The notes beneath the pieces were generated by a model, which worked only from the letters and a program-made list of their open reading frames with translations, ran no database searches and had not been told where the DNA came from. The position numbers were made by a program, and so were the translations under genes. From NCBI GenBank assembly GCA_951406725.2, contig OX597819.1:95790001-95854000 (forward strand): DNA of 64,000 nt. The letters run 5' to 3'. Shown piece by piece: positions 1-64,000 of this stretch (position 1 is its first letter; every line of letters starts with the position of its first letter). Source of the stretch: Octopus vulgaris. Lineage: Eukaryota.

Positions 1-3
1 CAG
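1..3 (+). CDS. GALM: Last bases of an upstream GALM exon (partial, donor GTAAAT at 4)
   Basis: cag|gtaaat. The phase-1 G joins GA at 2348 to give the Gly of the conserved (IP)TG motif. Confidence 0.5.
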
Positions 4-699
4 GTAAATATTCCTCCTCTGATTACTAAATATTTATGAAATAAATGACTTACACAGAAAGACTGGTGTTTTTTTTTTTCTGCTGTTATGTGTATCAGAT
101 GATGAAGTGTTGTGACAGGTGGCAAGATGCTATATTGGAACAGATATGTTTAACCTATGTAATTATGAAAAAGTAGACTTTAAAATATTATCACAATGGT
201 ATCAGTTTAATGTACTATATACAAATAGAGATATTTGTATATAGTACAAAACTTAAAGTATTCTACCTGAATTTAAAATTGTTTATAGATGCAAGCTAAT
301 AAAAGAGCCTCTTTGTGGTCACTTGGAATGCTAGAAAAAGCAGAATCTTCTCTAAATCACACCCACTCTCTTTAATGCATTATATCAGTAAAAGATAGTA
401 TGGTCACAGCTAGAATGCTCAATCAGAACAGACCTGGAGTTAACTTACTGTTTTTGAATCTATACAACTTTATGGTAATTGTTTGCACATACTTTACATT
501 AAGCAATCCCATTTACAGATGGTTCTTGAAGGATAAGCATTTTAATCTGAGTTATAAAACCACAGCTGCTAACTTTTATAGATCCGAAATACAATTGTCT
601 TTTCTATAATGTAATTTATATCTGGTGTGACTGTGACTGATTTTACTCTAATTTAAGCATTTAAAAAAATTTTTCAAATCTGTGTATTTTGAAAATTCT

Positions 700-2100
700 T
701 CTAACCATATATGTTTAAGAATATTTTTATATAATGGCTTGATCTGAAAGACAGTATTGTTCCCATGATCTTTGCATGTTTTCAAGAACCAGTAAGATTG
801 ATATGGTTTCACAGATTTCCATCAATGGCAGAAAGACTTGCTAAAGGAATTTCAGAGAAAGGAATTAGCAGTAGAAAAGGTAGAGACAAGAGACAGTGTA
901 TCTGTAGGCCAGAGGCTGAAGTATGTTGGTAAACAAGATCATGCTTGTATATGATAAATGTTAACTATCTCATGGAACACATAAGTTCAGTAAACTAGTG
1001 TTCAGCCATGGTTTTTGTAGTGTTAATGTCATCAGATGTATACTTTTGAAAATAGGGTAATACTTTATGCAGACAAAATTCCTAGAAGAACTATGTTCTA
1101 GTTTCAGATAAATTCAAATCTACAGTAGTGGAGGAATAGTAATTTGAAATTAATGTTCTACATATATACACTATATTATGTAGCTCTTTGTTTCTTATAG
1201 AGCAATAAACAATGATTTGCTGTCAGCAAACTTGTGATAAGAGCTTCATCTGTTTATTAGTAAGTTATTGGCTTACAAGACTAAGCTAAACTGGGTAGGT
1301 TCCATGGTAGTATGGGCAGAGGATAACAATAATATTGGATTATAAGTTTTATTACTTATCTTTTGACAACTTCAGTGATGAATTTAGTGTGAAGATAGGA
1401 GCTCCATCATTGTTCAGTTTGTAGTGCTCTCCTATTCATTATAGTCCTACAAGCCATGACAAAGGAGTTTAAGACTGGATTTTCATGGGAAAATTTATGC
1501 TGAAAATTTAGGGGAATAAGAGAAGAAATTCCAGTTATTGAAGCTAAACCTATAATTGTGAGGCCTTAGCAAAGACAAAGGTTTTAGTAAATAGGGAAGG
1601 AGACTGGGCTCTGTACCTTCAGGGAAATGGCCTTGCTTGATATACATTAAAGGAATTGGTATACACTGTATTTACTGCAAGCTATGGACATACAAGAGAT
1701 GTAGTAGAATCACTGGCAGACTATCCAAAAGTGTAAGCTTCAAATATGGTAGATACATTGGAACAGCTCATACAATCACATTGGAAATTGATATTTTTAA
1801 ATATACTACACAAGTAGTAGTTGACAGTTTTTGTTTCATAGGATATTTAATTAGAAAGTGAGGTGGTTGCTCTGAAAGAATAGTAACAAGAGTGACAACT
1901 GGAAGAGGAAGCTACTACCACTGCTGATTTGTTATCCTCACATTTCCTTGAAGTATTTGAATATCAAGAAGTGTATTTTTTATACAGAGAAGTGACTTCA
2001 ACCATTGTATTAGAAATTTGTTCCAGTGTAGTATGCTTTCAAGAATTTATTATTAAAGAATATTTTTGAAATATCTATTTTGGCATAAATTGAATGTTGG
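700..2100 (-). mobile_element. Highly decayed non-LTR retrotransposon remnant (CR1/L2-like), boundaries approximate
   Basis: Stop-ridden minus-strand translation near 1000-1065 (ITLFSK...DDIN) resembles the ITPIFKKG..D..NYRP region of RT. Confidence 0.25.
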
Positions 2101-2347
2101 TGAGTCCTACATGTACTGATAATTATCTTCAATTTGAAACCAATGAGTTTGTATCCTTTACAAAGGATTGGGGCAAGGAAAGTACAAATATTTTCTTATT
2201 TCATTATAAGAACCAAATTTATATATTTTATAAACTGGTTCATGTATATCAGTAGTAAACAATAGAATATTTCATTTTAAGTTGTTTGTTTTTAATTTGC
2301 AGAATTGAAAATTTTAATGCCTTAAACTCTCTTTCCTTCCATTCCAG

Positions 2348-2483
2348 GAGAAATTCGACCTGTTGATGGAACACCTATGGATCTAACAAAAAAAGTTCTT
2401 CTGAGTGAAAAATTCAAAGAACTTCCTGATGGTTATGACCATACATATTGCTTTGGAAATCTTGAGAAAAAACTGATAGCTTT
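2348..2483 (+). CDS. GALM: Aldose 1-epimerase (galactose mutarotase), internal exon
   Basis: ttccag acceptor and gtaagt donor. Translates GEIRPVDGTPMDLTKKVLLSEKFKELPDGYDHTYCFGNLEKKLIA, matching the GALM GE..PV.GT..D...G(F/Y)DH..C region. Confidence 0.92.
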
Positions 2484-2494
2484 GTAAGTAAACA

Positions 2495-3703
2495 TTGGGT
2501 CATCCCATAAATAATACAGTTTTTACAATTGCATGAACTAAAAGTCAGAGGGGAGTGGGATAACTACCTGCATCAACTTGCTATAAAAGCAGGTAGTAAT
2601 TTTACCTTGCATTTATTCTTAGTGCAAGTTTTGAAGAGTGCAGTTCGATTTTAACAGTTATACTTTCAAAGCTATAATGAAAGTGACAAAGGAGCATATT
2701 TGGCATATTTTGCTTTATGAGTTCAATAAAAGCAACAATGCAACGGAAAGTGCAAGGAATATTAATGCAGAATATGGGGATTGGACAATAAGTGTAAGCC
2801 AGTGTCGATGGTTGTTCCAGAAATTCTGAGCCAGAAACTACAGCCAAGAAGATAAGCCTCATCCTGGAAGATCTGTAAAGCTTGATGGAACAAAATCCCA
2901 TCATAACTATTGAGGAACTAGCAGAGAAGCTCGGGTTTGGTCATTCAACCATTCACTATTACCTGTGTGCCATTGGAAAAGTCAGCAAATTGGGTTAATG
3001 AGTACCTCACAAACTTTCCAAGTCTAATTGCATGCAAAGGATGAATGTGTGCTCTTCCTTGCTGTCATGTTTTACAAATGTACTTTTTTGACCAAATAGT
3101 GACTGGTAACAAGAAATGGGTTCCCTATAAAAATGTCAAGCTCCGAAGACAGTGGGCAAGGAAAGGAGAAATACCGGCACCCCAGGCTAAAGAAGGTCTT
3201 CACCCATGTGAGGTATTGTTATCTGTTTGGTGGGATATGAAAGATTTAGTTCACTTTGAACTTTTAAACCCAAACCAAACAATAAGAAAGATCTATGGCA
3301 AGCAGCTTGAGCGGTTTAAGTCAGCACTAGAAAAAAACCCGACCATCTTTGGTTTCAAGATGAAAGATGTTCTTCCATTAGGATAATGCTCAGCCACATA
3401 TAATGAGGATGACGTTCCAAAGGCTAGAGTAGTTTGAATGAGAAACGATGTCCCACCCACCATATTTGCCAGACATTGCCCCGTCTGATTATAATTTATT
3501 TTGCAGTCTGCAGAATCATTTGGATGGGAAAAGTATGAATTCTGTAGACGAAGTCAGAACAGTAGTGGAGGAGTATTTTTTGTCATGGACAAGTGAATTT
3601 TGGAAGATGGGTCTTGGAAAAGCATTGTAGAAAATGAAGGAGAGTATATTTTAGATTAAATAAAAGAAGCATAAAAAAACACATTATTTATGGGATGATC
3701 CAA
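2495..3703 (+). mobile_element. Full-length but mutated mariner (DD34D) transposon in a GALM intron
   Basis: TIRs ttgggtcatcccataaataat and attatttatgggatgatccaa, flanked by CA (left) and TA (right). The disrupted transposase runs from ATG 2677: MKVTKEHIWHILLYEF..., IVTGNKKW (TGDEKW), LLSVWWD, HPPYLPDIAPSDY. Confidence 0.93.
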
Positions 3704-4467
3704 TATTATTTTCTTTCTGTTTCATATTTATGTTAGGAGAGGCTAATTTATATATGTATGGAAAAAAATGACATTGATATTTTTTTTATGTGTTTATACA
3801 CTGTGACTTGGTGTCGACACATTCATGCACAGAGTGAGTTTATTTGTGCTTAGTTTCAGGTGACATTGGAAAACAAAAGTTAGATGCTGCAGCTGTGGCC
3901 TAACTTTTAAATAAAGCACTTTGTTATAAGCAAAACCACTAAAGAGACAACCAGAAAATATTAAAAACACTCTCACATATATGAATAAATAAATATAAAA
4001 ATCAATATTGAAGTGTTGAGTAAGAGAAAACTATATGTGAATGAATTATTTATTAGAAATGTTAAGAGCAACCATAAAGAATCAAAAAGCCTATCTGAAA
4101 AAGCAATACACTTGAGAATCCTATTATGCTTCATTCTTCAATTTTTTCCTCTTCATTCAAAGCCTTAAGTGGAGAACCAAAAGGAACTTCTAAATGTTGA
4201 TTATTATTATCTTCGGGAAGATACTAGCATCATAGTAGAAATATGAAACATTAATAAACTTCTCTTTATACTATAAACAAACTAACATGTTTATATAGCA
4301 AGTATTAGTTGGCTGTTGGTAGCAAGTGGTTGTAAAGACAAGGCCAACTGCTTGATGAGTCAGAGTGATCCTTAACTTGCATCCAGTTATAGAGGCTTTT
4401 ATTTTATTCACTATAATGAACCTTCAATTATGTATTGTTATTTCTTGATTATTTAAATATCCCTTTT

Positions 4468-4694
4468 TAACTTTTTAGTATTCAGATTACTCTGTTAAAT
4501 GTAATGCTTATTTATTCATATTGTTTTGAATTAATTATGCACTATCTTGTAGCTATGAAATTTCAATGATGTGACTGTTTATTTTTAGAATGACATTATA
4601 GGGTAGGTGTGAGAGACCAAATCTGGCCAGTTTGAATATAAAACAGGTAAAATATTTGGGCTGGATATGGCCAGTTTAAATGCTAAAGGGTCAA
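4468..4694. mobile_element. piggyBac-like MITE (degenerate)
   Basis: The ends ttaactttttagtatt and aatgctaaagggtcaa are degenerate inverted repeats with TTAA-like flanks. Confidence 0.45.
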
Positions 4695-5307
4695 TCTATT
4701 GTTATATCTACATTCTCCTCTCTGGCAGTTATTTACCTTATAACAAAAGGCTGCACTAAAGTTGTCGCTAATAGTTTAATATGAAACAGCTGAAGAACAT
4801 ATATTTCAGTGAGATAATGAATAATATGTGACCTAAAAGGAAGTTGGTCGTTATCCAATCTAGTTTTAAATATTTTTAAGATGGTAAAGTTTGATTTCAG
4901 GGAAATTTGGTTGCTGTTTGTAGTAGGTCAAGCTACCACATAGACTCTATTGTTACTTGCTTGATAGTAGTTGTAGCAGTAGTAGTATATAAAGCATATA
5001 TTTTTGAGATATATTTAGTTATAGTGGTATTGTGATCTAGAGATATAGTGTATCTAGAACTGCCAGCATCTGATGTGTCCTGCTTTCAAGGCAATAGAGT
5101 TTTATTTGAAGGAAATTTGACTGCTATTTCTTACATATCTGTTAATGGCATAGACTTCCACTAGCTTAATGTAAACTTTGAGATAGATAGGCATCGGTGA
5201 ACTGCTGCCTTAGACAGTATTTATATCAAAACAGATTAAACAGTATGTTTCATGTTTTACTATATAGCAGTGAATCTTTGAACAGTAAAGCCAGAAGTAT
5301 TGTGGCT

Positions 5308-5768
5308 CACTTGAAAAGGAAAGTGAGAGTAGAGAGGCAAGTTTTGTCTAGCGAATGTTTCAAAAAAAGATGGGTGAATGTAACACGGATGGCACGTATG
5401 AATGACGAAACCACCTTGAGCATAATCCTATGAACCAGGACAAATTTAAAACAGAGAGTTACTTACTTGCAAGTAAATGTGTTAACATGTGACATTAATG
5501 ACCGAGGTTACTGTGGTCTTTTCCGTAGGCTTTTCTTTCCATGGATAAACCTTGTCTGTTTCCCCCTTTCCACTTTACATCATGACATTTCTGTGATCCA
5601 CGATACCTATTGATAATTTTTTGTTGTCTTTTCTTCTTTTTTTTTTCCTTTTTACGATCCCTTTTGATCGAAAACCTACCCCACTTTTTTTTTCCTCCCC
5701 CAAAAGAAAAGCTCTACTTTGTAATTTGTCCCATCTGTGTTCAGCCCTGTGTGGCTAATAAAGAAACA
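5308..5768 (+). mobile_element. 5'-truncated Tx1/L1-clade LINE (ORF2 C-terminus plus 3' UTR) with a 10-bp TSD
   Basis: HLKRKVRVERQVLSSECFKKRWVNVTRMARM is homologous to the C-terminus of ORF 23810-24544. TSD tattgtggct at 5298-5307 and 5769-5778. Confidence 0.85.
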
Positions 5769-6428
5769 TATTGTGGCTGTTGATGAAAAGTTTAATATGA
5801 ATGATTAGTCATTCATTTTAAAGTTGGTTGTTGTTGGTCATTAAATGTAAATTTGTTTTAGCTTGATACCAACAGTCAGCAAGTAGACCTTCAACCAAAA
5901 TTTTTTTTTAAGGTTATATAGTATATCTTCTTATGAGTCTTTCTGTTTCTGATATGACAGGGTTTAATTTGAAAGAGTTGTATTCTTTCTTTTATTCTTT
6001 CACCAGCTTCAGTCATTGAACTGTACCCATTTCATTTGATATTTATTTTAACATACTAATAATATACAAAATGCAAAGTGCGGTGAGACATATATGTTGC
6101 ATGATATTTCTGTTTGAATGTACCAGTTCTCAAACATGCTTGAGTGTTAAGGACTTTAACCAACATTTTCAAGAGATAATTACATTAGTATGGATTTTCA
6201 ATGTGAATGGTTGACATATATACACAGCAAAGAACAAATTTGTTACAGAAGACACATGATGTCATCATAAGCCATCACAATGGTTAGGCCTCTTGTATGA
6301 CATAATGCAATATAAAGAATGCATAAAAAGATAGGGTATTGTATAATCAATGACATGTATATTTAAAATCAATCTTAATAGTGATTCTGATGAATTCATT
6401 TTATATTGATTTTCTTTTCAAATTATAG

Positions 6429-6600
6429 GGTGTGGCATGAAGAGACTGAACGAAGCCTCAAAGTTTGGTCTACCCAACCTGGAGTGCATGTGTACACTGG
6501 TTATTTCCTTAATGGGCCAGTGGGTAAAGACAGTGCAGTCTATAAAAAATATTCTGGACTTTGTTTGGAAACACAACACTATCCTAATAGTGTTAATGAA
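6429..6600 (+). CDS. GALM: Aldose 1-epimerase, internal exon
   Basis: ttatag acceptor and gtaagt donor, phase compatible with the previous exon. VWHEETERSLKVWSTQPGVHVYTGYFLNG...YSGLCLETQHYPNSVNE contains the TQPG..YTG and catalytic CLETQ motifs. Confidence 0.95.
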
Positions 6601-6675
6601 GTAAGTGTTCGGTTCTTTAAAAAAATTGTTCCTTTTCTCTATCTCTCTCACATATGTTTGGGTGTGTGTGTACAT

Positions 6676-7060
6676 GTGGCACCTTGAGCAAATGTCTTCT
6701 ACTATAGCTCTGGGCCAGCCAAAGCCTTGTGAGTAGATTTGGTAGAAGAAAACCTGTTGTTGTTGTTGTTGTGTGTGTGTGTGTGTGTGTGAACGTGTGT
6801 ATGTTTGTATCTCCTTGTCTTTGACATTGCTCGATAGTTGTATATAGGTATTACTATCATACAAGCAGTGACATTCATTTCTGATATTCTGCAAAAGCAT
6901 GTATGGCCATGAAGAAATATTACCTTGGAAACAGGTGGGGGTTGACAACAGGAAGGGTGTCTGACCATAGAAAATCTGCTTCAATAAACTCTGTCCAACC
7001 CTTGCAAGCATGGGTAAGTGCACCTTAAGACAATGGTGAAGATGATGATGATGGTGATGA
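6676..7060 (+). mobile_element. SINE with RTE-type 3' tail, 5' part missing
   Basis: Core ggcaccttgagcaaatgtcttctactatagc...aaagccttgtgagt is repeated elsewhere in the window. Ends in gcatgg...(gat)n like the RTE at 27384. Confidence 0.7.
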
Positions 7061-8742
7061 TTGACTCAAGACGGAGTTATTAAACTGGTGAAAGAAGTGA
7101 AACCTGACCTTAGGAGTTTGAATGTTGTGAAGGAGATGACAAGGGATTGCAGCAGGTGTTAAGATACCGTACTGAAGCAGACACAAATGACTTGTGTCAG
7201 TATGGAAAAACAGGTATAAAAATGATGATAATGGTGATGAGAGAGAAAAATTATTTATTCACTGATAAAGCTGTTATTACTTTATTTGCATCAGAAGTGT
7301 ATTTTTTGAATGACTAAGAAACTGCACCTATCATAATAAGCGTAAATTTGAACTGTTCTATCCTAAATCCTTTAAAATATTTTAGTATTATTCTGAGTAT
7401 TATTTAGTATTATTCTGAGTATTATTATTTAGTAGTATTCTCAAACCCAATTGGAATTAACCTTGTCTTCCATCTGTCTGGGGTTAGGTTGGTTCAAAAA
7501 TAATTGCAGTTTTCATTTCTAAATTTTGATGTTTATTTTGGATTAAACTTTTTTTAAACTATGTTCATGTAACATACCATTTTAAAGAACAAATTCTATA
7601 TATTATATGTGTTATTATTTTTTAAATATTTTAATACATAAACAAATAATTACACCCTTTCTGGATAGGGTTATCTGCTAGGTAAGTTAAAATGGATTAG
7701 TCCTGTTAATATATAGATTTAAGATAATTTGAATGAGAGAAACAGACTTTAATTTATAAGAAAACAAATGATAAGTTGTGAAGTTTTGCATTCTTTAAGG
7801 CATTCATAACATAACATGACCAAAATTGATCATGGACATATTGTGCATGAAGGAGAATAGCAACAACAAAAACAAAAATCTGCTAACAATTAGATATATT
7901 CTTCTTCTTTGCCTTCCAGCTCCCTGTAGAGCATTGGCTATTAGTGTATGCTTAGCAAGTCTTGTTTCATGCAGTTATTTCTAACAGCTTCCAGTAGTCT
8001 AGAAAAAAATTCACAATTCTCTGAGATACAGAACCATTTTTGCTTTAGACAGGCAAGATATTTTGTCTTCTATGTATGTCTTCAGAGTAGAAGTGTATTG
8101 GCTTATTGTTGGGGTGTTATACTCATGATTGTAAGATTGCGCTTTTGATTCCCACACTGGGTGATGGTGCTGTGTTCTTCAGCAAAACACTCCATGTCAT
8201 ATTCCTCCACTCTACTCAGCTGTAAATAAGTAATTCTGCAACAGATTGGCATCCCATTCCGTGGGAATGTTGTAATTTCAGTTACTTGTACCATGTGGAA
8301 ACTGGGTAACAGGCTCTATTACTTTGCTTTTCTTCTTGTCTTCATAGCAAGAAATATTCCCATGCTTTAGGGCTGCTAATGCTACACACACATTGGAGGA
8401 CAAAGCCTGAATTTAGCAGTTTATTTACAGTGTCGCATCCAGAAACAAACAATAGATGCCATCCTTTGCATTGCTTGTAGGGAGCCTGCATCTATACGGA
8501 GATTAGATATATTCAAGAATTTGTGATACCAATAGCCTTTTTACATCACTGCTAACCCTGTATACTTGATACACAAAGAGCAACAGTACAAGTAGCAGAC
8601 AAATCTAAGCTCTCTCCTTTCTAATTAGCTATGGTGCTATTTTATTATAAGAAATATATGCAAATCCTATTCTTTCTAGTAACAAAATGTAAATAACACT
8701 AACTTAATTCCTATTGAAAATACCTTATTATTTCCTTTCCAG

Positions 8743-8856
8743 CCTAAATTTCCAAATACAGTTTTATACCCTGGGGAGACCTTTCGGCAGACAACTTGGT
8801 TCCAGTTTGGTGTTCTCAACGAGGTCCAGTACAACAGCCTAATCAGTCAAATTTAA
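8743..8856 (+). CDS. GALM: Aldose 1-epimerase, terminal coding exon
   Basis: tttccag acceptor, phase 0. PKFPNTVLYPGETFRQTTWFQFGVLNEVQYNSLISQI* matches the GALM C-terminus P.FP...L.PGE.....TWF.F. Confidence 0.92.
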   Translation, partial: PKFPNTVLYPGETFRQTTWFQFGVLNEVQYNSLISQI

Positions 8857-9090
8857 CCTTACCTGTTTAAACTTAAATCATTTATATGAGGGCAAAGCAC
8901 TAGAAAAACTAATTTGATGTTTCATTTTTTAGCAGGGTTAAAATATTTAGCAGGGGTTAAAATAACTAATTCATTTAGGTTTTTCATTTTGTATACTCAA
9001 ATGGCAGTAAGTTTGGTCTGGGTTTAATTTTTAAAATGAAAAATGGAAGATATAAAGAAAATCTATCAGTTGCCTAAATTCTGCATGTAC

Positions 9091-9140
<50 letters not shown>

Positions 9141-9329
9141 CATGCATATATATTTTTTTTCTTATTTCAGTCATTTGATTGTGGCCATACTGGGGCACTT
9201 CTTTGAAGGTTTTAGTGAATAAATTTGTTTTTAGTGGAATAAGTCTGTTTTTACCGAACTGCTAAGTTATGGTGGACATAAGCAAACACAAACATAGTTT
9301 TATATATATATATATATATATAAAATGTC

Positions 9330-9620
9330 TTGCTTTCCTGAGCCTGGACGTATTAAAGCTCTGGCATCTGCCAACTGACTTGGTATACATCCACAAGATT
9401 ATCCACCATTTTTCTAACAACAACAACCTTGGGCACCTTTTTCAATTATATGTCTAACACTCATGGACATGCTTACAAAATCAAAAGACAACACAGTACA
9501 TATAACTTTTGGAAACGTTTTCTTATGCTCAGAATTGTTGAAGCATGGAATAAACTACCCACATCAGTTGTTAGCTGTCAGGATACCTATTTCCTTCAAA
9601 ATTTCCATACTTCCTGAGAT
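9330..9620 (+). mobile_element. CR1-type LINE 3' fragment
   Basis: SNTHGHAYKIK...FLMLRIVEAWNKLPTSVV matches the CR1 C-terminal TRGH..KL / RVV..WN.LP motif. Confidence 0.7.
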
Positions 9621-11242
9621 TTGCCAACAGTAAGCGATGCACCCCCCTCCCACCTTTTAAATTACTCATTTGCTGTTCACTGCTTGTACATACTCTATGT
9701 ACTATTAGAACATGTACAAGAACTGAGCAGTGAATGAGTCATTAAAAAAGGCAGTAGAGGCATCAGGTGTATTGTTTATACAGTTTTGGCTACTTTTTGT
9801 GAGGAGTTGTAGTGCACCTGAGCATGGTATATAGTTTCTTTCCCCCAGATCCACTCACAAGGCTTTGGTTGACCTGGGGTTATAGTAGAAGACACTTGTT
9901 CATATTGTGTGACTGAACCCCAAAACACATAGTTGGAAAGCAAACTTGTTAAACACACGACCATGCCCGCACCTTATCCATAAGCTTAAAACATTCCTTT
10001 AAATTAATTTTTTTTAGTGCTGACATGATTTGTGCTATATCTCCATGTTAAAACTTTAGATTTTGATGTTGTATATGCAAAACAATGAAAAATGAAGAAA
10101 ATGAAAATTTTATCCTTATATATTTTTTTAAAGCATTGAAAAACTTTTTTCTGTATTTGTGACCATTTAAAGAATGTAAATTTTTCCTTTTTATCCTGAA
10201 GAGCAAATGTAACAAATCCATATTGTGGTTGCAGTATATATGACATTGTAAATGTAGTAACTCTTTGGTTTTCTCAACTGTTGATTTGTCCTCTGCCAAT
10301 ATCTGTGATATTTGCTGTCAGATGAAATGATTATTCATTTACTCTTGAGAATCACAGACAATTGAAGTCAGGGATATATCTAAGGGAGAGAACTACTTTA
10401 TTAACTGGGCTACGCATAAAATATTCCAAAGAATCCATGCTAAGTTTAATTAAAGTCATTAAAAAGTTATATACAAAATATTTTTTTAAATCTTATGTTT
10501 TTACTGGAAACAGTAATAAAAACTACAAAATTTCATTCAATAATTATTTTAAGATTTATTCAATTCAGCTCAATTAACCTAGTTCTCACACCTTGCCTGT
10601 GATGGTTAATTTGTTCAAGGATAAAATTTTCATCCCAATTTTATGAAAGAACTTCATTGTTAAAGTAATGTGCCAACCACCAGTTTAATTTGGAGAAAGT
10701 TTGTTATTTAACTAAATCATTCCAAATTCCTGATTATTTTCAAAGTATGTTGAAAGACATGGAGAGTATATTACAATTTATAATATAGCCATAAAAGGAT
10801 CAAATTTAAAGTCTACAAGGATTTTTTTAATCTTCTTTATCATCGTGGTTGTTAATGTATATTAATGTAACATTCAGATTCTGTAAAGTAAACATGGTTA
10901 CAATTATATATATAATTTTCTGTTAAAATGTCTTACTGATGAGTTTCATTTCTTCACTTACTTGAAGAGAAGATTACATTGTTTTACACCATTTTATTCC
11001 TTTGGAATAATACCAGTGATATCTTCGAAATATATGTTAGAAGTAAAAGAATTTGAATGACACCTGCATTTAACTCCATTTATTTATTTATATATATTAT
11101 ACAAAATATTTCACATAAACTCGAAGTTTCTACCTTTAAAAACAAGGAGTTACAACCTTTTTACTTATGTGATTTTTTTGCTATTCTGGTAACTATTTAT
11201 ATATTTTTTCCGTGTTAATTGTTAACAAGGGAAAATACACAC

Positions 11243-11302
<60 letters not shown>

Positions 11303-11303
<1 letters not shown>

Positions 11304-11387
11304 TATTTAGAAGGTTGTTTGTTATGGTTGGTCAGAGAGTAACCATTGGCCACTCTGGCTGGCCATAACAAACAACCTTCTAAATAT
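11303..11387. repeat. 85-bp hairpin with 25-bp perfect arms
   Basis: atatttagaaggttgtttgttatgg ... ccataacaaacaaccttctaaatat. Confidence 0.85.
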
Positions 11388-11681
11388 ACTAATGTTCTAA
11401 TGTCTAGAGTGTGCTTTTTGGGGGGATATATGATTGATTTTCTATGTGTATATATACACACACACACTCACACATGCACACACCGTGTATATATAGAGAG
11501 ACTTATAGATATACACACCCCATATATATATTGCTTCAGTCATTTGACTGTGGCCAAACTGGAGCACTACCTTAAAGGGTTCTATTTGAACAAATTGTCC
11601 CCAGGACTTATTCTTTGTAAGCCTAGTATTTATCACATTGGTCTCTTGCCAAACTGCTAAGTTACAGGACATAAACACAGG

Positions 11682-11730
<49 letters not shown>

Positions 11731-11847
11731 TAAAACAGTTTGAATCGGGGCCCATGCAAGTTGAAGTCTTGTTGGTTTCATACAGAAACCTAGCTCACTG
11801 GGCTCAGATAGCTTTCTTTCATTTGTCCACTCACTCATATATATATA

Positions 11848-12182
11848 TAAAGGGTAAAGACCCCCTTCGGTCATGAATGACCATGGGATTGCACCTAGAA
11901 AGTTACCCTCCTAGACACAAGTCCGGGCAAGGTTGTTTATGGAAGGCCAGCAGTCGCCCATGCATACCAGCCTCCCCTCTCCACGCCACCAGTGTTATCC
12001 AAGGGAAAGACAAAGGTCGATACAGCTTGGCACCTGTGACGTCGCAACTCATTTCTACAGCTGAGTGAACTGGAGCAACGTGAAATAAAGTGCCTTGCTC
12101 AAGAACACAACACGCAGCCCGGTCCGGGATTCGAGCTCACAACCTCACGATCGTAAGCTCGACGCTCTAACCACTGAGCCAT
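11848..12182 (-). mobile_element. Young tRNA-derived SINE (tRNA-Arg-like head, octopus OR-type)
   Basis: Minus strand reads TGGCTCAGTGGTTAG (A box), TTACGAT (anticodon-like loop, ACG) and GCTCGAATCC (B box), then the core gttcttgagcaaggcacttt. CpG-rich. Confidence 0.8.
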
Positions 12183-14236
12183 ATATTGTTTATGTCAAAT
12201 GAATTTTATAAACTTTCGAGAGAACATGAAATAACTCTCCTCTGGCTTGGAATACAATATGTTGAAGCACATGCATAAAGATATAAAAAATAGCACATAA
12301 ATATTGTGTTGCAAAATTCTTTTGGATAAAAATAAGTTGAAGGTTGTTCTGTCATGTCTGTGGGAGATGTGGGTTCATGTCCCACAGGCAGCTGCCAACT
12401 AATTTTGTCCCAAAGGGTTTTCAAACCCAATATTTATGATATTTATAGCTTTATGTGATTTGAGATCCACTGTTCCAGACGAGAGTTATATATATATATT
12501 ATATAAATTATTTACATTCACTGAAGTAAATGTCAAAATTAGCAAAACATTTTAGTAATTAATTTTTATAAGAAACACACGCACCAATCAAGTTCTGTCC
12601 TTCAATATGTATTAAATGTTTGAAGTCTAACATGAGGTTAGCAAATGACTCGTCCACAAATGTGTACATGTCAGCTCACTTTCATACAAGGTGACCTGCA
12701 CTGACATACTTTTAAGAAGGTTATATCAATTTTTATGTGACACATAATCAAAAGTAAAGAGAGCTTTAAAGGTGCAACATTTTTTAATTGAAAGAAACTA
12801 TCTTAAATGTTACACCCTCTTTTCAACTGTCTTCAGTTGACTCCATTCCATTGCAACTAACATATTCATACAATGAGATATCCTGTATGTGGTTGTTCAA
12901 CCTGCTAAAAATAACAGCCAAAATCTTTACCGTTTTAAAAATAATTACATTAGCTAATGTAATCCTATGTCTACAATGTGTTAAAAAAAAAAAGAAAAGA
13001 TGTCTGGAATGCCTTTGGAGATATACCTGTTCAACACAGCTGAACTGGAACTAACGAGCAACATTAATACTGTGTTAAAATTAATTTAAGTTCACCAGAT
13101 CTCATTTAATTTTCTGTCAAATTACTGTATAAATGCAGATTCATTATTTCTGATATATTGTACCCTATTTTTATGATAAGATTAGCATTTATTAATTCAG
13201 TGATATAATTATTTCATGATAGAATGAGTTTACTTGACATGCCATTAATCAAGATTTCAACGAAAAACTTCAGTAATAAATGGGTTGGAGGCAGGGTCCT
13301 GTAGTTTAGTCAGACAAGGAAGGGCAGTACTATTGATCCCTTTATTTTGGGGGGGATTCTCCAGGACTGTTGGGAGAAAGGGTAGAAGTTATCTTCAAAA
13401 TGCAAATCTGGCTTGAATGTGTGAAACAGATTGAACTCTGCTAAAGGAATCCTAGGACTACATAGTGGTGTTAAACCTGGTAACAAATTTCCCAAGAACT
13501 CAGAACAGAAAGTTAGAATGCATACTGCAAGTACTTTATTTTATCAATCCTGAAAACAGTGCTGGATTAACCATTAAGCATGTGCTTATGGCATCAAGGG
13601 AAGGAGGGAGCACCACAGAAGTGTTAATGGTTTACTGCATAAAAGAAATCACTTTAAACTTGCTAAAATAATATTCAGGATGCCTTTATCTCTACTAAGT
13701 ATAGATGCAGATGTATTACCTAAGATTAATTTTGAGGATATGATCTAAGACTTTGCAATTCAAAAAAGTAGGAGGAAACGTTTCTAATATCAAAAAAGTG
13801 GAAGTACACAAAAATAAACATTATTTTCCCCTCTTATTATTTTTTTCCATTTTGAAAAATAAATATTTATTTTATGGTTTGTTATTGTTTATATTTTGAA
13901 TTACATAATCTCTTATGAGGGCATCAAAATCTTTTAAGTGCTTAGAGCTTGATGGGTCTTAATCTGACCCTGCCTGAAGAGATGAAAGGTAAAGTTAGTC
14001 TCAGTATGATTTGAATTCAGTGTGTAGATAACTACAACAAATACAACTAGGTTTTTTATCCAACACTCTAATGACTCCTCTGCTAGTTTGCTAGATCAGC
14101 TGTTAAAAATTTCATAATTGTTTAACTGTATCTTTAGAGATGAAAAAAAAGAAATTGATATTACATCTGTACTATATTTTTATCATCTTGAACTCCTATT
14201 AACATCAGATGCTTTATTCTTTGCTGTGTCGGACAC

Positions 14237-14345
14237 AATTCAAAATAGGAATCTTTATTTCTAAGCTAAGGGTTGGGGTGAGGGTTAGTGTTAAAGTGCC
14301 CTCACTGTAAAGTAATCTTAGAAGTAGAGATTCTTATTTTGAATT
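14237..14345. repeat. Small inverted-repeat element with telomere-like internal repeats
   Basis: 29-bp arms (26/29 identical) around taagggttggggtgagggttag. Confidence 0.6.
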
Positions 14346-15367
14346 CAATCTGGTATTATTTACATAGTCAGAAATAAAACTCCTGCTGATAGTTGGTGTT
14401 CAAACTGACCAAGATGTAGTGTTGACATAATATCAAATATTTTTCCTTTTTTAAAATAAAGTTAATAGTTCAACCTATTATAAAATATCACCTAGGTGAC
14501 ATATGCTAATACAATGCTACAATTTTAGGTTAAATTTATCTTTCAGTAAAACCAGCCATATTCATTTGCCAGTGCAGGGTTTACTGATTGGATTTTTAGC
14601 AAGCTTTGTATGCACAGTTTCTCTGATTTTACTATGTCATATTGTGGTTCTCCATCAATTATAGAAATTTCATTCTATATATCACTATATGATTTCCTTT
14701 CTTACAGCATGTATTTTCAGCCAATCTTGATTTAGAGGGTTCTCCTTTTAAATTATCCTGATATGACATTTAGAGGCCTTCAACTTTTACCTTTATATGA
14801 CCTGCAAATGCTTAAGATGTTATCAGTTTATGTATAATTTGTGACTTGTTGGGAGGTTTAAATTTGCAGAAGAAATTGCAAGGTGAGGTGTTACTTTTGA
14901 AAACTGTTATGTTACGTATATTGCAGATTCTCTGAATTTTCTTGGACATACTCATTTCTTATGTTGGTTGATAAAAAGATTATTACTTTCAGTTTAGATA
15001 TAATAATTCCTTGTTTGAATTCATTATGATGCTATGTATACACCCATAAGTAAAACACTTGATGTTGACCAGGAGCCAAACTGATGAAAATGTGAATGTA
15101 AAAATTAAATATTTTTTCACTTCTGAAGATGAACTTAATTGTTAGAAAATTTCTAATCTTAACAAATACTATAATTTAGTTATTATAAATTAGGATTAGT
15201 ATAATAAAAGCAGTATAAGTCAACATTGTTCCTCACTGTAAACATCTTTCAAAAACTAGATTTGTAATAGTCTAAAAGAAATTTTTTATTATTTGCAGTA
15301 TTTCAAATATATTTGTGTGATTGATTTAGCAGAATAATATTTGTGTTGTTTATAACATATAGTTTAA

Positions 15368-15821
15368 TCTATTATATAAAATCCGTTCTGTGTGTGTGTG
15401 TGTGTGTGTCTTCTAGGATCTTAGGCTTCCTCCATCTGATTGCTATTTGATATGTAGATACTGATGGTATCAGGGCGTGTTTAAGTCTTGAAAAAATTAC
15501 AAAATTTGATTCCAGGTGAGAATGCAATCAATAAAGCCATGGGAACGTGCATTTGTATGTGTAAGTACATCAGCTGTTGCGCTGTAGTTACTGGTACTTT
15601 AAACTCTTCGGTTGCATATTTGTGTAAATAAAATCGTTTTTCTTTGGAATAGAAAAACGTCTATCTTTATTTCTTCTTTTGCTGGTGTCTCAAATTTAGG
15701 TTAAATCAGTGTTTCTCAAAGGGGAGGCCTATGGGATGGTCGGACAAGTTGTTTTGAGAAAATTTGGTTTAAATGTTTGACAACTCAGCACCATCCATTG
15801 GACGGGGGGCGTTTTGCTCGT
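15368..15821 (+). mobile_element. Non-autonomous Helitron-like element
   Basis: A|TCTATTATATAAAA 5' end, internal (TG)n, GC-rich subterminal stretch ending CTCG|T. Confidence 0.45.
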
Positions 15822-15949
15822 AGCTAAATATGTTCCATTAACAAACTAATCAAAGTGAAATTGATTTCAACAAATGAGTTCTAGATTTAAAGATTCATTA
15901 ATACAACAAATTATTAAAATTTTTTCACTATCACATGTACCACAAGACT

Positions 15950-17450
15950 TAGTTGCACTAAGCTATACTGACATCTAACCATCTACTGTGAATTGCCAAC
16001 CAATCACTGAATGAAGCATCAGAAACATCTAAAAACAGAAGTACTGAAATAAGTTTGCAGCAAAATTCATTCATTTAACAATGAAGCATATAAATTAACA
16101 TCTAAGATTTTAATGTAAATGGTGTTAGATATTATTAATCCTAATTTGAGAAGGAATGGATCAGCAAGGCCATTGATGGAACTTAATTGTTTTTTTAAAT
16201 TTTCAATTTGATATTATAAGAAATTCACTTCATGCGATTCTAGGTTGGCACACTGGACAAATGTCTCTATTATTGTTTCAAGTTGATAAATGCTCTGCCT
16301 CAAAGAAAAATACCATGTTTTTATGTGAATTATGTACCTTTATGCAAAAGGGGGATATAAGCATGTATCTGACAAAATACTTGGCTCAATAAAAGCAGTG
16401 CTTTTGAATAGCACAGTTGCTATTCAAAAGATTGAAATGAGTAAAAGAATAAAATAATTATAAACACTGATTTCAGAGGGATGGGTAAAATAGGCCCAGT
16501 AGTGAGACTTAGCATATTTGTTGCTTGTCAGTAATTGATAGACTTGGTTCAATGGACTTTTGCTTTCTTTTCAAAATGATTTGATGCTTACAATGTCTAA
16601 AATATTTTAAAGTAATTTAGCAATAATCTTTAGAACAAGATAATTACCAAATTTCTTTAGCATTACACCAGCTCCAAGATGTAAGTGCATAAAAATGAAT
16701 TCAGCTTGGAAGTCTGTTCTGGATTCACACCCACCATTATCTTATCAAAAGATATATTATGAATTGTGTTAACCCTATTTAAGGATCATCCAATACCATA
16801 TTATTTCAAAAAGAAATTTCCACACAATGATTGATTTTGTTCATGTAGATATTTGTAGCAAATATGTTAATAATTGCAAATAACAGAAACCCAGCAATAT
16901 TCAAAATCAATGTACCTGGTTTATTCATTGAAATTATAATTCATTATTTTCCTAAAGGATTCAAAAATGTTCTAAAGTATCGAGTTTACTGGCACAGTAT
17001 GATAAAATTTATCTAAATTTGAAAGATAAAACAAAATCAATTGCAACTGAAAATCAACCCACATGTAACCATTGCATGGAAGCTCTAGCACTCCAATCAA
17101 CAGCAGTGTTTTAGTGTATATACCTCCAATAATGCCTATATAAATAAAATACAAATATAAAGAAATATCAAATAACTATGATGTATTCAAATTGCAATCC
17201 ATTATTTTGCAGTCAATATTGCAACATATTGGTGCAGGTAACTGATACCAGCCATTATGTCAATGAGTGACTGGGTATGTATATTATGACTTGCATTGGT
17301 CTTTCAAGAGTTATTAATCTATATAATTTTTATAACAAGAGAAACAAAATACAATAAATAAGTCACATGTGCAATAAATTCTATGTAAAGCTTGCCATAT
17401 GCGAATTCACAATTTATCATAACTAAATAATGAGATAATTCCATCTAACC
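15950..17450 (-). mobile_element. Ancient L1/Tx1-like ORF2 remnant (RT and post-RT part)
   Basis: Interrupted translations IISLFSYDKL*IRIWQAL, NLDK, IVWKFLF and RVNTIHNISFDKNNGG resemble successive L1-clade ORF2 motifs. Confidence 0.35.
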
Positions 17451-17477
17451 TATAAAGCAGTAGTAATTACTGGTTTC

Positions 17478-17865
17478 TGGCTTATGTTCTGATTTCAAAT
17501 TCCACTGGGGCCAACTTTGCTCTTCATTCTTCTGGAGTCAATATAATAAAATACCTGTAAAGTATTAGGGACGATATTGTCAACTAATCCCCACTCTTAA
17601 AAATTACTGGCCTGTGCCTAAATCAGAGATCAATATTAATCATTACTAATTTTCCTGTTAATGTTGGTGATAATATTGGCATCAAATTTTGGCACAAGGG
17701 CTAAGTCAATTAGATCAACTCTATTGCTCAACTGATACTTATTTTATTGACCCCAAAAGTGTGAAAGACAATGTCAACCCCGGTGGCATTTGAACTCAGA
17801 ATGTAAAGTCAAATGAAACGCCACTGGGCATTTTGCCAGGTGTGTTAACGATTCTGCTAGTTATC
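17478..17865. mobile_element. Two opposed SINE copies (tttcatcctttcggggtc core family)
   Basis: A + copy at about 17478-17625 and a - copy at about 17680-17865 share the core and tail with 55713-56105. Confidence 0.7.
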
Positions 17866-18504
17866 TGCTGGTTATAATATTATCTCCACATCATTATTCT
17901 AAGGGGAGTATCATTAAAATTATAATTACCTTGGTTGCACAAGATACAGGAGTTCCAAAATGCTGTGATTGTGCTTAATATTGCAGTAAACCGGTAAAGC
18001 TGCAGTTGTATCATTTCAATGAGAAGGAAAAATTAAAATTATGGTTTTAAATAATATTTCCCTCATATCAATATATTTTAAACAAAAGCTTACTATCTAT
18101 AAATTCATAATTGAATGTGTTCTCCAAATAGTAATAAGTTACTTAACTTGTATAGTTGACATTTTCTAGTGCCAACCTTGTCATGTTGGCCATAAACCCA
18201 GGAGCTGCTACCTGCTAAACAGAGAAGCCGATGACTAAGCTGGAGTCACTGATGGAGAGATCCCTTTTTGCAAAAGTTGCTATTGAAACCTTTGATATCT
18301 TAGACCCCTGGACAGCTTCTCTCTTTTGTCAAATTGGGATGAAGGCGTTAGACCTAAGGAAAGAGCCCCATGATATAGAGTGTTTCATGCAGTGGATATA
18401 ATTGGCTGTTCTTTGCAGCAATGCTTTTACCATTATATCTATGGAATGTAGATGATACAAATTATACAAAAGAAAAATTTGTTTATTTCAAGAATATAAA
18501 GAAT

Positions 18505-18687
18505 GCTCTCTCTCTCTCTCTCTCTCTCGATATATGTATATATATATATGTGTGTATGTGTATAAATGTGTGTGTATATATATATATATATGTGTTTGTA
18601 TATATGTGTATATATATACATTTGTATATATGTGTATATATATATATTTATATGTATATATATGTGCGTATATATATATATACACAC

Positions 18688-18720
<33 letters not shown>

Positions 18721-18756
18721 CATGTGTATATATCCATATATATATGTATGTATGTA

Positions 18757-18790
<34 letters not shown>
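18505..18790. repeat. Compound (CT)n/(TA)n/(TG)n microsatellite
   Basis: Directly visible. It produces the YI-rich spurious ORFs. Confidence 0.95.
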
Positions 18791-18795
<5 letters not shown>

Positions 18796-18996
18796 AATAG
18801 TAGGGAATATAATTCCAAACTTACAGGGAAAAATTCAATTTAGCAATTCTAAATCAAATTTCACAATATATAATTAAGAGAAATAATCCCTATTAAGTAA
18901 TTCAATAGTGAAAAACATTACCTACACCATATAGAAAAATTTTAATATACTATAATAAATATTATTCAAAAAAATCACTAAATTAAATAAACATTA

Positions 18997-19100
18997 AATT
19001 GACTATGAGCATTTCATGATTATATTTTAAATCGATAGTAATAAAATCGATACTATTAAAATTAATTCGATTTAAAAATATAGCCACTCTTCAGGGCTAA
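18997..19100 (-). ncRNA. Degenerate type I hammerhead ribozyme-like motif with a long stem II
   Basis: CTGAAGA (19094-19088), ~20-bp stem II, GAAA (19015-19012), ATG-CT-CAT-A stem III. Lies downstream of the GIY-YIG ORF on the same strand. Confidence 0.5.
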
Positions 19101-19409
19101 AATAATAAAATAAATGTATCTAAACACAATAAACACAAAAATATACATATCCTAACACTAAATAAACAAATAAAAAATTATAATATTAATAAAAAATAAA
19201 ATCATAATTTATCTTAATGAAGAATTCCAGTTAACTGAAGTTTCAAATGTTAAACTTAGAACCTAGCATTGCTAAGAAATTTATCACGTGAAAACATGAC
19301 ATAAATAATAACTATAGAATAAATAGATAGAAATGTTATTTTAGCTGTGAAAATAACAATATGTGTTTTAGCTGTGAAAATAGGAAATAAACTAGATGTA
19401 TTATTTATT

Positions 19410-19652
19410 TTTATGCGCCCTTTTCAAGTCTAGTCAGGCTCATGGGCCCAGTTTCTAAGGCGTATGTGTTCCCCACCAGCTGGACAGGATGCCAGTCCAT
19501 TGCAGCATTTCTCAAGAAACAGGAAGAAAGTTGCGGTGAAAGAGTACAACAGGGGTCACCACCACCCCTTGCTGGAGCCTCATGGAGCTTTAGGTGTTTT
19601 CATTCAATAAACACGCACAACACCCGGTCTTGGAATCAAAACCGCGATCCTC
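19410..19652 (-). mobile_element. SINE-like insertion within the Penelope remnant
   Basis: GC-richer block with a B-box-like ggttttgattcc on the minus strand and an A-rich tail. Confidence 0.5.
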
Positions 19653-20659
19653 CACAAACTAGATATAATATACGATTTACTGGAAAAATTCTTAATTCTC
19701 AATAATTTAAAACTAAAATACGTAAAATACATAGAATAAACTAATTTTCGATAACTTAATCTATATTGATCAATTTATTTATTTATTTTATAAACACCTT
19801 GGTTTAATCTTATTTTAATTATGTAATATACACTACGTAATCTCCTGCTAACTTATACTCATTATACTACTACAAATTATAACTACAAAAATTAGTGACA
19901 TAAATCAGGGTTAAATATATACACAAATTAGCTAAACTTATTATATAAGTAATTTAACTTATGTCTACATTTAATTTTTCGCTTATCTTGGTATTTTGAA
20001 CAATTTTTTTTTATTTTTAGATGTACTTATTTGTACATAGTAAACAAAAATTATTACCTATTTGATAAGATTTAGCTTTACAAACTATCTCCCAATTTAA
20101 ATTATACTTAATTCCTTTAGATTTCAATCCCCACATATATTTGCTAAGGCCAGTAGAATTAATCAATGTTTTATTCTTAAATGAATACATGTGTTGAGCC
20201 ATCCTTAATTTAATTTTATTAGAAGTCGACCCCACGTAAATTGCATTTAGATTATAACTATTCATATTAATATTATCAAAGTTACTACACATTTATATAC
20301 TACATCATCCAAATTACATTTATTTTTAAACTTACATTTTGTCTTATCTCTACATGTACAATTAATTATATTCTGGTCTTTATTATTATTGGAATAATCA
20401 TTAATTCGTTACTGTAAAACTTAAGCTTAAATCTATTAAAAGAAATAATGTTACCAACATTATTAGTAGTAGAATAGCCAACTCTAAAATTATTACTAGA
20501 AAAAAAACGCTATTTTTTTTTATTATCTATAATGAATACTTCAATTTGTTTTAATATCTCTTTAATAATGTTTGTTTTAACTTGAGCCCCATAAAGAATA
20601 ATTAACCAAATTTTGTTCTTAGTATTAACATTATTTTCATTTATATTATTATATTTATT

Positions 20660-20995
20660 GCAGCATGGAAGGTGTTTGTAAGCCATTTAAGAAACACACA
20701 AAAGCCATTCGATTCACTTCAACATGTAAGTTTAATTTGTCAAAATATTTTTGTCGCTATAAGACCACGACCTGTTCACTGACAAAAATCCGTGCTACAT
20801 CTTTTTTGTCAGTGAACAGGTCGCGGTCTTATAGCGACAAAAATATTTTGACAAGTTAAAATTAAATGTTGAAGTGAATCGAACGGCTTTTGTGTGTTTC
20901 TTAAATGGCTTACAAACACCTTCCATGCTGCAATTGTTTTCGTTCGAGCACACAATCTCAGATCAAATCACTTGCTATGCAAGTACATCTCCGTA
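20660..20995. mobile_element. Inverted pLTR-like insertion (about 130-bp palindromic arms) with a 12-bp TSD
   Basis: Arms 20657-20788 and 20803-20934. attatatttatt is duplicated at 20648-20659 and 20996-21007. Confidence 0.8.
20806..20854 (+). ncRNA. Minimal hammerhead-like motif with G3-C8 core variant (mirror copy on the - strand at about 20737-20785)
   Basis: TTGTCA-GTGAACA-g-GTCGC(ggtcttata)GCGAC-AAA-AATATT-T-TGACAA. All three stems are present but G12 reads A. Confidence 0.5.
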
Positions 20996-21239
20996 ATTAT
21001 ATTTATTATTATCATTAAATGAATTAAATTTATTATCTTTTAGTCTATTATTATATTTATTTTTTGTATTATCATAATACCTATTATTAAAACCATAATT
21101 TCCTAAATAAAACTTATAAAGAATTTAATACTATTATTATATCCTGCCTCCCACAAGGCTTCATTATAATAAGGTGTGTTTTTTGAAAATCTATTATATA
21201 TATGTGTGTGTGTGTATATATATATATATACATGTATAT

Positions 21240-21450
21240 GTCACTTGTCCCTGTTATCTCCCCTACTGTCCCTCTCGCATCTGACCACTGTCCGAAGTCA
21301 GGACGCCATGATAGATCGTTAGCTCCTACACGCATTTTTTTCTCTCCTTGTTTTTTTCTGTGTATCTTTCTGTCGAAGAGCGTAGGCTCGAAACGTAAAA
21401 GACTTTTTCTATTTCTATTCCTGAGCACTATACTAATACATTTGTTTGTT
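21240..21450 (+). mobile_element. pLTR-like fragment between (TA)n tracts carrying a hammerhead-like motif
   Basis: tcttt-ctgtcGAAGAGC-gtag-GCTC-GAAACGTA-aaaga at 21365-21402. Confidence 0.5.
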
Positions 21451-21829
21451 ATATATATATATGTGTGTGTATATATATATGTGTATATATATAATCTCAC
21501 CACCAAACTACTAATCAAAATTTTATAATGCAAAAATCAGGTGGAGAGTTCTACTTGAAATATTAGGTATTCCTTCTTATGACAAACATTAACTCACATT
21601 TTGCTAATACTGTTTAAAAAAGCCACTTATTAAACGTGAGATGGAGGAGAGGGTATTGATAAACTCCACTCCCAGTATATAACTGATGGTTAATCTCTCA
21701 ACTCAATTAAAAATACAAAGTCAATCCCTGTGGAATTTGAATCCTAGATGAAACTAAATTGTACATTTAACTCAGCGTCTCAACATCTTTTAAATGTTAT
21801 TGCAAACATTCCACTGAGTAGAAATGACT

Positions 21830-22600
21830 ACACAAGACCGAAGGAAGAAAGTTTGCATTAAATTGTAATCCAATTCCGAATTTCCTGCTTTACAAATTTT
21901 ACAAAGAAACAATGCATTAGAAATGTTTGACTACCACTTGTAGCTAACAACAAACAAAAAGTTTTAAGGAAAATGTTAGTCTAACCAATGCTAAATTTCA
22001 TTGCTAATGCTTTAAGTATGCTAATTAACCCATTATCATCCACAATGACACATAATCTAGTGAATAATTGTCATGGTGACACATGTCTTCTGATAACTGC
22101 CTTCGTGACATTTTCAATGTTCTTTTTTCCTGAATTTTCAAGAGAAAACTGCAGTTTGACATAATTTTGCATAAAAAATTCAGGAGCAAATTAATCTTTG
22201 TTAGTAGAACTAGGAATATTTTTAAAAAACAGATCCCAATAAGTAAGAAGCTATGGATATAAATTATATTTTCCTTTTTGTTTTCAACTAATTTCTTGTA
22301 TATAGAACCTTACCCATTTTTTACATCAATTCATTCTGGTATGCCAATAAATGAAAGGAAAACATCTGTTTTAAAGAGTAGATATTCAAATTAAAGCCTT
22401 AAAGAGTAATTTTATGTAAGTTCTTGTTATATTATAAGAAACTGCTTGATACAGAAATAAATATAAAAATTAGCTTAACCAAATAGAAAATACTTGATTA
22501 TTTAAAAAATTTATACAAATGCAGAGGTAGAACATTTCAATAAAAATATAGCTGTGAAATAGTTAACATTTCAGTATGTTACCCTTGCAGTAAAAAAACC
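21830..22600 (-). mobile_element. Ancient L1/Tx1-like ORF2 remnant (N-terminal RT part), probably collinear with 15950-17450
   Basis: SSTNKD*FAPEFF resembles the SPG.DG...EFY motif and ISILKALAMKF resembles the ILAKALANRL motif. Confidence 0.35.
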
Positions 22601-22627
22601 CTGCAAAACTTAATATTTGGAAATTGA

Positions 22628-22665
<38 letters not shown>

Positions 22666-23296
22666 GTTAAAGTAAACATATCCTGAATGTTTTAAGAATT
22701 TTAATGTTATAGTTTATTATCAGCTTGTTTCTTATGTTCAGGAGTTGTATAACTGATAGTAGGATCTGGGTTTCCTCTTGTGTGTACAATCAGCAAAGCC
22801 TTCTTCCTCCAGTGTATGGAGTTGCATGCTTAGAAATAAGGAGTTCATATACCCATATAGATATACATGAAAAAATGGAAATATTCTGACTGTTTTAAGA
22901 GCCTTATGGATTCCTCATTTCTAAGCGAGAGATACAGATTAAGAACTGACAGTTGAGAAGAGTAGTGATAATTTATGTTGCTGAAGTCTGTTCAAGAATC
23001 TGGTGAGCAAACATCAGCTGACAATTGTATAGCTACTGATGTAAAAGCTGGCTGTGTCAATTTCCCTTCTCTTTTACGTCTTTGATGAAGGTGAGTATAT
23101 TAAGGTTGAATATGGAATATATGAGGAGAAAATATTTAATGACTTTTTAATAATACATATTCCAAAAGTCACTGATCCATTTATTGCTAATGTTCTCAGT
23201 CTATTTGATGCATATTCTGGAAAATTTATCACCTTATTGCTCCTGTCTTCAGTTTATTTGATGTAAAATGTTCTTGTTTATTACAAATAAAACATC

Positions 23297-23491
23297 CAGA
23301 GTGAGCATAGAGGAGATTCAATTTGGATTTGTATCAGGTAGAAGCATGACTGATGCTATATTCCTGGTTAGGCAAGTGCAGAAGTATTTAGTCAAAAATA
23401 AACCTCTGTACTTGGTTTTTGTTGACATAGAAAATGCCTTTTTGATAGGGTCTCCTGCTCCCTTATCTGGTGGTCAATGCAGAAGCTATAG
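23297..23491 (+). mobile_element. RTE-clade LINE RT fragment, left half (split by the Tx1-like insertion)
   Basis: IQFGFVSGRSMTDAIFLVRQVQ.KYL.KNKPLYLVFVDIENAF...IWWSMQKL. Confidence 0.88.
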
Positions 23492-23809
23492 ATATGTTTG
23501 TTTTTATTATGGCCACACAGGGCTAAATACAGAAAATAGACGAAATACAATGTAGAGTTTTTCTTTTCAAGGTGGGATGGGTGGGACATACAAAGAAAAA
23601 GTTCGATCAATAGGGATCTTTGAGTTATGTGGTGTATAAAAAAGAAAAATATAAAGTCCCCCCCCCCCAAAAAAAGAGGGGGGGATCGATATTGTTCACA
23701 GTTTAGGTGTAGCCTTGGAAAGAAAAACCTATGAAAAAGACCAAGGTCACCTCAGGCAGTTCAAAATGTACACAAGAGTAAGTACCTTTCCTCTTGTTGT
23801 CTCTTTTTG

Positions 23810-24544
23810 TTACAGATTTATGCTTAAAATGGTGCCGTCTTTCATACTGACCATTCTTGCCACATTTACCCATTTTTTATTGAAACTTTCATTCGACAAT
23901 ACTTTCCTCTCTATTCTCATCCTCCTTTTCAAGTGGTACTTCAAAAAGTTGACTAGAGACTGACCAGAGAGGAAAGTGTTTGTTTGTAGGCCTTTCAAAC
24001 GTGTCCACCACACGCATTCTTTCGCCTTAGCTATCAGTGTTATGAAAACTGTTTTTCCCTCCCGTTTAAAGGAAGGTGGCGGAACAATATTCACGATAGA
24101 CTCAGCCGATAAGTGGGTCCGCCCTACACGCAACAACAGCTGTTCGACGAAGTTCCACAGCTCTGAAATATCTGGACACTGCACGAGTGCGTGCAGAACA
24201 GTTTTGTCGCTCTGACCGCATCTCGGGCATGCACGCCCGTTTCTGCCATCCACATCCAAGACAACCAGCCTACCCTCCGAGTCTAGGAATATCGATCTTA
24301 CTTTTACGTTTAGACTCTTTCGAAAAAGCGCCACGGTACCACCACCACCCATGTTTGGCAGACAGGGAGAAAAATAAATGTCGAATTGACCGCCAAACAT
24401 GGACGCAAGGGCCCGCGGCTTACTGAGTCTGGTTTCACTGATAGCTACTATATCAACGTTCAGTGACTTGATGTCATTTAGAAGGTAACCTTGCTTCTGA
24501 GCCGACGCCAAGCCACGCACATTCACACAACCTAATTTAAGCAT
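23810..24544 (-). CDS. Mini-ORF2: APE endonuclease N-terminal part fused in frame to the C-terminal CxxC-H-C zinc motif, no RT
   Basis: MLKLGCVNVRGL...DIVAISETRL...GGGTVAL...GRLVVLDV is followed directly by CPRCGQSDKTVLHALVQC. 244 aa with no stops. Confidence 0.8.
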   Translation of the reverse strand: MLKLGCVNVRGLASAQKQGYLLNDIKSLNVDIVAISETRLSKPRALASMFGGQFDIYFSPCLPNMGGGGTVALFRKSLNVKVRSIFLDSEGRLVVLDVDGRNGRACPRCGQSDKTVLHALVQCPDISELWNFVEQLLLRVGRTHLSAESIVNIVPPPSFKREGKTVFITLIAKAKECVWWTRLKGLQTNTFLSGQSLVNFLKYHLKRRMRIERKVLSNESFNKKWVNVARMVSMKDGTILSINL

Positions 24545-24608
24545 AATTTATGGTCAAAAAGTTGTGTTCCACACAACAGTGAAAGAGACGAGAAGGAAGG
24601 TTACTTAC

Positions 24609-25895
24609 TCATTTCGAAAGATTTTGAGTTGTTTCCTCTTCTTTTGAAATGTCTTTGAGGAGATTTTTATAAAGTTTTTTAGATAAATATTTCTGGAACC
24701 CCCCGACCGCATTTGAAAAGATGGTTTTGAGTGTGTGGTGCTGCGTTTGTGTGATGTGTACTATTTTTATGTGTGTCGGTGGTGTAGTGCATGGATGATT
24801 GTTCGGTTTAAAGTCATCTTCACAAATGTTTGTGTTAGATGCGATGTAGTTCATTAGTTTTTTATTTGCTGTGATGAATCAGAAGGGGGTAAAGGTAAAG
24901 CATTTGCATCTATATGCTAGCATGGAAAGCGGACGTTAAACGATGATGATGATGTTGTTGTGGTATTAGGGGCAAAATTTGTCTTTTCGTCATTGTTATT
25001 TGTTTTCTTAGTTGTCGTTTTTGGTGCTAGTCTGTCTTTTGATGTTGGTGGTGGTGTTGTTTTAGTTGGTTGCGACGTCGGAGGTAATTGTGATGGTGTT
25101 GTTTCTCTTCTTGGTGATGTTGTTGAGTTTTGTTTGCTAGTTTGTTGTTGTTCCATATTTCTATATAATTCTTGCATCAGTTGTGGGTTTGGTGGTATTG
25201 GTAGCAAAGGGTGTTTTCTATTTGTTTGCAACTGTTCTTGTGTTTTATGTGCCAAAACGCACTTTGCAACTAAGTGGTCTGGGCTGCCACAGAGGTAACA
25301 ATGCGTTTTTTTTCCCCCTCTGCCACCACATATAGGCTTTGTCCATTTTCTAGGTAAATGATATTTAGTAATTTCTTCATCTATTTGAATTGTCACTTCT
25401 ATCAATTTCCCAGTCCAATTTTCATTGTTAACAATGGCAATTTCTATGTTGATCGATTTTAAATGAAAACATATTGCCGATGTTATCCATTTTGGTTGGG
25501 ACATTCTTTATTTTTATTTTACTCACTCTCTGTCCCATGTAGTATGGGACCATGACGAGTTCGTCATTTTGTATTGTCTGTGTCGAGTGAGTTTTTGCCT
25601 CTTCCTGATTATGGAAGCAGACCTGTACCATGTTAAATTGGGGACCCCTGTTTATATGCTCTTTAATTTTCATATTTTAGCACGTAGATGTGGTAGTTTT
25701 GGTGGTGGTGGTGATGACAGGGCTATCAAGGGTTGTAGAAATATCTTTGTTGTTGACAGCAATGTCTTTTTCAAACTTTGTTCTCGACTTTACAGTATCA
25801 TCTATTCTTCCTTCTGTCATTGCTAGGCTGGGAAAATCTTCAGAGAATAGTGTCGAATACTGTTTAACAATCAAATTTCTTGACATTTTTATCAT
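24609..25895 (-). pseudogene. ORF1 (gag-like, CCHC zinc knuckle), disrupted
   Basis: Consecutive ORF pieces 25895-25677, 25673-25428, 25504-24917 and 24854-24609. CYLCGSPDHLVAKC knuckle and a Thr/Pro-rich tail. Confidence 0.75.
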
Positions 25896-26278
25896 CGAGA
25901 AATAAACTTTAGTATTAAAAGGGTGATGTAAATGCCCCTAGGGGCGAATTCCACACTTAAGAATATCCAAACGAAAGTTGGGCGCTTGAAAACTTCAAAA
26001 CAAAATAGAAATGTAAACAAAATGTCAAGCAGATGATAATGCTTATACTTTAAACGAAACGCTTCGGCGACATATGTAAAAAATCTGGAGAAGCAATATT
26101 TTTGTATGAAAACAGGGCTGAAATTGCCCCTAGGGGCAAATTCCTCTCCGGAAGACACACCCAGACGAAAGCTGGGTGTCTTACACACCTCATGTGCGAA
26201 AATTTGAAACAAAACTTTTCTAATAAACAATAAAAAAAAGGCGATTGACTTATGAGCAGATCCAACAACACTATCGAT

Positions 26279-27384
26279 AGATAGATAGATGAGTGGTTAG
26301 TGAGAGGTGTACAAGCCATGTACAGGGATGCTGCCAGTAGGGTGAAAGTTGGCAACAAGTATAGCAATGGATTCAGTGTGCAGGTAGGAGTTCATCAAAG
26401 TTCAGTTCTCAGTCCCGCTATTGTTTATCTTAGTCCTCCAGATCTTAACAGAGGAATCCAAAACTGGTTGCTCTTGGGAGCTATTCTACACTTGTTCTTA
26501 TAGCCAAATTACTACCTGTCCTATAGAAGAAATTGGAAGTAGAAGATAGCTTCTGTTACCTAGGAGACCAAGTTAGCAGAGGAGGAGGAAGTTCTGAAAA
26601 TGTAATCGCTAGAATAAGAACGGGCTTGACAAAGTTCTGAGAGCTTCTACCTTTGTTGGTAACTAAGGGCCTCTCCCTCGGAGTGAAAGACAAATTGTAT
26701 GATGCCTGTGTATGTGCAGCTATGTTACATGGCAATGAAACATGGGCACAGAGGATTTGCAAAGCCTTGAAAGAAATAAAGTTAGTTCACTCTACTGGAT
26801 GTGTTAACATACACAAATGACAGTGTAATTAATTTAAGAAGAAAATTTGATATAAGCGGCTTCAGATGTTGTGTGCAAGAGAGAAGACTGCGCTGGTTTG
26901 GTCATGTGATGTGCATGGATGAGGACAGCTGCATAAAGTGCTGAGCCCTAATTGTGGAGGAAACCTGTGGAAGGGGTAGACCCAGGCAGATGTAGGATGA
27001 AGTGATGAGAACAGATCTTTGGATGCTGGGCTTCACTGAGGAAATGACAAGAGGCCAGGAATTGTGGTGATTTGCTGTACTTGAGAAGATGCTTCAAGCT
27101 AAGTAAAACTGCTGTCATCCATACATACAGGCTTGTCCCTTGTAGATGCCAGTGCCACATAAAATGCACTCATGCCAATGCTAGGTAAATGCCGCTGTGC
27201 TGGTGGCATGTAAAAAGTACCCAGCATACTCTGTAAAGTGGTTGGTATTAGGAAGGACGTCTAGCTGTAGAAACCATGTCACAACAGACAATTGGAGCCT
27301 GGGCAGCTCCCCAGCTGGTCAACCCCATGTCAAATCATCCAACCCATACCAGCGTGGAAAACAGACGTTAAATGATGATGATGA
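26279..27384 (+). mobile_element. RTE-clade LINE right half, including 3' UTR and (GAT)n tail
   Basis: IDEWLVRGVQAMYRDAASRVKVG...VGVHQSSVLSP, YLGDQ, LYDACVCAAMLHGNETW, RRLRWFGHV. Ends cagacgttaaatgatgatgatga. Confidence 0.9.
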
Positions 27385-28029
27385 CTTTCAAAATCAGACA
27401 AGACCTACTATAGAGTAATCAACTGTTGGCATCTGGCGAACAATGGGATGTCAGTGGCTAGGAAATAGAATGGATGGGAATGAGAATAGAATCAACATCT
27501 GATACAAAGGAAAAATATGTACTTCTAGCTGTGCTACATGAAAAGACTTGTTTTTGTTATGCAACCATATTTTTCATATACTTTATGGTTTAAGTTTGAA
27601 AAGCTAAATTGATATTCTAAAGCTATCCAAGTAAAAAAGAATTCCAGAAATTGGTTTCAAATCAAATAAAATTTACTATCAACATAGAGTAAAATAGAAG
27701 GAAATGTAGGAACTACTCAAATAGGAAAAAGTTCCAGTTGTGAGCCAAGGGAGAATACTCGACCCTTAATTACTTTTGCACACACTTCAAAAACAAATAT
27801 TTTCATCCCTTACCAGCAAAACTAGAGGAAGATGTCCAGCACGTTAGGACGGCAAATTAAACATGATTACGATATAAATAATTCACAAAGGACATTTATA
27901 TAACATAAAATACAATTTATAACTGAAGGTTCAATATAGCATGTACAAAAACTCATTTTAATGGCTTTAAGTTAAGGGCTTCCACCACTTAACAAAATTT
28001 CAAGTTTCATCTTGACATAACATTTATAT

Positions 28030-28350
28030 ATGGCTGTATGGTAAGAAGTTTACTTCCCAACCACATAGTCATGTAAGTGATATCCTTCATTTCCTATCAT
28101 CCAGGCAAGCATCTGGTCAGAGGGAATATTACATTACTAGGAAACAGGCAAGGGTTAGCAACAGGAAGGGCATACAGCTGTAAAAAATCTGCTTCAAGAA
28201 ATGTTGTCCATTCCATGCAAGCATAGCATCCAGCTGTAGAAGCCAACCCAGAACAGACTATGGGACCTGGTGTGGCTCCTGGCCTTACCAGTTCCTGTCA
28301 AGCTGTCTGACCTATGCCAGCATGGAAAACGGACATTAAATGATGATAAC
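28030..28350 (+). mobile_element. SINE/RTE-tail composite
   Basis: Head tggtaagaagtttacttcccaaccac and tail gcatggaaaacggacattaaatgatgat. Confidence 0.65.
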
Positions 28351-28874
28351 AATATATATACATGCTTGTGAGATATGGAGAAAGAGCAGCAGCTGTCTTA
28401 TAACGATATTACCTTAGAACCAAACAAGGAATTTCTTAGAGCAACCACACACCATAAACAAAGTTAGAGATAGGCCCTGGTTGAGTAAACTGCAATAAGA
28501 CAGCTGCAGATCCTTGGCCATATGTTATGTACGCCCACAAACAAACAAGTGGAAGCAAGGCATACTTGTTAAGATCTGGCTGAGGACTGTAGAGGAGAAC
28601 TCAGCATATGTGTCTGGTGGGAACTGAAACAGAAGCAGAGAATATATGGAGGCTCCTTGTGTCAAATGGCCTTGGAGATAGTAACAATATTTAGTTGTAA
28701 CCTAACTTTACACTGATGTTATCATCTCTGATTTATGAAAATATATTTAACTATTCGTCTATAAAGTCAAATAAATCAATAATAAAATTACTGGTGTTTT
28801 TTTTTTTTTTTTTGATGTAATACTGCAGAATACATCTTAGGTTTTTAGCCAATACTGTGAACACCTGGACCAAT

Positions 28875-29080
28875 ATATATATAACTTCATGAACAGAGGA
28901 AATTGAGCTGGTATGATTGATGACTGAGTACTCTCCCTTCAACAATCCACAGACACACTGCTTACAAACCTACTGTTTGTTACGTTTATATATCTTCATG
29001 AACAAAGAGAAAATTGCGCTAGTTTCATCGGTGACTGAGTACTCTCCCTCCTCAGACACTGCTTACAAATTTACTGTTTG
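28875..29080. repeat. Diverged tandem duplication of about 110 bp
   Basis: cttcatgaaca...gaaattg...tgactgagtactctccct...cactgcttacaaa..tactgtttgt occurs twice. Confidence 0.75.
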
Positions 29081-29449
29081 TAGGTTTGTAAGCTAAATTG
29101 AGTAGACCAAATTGTATATTTTCACACATTCTCAATATCTGTTTAATAACTGCTGCCTTAGTGGTGTTTTGTTTCAATGCTTTACTGTCTTTGCACAGTG
29201 TTGCCCCCCCACTCCCACACAAATATATATATATATTCTGTAATACAGGGATGGTTTGCATGGCTCTCATAAACCATTCATCTCCACTAAGATTTCTTAA
29301 TAACCACCAAGCTACAGTGTAGAACTCAAAGGCCTCCTCCAGTCAACAAATGCTTGATATTGTAGCTTCTCATTCAGCTCTGAATACTTTGAGTACACAA
29401 TTACAATGGTATTTTAATTATATTGGAAGTAATACATTCAACTACAGTC

Positions 29450-29672
29450 ACTTTCCATATGAATATATACATATATAGTTAAGTGACCTGTTTAGGAGAA
29501 TGATGTACCACAGATATAGCAGCGATATTGTTTTTCTTCTGTATGAGCATGCTTGTGTTTAGTTGAGTGATCCTTTGAAGAAAATGATTTACCAAAGATA
29601 TTAGCAATATAGTTTCCTGTAAAAAATATATGTGCAGTAAGTCATCATTTTGAGAGAATGAATCACCAATTA
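29450..29672 (-). pseudogene. About three degenerate C2H2 fingers downstream of the ZNF stop codon
   Basis: IFGKSFSSKDHSTKHKHAHTEEK and YRCYICGTSFS*TGHLTI remnants. Confidence 0.75.
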
Positions 29673-31322
29673 TTACAGTGATGCTTCATCTCTTGTATGG
29701 ATAAGTCTGTGTCTAGTTAAGTGGTTTATTTGAGAGAATGATTTACTACAGATATCACAGTCATATGGCTTCTCTCCTGAATGAATACGTTTGTGAGTTG
29801 TTAAGGAATCATTTACAGAGAATGATTTACCACAGACATCACAGTGATATGGTTTCTCTCCAGTATGAACACGCCTGTGAGCAGTCAAATGACTTGTTTG
29901 AGAGAATGATTTTCCACAGATATCACAACAATATGGTTTTTCTCCTGTGTGAGTACGTTTGTGTCCACTTACTGCACTTCCAACAGAGAATGATTTACCA
30001 CAGATGTCACAATGATATGGCTTCTCACCTGTATGAACATGTTTGTGCTTACTTAAGTGACTTGCTTGAGAAAACGATTTACCACAGACATCACAATGAT
30101 ATGGTTTCTCTCCTGTATGAATGTATTTGTGTGCAATTAAGACATTTCCATGAGAGAACGATTTACCACAGATATCACAGTGATATGGTTTCTCACCAGT
30201 ATGAACACGTTTGTGAGTGGTTAAATTAGAATTTCTAGAAAATGCCTTACCACAGATTTCACACTGAAATGGGGTTTCTCCCGTATGAGTGCGTTTGTGT
30301 TTAGTTAAGTCACCCTTTTCAGAGAAGGATTTACCACAGATATCACAGTGATATGGCTGCTCTCCTGTATGAATACGTGTGTGAATTTTTAACCGAAAAC
30401 TTACAGAGAATGATTTACCGCAGATATCACAGTGATATGGTTTTTCTCCTGTATGAATACGTTTGTGTTGAGTGAAGTGATCATTTCGAGAAAATGACTT
30501 ATTGCATATGTGGCAGTGATATGGCTTCTCTCCTGTATGAATACGTTTGTGATTAATTAAATGGGCATTTTCAGCGAATGATTTACCACAGATATCACAA
30601 GGATAAGGCTTCTCTCCTGTATGAATGCGTGTGTGTCTAATTAACTGACAGTTTTGAATGAATGATTTACCACAGACATCACAGTGATGTGGTTTCTCTC
30701 CTGTATGACAGCGTTTATGAGTTGTCAAGTGACCTTTTGTAGTAAATGATTTACCACACATATCACAGTCATATGGCTTCTCTCCAGTATGAGAGCGTTT
30801 GTGTATGGGTATATCACCATTACAAGAGAATGCTTTACCACAGATATCACAGTGAAAGGGCTTCTCCCCTGTATGAATACGTTTGTGTTTAGTTAAGTGA
30901 TCATTTACAGAGAATGATCTACCACAGATATCACAGTGATATGGCCTCTCTCCTGTATGAATACGTTTATGTTTGGTTAGTTCACCACTTCCATAGAATG
31001 ACTTAGCACAGAAATTACAACTATATGGCTTTTCCCCTGTATGAATGCGTTTATGTTTAGTTAAGTGATTTATTTGAACGAATGATTTACCACAGAAATC
31101 ACAGTGAAATGGTTTTTCTCCTGTATGAATGCGTTTGTGAATATTAAGATTACATTTTTGAGAGAATGATTTTCCACAGCTATTGCAGAGGAATGATGTT
31201 TTTGCTCTTTCTTTCAGCAGCTCATCAGAACGGATTTTTTTAGAGTCTGTTTTGCATTTAACCTTGTTCTCATATGGTATATTTTCCATAATTTTTCTTT
31301 TCTTAATGCAATATATACACAT
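29673..31322 (-). CDS. Tandem C2H2 zinc-finger protein, 18 fingers, single coding exon (start may be a downstream Met)
   Basis: 18 CxxC-x12-HxxxH repeats with TGEKPY-type linkers. Acceptor tatttcag| precedes 31643. Confidence 0.95.
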
Positions 31323-31717
31323 TTATATTTTGCTTTTATATCATATTCCTTACAAATATTTCTTCCAACGCATTTCCAGCAATTCTAATCCTTGTCAATA
31401 TCTGAGGTCACTGCAAATTTATTTGTAATGCAAAATCATTTTGTACATACTCCACTCTTCAAAATGTAAAAATATTTCATTATAATCTCAGTCCATGGGA
31501 TATATTTCAGTGATTCTACCATGGGTCTGTATGAACAGGGTGGTATCTATTCCGTATTTCTTCATTTAGTCTTTAAAATATGATAAATATTGATGATGCA
31601 TCCAATGTACAATTTTTTTTTAATACCAATGTCTTCCAATATTCTGAAATAAGAGAAAGATAGTATAAATGGAGGATGCTTAAAATGTAAAAAGTTTCAA
31701 TTTTATTATATTTCCAT

Positions 31718-32048
31718 GTGTGGTAAGAAGCTTGCTTCCCAACCTCATGATTCTGGGTTCAGGTCTACTCTGTGGCATCTTTGGCAGGTCTTCTATAGCC
31801 CTAGTCCAACTAAAGCCTTGAGTGGATTTCGTAGATGGAAACAGAAAGAAGCCTATTGTATATGCATCTATGTAAGTTAAAAAGCACCCGGTACACTCTG
31901 TAAAGTGGTTGGCTTTAGGGAAAGGCATCCAGCCATAGAAACTAAGTCAAAGCAGACATTTGAGTTTAGTGTAGTTATCTGGGTCACCAGCTCCCGTCAA
32001 ATTGTCCAACCTATGCTAGCATGGAAGATGGACGTTAAATGAAGATGA
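31718..32048 (+). mobile_element. SINE with RTE-derived tail
   Basis: Head tggtaagaagcttgcttccc. aagcacccggtacactctgtaaagtggttgg...gcatggaagatggacgttaaatga is shared with the RTE 3' UTR at about 27215-27384. Confidence 0.8.
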
Positions 32049-32935
32049 TATATATATATACAATTTGTACAAGTTACCACAAATTTGATAGATCAATGAA
32101 AATGAAAGATTATATAGCTGTTTCCTGGTGTAGTCATTTACTGAATTAAAAGTTATTAAAATGTAAAATGAAAAACCAAAGTGTACATACCATTCTACAA
32201 GAATATATTCTACTTCTTAAGATTTTACTTGGGTTACAATAATACATTATAATAGGAAATAATGCAGAGGCCTATAAAAGGTGACCATCCAGTTAATATA
32301 TTGTTACTATGCAGTTATCATTATCATCATTTAACGTCTGTGCTCCATGCTAGCATGGATGAGATGGTACGACAAGAGCCAGCCAGGCCAAAGCCTACAC
32401 TAGACTTCTGTGACTGTTTTGTCAGGATTTTTACAGCTGCATGCCCTTCCTAACACCAACCATTATATATATATAATTTACATTCTTGGGGAATTTCCAT
32501 AATGAATATACTTCCTTATCAATTTTGTAGGTTTTAAACATCAGAAGTTACAATTGTTACAATAAAAAAAAAATCTTCAAAGTTTCAATCTTTGGAGAGA
32601 ACAAACAACCAGCTCTTCATTCTGTATTTCCAATTACAGCCTAACTACCTCTGACCATGATCACCCCTTCATCATTCACTTCTATATTCTTTGCAATCTT
32701 TCATCATATACTCTTCACTACCTTCCATGTAACTCACATTCAGCATCAAACAACCTAGCCACCCACCACTTCAACCCTTGATCATCATTCAGTGTATTCA
32801 TACCCCTACTCAACCTCTAATCATTACCTAGCCACCCTTCCTGCCACTAGAGTCCATATGACAACTTGTTACTACCATTTCCCTTTCTTTTTCTAGTTTC
32901 ACAACAAATACTATCACCCACTTCTATATAATATG

Positions 32936-33145
32936 TATTTCTTTACTACCCACAAGGGGCTAAACACAGAGGGGACAAACAAGGACAGACAAACGGATTA
33001 AGTTGATTATATTGACCCCAGTGCGTAACCTGGTACTTAATTTATAGACCCCGAAAGGATGAAAGGCAAAGTCGACCTCGGAGGAATTTGAACTCAGAAC
33101 GTAACAGCAGACGAAATACGGCTACGCATTTCGCCAGGCGTGCTA
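32936..33145 (-). mobile_element. Young SINE with Tx1-like tail
   Basis: Core gactttgcctttcatcctttcggggtc and tail tttgtcccctctgtgtttagccccttgtgggtagtaaagaaata. Confidence 0.85.
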
Positions 33146-33599
33146 TATAATATGAGCAGCTATGTATCTCCTCTACAGCAAAAATTATGTACAGAACAAG
33201 ATGGAGTGTATAATGTTCGGCGTCATTCTGCATGATCAGAAGGGACACACCTGGATCCGACAACAGAGAGGAATCAATAACAGCGCACTACCATCAAGAA
33301 TAGAAATGGGTCGGTCACGTTACACGGTTTAAAGATAATAGTAAGGGGCGATAGGAGTGACAGAGTAGGCACCGTGAGAATGAATTGGATTACAAGGTAA
33401 GCAACAAGATTGCGAGTTACATGGAAACCGCACGAGCAAGACTGACCAGAGACAGATCTTAGTGGAGATAGTCCAAGGCGGGGTTCCTCCTTCAAGAGTA
33501 ATATTAGCCACAGAATGAATTGAAAAGTACTTCAACACATAACAACTGACACAACTCATTACAGCCATCAAGAAACTAACATCACTCTCGACAGTTTAC

Positions 33600-34030
33600 C
33601 TTAGCAGTAACGTATAAAATAGAAACAAGGAATATTTCGTACTTTAATTTTTTAAAAATTTACTTTCGTTTCAATATACGATAATAAGAGGCATTATAAA
33701 TGAAAGAAGTCGAGTGACTAAGGAAAAACAATATAACAAAAATTTACCTCGTATAAATGACAGTAATAACGATGAAGTCAGAGGTGGTGGTCAAGAGTGT
33801 CAGTTTATAGATATAATTATTACTCGGTTTGTATACATCTGCATAGTTAAAAGCAATTGTTTGCAATGCTTTTACGTTCCATATTCAACAGATTATTTTC
33901 TTAACCGATGTCGTGCGATTCATGTGTTCTTTCCGCGTGGAGCACAACTGTCAATATCCGGTTGGAATGCGCATGACGAAAATAGAGAGAGAAAGCTCGT
34001 GTCGAATAAGCGCGCGCGCGCACATACGTT
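33600..34030 (-). promoter_or_regulatory. Putative promoter and non-coding first exon of the 18-finger ZNF
   Basis: CpG-enriched (tgcgcatg, gcgcgcgcgcgc). Candidate donors GAG|GTAAAT at 33747 and AAG|GTAAAC at 33599. Confidence 0.45.
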
Positions 34031-35573
34031 TATTTATTTCACTTTTTAAGTTATGTCTTACAGATATTCCATATAATTTAGAGCCAGCAATGAAAGTTAC
34101 GATGTTTCGTATATGAATACGTCTATGTGAAAATGCGATCGAAAATAAAAAATGGGTGTATATGCATGTTTCAGGAATTATTGCTCCTTCTTCAGCACCA
34201 CATCCAACCCATTAACCATTCACAAACACATTGCTTTAAAATACCATTAAGTTTAGCAGTGTAACACTATTGGGTAGACCAATTTACACTGGTAGTTGGT
34301 ACGTATATTTCCTTTAGCAATCACAATATACTACTAAAAGTTTATAAGTCAATACTGAAAAGTATTGGCGACGTTTCCAGAAAGTGTAACTACTGGAGTC
34401 GGCGAAGATCAGCGTAATAAAATGAAAGTAAAATATTTGGTAGTACTTTAGAAAATTCGTCATCAAAATGAAACTGGAAGAATGTTTAGGAACTGAAAGT
34501 TGAATTTGAGTGAAAGGAATTATGTCGTACGTGGGATGTTTTTGGTTTCACACACCAGATCCGATTTTTTTAGAACATTTTTAGACACAGTTTTTCATGC
34601 TAATTAGGAAAATCTAATCATTTTTTGTAAGAACTGATATTTTGCGGGAAATTTCACCCAATCAGATGCAGCCATTTTTGATACATCAGAAGTTCCCATA
34701 GCAACATTATTGGACCAGCATGAGAGCATCCATAGAATTCTTTCTTCAGTATTCTATTGGATAAGTTTTAAATGTTTCAAATAATCTCTAACAACCCGTG
34801 TAAAAACACTTTTTAAGGTTTCAGATCAAAACAGTAATTTGACATGATTTTGTAAAATTAAAGATTCATTATTTTTCTCAACAGCTACATCTTCACAGAT
34901 TATTATGAACCTGCAAATGATTTTGCTTCACAATACCAACTTGGCTCATTTTTTGCTTCTTCCTACCACCTGACTCATTTTCAATTAGAGTTCCATTCAC
35001 ATTCAGGATACCTTATAGCAATATTTTTCACAGAGGAACAGGCAGGGAGATTGAAAAGGAGGTGGACAAATCACCATCTTTAAATAAATCAAGCTCATTT
35101 GCATTAAAAAAAAAGGACTTGTTGAAAACATAAAAATCCAAAGAAATTTTATTTGGGGAAAAAAAGAAATAGGGTGCATATCTTACACACCTGCAGTATT
35201 CCATGGGTTGTGGTGCTGGATTTGCTTTGATGAAGACATGCATTTGTCTAAAGACTTTGCTAGAAATGGTATGGCTTAACATCCATAATGACTTTGAGGG
35301 TTTTTATTTGAATGCTGTTCATGTTTAATAGTGGAATATGGCAATATTACACAGATAGGTAAGAATACAGTAATGTTTAATAGTTACTGTGTTATCATGA
35401 TTAGCATGATTCCACTGAAGGATGTTCACAAGGTCTCTTCATGAAGTCAGTGTAGGTTTGGCATAAAGTATTTAAGGTTGCATGTGAATGACACTTGAGT
35501 AAACAAGGTTAGAGAGGACTGGAGAGTGGTATCATATAAATAGATATGTAGGTTTTTGCCAATGTATATATTT

Positions 35574-36436
35574 GGGGCTAATGCAGTTTTGCACCTCCCC
35601 TTCAAAAATGCATTTTTTTAAAAAACATTTTTCAGATTCCTACATTTAAGATGTTAGAGATTACGAATATGCAAAAAAAAATTTATTTTTAAATACCTCC
35701 CCACCACCACTCCACCCCCCTTAAAATTTTGAACTTTTTCGAAATTTTTTTTCCCCTTATGTTTTAGATGACAGAGATTCCGAATATGCAAGAAACCACG
35801 TTTTCAAAATTTTTAATTCAATAAGCATATAGCTATGTGTATAAAGAGATAGATATGAATGTCTTCCTGGAGCTAAAAACAATAGTAACACCTTGTTCTG
35901 TAGGACTGCCACATTTTGTTGGCAAATATATTTTATGAATAAATGAATAGGGATAAATAGATAGACAGACAAATAAATAAATGGATGAAAATGTTCAAAA
36001 TTTAAAATTGGACGAGAGGGTGAAATTTGAGCCCATTATTAAACATTAATGTTTGTTTCTCATAAAATGGTGTATATTTAGAGCAGTTGTACACTCAACT
36101 TAATGTGACAGTCCCATGAAGAGAATCACACCACCATTATTTAGCCCTAGGAAGCATCAATTAAATTCTTATTTACGCAAGTAAAACGCAAATTCTTTTC
36201 ACTTTAATGTTTTTGACTAGATTTAATTTCAATTTGCATATGTTCGTTAATTCACTATGATCTCTTTAAAGTAAACAAAATCAAAAATTTAAATTTGGAG
36301 GGTAGGGCGAAATTTTTTTAAAAAATTTATTTTTTTGCATATTCGTAATCTCCGACGTCTAAAACGTAGGAAACTGAAAAAAATTTTTTTTTTTAAATGC
36401 ATTTTCCAAGTAGAGGTGCGAAACTGCATTAGCCCC
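35574..36436. mobile_element. MULE-like MITE with long TIRs and an 8-bp TSD
   Basis: TIRs of about 115 bp starting ggggctaatgcagttt(t/c)gcacctc. atatattt on both flanks. Confidence 0.85.
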
Positions 36437-37002
36437 ATATATTTTATGTAATGGATGAACCTTTCTTCTTTCCTCATTTTATGTCTGCTCTCCGTGCTGG
36501 CATTGGTGGGACAACAGATTATTCATAATTGCAAGACACTGACTGTTATAGTTTTAGAATTTATCAAGAAAGCAAATACCAAAATGTCCACCTACCTGTA
36601 GAATTCTATTCAACACCAGAATGACATGGATTACCAAAGTTAGTGTAGTATTGGTAATACATCAGAAGCCTTCAAATAGTTATAGAAAACTGGAGAAACA
36701 GAAAGATTTAAGGCTCAACCTCTTTTCATATTTCAAGTGTGCTATATAAAGATCCATGGCATCTAAAATCCTATCAGAAAAGGAAATTCAACCTGTTTGA
36801 AACCAGATATTTATAAAAAATAACTTGCTATCTGAAAGCAAGATAATATTTACCCAACAAACAAATCAAAGAACAGTTTAGACAACTACCAATGTCATCT
36901 ACAATCCTCAGATGTCACTTGATCTTGCTCAGTTACACATCAAGACTTGATAACTATGACATTATGGTAGAATTTCTGAGCCAACAAAAGAGCCTCTATA
37001 TC

Positions 37003-37182
37003 TGACACCTTTATCTTGTCAATCATTGAAGCAATATGACCATTGTTACTAAAACTAAGCTATCAATATGCTCTATAAAATATAACAGAATATTGACACC
37101 TTCATCTTGTCAATCATTGAAGCAATATGACCATTGTTACTAAAACTAAGCTATCAATATGCTCTATAAAATATAACAGAAT
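37003..37182. repeat. Near-perfect 91-bp tandem duplication
   Basis: tgacacctt...tataacagaat starts at 37003 and 37094. Confidence 0.9.
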
Positions 37183-37229
37183 CCAAAGAAACTGGTTTTG
37201 ATCTGTGTTAGTGCAGTAAAACTGCCATA

Positions 37230-38220
37230 AAGAATGGAAAGTCTATTTCAGATAGAGTTTTTCTTCAGAGAAAGCTTGACAGGAGTGAAATTAAAAAAAG
37301 GCAGTCGAGTTTTACATCCTCTAGTTTGAGAAACTGGCTGCAACTGATGAGGAACACAAGAAATAAGCTTCATATATAGACAAGAAGTAATAGTAGAAAG
37401 TGGGTAAGAAGTAGAAGGAAAGAGAAATGAAATGAAGAGCAGCAGTTGAAAGGGGAAAATGCAGTGAGAGACGTTGAAGGATAAGAAGGGATTGTTGAAC
37501 TAAGAATAGGTAGGAGCAGAAAGAAAATGTTCATTTAAACCCACTGCTGACATGGTAGCAAGTTCGAATATATAATGTTGGCCCTTCCATTTCTTTCAGC
37601 ATATAGTCCATGGGTGTATGAAGATGCTGCGAGCTAAGTGAGCAATGAAATGGCTTGTGTTTGAGTGGGTGGCAACAGGATGGCCAGGCATACAAAGCAG
37701 CATGCTTTGTATGTGCACCCAAAAACAATTGGCAAGGCGCATCCCATTTCCTCAATACAGAGTGATGTAGAGTTTGCAGATGATACTTTAAGGTTGGAAG
37801 ATGTGCAACAGAAGTTCTGGGTAATGTGATACCATGACTAAGGCGCAGTGATGGTTGTAGTGTTGTAGGAGCAAGTGTTGCACTATCAACAGGCATACTT
37901 AAAAATGCCTGTTTGTGTGAGGCCAGGCAATATGGAGCTTCTTACTAAGAGGTTGGTGAGATTCCTATATTTTTTGAAAGTAAGGAGTGGTGGCACAGGA
38001 AAGGTTGGAGCAGTTTGGGCTCAGAAAGTAGAATTTAGAAGTTGTGAATGAGTTTGTTTTTCAATAAAAGCTCAGAGAGTAGAGTCTGGTCTGAAGGTGT
38101 AAAGAAGGTAGAGAGCAGTGGCATGGTCAATTGCTCAGGCTGGGCAGAATGCAGGGCCTACAACTGTTCAAGAATATCATTGACTGAGGAAGAAATGTTC
38201 CATGCTCTAACTGCCTTAGG
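37230..38220 (-). mobile_element. Decayed CR1-group LINE fragment
   Basis: Purine-rich plus strand. Local similarity to 59270-59310 (tgagaaac.g...gc...a..g). Confidence 0.35.
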
Positions 38221-38407
38221 TATAAGCATACTGTTAAAATACTTTACAAATGTAAAATTTATGTGGTAAATAAGTTTAGAAAAGATGATTTGAACTCTCC
38301 AGAAAATATCAACCAACAAATATTATAATTATCAGATTTTAATAAACATATTAATGTGTAAATTTTATCACAATTTTATATCAAAAATATTTCTTAAGTT
38401 GTCTTCT

Positions 38408-38639
38408 TTACCTCTATTCATAGAAAATGTTCTCAATATTTTCCTTCTGTATATATTCACGTATGACAAGGCTTTTGGAGAGACTAATTCTCCACAAATT
38501 TCACATTTACAAGGCATTACCCCTTACCTCTATTCATAGAAAATGTTCTCAATATTTTCCTTCTGTATATATTCACGTATGACAAGGCTTTTGGAGAGAC
38601 TAATTCTCCACAAATTTCACATTTACAAGGCATTACCCC
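38408..38639. repeat. Perfect 116-bp tandem duplication containing a half zinc finger
   Basis: Units 38408-38523 and 38524-38639. The minus strand reads GVMPCKCEICGE. Confidence 0.9.
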
Positions 38640-39380
38640 TGTTTTCCAGTCGTGATTAATGAGATTGTGTTTCTGTAAGAAGCTCTAGTTATGTAGCTGT
38701 GGATTACAAGACTAGAACTCAAAGATTGAGTTCCAGCAAATAATTTTAATACAATTTCTACTGAAAATGTGTTTGTGTTTGTATTCAGCAGTAGATTACA
38801 AGTGTAAAATTATTTAACACTGAATGATTCCCTACATATTTTAAATTGCTGTACTTATTATTATTTTTTTTTTTTTTCGGTAAATTTTTACTAAAACACC
38901 TGTCTTGCTTTGAAGATGAAATTTGTTTTTGCTATGGTTTTTTTATATATTTTGAGTGAACCTAACTACCAAAACCGCCGAAAATAATTCGTTCCTTAGG
39001 CAAACTACCTCTTCAAATCGAGATGTGTTTTATAATAAGCATATATCGGCGTAACTTCGGTATACTACCCGGAAGTACAGGATACATTTCAAGAAAGTGG
39101 GGTTTTTTTATATATATATATATATGGGGGGTTAGGGGTGAGAGAAAAGGGTTTCTGTTATCTTCAGAAATGTAAACAAAGCCACTTCCAGTACTTACGG
39201 AACATATACCGAAGGATCGCCAAAAGTTTTTCTCAAGCGATAGCAAATTTGTAGGCAGCAATATGAGAATTCAAAGAGAATGAATTCCGACATATTCATT
39301 CACCATGATAGATAGATAGATGCTGAATGTTTGTAAACTTTGAGTTTTAACACTTACAAGAGAAAACATTCTCATGTTTC

Positions 39381-40526
39381 TCAATTTAAAGTTTTCCTAC
39401 CAATGTGCATCTGTTCGTGCCTTTTTAAGTAATCATTAGATACAAAAGATTTCTCACACATTTTACAGTGGTAGGGTTTTTCCCCAGTGTGGCTACGTTT
39501 GTGGATTGTAAGCTTAAAATTTTCAATGAAAGATTTCCCGCATATTTCACAGCGGAAAGGCTTTTCCCCAGTATGACTACGTTTGTGGATAACAAGTTTC
39601 GAATTATTAGTGAAGGATTTCCTGCATATTTCACAACTGAACGGTTTTTCTCCCGTGTGAATTCGTTTGTGTTTTGTTAAATCGCTATTATCAACAAAGG
39701 ATTTTCCGCAGATTTCACAGGGGTAAGGTTTTTCACCCGTATGTATTCGTTTATGCCTTTTTAAGTGATTGTTATTTATAAATGATTTCCCACAGATTTC
39801 ACAGTGAAACAGCTTCTCGCCGGTATGACTACGTATGTGAATAACAAGATGAGAATTCTGAGTGAAAGATGCCCCACAGATTTCACAGTGGAACGGTTTT
39901 TCCCCCGAGTGTATTATTTTGTGCATTGTCAAGTTACTGTTAGACACAAATGACTTCCCGCATATTTCACACTGATAGAGTTTTTCCCCCGTGTGAATTA
40001 TTTTATGAACCACAAGATGAGAATTCTGAGTGAAAGATTTTCCACACACGTCACAGCGAAACGGTTTCTCTCCCGTGTGAATTCGTTTATGTGTTGTTAA
40101 TTTACTATTATCCAGAAAAGATTTCCCGCATATTTCACACTGAAACGGATTTTCTCCAGTATGACTACGTTTGTGGGCAACAAGACACGAATTCTGAATA
40201 AAAGATTCCCCACATATTTCACAATAGTAAGGTTTTTCCCCAGTATGTAGTCTTTTATGCCTCGTCAAACAACTGTTATTGACAAAATATTTTCCACATA
40301 TTTCACATTGGTATGGCTTTTCCTTATTGTGTATTTCTTTGTGTGCGAAGACTTCTTGTTCCGAGGAGAATGTTTTCCTACATATCTCACAACTATATTC
40401 ACTAACATTTCCGTGTAATGATGTTTGTTTAGTAAATGTTTCACTACGTAAAGGTTTCTCATAGCTGTGTGTCTGTGTAACTGAATCTGTTGTGTTTAAA
40501 GTGTCCAAGTGATTAACGTCATCCAT
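39381..40526 (-). CDS. Tandem C2H2 zinc-finger protein, 12 fingers, single coding exon
   Basis: 12 CEICGK-type fingers with TGEKP linkers. Acceptor ttctcag| precedes 40553. Confidence 0.95.
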   Translation of the reverse strand: MDDVNHLDTLNTTDSVTQTHSYEKPLRSETFTKQTSLHGNVSEYSCEICRKTFSSEQEVFAHKEIHNKEKPYQCEICGKYFVNNSCLTRHKRLHTGEKPYYCEICGESFIQNSCLVAHKRSHTGENPFQCEICGKSFLDNSKLTTHKRIHTGEKPFRCDVCGKSFTQNSHLVVHKIIHTGEKLYQCEICGKSFVSNSNLTMHKIIHSGEKPFHCEICGASFTQNSHLVIHIRSHTGEKLFHCEICGKSFINNNHLKRHKRIHTGEKPYPCEICGKSFVDNSDLTKHKRIHTGEKPFSCEICRKSFTNNSKLVIHKRSHTGEKPFRCEICGKSFIENFKLTIHKRSHTGEKPYHCKMCEKSFVSNDYLKRHEQMHIGRKTLN

Positions 40527-41379
40527 ATTGATTTTCGAGGAATTCTTAACAAACTGAGAAATGTGAAAATAATCTATTATGGTTCATCGATTTGGAGGGA
40601 CAGTGCTTATATGATTTTATAAGAGTAATCACTACATATGAAACATTTACATAAACAGCACTATGTTCCTAATATATGATGGGCGGTGTTACTGACAATG
40701 TTTCCCTAGTCTAAATGACAACGGTGTTGTAAATTAGATGTCCTAACATAATTCAATACATTCAGAAACGCCTTCACTCATATTAATTTGCTTCTTCGAT
40801 TCAATCGGATCCATGGTAGTAATAGTAATAATAATCTTTTTCTGTTAACCGCTGAGGGTTTATATAAAAGATTGGTGACGGTACAGACAAATACAATTCA
40901 AATAAAATGGGATTGAAACTTGTAAATAACAATAACAATGAAAATGTTAATAATATCACTAAAAAGGGAGACTTCCAAAGGCTTTCGTGGAAACCCCACA
41001 AACCCACGATCGCCCTGATCTCTAAGTCACATGCCCTCTCTTCTTCATCTACCCTCGATCTAGAGGCGCATGCTTATAGTAGGTCTGTTCCCATGGGCCA
41101 GTCACACTACATTTACCCACCTATTAACCACAGTGTACAAGATTCAGTATGCTGACAATTCAGCTACACCATCTCATACCTCTTCCTTTCTTTAACCCAC
41201 GATAAACTCAATGAACAGTGCCTATTCTCAGCTTGGTCTTCAAGTGAATCAGCCTTTCCATACTCACATCCTTCTCAGCCCATTCTTATTGATGATGTTT
41301 CTCTCCTGTAGGTGAACTCCTTGGCCTCTGCATCGTTCAGGAGACTCAGCAAATGAGTCTTTCAGAACAAGAAACTTAG

Positions 41380-41925
41380 AGCAAGTACAAAGATCTCCAC
41401 TTATTGAGCTGTCTGTGTATCACCCTCCTGTATGGGTATGAATGATGTAACCTTTATCAGTACCAGATTAGACAACTGGAAGTGTTCCATTTCAGATCAC
41501 TCTGAAGTATCCTCAGCCTCATGTGGAAGGATAAGGTTCTCATACAAAAATCCTCCTGAGGGCTGGTATCCACAACATTGAGGCTTGCATCCTTCATTGT
41601 CTTCTCTGCTGGGTGGGCCATGTAAATCAAATGTTGGGTAACTGGCTCCCAAAGATGTTCCTTTTCAGTGAGACTGAGACTGGATGTCCAAAACTTTGTG
41701 TTCATGATCCTCTCAAGCATTTTATGTGGTGTTCCTTCCAGTGGAGTGGTGTCCCTTCCAGTGGAGTGGAGTCCCTAACTGGAGTTGAGTGCTTTGAAAC
41801 CAAATACAGGAGACTGCATGAGGAGAGGAGGAGACATCATCATCAACCCCCTGTGACTGTTGTTCGGGGTCACTTGCAGTGCCCTAGGATCTGCCTATCT
41901 TGTATTGGTCTTGTCAGTCATGTGT
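41380..41925 (+). mobile_element. Decayed RTE (BovB-like) 3' fragment
   Basis: TLLYGYE, HFRSL*SILSLMWKDKV, WVGHVNQM..WLPKMFLFSE and a terminal CPRICLSCIGLVSH zinc motif. Confidence 0.7.
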
Positions 41926-42789
41926 AGTAGTAATTACAGATAGAAATAGAGTGATGTTGTAAGAGAAAATAAAGTGAGAGTTGTAGAGTTAAGGGAAGTT
42001 GTGTCTCATAGTTGCTGATCATAAACTTCTTTCTCCCTCTGACCATTTGTCTATAGTAGCTGCCTGCTTGTGACCATGATTCTAGCAGTCCGTTTACTAA
42101 CTGATGGTAGCTGTCTCTCATTTGAGTTGTCACTCACCGATTAACTGACTTTTGCTTGGGGGTTCCTTGTTTTTATAACTATCCAGAAGAGAACAATAGA
42201 TTTCATTGGTGGTACTTGTCATCTTAAATCTGGCTTTTGGTGGCTTATAAGAGGTTAGAAGAGTCAAATGCAAAAACATTATTTTGCTTAGCTAAGGCAT
42301 CTGGTAAATATAAACTGCTGTCACAGAAAAACTATTGTTTTATCGTGAGAAAAGTTCTGTTGAAGCTTTAATTTAAATTTGGCTATCTAGGATCGAATCT
42401 ACATCATGCCTGCAAGATCCACTACATATGCTTTTTTTGTTTTATGTGCAGATGGAGTCTTAATCGTAAATCCTATACACAATGCCATATAGCATATATT
42501 CGTGTTAAGATTAAATGAATTTGGAAAAATGAAAAAGTGCAAGTCATATAATAGTGCTGACGATTTGTGTAAATTGAAAGAAATCATTTTTCCAAATTAA
42601 TCACTTTTAATGCTGTCACAAAGGGGATGTAGGGGCAACTTTTGTTTTGCTCAGAATCTCAAGTGTTCAAAACATGGACATTCCATACACGGAGGTAAAG
42701 AAAACGTACACCACCCGTTTTCGGCGTAGCAAAAACCCTAACCCTAAATCTAAACACCGTGTGTGCGTATTTTTTACTTTTGCCAAAGT

Positions 42790-43687
42790 ACGTATTAAAC
42801 AAATATGAAAAGAAAAATTTGCGCTAACGAACCGGATGGGAACGAAGAGAGGACTTTCGGAAAATTCACAAGATTCGATTTTTTCCCGCGTAACTTTTAG
42901 GAAAATGGTTATCTTTTAAGAAAATTTTATATAAATGCCTGGATCTTTTCAAACGGCATTGACTACGATTATAAAGAAATTTTTTTTTGGGGGGGGGGGA
43001 TTTCCCGAAGGGTGGGGAGAGGACTTTCGAAGAGAAAGAAATTCATAAATTATTTTTTTCTTGAAAGTAAAGAAAAAAATAATTTTAAAAAATATTCTAG
43101 ATTTATTTATTTTTCGTTTGAGTAAAAGAAAAATGTTTTTAAAAGATCCCATGTATCATGGTGAGAGAAATAAATTCATAAATACGGTGTTGAATATGGT
43201 TTCACTATGGAAAAAAGTTAACGGCGATTTAGCTGTTGTTTGTAGCACATTTCCCCCGTTGGAGGTAAGAAGAGCTATGTTCAATGTTTTACAGTATAAA
43301 AATGCACCAACGCACTCCTCTGAAAAAATATTCCCCATAAATTTCTTTATAATCGTAATCTCTGCCATTTGAAAGGTCTTTATATAAAGTTTCATTGAAA
43401 GATATCCATTTCCCTAAAAGTTATGAGGGAAAAAATCGTATCGTGTGAGTTTTCCGAAGGTCCTCTTCCCACCCCCTGGGAAAATATTTTCCTCACAAAT
43501 TTCTTTATAATCGTAATATATGCCGTTTGAAAGGAATTTATATAAAATTTCATTGAAAGATATCAATTTTCCTAAAAGTTATGATGGAAGAAATCGGATA
43601 TTGCGAATTTTTCTGAAAGTCCTCTCCTCACCCTACCCCCACCGGTTCCTTTAGCGCAAATTTTTGTTTTCATATTCATTTTATACA
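42790..43687. mobile_element. Foldback-type inverted-repeat element with internal subrepeats
   Basis: aatatgaaaagaaaaatttgcgctaa...gaggactttcggaaaattc at the left is mirrored by gaaagtcctc...ttagcgcaaatttttgttttcatatt at the right. Confidence 0.8.
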
Positions 43688-43779
43688 CATTTTCTTATAC
43701 TTATGAAATTTGTTTTTTTTTTATTGTTTTGGTGGCCAGGTGTTAACTTTAACCCTTTTAATTGTTCTTGTTTGCATAC

Positions 43780-44111
43780 CTGATAATATTAAATACATTG
43801 TAAAGTAACAATATTAAATGAAATTACGAAATATTCTTCGATATTTGAACTTTACAATATATCCCACATCCATCTCTTATTCACATATTAGTATTAATAG
43901 TTTTGCTTTACAATAAAACAATACTGCTTTTGACGTAGATATGATATTAAGCACATGCCAAAAGTATAATTTGTCACCGCCTACAAGAAGTCAACGGTTA
44001 TATCCCTTTGCACAGGAAGTTATATTTAACGCTATAATTATTGTTACCAAATTATTGGTACACACGGATTGACGCTAGATGTATTATTGACTGCTGAGAG
44101 GCATGATCCAG
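43780..44111. promoter_or_regulatory. Putative bidirectional promoter with first exons of the 12-finger ZNF (-) and the USP gene (+)
   Basis: Divergent donors cag|gtatgc (-, 43779) and cag|gtatat (+, 44112). TGACGT at 43931 and CAGGAAGT at 44013. Confidence 0.5.
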
Positions 44112-45169
44112 GTATATATGCTACTAATTATATACAACTGTGTTTATATGGTTGAGAAATATTTTTAATATCTGATATATCAAGAAATATTGTTGATTTC
44201 ATTTAATGAGAACGCGTACTTGTGTACATGTTTATATTTAATTCGAAAAGGTAGTGGATAGTAAAATTAGTATTAGGCTACATCCTGTTGTTTTCTGAGT
44301 TCAATTCCTACCATGATAATTTTTATATGTCCATATTTATGAATTTGATACCAGTTCAAGTACTGTTGTGGATTTAATATACTTTATCAAAATGTGTGGC
44401 TTTGTGCCAATGTCAGAAGTTAGAGTGTATAATGAGGTAAAATTCGATTCCATGCAACTGTCCAACCTCTTACTCAAGAAAAATACAGAATTTACTTTAT
44501 TGTTTGGAACAACTATCCTTGGGATTTCAAAAGTAACAAATCAACATTTAAGTTTGGAGAAAGTACTATATACTTTAAGTTAAAGTTAGGACACGAAAAT
44601 AAGTTTCCCCCACACCATTGTTATGTATTTCACTTCTATTATAATTACCGCATCATCGAAGGGACATAAAACTCTATTGTTTACACACAACCTTTGTCAA
44701 CTTTTCACATGTAAACAGTGAGTGCTCTATACTAACAAGTTTTAAATTTTAAAGTTGTTTCCCCTTTGTATTTCGTCATTTATCCGCTAGGTGATACCAA
44801 AAAAAAAAAAAGTTAAGAGGAATAATTGTTAAAAGTTGAGATTTTCATTGACCTCGTGCTGTTTGACTTTATACGATCATATTCCGACTACATTCATATG
44901 TATAATTTAAATAAGACGAGCTAAAAGAAATAACGCAGAATGGCCAGTCGCGTGTATTTGAACAACACAGAAATACAAGTGTATGAAATACCTACAACAT
45001 AAATTCTTGATTTATTAAAATTACCTTCTAGAGAATATATCATAATTACAAAATGAGTAACGGTCAATGGAGTATAGGTAGCTGATTATAAGGTAGAGGC
45101 AGATCCCTTACGTAGGATACATGAGGTTTCTTATATGCCTCAAGATGGTTGAGTGAGCTAGGATGATAA

Positions 45170-45950
45170 AGATGAGAAAAGTAGAAAATATGGAGTTCCT
45201 GGCTGGAATGAGAGTGGAAGGAAGTTGTTGGAAATGTGTGTGGAGCAGGAGTTGATGGTAGGGAATAGTCTTTTTAAAAAGTGGGAGAAGAATAAGTTCA
45301 CATGGTAGCGGGTGGAGGGAGGAACCGTAGTGGATAGAGTCTTGATGGATTATATATTAATTGACAAGAGAGCGGTAGGAAGGTTGGTGGATGTGCATGT
45401 AAGGAGAGGTGGAGGAGTGTCAGATCACTTCTTAGGACAGGGTAAGTTGAAGGTATATTCAAAATGGTATACAAGACAAATTACAGGGAAGAGAGAGCTT
45501 GTGAAGGTGAGTAAACTGGATAGGAGAGAGAAGGAGCAGGAGTACTCAGAGAAACTGATGGGTAAATATGACCAGGTTGAGAAACAAGAGGTAGGAAATG
45601 AGGAGGAGTGAGAGGCAGTAATGAGATGTGCCTCTGAAGTATGTGGTTGGAATGGGGTGTGAGGTACAGAGGGTAAAAAAGGAGGTTGGAGGAAGGGAAG
45701 ACAGGATGAAGGATATAAATGGAAATTTGTTGAAAGGAAGTGAGGATCTACAAAAGAGATGGGCAGAGTATCTTAGTGAGCTGTTAAATGTGGAGGATGT
45801 TAGGGAGGCGAGTATAGTGGCTGTAGGAGGAGAGATGAGAATGCATGTTGGGGAATGGAACTATGGTGCAGTTGGAAGAGAGAAGGTGAGGGAATCCTTG
45901 CAGAAAATGGCAAACTGGAAGGTGCTAGGTATTGATGGGTGTACAGTTAT
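45170..45950 (+). mobile_element. RTE-type LINE endonuclease/linker fragment
   Basis: KYGVPGWNESGRKLLEMC...LMVGNSLF, LMDYILI, VSDHFL, RWAEYLSELLN. Confidence 0.8.
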
Positions 45951-46184
45951 TGGCAGTTGCATTCTATTCCTTGACCTGAGCACAGAATGGGGCTTGTCTC
46001 TTTAAGCTGGTGAATGAATGGAATGCCTGGTGTGTGTCTTGTTGTGGCTACCCTCTCCTAAAACAATGGGAAGTAGGCTGGGGTATATATAAAAAAAAAA
46101 TATCGTTGGCTCCAGCTTGTATCCATGTATTTGTCAGTTTCTATCCAGTCTCCTCGACATGTCTATGCTGAATGTGACTTTGGA

Positions 46185-46577
46185 GTCCAAGTTGGTGGTG
46201 AAAGAGTCATGGGCAGAATTTGCACAGGATGGTCGGTGCGGGTCGAGGATGTTGAAAATGCTCCTTTCCTCTCCTGCGTTTTACCTCATTCTGTTGTCTG
46301 TTCTGCTTGAAGGAGCTGGCTCTATTGTGAATAGTAGTCTTTGAGGTTGTCCTATCCATGGCAATCTGTTCCCATGAGGATGGATGGGTGTTAGTTTGAG
46401 CCAAGGTCTGTTTGAGCTGGTCTTTAAAAAGGAATTTTGGGCCTCCTCTGCATCTTGTTCCAATTGCATGTTCTCTGTAGAGCATGATCTTTGGGAGATG
46501 AAAGGGCTCCATATGCTGGACGTGACCTGCCCATCAGAAGCAATGGTGAAGAATGGTGGCTTCAATGCTTGGTAGAG
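46185..46577 (-). mobile_element. RTE (BovB-like) ORF 3' end
   Basis: SIEATIL...WAGHV, HLPKIMLY...GTRCRGGPK..FKDQLK...WEQIAMDR, CKFC. Confidence 0.8.
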
Positions 46578-46825
46578 AAAGAGTTTGCTTAAAATCACCA
46601 GATAGCAGGAGAGATACACCTCCTATTGGGCAGTGACAGTCCCTGATATCTTGTAGGGTCCTATCTGGGGCCTCTAGGAATCCTTTATGGGCCATTGTGC
46701 ATTCATCCCACACAATGAGCTGGTACCTTCTCAGGACTTTTGCTTTGTCCCAGCCCTTGCTGATATTGCAAGTTGCAGAGTCAGACATAGTCACATTAAA
46801 TGCAAGTTTAAAAGTGGAATAAACC
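46578..46825 (-). mobile_element. Helitron PIF1-helicase fragment
   Basis: STFKL...CNISK...LIVWDECTMAHK..LEA.DRTLQDIR....IGGVSLLLSGDFKQTL. Confidence 0.88.
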
Positions 46826-46829
46826 ATCC

Positions 46830-47079
46830 TTTTATCATGGACAGGAAGTTGGGACAAAGAGCCAATGTGAAATTTTGCATTAAACTTGGGAACTCTGCTA
46901 CAGAGACATTGAACATACTTCATTAAGCATATAGTGACGAGGCAATAGGTCATACACAATGTTTCGAGTGGCACAGGCGCTTGAAAAGCAGAACATCTCT
47001 AGAAGATGACGAACTTAAGTAAATAAGTTATTTTTTATTAAATATAACTTGTCCGGGAACCTTTTGGTACCACCTCATA
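46830..47079 (+). mobile_element. Internally deleted mariner fragment
   Basis: MDRKLGQRANVKFCIKLGNSATETL..L..AY.DEA......FEWHRR...RTSLEDDE, then a TIR-like gtccgggaaccttttggtaccacctca-ta. Confidence 0.8.
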
Positions 47080-47245
47080 CTAAGCTACTGGTGATGTGGA
47101 TAACCAGTCCCTCTATTTGATCCACATTAAGCAGGCTCTCCTCCCTTGTATCCACTATATTTTGCAGCCTTTCATAGTGGCACTTCCAAGCTTCTTTCTT
47201 TGCAGAATCACTAACTGCAAGTGCACCATCATTCATATGAATGCA
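47080..47245 (-). mobile_element. RTE linker fragment
   Basis: DGALAVSDSAKKEAWKCHYERLQN. Confidence 0.6.
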
Positions 47246-47534
47246 AAATATAGTGGATTGTTGCAATATATGCTCTTTCTCATGGAGACAAGGTTGACTG
47301 TTGTATGTGCTGAGTAAGTAAAGAGAGGACCTTGACAAGAATGTGCCAGGTATGTTGGATTGAACCATTTCCCTGAGCCCTCAGCCTCCTGATAAGTAAT
47401 GATGTTTCTGGAGGAAGAATTACAGTACCCACTGCTCTGTAGATTGATATATGTAATATTACACATTCTGGAGATGTAGCTGTAGTCTGCAAATATGTAG
47501 GCATCACAGTGTTATGATATAATATTGATATCAA

Positions 47535-47935
47535 GATTTTGGCACAGGGTCAGCAATTTTGAGGAAGTGGGTAAGTTGATTATATTGAACCTAGTGCTCA
47601 ACTACTACTTATTTTACTGACTTCGAAAGGCAAAGTTGACCTCAGCAGAATTTGAACTCAGAATGTAAAAATGGATGAAATGCCACTTAGCATTTTACCT
47701 AGCGCAGTAACAATTCTGCCAGCTTGCTGCCTATGTTATAATATTCCTTTCTACTATAGGCACAAGGCCTGAAATTTGGGGTTGGGGTTAGTCAATTACG
47801 TCGATCTCTGTATCCAACTGGTACTCAGGATGAAAGGCAAGCTCAGCAAAATTTGAACTCAGAACACAAAGACAGATGAAATGCTACTATGTATTTTAAC
47901 TGGCATGCTTATGATTTGCCCAGTTTGCCACCATT
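47535..47935 (-). mobile_element. Two tandem SINE copies
   Basis: Both show ggcacaaggc tail and aatttgaactcagaa head sequences shared with 55713-56105. Confidence 0.75.
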
Positions 47936-48231
47936 GTTATGTTATAATATTGATAACAAATTACAAAATATATTTCAGTCACTTAGATAAATTTCTGTAT
48001 CTAAAACTTACTAATATAGATATGTAGTAAAATTTCCACTGTTGAATTTCCATTTTTAAGTATCCTCTACATTGTTTACTTTTTCTCTATTTCAGAATAT
48101 TAGATAATATTGAAAACAATATCTTGGAGTAAAATGATTATTAGATGGAGAAACAGCTTCCCAGTTACATAAAAATATCCCATGGATGATATTTACCAAG
48201 TTTACTGAACAAAATTTTTCTGACCGAAAAC

Positions 48232-50847
48232 ATGGATCAAATTCTTCAAGGACTTTTTGTTTCTAATCACCCAGATATACTTAAAGAAAAAATTCTACAA
48301 AAAATATTAAAATCACCGAAAACAGCACAAGACACAGTCCCAGTTTTAAACCTTGCTGTAAAATGGTCATTAGATGGAGAAACTGCATTCCAATGTACAT
48401 CCGGTGTTCGACTTTACGAAAATTGGGCAAGAGACAATGAAGAGATATTTCAAAAATATTTCAACAAAGTTTTAATGAATGATATCTTAATTAATTCACA
48501 CCAAAATCCAACAGCAGCCATTGTTATCATCGAAAAATCGTTACAAATTTTAAAAGGTACTGAATGCTATGCATCATTAGTGAAATATTTCCAGCAATTA
48601 ATCACAATATTTTTAAAACAGAACAGTAATTTACAATGTTTAGCTATAATCTTTTCTTTATTGATGAAACAGCCTAAATGTGTTCCTGTTTATCAACGAT
48701 ATGACTTCTGTTGTGTGATCATTGATATTTTATATGTTACTAGAACACCAAAACAAGGAGTTAATTTTTTACAAGAAGTTAAAACTATAAATACAGCTGG
48801 ACAAATTTTATTTCAATTATGGGAAAATTGTACTCCTAATAATTCTAATGATGACACAAAGAAAAATTCAGTTCATTATCTGTTTTCCTTAATTTCGCAG
48901 CCATTTGACAGTCCTGCTGTCTGTCTTGGAACGTTGAGCCAAATACCAGTTAAATCAGTAGAAGAAATTATTGATTTAATTAATATTGATGTAATTAATA
49001 AACCTAGAATCTCCAACACAATTTATCAAATTTTACATTGGCTGGATTGGCCATTTTCTCAACGAGTACATATATGGATAATTGGGATATTTGAAAAATT
49101 AGCAGCAGCAGGATTTGATGAAGTTTTAAAAGAAATTGCTCAGGAGGCTATTGTTTTCATAGTCAACATGCTGAAACCCATTGCTTCTAGAGAATCTGCA
49201 GCTAAGATCTTGGTACATATATATACAAAGATACAGCTGAGTCCTGATAGTACCTCTCACATGATAATGTCTTTGGTCGACATCATTCCAATATTAGCAG
49301 AGGAAAAAAGCAGCACAGGTTTAGCATGCATTGAAATTTTATTGGCCAATATGGAGTTGGAAATATATTGGCATTCTAAAGAACCATTTATAAAATATAG
49401 ACAGACTTGTTTCTCAATCAAAGAACTGCAATTAAATAAAGTAAAACCTCTTGCAGCGTTATGTAATACTAGTAATTGCAGAAATTTTACTGTTCCTCCT
49501 CTTGAAATTAAGAAGGCTCTAACACGCAAAACTGGATTGTGCAATGTGAAAAACTCGTGTTATATGAATTCAGCTATTCAGGTGCTCTTTATGTTGGATA
49601 ATTTTAGACAAGAGGTATTAGGCATGCCAGTGCCCCCTGGTGGAATCATCAGCAAACTACAAGAAGTTTTCTCCTATCTACTATCAAGCCAACGGCCTTC
49701 TTTTTACCCATCAGAATTCTATTGCAATGCTAATCCTTCGTGGTTTGCAAAATATGAGCAGCAAGACTGTGCAGAGTTTTTGTCACATCTTCTGAATGCT
49801 TTTGATGAGGAAGAAAAGAAAAACAGCACGAAAACAGAGTCATTGAGTGATAAAAACAAGGGAGAGATAACTAAATGCGAAATAGTAGATAGTAAATCAA
49901 GAACGCTGATTGATAGAAATTTTTTTGGTAAGCTCAGAAACTCTACAAGATGTCTAAAATGTCAAACAGAAACAAAATACGAAGAAAGATTTTCGTTTTT
50001 GCTCCTAGCATTACCACATGATGATGATGAGGAGGAGGAGGTGAAAGAAGAGAAAAATATAAATGATAAACTCGATATTCGAGACTTAATACAGAATTAC
50101 TTCACAGTGGAAGAATTGAAGGTTAGTAATCAATTTAAGTGTCCAAACTGTGATGATTATCGTGATGGAATTCGACAAGTTTTCCTCATAGACGCTCCAG
50201 AATATTTAAATCTAACTTTATCAAGATTTTCTTATAATAAAAAGAATAAAAAGCGGTCTAAAATTATGGCTTATGTCAATTATCCAAAAGAATTATGTTT
50301 AAAATGTTTCACTACAAATGATGAGAGTTTGGTTGTCGAGGAAGATATTAATTATGTACTGTGTTCTGTTGTTATTCATTCTGGTTATAACAGTGATTCC
50401 GGACATTGTATATTGCTATCCCGACATTCGTGTTTAATTAATGAACATTATACAAACTTGAATAATTTACTAAAAGACAACTGGTATATTTTTAATGATG
50501 AATCTGTGACAGAAACAAAGTATAATTTTTCAGATACACTTAAATCATCAAAAAGTGACACTCCTTACTTTTTTATATATAGACGTGTAACAAAAGAACT
50601 ATTAGATTCAGGTGAGTTATGCTGTAATCTAGAAGAACTGCTTGAAAAATCTGTAATTCCAGAAAGATTTCAAAAGGAAATTTCAAAAGACAATGAAAGG
50701 TATTTCAAGGAAAAATTATCACAGGTCAAAGATGAAGACAGCACAAAAAAGAAAAAAGATGACTTTGACTATGATGGCAGTGGGAACAGTGGAGGGACAA
50801 ATGCTTTTGGCCACTTAGACATCTTTGGGTCTAAGTTTATATACTAA
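48232..50847 (+). CDS. Ubiquitin carboxyl-terminal hydrolase, USP35/USP38 family, intronless CDS
   Basis: N-terminus MDQILQGLFVSNHP..LK resembles USP38/35. Cys box GLCNVKNSCYMNS, QQDCAEFL, two CxxC pairs, His box HSG.NSDSGH, WYIFNDESV, Gly-rich C-terminus. Acceptor tatttcag| at 48095. Confidence 0.93.
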   Translation: MDQILQGLFVSNHPDILKEKILQKILKSPKTAQDTVPVLNLAVKWSLDGETAFQCTSGVRLYENWARDNEEIFQKYFNKVLMNDILINSHQNPTAAIVIIEKSLQILKGTECYASLVKYFQQLITIFLKQNSNLQCLAIIFSLLMKQPKCVPVYQRYDFCCVIIDILYVTRTPKQGVNFLQEVKTINTAGQILFQLWENCTPNNSNDDTKKNSVHYLFSLISQPFDSPAVCLGTLSQIPVKSVEEIIDLINIDVINKPRISNTIYQILHWLDWPFSQRVHIWIIGIFEKLAAAGFDEVLKEIAQEAIVFIVNMLKPIASRESAAKILVHIYTKIQLSPDSTSHMIMSLVDIIPILAEEKSSTGLACIEILLANMELEIYWHSKEPFIKYRQTCFSIKELQLNKVKPLAALCNTSNCRNFTVPPLEIKKALTRKTGLCNVKNSCYMNSAIQVLFMLDNFRQEVLGMPVPPGGIISKLQEVFSYLLSSQRPSFYPSEFYCNANPSWFAKYEQQDCAEFLSHLLNAFDEEEKKNSTKTESLSDKNKGEITKCEIVDSKSRTLIDRNFFGKLRNSTRCLKCQTETKYEERFSFLLLALPHDDDEEEEVKEEKNINDKLDIRDLIQNYFTVEELKVSNQFKCPNCDDYRDGIRQVFLIDAPEYLNLTLSRFSYNKKNKKRSKIMAYVNYPKELCLKCFTTNDESLVVEEDINYVLCSVVIHSGYNSDSGHCILLSRHSCLINEHYTNLNNLLKDNWYIFNDESVTETKYNFSDTLKSSKSDTPYFFIYRRVTKELLDSGELCCNLEELLEKSVIPERFQKEISKDNERYFKEKLSQVKDEDSTKKKKDDFDYDGSGNSGGTNAFGHLDIFGSKFIY

Positions 50848-52214
50848 ATTACTAAATAATCATTATCATCTCTTCATCATCATTTTAATGTCCACATTTC
50901 CTTGATTGCATGGCTTGGACTGAGGTTATTAAGGTGGATTTTCTATGGCCAGATGCCCTTCCTATTACCAATCCTTACTTGTTTCTTAGCAAGGTAATAT
51001 TTTCCCATGGCCATACCTGATTTTGCAGAACATTGGAAACAAATGACATTCATTTACAACAATTGTGCACTGTCAAGAAGACAAAAATACACACACACAC
51101 ATTATATATATATATTATATATATCAGGTAGTCGAGATCTATAAGATCCAGGCAATTAACTCAGTAGCACTCCTGTTCACAGGTTACTTTGGAAGAATAC
51201 CGATGATACTTACTGTCTATCAGCCAGTCAATAAAACAAACAATGCAAAATTAACCAGTTAATTTATGATTCTTAAGCACACTGTAAATCCATTGTATTT
51301 AATAACAATATGCTGCACATTTACTGCAAGGTAAAATATAATAAGTGAATAAATATTACACACACACACACACACCTGTCATTTATACAAAGATATGTGG
51401 TGAAAATGTCTGGTTATGTGGTTTCACAAAGTAATACATTAATATGCAAATAAATAACCATTCTATGGAAACGTTCATAACATAATTTGAAGAATATTTC
51501 TATTCATATTCATTGATTTTATGTGTGTGTGTGTGTGTGTATACTAGGCTTCTTTTCAGTTGTTTCCATCTCCTAAATCCAGTTACAATACTTTGATTGG
51601 TCCTGGGCTTTAGTAGAAGGCACACACCCTAAGTGTAACACAGTGGGAGTGAACCCAAAACCATGTGGTTGGGAAACAAACCTCTTCATCACACGGACAC
51701 ACCTGTGCCTATACAACACATTTTCAGGGGTTTAATAATAAGTATTTAATATATATAGGTTCAAGCATGACTATGTGGTTCATAAGTTTGCTTTGCAAAA
51801 CTTTCTGGGTTTGGGTACATTTCCACTGCATGCAGAACTTCTTGGGCAATTCTCTTCTGCTATAGCTTCCTCAGGTTGACCAATGCCTTATAAATATATG
51901 AACTGAATGTAGTAGACAAAACTATACAGAAACCCATTGTATGTGAAAATTGTGTGTGTGTGTGTATATCATCATTATTATTTGAATGTCTATTTTTCCA
52001 TGCTTGCATGACTTGGATGAGGCAGATTTTCTAAGGCTGGATACCTTTCCTGTGATAAGTTGGTTGTTAGGCACCAGAAACTAAGAAAATAAGTAATTCA
52101 GACATGGCTGAGCATGGCATTGTTAACAAGGGTATTGGTGGCATTGAGACACCTCCATGCATATTGAGTTTAAACAACTTGTTGATCCTGCTATGGCAAA
52201 ACAGAATTATTATT

Positions 52215-52475
52215 CTTTTCTACTCTAGGCACAAGGCCCAGAATTATTATTATTAAGGCAGCAAGGTGGCAGATATGTTAGCATGCCAGGCAAACTGCTG
52301 AACAGTATTTCATCCGTCTTTACATTCTAAGTTCAAATTCCGCTGAGGTCAACTTTGCCTTTCATCCTTTCGGGGTTGATAAAATAAGTACCAGTCAAGC
52401 ACTGGAGTCAATGTTATCAACTAGCCCCTCCCACCAAATTTCAGGCCTTGTCCTTATAGTAGAAATGATTATTAT
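52215..52475 (+). mobile_element. SINE with the aatttcaggccttgt tail, plus a short inverted tail fragment
   Basis: aaggcagcaaggtggcaga...actttgcctttcatcctttcgggg...tcaggccttgtccttatagtagaaa(att)n. Confidence 0.8.
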
Positions 52476-52535
52476 TGTTATAAAAGCATCAAGCCTTATG
52501 CCTACTATAGTAGAAGGAATTATATACACACAAAC

Positions 52536-53030
52536 AGTCCTCATTTAATGTCATTGATAGGTGCTTGAGAAGAGCAAATTTAAGTGAAATGACAGAAAGC
52601 AAAACCAATTTAACCAATGCTCATTGATATAAAAAGAGTTAGATTCCTAGTCACAAAAAGATCAACAAAATTGTAAATAACCACTTAAGAAATATTAATA
52701 CAAATCAATAAGATGGTTGTTTCTTTAAAGAACTTGAACAAAGTCTGTTATCTTGCATTGTTTTTCTTATGATTGTATAATTTCTTTTAGAAGTTGAAGT
52801 CACTCATTATTAACCTGTTTCTTTCTTAACTTTCTTCTCTTTGAAGATCTTTTTGGGTGAAAATTGGCATAGCTCTATCTAAAATAAGGACACTCTGACA
52901 AATATTTTAGTTGTCAAAATACCTGGTGGTCTTGCATTTTCACTTGCAGTACTGTTCTACTTTCCATGAGGTCCTCATTAGATATTTTTTGGCCATGAGA
53001 TTCAAGGAACTTCACTCTTTTATATTTTAA
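52536..53030 (-). mobile_element. pogo/Tigger transposon remnant
   Basis: CAGTCCTC-type terminus. Minus-strand FLESHGQKISNEDLME resembles the Tigger transposase C-terminal ELL.SH..EL.NEDL.E motif. Confidence 0.55.
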
Positions 53031-53271
53031 GTATTGTCATGCCTTAAAAGAGTTGTATCTCTATTAAATACATAATAAATGTAGAAAGATTGTGTCTTAA
53101 AAGAAAGCCGTGAAATAAAAAAAATTAATATCATGCATTGTTATCCATCATTATCTGTTTATTGACTTATTTATATATATTACTGAATTGAAAACAACTG
53201 GTTGCAAAGGAAGAAAAAATGGAAAGAAGTAAAGCAAACAAATTCAGTTTGATAGGCATATGTGTTGTGAA

Positions 53272-54058
53272 TTTTTACTTTGGTTTTATAGATTTCCCAT
53301 CAATGTTATACACAATGACCTTAAGTGAGGACTCTGTGTGTATGTATATACTTTTGTGCATGTATGCATATACTTTTGCATATGTATGTATCTACTTTTA
53401 TGTGTGTGTGTGTGTGTATATATATAATTTACATACATTAATCTGTGTATCATACTAAATGCAGTTACCTCATAGAAAGCCAAATTAACTGCTGAATTCA
53501 TCCTGAGATAATATTTCTTATAGACATAGTGTTTTTACTTTGGTTTTATAGATTTCCCATCAATGTTATACACAATGACCTTAAGTGAGGACTCTGTGTG
53601 TATGTATATACTTTTGTGCATGTATGCATATACTTTTGCATATGTATGTATCTACTTTTGTGTGTATGTGTGTGTGTATATATATATATATTTACATACA
53701 TTAATCTGTGTATCATACTAAATGCAGTTACCTCATAGAAAGCCAAATTAACTGCTGAATTCATCCTGAGATAATATTTCTTATAGACATAGTGTTTTTA
53801 CTTTGGTTTTATAGATTTCCCATCAATGTTATACACAATGACCTTAAGTGAGGACTCTGTGTGTATGTATATACTTTTGTGCATGTATGCATATACTTTT
53901 GCATATGTATGTATCTACTTTTGTGTGTATGTGTGTGTGTATATATATATATATTTACATACATTAATCTGTGTATCATACTAAATGCAGTTACCTCATA
54001 GAAAGCCAAATTAACTGCTGAATTCATCCTGAGATAATATTTCTTATAGACATAGTGT
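53272..54058. repeat. Three near-identical tandem copies of a 260-263-bp unit
   Basis: Units start at 53272, 53532 and 53795 and differ mainly in the internal (TG)(TA) tract. Confidence 0.95.
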
Positions 54059-55712
54059 TAAAAAACACAAGTATATCAGTAGCAGACGAAAATCATTCAG
54101 CATCGGTGAATATTAGTAGTGGATGAAAATTGTCCAACAATGGTGGTGGTATTGCTAAATTAAGTATTTAATAGAGATACAACTCTTTTAAGGCATGAAG
54201 CTAGATGCACATTTCTGCCTTTTGGGGCTTTATTAGTAGCAAATACCCACTAGCAGCCACATGCTTAAACAAAATCTATTGTCACTGACAGAAAAACTGA
54301 TTAAAAAATCACTGATGTTGCAAGTAGCTGGAGAGCTGAATAAAAGTTTGCCATGTGCAACAGAAGCAGAATATGTTTAAAGTAGCAATCCGTTAATCAT
54401 ACTAAATGCAGATACATCATGGGAAACCAAATTAACTGCAGTATTCATCCTGAGATAATACCTCCTATAGATGTACAGTATTATATAACACAAAAGTATA
54501 TTAGTAGTGGATGAAAAATGTCCAACAATGGTGGTGGTATTGCTAAATATGCCTTTCTGCCACTTTGCTACTAAAATATTTTTGTGTTATTTAACACTGT
54601 ATGTCTAGAAGAAATTTTATCTCAAGATGAATACTGCAGTTAATTTGGCTTTCTGTGATGTATCTGCATTTAACAGTATACATATTGATATTTTAAACTA
54701 ATACTGCTTCTGTTGTGCATAAATGAATTTTTGAAAGTGAACTAACAATTTCAAAATGCACCTATCAGTCCAGTAGAAGGTACTCTAAGTTGACCACCGT
54801 GCTTTAACACCTTTTTGACTCAAGTGAGAGTTTTTTCTCTACAACAAACTTCAGTGTAAACCCTTTTATAAGTTCAAATATTTCTCAAACATATTTCAAC
54901 TGATCTTCAATTTGTTTATTCCCATCATTGTTTTGCGCACCTACTTGTGATATATGTATATAATATATATGTATGTGTGTGTATGTATACATATATGTGT
55001 ATTTGTGTGTGTACATGAATGCGCATATGCGTTCATTCATTAAAGTACTGGAAGGCTAGATTGACGCGTTATTTCCAATGCAACATTCAACTCCACCATT
55101 TCAATATAAGGGCTTTTAATATCTAACCCTGTAAATAACTAGCTTGGTATTAAGCATTTATTCCTGCCACACTAATATTCATTATTTAGTTTTATTTTTT
55201 TCTCTCTTTGGTTCTATACTACTTTGTCTTAAATCTATTCTAATTTAATTTTATTTTCATTCTCAATTCTGTGTTCTTTCAGCTTTTAACATTAGCATTT
55301 AAAATATATATATATATATATTTTAATACCTACTTCATTTTCTCCCATTTATTTAGTTATTTACTTTTCTATTTTTTCATAGCTCACCTGCCCCTATCAA
55401 CTCTAAATCCTTTATATCTTAGTATCTCAGAATCAAAAGTCACCAGCAATTTCTCTTGTTTTCCCTCAGTACTACCTCTCCCACTTCACCCAGTTTTGTG
55501 TTTTATTGCATGTGTTTGCTTTCTTTACCTATTTCATCCACCAACACCACCATAGGTTTTTTTAGTCAGTGGCTAAATTCTTTATCTGCATCATTCTTGA
55601 CCTATCACTATCATCATTACCACTATTATTAATACAAATTCTGTCTTCATTATCATTAATGTTGTTCATGTCCTACCTATTATTACTGTTGTTGGTATTA
55701 TTATCATTATTA

Positions 55713-56110
55713 AGGCGGTGAGTTGGCAGAATCGTTAGCACGCCGGGTGAAATGCTTAGCGGTATTTTGTCTGCCGCTACGTTCTGAGTTCAAAATCCGC
55801 CGAGGTTGACTTTGCCTTTCATCCTTTCAGGGTCGATTAAATAATAAGTACCAGTTATGCACTGGGGTCGATATAATCGACTTAATCCGTTTGTCCATCT
55901 CTGTGTTTAGCCCCTTGTGGGTAGTAAAGAAATAGGTATTTTGTCTATCACTATGTTCTGAGTTCAAATTCTGCCGAGGTCAACTTTGCCTTTCATCCTT
56001 TCGGGGTCAATAAAATAATAAGTACCAGTTATGCACTGGGGTCAATGTAATCGACTTAATCCCTTCCCCAAAATTTCAGGCCTTGTGCCTACATTAGAAA
56101 GGATTATTAT
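55713..56110 (+). mobile_element. Dimeric SINE: full copy with Tx1-like tail followed by a partial copy with a different tail
   Basis: The core tttgcctttcatcctttc.gggtc occurs twice. Tails are agccccttgtgggtagtaaagaaata and aatttcaggccttgtgccta...(att)n. Confidence 0.85.
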
Positions 56111-58199
56111 TATTAATATTAGATGTTTATATTTCTACAGCATTATGCTTTCTTTATTGTTATTCTCACTTGATCATTATTTTGGTTGCTGACAATTTTT
56201 TTATTATTATTAGCCTACCTCACCATTTATATATTCTTTTTCTTCTAACTTATCTTTATCTGTTTTGGTATTACTATTGTATAAGGCCTGTCTGCCATTT
56301 CACCATTTTTATTTTTGTCTTTATTTTAAACATCTTGTTTCCTCCAGATATAATTAAAATACAGTGCTTGACAGATGCACAATGTAAGAGCACACCTTTT
56401 GATGCAAGTCTTATGAAATGCCACTCCAGTATTTAAAGCCTCAAATATTTCATAACTTTTCACTTGGAACTTTTGCATGCAATGGTGTTAAAAGCAGAGT
56501 GGTGCCAAAACAATTATAACTGATCATTAAAGATGTGATAAACTCTTTCTTTGTCTTCCTTCTTATTTGGATTATATATCTGTGTATATATGTAATGTTA
56601 TAATAAAAGCCACAATTTTTGTTAAATAAGCCACACAGGATTTCCTGGTTGAAACATGAATTTATTTTGCTATTTGTCAAGCTAAAAACAAAACCATTTG
56701 TCAGTTGCTTTTCTAAGCAGATAATATTCAAACAAGGAATGCTGGTAAGGAAGAAGACTAAAAAAAAAAAAACATGAGGGAAATAAAATCAGTGTTACAA
56801 TAAACAATGTCAAAAGTCATAAACAAGATGTTAATGGTTAACTATGTGTTTAGTGGCCTATTTTTAAATTCTGTCAAAATGTATTCCTTAAAATGTGGAC
56901 ATACAGAAAAAATCTAATTCCTGGAATTTATGTAATCTTTGGAGGTTCTCAAGGTATAATACTGAATATCTTTTTGACCTGTTAATATAGGGTCTGGCTT
57001 TGGAGATAGTCTTCCAGTTGACGTTGTAGTTAGTTCCTTCGTCTTAAAACCTCCAGATTAAAGCCATGGTGCCTAAAATTCAAAAGATGATTGTTGTAGT
57101 TGGATTTAAATTTTCCTTCCACTACTGCAATTTCTGTCCAACTGTTGCTATAATCCACTGAAACCTGTGCTTCATAGATAATGGAATTTATCATTCACTA
57201 TACAAAGTGTATAAGATGCTTTTCTCATGACACCAAGATCTGTGTGGTCACTCTGTAAGTAGCAAAACTAAAAAGTCCCTTGACTAAAAAAGGTGATAGG
57301 AGAAAGGGATGACTTTAAAGAGGTGATGAAGGAAGGCTGAGTATGATGAGAGAAACAGATTTATTGTTGCAAGAGGTTGATAGAAGAAATTAAAAGTGGA
57401 AGGGAAAAGGAAAAGAGAAAGAATAGTGTCAGGGATTAGTGAGCAAGAAAAGGATAATAGACGGGGATATATTTTTGATTTAATTACATTTTTTAAATGT
57501 AACTTAAATTCTAAATTTCATTAGGTATATATATCCCATCAAGAGAATAATCTTGTTTTACTCCTCATTTTCTCAATTAGTGGTATAGAACAAGATTCAA
57601 ATTTCTGAGTAAAATAGCAACATTTCAATGAAAATTTAATAATTATGGAATAAAAGTCTTTTAAAATTATATTTCATTTCGTTTTTTTTTTTATTCTTAA
57701 TTTTTTTATCTGACGATTATATTTTTTGGTTTTATTTTTAAAATAAGTTTGTAGCAAACAGGTGTACATAAAGGAGGGGGCTAAACTGGACTATTGTGAA
57801 ACACTAACCTCATCAAAACTTGTCCGAACATAACCATAAACTACAGAATTTGTAATCATGATCAATGTAAAGATTGTACATTTTCAAAACTGATCTTCAT
57901 TAAATGTTGGAAGCTAGATATTATTATTGGAAGTTAAACACTAGATATTTGATGTTATCATACAATAAATCAATGATAACAATGGGATGAATTCGTAATT
58001 AAATGAGAATTATGGTAGTCAAGTGAGGGGCAATATAAAGAAAATATATCCCCTGGTTTTGGATTTGGTTAAAATATTTATACATTTTGTTTTTATTTTA
58101 CATATGTTAATTTATCAACATCGTAATTTGACATTTGTTTTTCTTTGTTGAAGACATCTCACTACATGGCTTGATCCTTTCCTAACTTTTGTGTTCTGT

Positions 58200-58420
58200 C
58201 TAACATACTTTTAACAACAGCTTGTCTACATACCTACCTATTGTTGACATGCTTTTAATGGTGTGATATTCTGTATACCTTCTTATTGCTAAGGTATATG
58301 ACATGCTTTTAATGATGAGATGTTCTTTATACATCCTTATTGTTGTTGATGACATGCTTTTAACAGTGAGATGTGTAACATACCTACCTATTGTTAGAAA
58401 GTACCTGACCATGTCTGACA
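58200..58420. repeat. Degenerate minisatellite of about 55-60 bp
   Basis: tacct..tattg..gacatgcttttaa..gtg.gat is repeated about 4 times. Confidence 0.7.
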
Positions 58421-59020
58421 TGTGAGTCTCTTAGCTAATATGACCACATTAATTTCAGTATCATAGAGGTTCTGTGACTAATAAAAAGCAATTAATAATA
58501 TTTCCCAGCCACTAGCAAACAATGAAAACATGTTGCAGTGAAAAAGAGCACGTCCTAAACATTATATCTAATGACAATACTTACCAACTTTGTGATAAAA
58601 TGCACCCAGTTCTTGCTGTAAAGTTGTTGATAAGAAGGGCATAGAGCTTATGAAACCATTCCAAAATCAGTCACAAATGTAAAAACATAATTTTGTATAT
58701 AGACTCACATTTTCTTAGTGCTGCACACTGTAAGTGGAATGGTTGGGTATAAAAATGTGGCCATGTCTGAAATTCCCTTGATTGCCAGCAAACAATTACC
58801 TAGGCTCTCTTCTTTTCAGAGGCAGAAACATAACAAACAACCCATCAACCACTGGAACACTTGCATCTTCCTATTCAGAGTTGCCACCATTAATATTATG
58901 AATAAAGATGTCTGGAGAGATTGTTCTCATGCTCAACCTTTCGCCTTGAAGAGGGGGTCCTTTGTTACCTGCAAAGGTATTAGCTCCCTGAATTTTTCCA
59001 ACTTATCCTCACTGTGGATA

Positions 59021-59400
59021 CTAGTTTTTCTTTTTTAACTTGCTGACTCTTCCAAGACAGGTCAGCTTGATGCTGTTAATGTTCTGTTTAACCTGTTGCA
59101 GGTCAACACTTGCAAGAAAGATATAAGCGGGAAGACAATTCCATAGGGAGGATGTTCTTGGGGAAAAAGAAAGAATGGGCATAGTTGTTAATGCAAGGCA
59201 GAAGTGGTTAGACATGACAAGAACGGTAAGAGGTGAAAAGACAAGTGGGTGGCAGGGAGCTGAGTGATGGATGTATGAAACTAGCCTACTCTGAGAAACA
59301 GAGGCCATTATAGCAGCAATAAAAAAGACAGAGGAGATAGCTGGTCAGAGTTCATTAGTGATTAAATACCAATCAGACAAGTGCTCTGAAAAGAAGGTCT
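59021..59400 (-). mobile_element. CR1-group (Crack/Daphne-like) LINE 3' fragment
   Basis: SFSPRTSSLWNCLPAYIFLASVDLQQVKQNIN. Confidence 0.7.
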
Positions 59401-59829
59401 AGTTTTGGTGATCCTATCCTAGATATGCTGGAAAATATTAGCTAGAAATTTTGAGGTTAGATTAGTAAATGTTGCCAATATGAACCAATGTAAAAGTTAT
59501 GGAGGGATAGAATAACTATAACCTAATATATATAGAAAACCAATATACAATTCAAAGCAGCTTTTGTTAGGCTGCTAATCAGTAAACGTCTTCCTTATAT
59601 TTTTCCATAAATTTTGTTTTATGTTCCTTAATCTTTGTCAAATCTATCATTCAACACACTTTCTAACTCTATTAGGATTCTCTTTCTTTTTACGAACTCT
59701 CAAAATCCCCTGTCAGCCTTTTCGTCCACCTACTACTACTTATCTCATTAAGATGTCGAACCCCTTTCAATTTCAATTATTTAATAAACTTAATAATGTC
59801 ACTTATTTTTGGATCCATTTCAATCAGAG

Positions 59830-59872
59830 GTTAAACAACAGGAAACTGTGTATCACTCTCTAGTGATTTGAG
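59830..59872 (+). promoter_or_regulatory. Putative non-coding first exon of the 10-finger ZNF
   Basis: Strong donor GAG|GTAAGT at 59873 with CAGGAA upstream. Acceptor tatttcag| at 61542. Confidence 0.45.
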
Positions 59873-60654
59873 GTAAGTTCTTTCTTGTGCACTCAGTGAT
59901 ATTTACGCCGTGTTGCGTTCACCAAATTTTATAAACATTGCAGTTGTAACATTTACTTACTCTCTCTTAATAATAACTAATTATCTCCTGTAATTAACTT
60001 AAGAGATTATTTATTAAGCAAAAGAAGAAGAAGAAAATAGTGATATCCTGTGAGAAATATTTGTAAGTTCTGTTCTATTTAACTAACATCTTTTAAGTAT
60101 ATTATGTCAGGATCATTGATACATTTTATGATACCTCACTTCATTGACAAAATTATTTGAACATCGGACAAATACTTTGCAGTATTTTTTCCGGCTCTTT
60201 ACGTTCTGAGTTCAACACCCTCTATGGTCAATAAAATAAAGTACTAATCAAGCTTTGGAGATCGATGGTATCGACTAAATCCCTCACTTCAAAATAGCTG
60301 ACCTTGTGCCTAAATTATGAACAATTTTCTCATCTTATAACTACGTTGTTATGTATCATTGCTATATCTGATCAAGCCTCCCTACTTCTATATCTCGTTA
60401 TTTCATCTTAATTACTCACATAGTTATGTATCGTATATTATACAAATTAGTTTTATAGAAAATCTCTATCTTTTTACATTTATTCGTCATCTACACCATT
60501 CGGTCAATATAAAGAATTGACCTCCTCCTTTAGGATTTAGTCGATACCATCAATCTCTAAAGCTTGATTAGTACTCTATTTTATTGACCCCTGAGGGTCT
60601 ATATAAAGATCCTCACCTGTTAACGAAAAAAAAAAGTTTGCTGGGCGTTAACAA

Positions 60655-61365
60655 CTGTGTAGAAAACGGATAGGAAAAAAATTTGCGCAAACGTACCTCG
60701 GGGTGGGGAGAAAAGGACTTTCGGAAAATTCACTAGATCCGATTTTTCCCTCATAACTTTCAGGAAAATGGATATATATTGATTTTTTTTTTACGGAATC
60801 CCACGTTTTCAGCTATGGAGAATCCGATTCTGAAAAATTTAGGTTGTAAAATTTCAATTTTTCAAAAAGAAAACCCCCAAACTCTCCCCTCCCAATTCTA
60901 CGGTTTGGGCCTTCAACCAGACTATCCATATGCTACAAATAACAGCCAAATCTCAAAACTGCAATAACATAATGAAAGAAATATGTAATTAATCTGCCCA
61001 TTTTCAGTTTCACAAACATGATGTTTTGCGCTGGTCAAATGATTCTCTTTAATTTCACTTTATCACGGTGTTTCTTTGCTATTTCTGCTTTTTTTTTTTT
61101 CAAAAGAGTTTGCTGTTATTTCTACACTCATATTTTTTGTAACTTTCAAAACAAAAAACAAAACATGTGAACACTTTAATTTCACTCGAATTACTTTGTC
61201 ATATTACTGCAAGAAATTACTCTGAAAGAAATTTTTGCAGAAAGGTGAGTAGATAGATTACATATTTCTTTCGTTATGTTATCGCAGTTTTGTGAGATTT
61301 GGCTGTTATTTCTAGCATATGGATAGCCTGCTTAAAGGCCAAGGCCGTAGAATTGGGAGGGAAGG
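60655..61365. mobile_element. Foldback-family fragment (60655-60780) and a second inverted-repeat element (arms about 60888-60972 and 61273-61365)
   Basis: aaatttgcgc...aggactttcggaaaattcac is shared with 42790-42900. ctcccaattctacgg...aaataacagccaaatctca is mirrored downstream. Confidence 0.75.
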
Positions 61366-61661
61366 GTGTTGGGATTACTCCAATGAATTGACAGTAAGGT
61401 AGTTGCTTCTTGTTTTTTTTCTGTCTGTAAACATGTTGTCTCTGTTTTTGTTGATTTAACTTGCAGTACTTATGGTCAGATATCTTCTCTCCAATAATTT
61501 TCATACTTATACTTCATTGTCCATTATATCTTTCTATTTCAGATAAAAATACTTCACTGAAAATGATCGACATATTTATCAACTTTTGAAGGCTAAAACT
61601 AATTCATTCATCAAACTGATGCCAACCCGTTTTTTATAACTCAGGTTTGGAACACAAAGTT

Positions 61662-62591
61662 ATGAATAAGAAAGCAAAGCTTGAGTATATTGATTCATCT
61701 ACCCAGACACAGGAAAATGCAAAAGAGAAATCCTACCCTTGTGATATATGCAGAAAATCATTAACAACAAGAAAGAATTTGATTCAGCATAAATTAAATC
61801 ACTCAGTCTCCAAGCTGTACCCCTGTGAAGTTTGTGGTAAAAAGTTTACTACAAATCGTTCCTTGTCTCTCCACAAACATATTCATACAGGAGAAAAGCC
61901 ACACTGTTGTGATATCTGTGGTAAAGCATTTTCTCAAAATAGTAATTTATCTTCCCACAGACGTATACATACAGGTGAGAAACCATATCACTGTGATGTC
62001 TGTGGTAAATCATTCTCTGTAAATGGTAGTTTATCTTATCACAAACGTACACACACAGGGGAGAAACCATATCATTGTGATATCTGTGGTAAAACATTCT
62101 CTCTGAATGGTAGTTTATCTTATCACAAACGTACACACACGGGAGAGTACCCATATCATTGTGGTATCTGTGGTAAATCATTTTCCCGGAGTGGTGGTTT
62201 GTCTTACCACAAACTCGTTCACACTGGAGAGAAACCATACCACTGTGATATCTGTGGTCAAATGTTCTCTCACAGTGGCAGTTTGTCTTCTCACAAACGT
62301 ATTCACACAGGAGAGAAACCATATCACTGTGATATCTGTGGTAGAACATTTTCACAGGGTGGTAGCTTGATATCTCACAGGCGAATCCATACTGGAGAGA
62401 ACCCGTATTATTGTGATATTTGTGGTAAAACATTTTCTCAGAGCGGTGGCTTGTCTTACCATAAACTTGTTCATACAGGGAAAAAACCATACTGCTGTGA
62501 TATCTGTGGGAAATCATTCTCTCAAAATTATAATTTATCTTCTCACAAACGTATCCACACTCGTGGGAAAGCATGCTATGATGGCATATGA
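61662..62591 (+). CDS. Tandem C2H2 zinc-finger protein, 10 fingers, single coding exon
   Basis: 10 fingers with TGEKPY linkers. The first ATG is at 61662; the ORF-track start at 61647 is TTG. Confidence 0.93.
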
Positions 62592-62844
62592 ACAGTATGA
62601 AATGATAATAAGTTAAAATGCAATATGAAGTGGTGACTTTTTGATCTGTAACAACTGCTACTTGAAGTAAATTGTGGAAAAAGAAACATTTTATGGAATA
62701 AAATATGGCTTTACATGCTGTTGTAGATTTACAGTGCATTACTATTCATATTATTAACCCTGCTTTGTTAAAGAAGTTCTATTCATGTGAGTGTTAGGTG
62801 GTGGTATGTAACAGGTGAACATATGTATGTACATGCAGAGTTTA

Positions 62845-63182
62845 GTGGCATCTTGGGCAAGTGTCTTCTACTATAGCCTCGGGCCAACCAAAACCTTGTG
62901 AGTGGATTTGGTAGACAGAAACTGAAAGAAGCCCATCATATATATATATATATATTATACATACATACATAGGTATGCATGTGAGTGTTTGTGTTTCCCT
63001 GCCATCGCTTGACAACCAATGCTGGTGTGTTTATGTCTCTGTGACTTAGTGGTTTCGCAAAAGAGACCAATAGAATAAGTACTAGGCATATAAAGAATAA
63101 GTTCTGGGATCGATTTCTTTGACAAAAACCCTTTAAGGTGGTGTTCCAGCATGGCCGCAATCAACTGAAGCAATTAAAAGAC
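62845..63182 (+). mobile_element. SINE (ggcatcttgggcaagtgtcttc core)
   Basis: Same core as 6676 and 31718. The tail is shared with minus-strand fragments near 9165-9290 and 11535-11680. Confidence 0.75.
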
Positions 63183-64000
63183 TATATGTGTAGGTGTATG
63201 TAAAAGGTGAATATATGATTGTACCTGTACAGTTCTATATACGTGTGTGTAGATATATAAAAGATGTATATTCTACATTTATATACATCTATGTGTATAC
63301 ATGTGGAGTTCTAAATGTGTAGGTGTGTAAAAGGTGAATGTATATGTATGTACATGTACAGTTCTATATGGGTGTATGTAAAAAGTTGGTACATTTATTT
63401 ACATGCAGATTTCTAGGTATGTATAAAGTGGATATATTTTTGTACACATACAATCATATATGTATGAAGCATTTAGTAACAGACTCATAAGCTCCACAAC
63501 TTAAAAACAGAAAAATGCAGTCAAAGTTTTATGACTTTAGAATGCGATATCTGGGCAAGGAACAAAGTTAGGAAGCTGGTTTTGGTCTTAAAAAGACCAT
63601 GGAAACCTCCTCTAATCATTGCACCTGAGTAAAATTATTTATTTATGTGTGCATCTGAAACATGAAACAATGACTGCATCTTTCTCAGTTTGTAGAATAT
63701 ACCAGTACTATGAAATGGTTTATCACATTGCATATTTTAGCCATAATACCTAGAAAAAACATACAGAGACCCCACCACCACCAAAGATATTGTTTGTGTT
63801 TTAATATACTAAGGTATCTTTAAGAGATAACTATGACATGATAAGATAACCCATTATCGTTATGATGGTAGCGAGGAATATTAGAAAATGAGCCATAACA
63901 CTTCAAAAGACAATGCAGGGACCACACCAAAGTTATTGATTGAATGTGTGTGCTTACAATGGTATGTTACTAAACTTTCTGGTTTGAGTTTGGGTGAGCA

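Follow-up and report, generated by a model that had tools for sequence, protein, structure and literature searches.

The insertion at 20660-20995 of the window (the whole stretch of 64,000 nucleotides of Octopus vulgaris DNA that was analysed) is a palindrome carrying two mirror-image motifs that resemble hammerhead ribozymes with G3-C8 in the core. It raises the questions of whether the motif is a hammerhead by descent and can cleave, to what kind of element it belongs, and how the palindrome was formed. Our reading as a whole, namely a Penelope pLTR pair made by two-strand nicking and copying of an uncut capped RNA, with a slow and assisted ribozyme, is probably correct.

Anatomy and state of the insert

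Re-measurement recovered the palindrome, the insert and the target-site duplication of the preliminary description. The palindrome arms (20657-20788 and 20803-20934) are each 132 nt long and complementary at 127 of 132 positions (96%), with 14 nt between them. The insert is 336 bp long and is flanked by a 12-bp direct repeat. The left copy of this duplication (20648-20659) is AT-rich, and its last 3 nt (ATT) also match the short 3′ end of the element; the right copy (20996-21007) opens with ATT, which also continues the element sequence. At both junctions, ATT is common to element and target.

The GTGAACA core, stems I and II, A12 and AATATT that had been claimed for each arm are present in both: stem I is TTGTCA/TGACAA, the core is followed by a bulged G, stem II is GTCG(C/T)/GCGAC, and each arm has A at position 12, the palindromic AATATT and a UUU triplet. 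The long arm (20803-20995, plus strand) is a pLTR truncated 14 nt past the modal start of the family, plus a Penelope “tail” of about 60 nt (20935-20995, plus strand) that lies between the short and long 3′ ends; 20905-20995 (plus strand) holds the initial 30 codons of the parent's RT/GIY-YIG ORF, in decayed form. Its minimal type I hammerhead motif (20806-20854, plus strand) consists of stem I (20806-11/20849-54), the core with G3, C8 and A9 (20812-18), the bulged G (20819), stem II (20820-24/20834-38), A in place of G12 (20839) and the palindromic stem III (20842-47), with cleavage predicted after U17 at 20848. The short, tail-less arm (20660-20802, minus strand) is a pLTR that runs from the modal 5′ start (the A of AGATG, 20802) to the short 3′ end; its motif (20737-20785, minus strand) has G3 at 20779, the G12-to-A change at 20752 and a C-to-U wobble topping stem II. 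The 14-nt loop of the preliminary description (20789-20802) is no spacer: on the minus strand it corresponds to the opening 14 nt of the family RNA (AGATG...), found in the short arm only, and the left arm is therefore 14 nt longer at its 5′ end. A MITE with long terminal inverted repeats was considered and rejected, because the arms are unequal and most copies are solo.

The family consensus has G12, in agreement with the earlier suggestion that this copy is probably inactive; by contrast, UUU, which had been counted as a defect of the copy, is the state of the whole family. A12 is the result of CpG decay, since it occurs in 4 among the 100 matches listed (of 337 in the window's subfamily), the same rate as at the neighbouring CpG; descent from an A12 source subfamily was rejected on these grounds. 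Folding predictions give a read-through transcript of the insert a 132-bp hairpin of about -215 kcal/mol, which buries both motifs. On the basis of this hairpin and of G12A in both arms, the copy is predicted to be inactive and neutral.

Judging by the 68 of 107 listed ORFs that were scanned, the insert has an aldose-epimerase exon (~6.5 kb) on one side and a zinc-finger ORF (~30 kb) on the other, and is an inert insertion in non-coding DNA. The aldose-1-epimerase exon is at 6394-6684 (+); three C2H2 zinc-finger ORFs and an 885-aa USP38-like ORF account for 29676-31322 (-), 39384-40583 (-), 48190-50844 (+) and 61620-62588 (+). Fragments of a mariner (3045-3383), a LINE endonuclease (23813-24547) and a PIF1/Helitron (46537-46998) are also present. 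A second, unrelated minimal hammerhead at 21364-21402 (+) has C3-G8, a GAGC/GCTC stem II, GAAA-CGT and an A6-to-U change; related motifs at L117, L161 and L170 indicate that it belongs to another abundant PLE family.

Abundance of the family and its swapped core

A 19-mer that covers stem I, the core and stem II is matched exactly 6,459 times in the genome, which comprises 227 contigs and 2.8 Gb, and its reversed control is never matched; the motif is therefore not due to chance. A pattern left open at positions 3, 7, 8 and 12 and in loop II has 5,103 matches. Among the 100 of these listed, G3 and C8 each occur in 98, G12 in 97 and the core GUGAACA in 96, and loop II divides the same 100 into several subfamilies. 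These counts support the proposal of a hammerhead homolog with a natural G3-C8 swap, and speak against the possibility raised with it that the consensus might lack G12. Matches without C8 number 532, against the 6,459 core matches, and G3-G8 and other single changes are rare. G3-G8 as an evolutionary intermediate was rejected: it was hand-counted in 22 of the 100 listed among the 532, and the majority of the old lineage is G3-C8, which does not support it. The stretch occurs in twenty runs from four organisms (A-D), none of them recorded as RNA. Contigs of these organisms carry the same pLTR with both 3′ ends, and no difference at position 3 or 8 was seen among the rows listed.

The family has the features of a type I hammerhead: stems I and II, a bulge after A9, G10.1-C11.1 and a palindromic stem III, which reads AATATT in young copies and AATT in old ones and is thus self-complementary, of the dimer type that had been described. 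G12-A13-A14, A15.1-U16.1 and H17 (within UUU) are complete in the family and incomplete in the window copy. The core is not literally CUGANGA, but the Watson-Crick pair 3-8 is kept. Rfam gave no hammerhead match in 19500-22000 of the window up to E 10, and standard CUGANGA searches do miss a motif with this core, as had been anticipated. We conclude that the stub very probably carries a natural hammerhead homolog with a swapped core.

The parent element

The motif belongs to an autonomous Penelope-like retrotransposon, which we call family A. At L178, L181 and other loci, the motif is followed by the short 3′ end and then by the tail, in frame into the ORF. Family-A ORFs reach 1,025 aa, and the motif lies in the 3′ pLTR at all nine loci that reported it (11 fetched). 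There are 480 copies that extend upstream, via a CTAAC-pyrimidine-AG stretch and (TACA)n DNA, into the GIY-YIG and RT ORF. Direct copies 4.26 kb apart occur at L159 and L181, those at L159 being two direct pLTRs around a frameshifted ORF, and the tail overlaps the ORF start.

The parent protein contains DKSG, YVDD, a CX3CXXC linker and, at the C terminus, a GIY-YIG domain, which Pfam recognises at 23.1 bits against a cut-off of 22.6; its atlas neighbours (0.96-0.98) carry RVT_1, HTH_animal and GIY-YIG. The linker, CQSNCAVC at aa 896, together with C-x4-C and two His in EN, agrees with the CX2-5CxxC and CCHH pattern. The one-sided tail on an inverted 5′-truncated copy, the short target-site duplication and the AT-rich targets, commonly with (TA)n flanks, also fit, and by the features published in the available parts of PMC8557442 the parent is an EN+ PLE of the Neptune/Nematis type. 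At L130 a GIY-YIG ORF of another kind lies upstream of the copy; we read it as a nested insertion, because the family-A ORF is common to the other extended copies. On C28 (L031-L033, 25.04-25.07 Mb), a tandem of 5.2 kb was rejected as a full-length array; it is a duplicated gene unit, which we take to be a fucosyltransferase-like gene or exon, that carries the element along.

The window insert is thus almost certainly a dead stub, and the element it comes from is of a known kind. The Penelope-type inverted pLTR of the preliminary description is borne out, in that the RT/GIY-YIG ORF is linked to the repeat and the stubs are head-to-head. Its “non-coding retrozyme/pLTR-like family” survives only as to the pLTR. 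The insert ends in 30 codons that open the RT/GIY-YIG ORF, and the family is not non-coding, because motif and tail run into an autonomous ORF.

A separate, non-autonomous retrozyme family replicating via a hammerhead-cut circular RNA would account for the dominance of short copies (6,459 core matches against 22 to the N-terminal part of the ORF) and for a few tandem runs of a short unit (L193, L010), and retrozymes have been proposed to derive from pLTRs (bioRxiv 10.64898/2026.07.22.740005, in the part available). We regard it as very improbable. The repeat unit runs colinear with the autonomous element and stops within the ORF of the latter, with no circular permutation at the cleavage site; the youngest subfamily is identical in stubs and in ORF-bearing copies; and none of 54 unbiased loci was a head-to-tail array in which two full cores share one orientation. 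Rather than non-coding head-to-tail monomers, the sampled copies are solo or head-to-head. Head-to-tail short units, with (TA)n and a fixed junction of 15 nt between them, occur at L193 (C28 4.99 Mb), L010 and L027-L029, and could possibly be the start of a retrozyme-like or satellite derivative.

Conservation, covariation and sister families

An older lineage of family A, aligned over 24 loci, has about 80% identity to the query and keeps G3-C8, both stems and GAAA; G3-C8 is therefore fixed in old and young lineages alike. Its loop II is unlike that of the young lineage, and its stem III palindrome is AATT rather than AATATT, both being self-complementary. Comparison of the old majority with a young copy shows 12 of 88 positions differing at the ORF start, 4/9 in loop II and 14/54 in the spacer. 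The core and stems differ at 0/34, against 18/63 for loop II plus spacer (p 2e-4), a result that hangs on where stem III has its 2-nt gap: with the gap placed elsewhere by MAFFT in a global alignment, the figures become 5/35 and p 0.14.

Sister family B has 55% protein identity over 815 aa, with intact ORFs of 1,310-1,312 aa. Families B and C (30 loci for C) have C3-G8 and a GTCAC/GTGAC stem II in the same place before the homologous ORF start. In a comparison of 17 natural copies of families A, B and C, which represent three or four independent lineages and not 17 events, 5 of 11 pairs change on both sides (pair 3-8, two in stem I and one each in stems II and III), supplying the covarying stems that had been sought. 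In all, 97.3% of cells are paired, against 21-49% in slid controls; the shuffle control overstates the covariation. U4, G5, A6, G12, A13 and A14 are unchanged in all lineages. These sequence patterns point to selection on the hammerhead fold.

How strict this selection is for cleavage is questioned by family B. TGATGC, with C at position 9, was hand-counted in 73 of the 100 B/C matches listed (of 5,322), and this change is expected to hurt catalysis. A U3-A8 sister family did not show up with this narrow pattern, one of the 100 listed rows reading TGAAAA. Older family B copies keep A9, and the triplets of the family are CUC/CUU. Since family B is mostly C9 yet highly amplified, selection for cleavage in the clade is not strict, and catalysis may be dispensable, given A9C in the most active sister family. 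Family B (L167-L173, e.g. C17 6.33 Mb) is very young, with an Asn-rich insert, tandem pLTRs and thousands of stubs. Family C (L243-L272; about 2,900 first-look candidates) is older, with a fully canonical core, a UUC triplet and a near-palindromic stem III that contains G-U.

How head-to-head stubs may form

The arms of the stubs were surveyed at 54 of 56 fetched C1 loci; segmental duplicates and family B/C loci are excluded from the arm counts. Of the 68 arms, 4 are truncated; the others stop at one of two fixed 3′ ends some 60 nt from each other, 34 at the short and 30 at the long one. Family B has two 3′ ends 57 nt apart in the homologous place. Head-to-head pairs combine one tailed and one tail-less arm in 27 of 28 cases (p 1e-7), while arms overall are evenly divided (114 long, 109 short). 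In a set picked regardless of tail, 12 of 13 pairs are long plus short (p 0.002). The 5′ ends are also narrowly placed, with 61 of 68 arms beginning within -4 to +17 of the A in AGATG (mode 0). This start precedes the ribozyme by about 20 nt and the predicted cleavage site by about 55 nt, which implies that the templates were uncut. Among arms that start at AGATG without upstream pLTR, 17 of 28 have G at -1 (loci picked for 5′ extension being excluded), and C is found there in 14 of 15 that keep the upstream pLTR; a separate hand count gives G in 30/52. Many of these G are at inversion junctions or in the target-site duplication, where microhomology is a possible source.

Two internal RT starts that define the tail, and cutting and extension of both strands, have been described in vitro for PAc in the accessible part of PMC11167929. 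We infer by analogy that two priming events on opposite strands make the palindrome here. The enzyme of the element would nick both strands of AT-rich target DNA, and each nicked strand would prime copying of the sense RNA, from two internal start points. The template would be a capped, uncleaved, sense RNA starting at the A of AGATG, the extra G at -1 probably being a copy of the 5′ cap; the cDNAs would extend to the cap before being linked head to head. The left arm in the window would have reached the start (20802) and the right arm lost 14 nt, giving the apparent loop.

The arms of one palindrome are related, a point in favour of a different origin, by self-priming or fold-back copying of one template with arm-to-arm conversion, the 5′ edge then being a splice acceptor. 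Both arms are of one subfamily in 24 of 28 palindromes, which fold-back copying also explains; rare variants are shared in 8 cases against 0.8 expected, and the window arms share G12A. Antisense self-priming has been proposed for rotifer Penelope (PMC3846280, available part). The remaining 4 of 28 (L009, L048, L060, L062) are mosaics, which join arms from different subfamilies and call either for two templates or for a later conversion. As a general rule, fold-back copying of one arm therefore does not hold, and the earlier suggestion that the inversion was copied after the mutation is one of several readings, which the shared rare variants favour. The fixed 3′ ends, which differ between arms in 27/28, also argue against it. 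As to splicing, the edge does read CTAAC-pyrimidines-AG, like a branch point, polypyrimidine tract and AG, and is kept in 480 copies, and the D. virilis Penelope intron ends at helix I (PMC4209133). Against this, the short copies have no common exon-1 sequence before ATG, AG is kept and G is often added. A spliced exon 1 was rejected because no sequence is shared upstream of short copies; the contigs contain no informative joint. We consider this alternative unlikely, and prefer priming on both nicked strands.

Two further observations concern insertion sites. L005 and L019 inserted independently into almost one and the same site of another repeat family, which hints at a target preference. 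L047, L049, L083, L084, L087 and L088 share identical flanks and represent a single insertion found at six places on C1, so this stub travels inside a larger repeat; in its stem I, a U-G wobble replaces U-A.

Is the ribozyme active?

In folding predictions, intact family-A copies form stems I and II with a probability of 0.8-1.0, while the dimer helix of 6 bp (AATATT) is only marginally stable at -0.2 kcal/mol. As a hammerhead triplet, UUU should be weak. Engineered hammerheads provide a guide: G8C makes cleavage 10^5-fold slower, a loss that C3G makes good in part (PMC8495972), and a PLE hammerhead whose cleavage requires the protein of the element is rescued in part by C3G/G8C (PMC11167929), according to the available parts of these papers. 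We predict the intact motif to be a slow ribozyme assisted by dimerisation or by protein; that it may cleave, if slowly, is in our view slightly favoured.

The motif could instead be a hammerhead by descent that is catalytically dead or irrelevant, with a fold kept as a 5′ UTR element (protein-binding, promoter-proximal or affecting translation) and a G3-C8 pair that hitch-hiked in a successful lineage. Family B was massively amplified with C9, and the templates of inserted copies were uncut, since these copies start upstream of the cleavage site. The G12A common to both window arms may mean that a dead source was still copied. In the part of PMC11167929 available, hammerhead mutants had no effect on in vitro insertion and no RNA ends were found at the site in Anolis; Naiads are described in PMC8557442 (available part) as having spread without canonical hammerheads. 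Against this explanation stands a double transversion that restores exactly the 3-8 pair, with U4, G5, A6, G12, A13 and A14 invariant and with single changes, including G3-G8, rare (532 non-C8 matches against 6,459); an invariant core with a restored 3-8 pair is what selection on the active conformation predicts. We consider a dead hammerhead possible but rather unlikely, and continue to favour a slow, assisted ribozyme.

Comparison with known elements

Like family A, published pLTR hammerheads lie in the pLTR, with an unpaired base between 9 and 10.1, G10.1-C11.1, a palindromic 15.2-16.2 and loop 3, and they occur mostly as solo truncated copies, some close together on opposite strands. They have C3-G8 and U3-A8 (Schistosoma, about 1,300 hits), whereas family A has G3-C8, and differs also in its UUU triplet, its 5-bp stem II and its stem I of 6-7 bp.

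In the sections available of PMC8557442 and PMC3846280, Neptune/Nematis EN+ PLEs resemble family A in having a single ORF with RT followed by C-terminal GIY-YIG, and a CX2-5CxxC linker; they also share partial tandems, an inverted 5′-truncated pLTR, a one-sided tail overlapping the ORF start, a target-site duplication of 8-12 bp and (TA)n targets. The tail is longer here (about 57-60 nt compared to 30-40), and family A is set apart by the 128 aa that separate RT motifs A and B in the parent protein.

Poseidon PAc of Anolis, as described in the available part of PMC11167929, resembles family A in a tail that arises from two RT starts inside the 5′ end of the ORF, in cutting and extension of both target strands at ATT, and in the use of uncut RNA as template. 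Its ORF starts inside stem II, compared to about 55 nt downstream of the ribozyme in family A, and its C3G/G8C is a partly active laboratory double mutant, whereas the swap of family A is natural and present in thousands of copies.

Non-LTR retrozymes are, like family A, short, high-copy, of the type I hammerhead and likely related to PLEs; in the accessible parts of the sources (PMC7229834; Li et al. 2026) they are non-coding head-to-tail arrays with canonical motifs and circular RNAs, in contrast to family A, whose copies are dispersed and head-to-head and belong to a coding element.

Significance of the swapped core

In the available portions of three papers, G3-C8 appears only as an engineered variant (PMC11167929, PMC8495972, PMC3884650), and the natural 3-8 covariation in two others is U3-A8 (PMC3088659, PMC4209133). 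A natural G3-C8 was not found in the literature searched; such a class may be listed in the largest survey of PLE hammerhead variants (Lunse et al. 2017) or in reviews and papers on core variants. PMC11014351 gave no match for the G3-C8 terms tried, and the octopus repeat annotation of PMC13282606, in the part available, has Penelope families and no ribozyme.

We put forward only tentatively the joint claim of a natural, selected G3-C8 hammerhead and of insertion by two RNAs, one per nicked strand, from different internal sites and copied to the cap. If true, two-RNA insertion would account for the inversion of pLTRs and for the tail on one side, with no need of antisense self-priming, and the anatomy of the stubs yields testable predictions on Penelope integration. 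If the claim on the hammerhead is true, G3-C8, canonical C3-G8 and C9 variants in one clade would form a natural mutagenesis series, in which the sister families (canonical C3-G8, and C3-G8 with C9) are natural controls for cleavage work. Descriptors that demand CUGANGA, and Rfam in this window, miss thousands of motifs, and hammerhead censuses are therefore incomplete. The retention of the 3-8 swap over about 20% divergence argues for selection on active-site geometry in Penelope elements.
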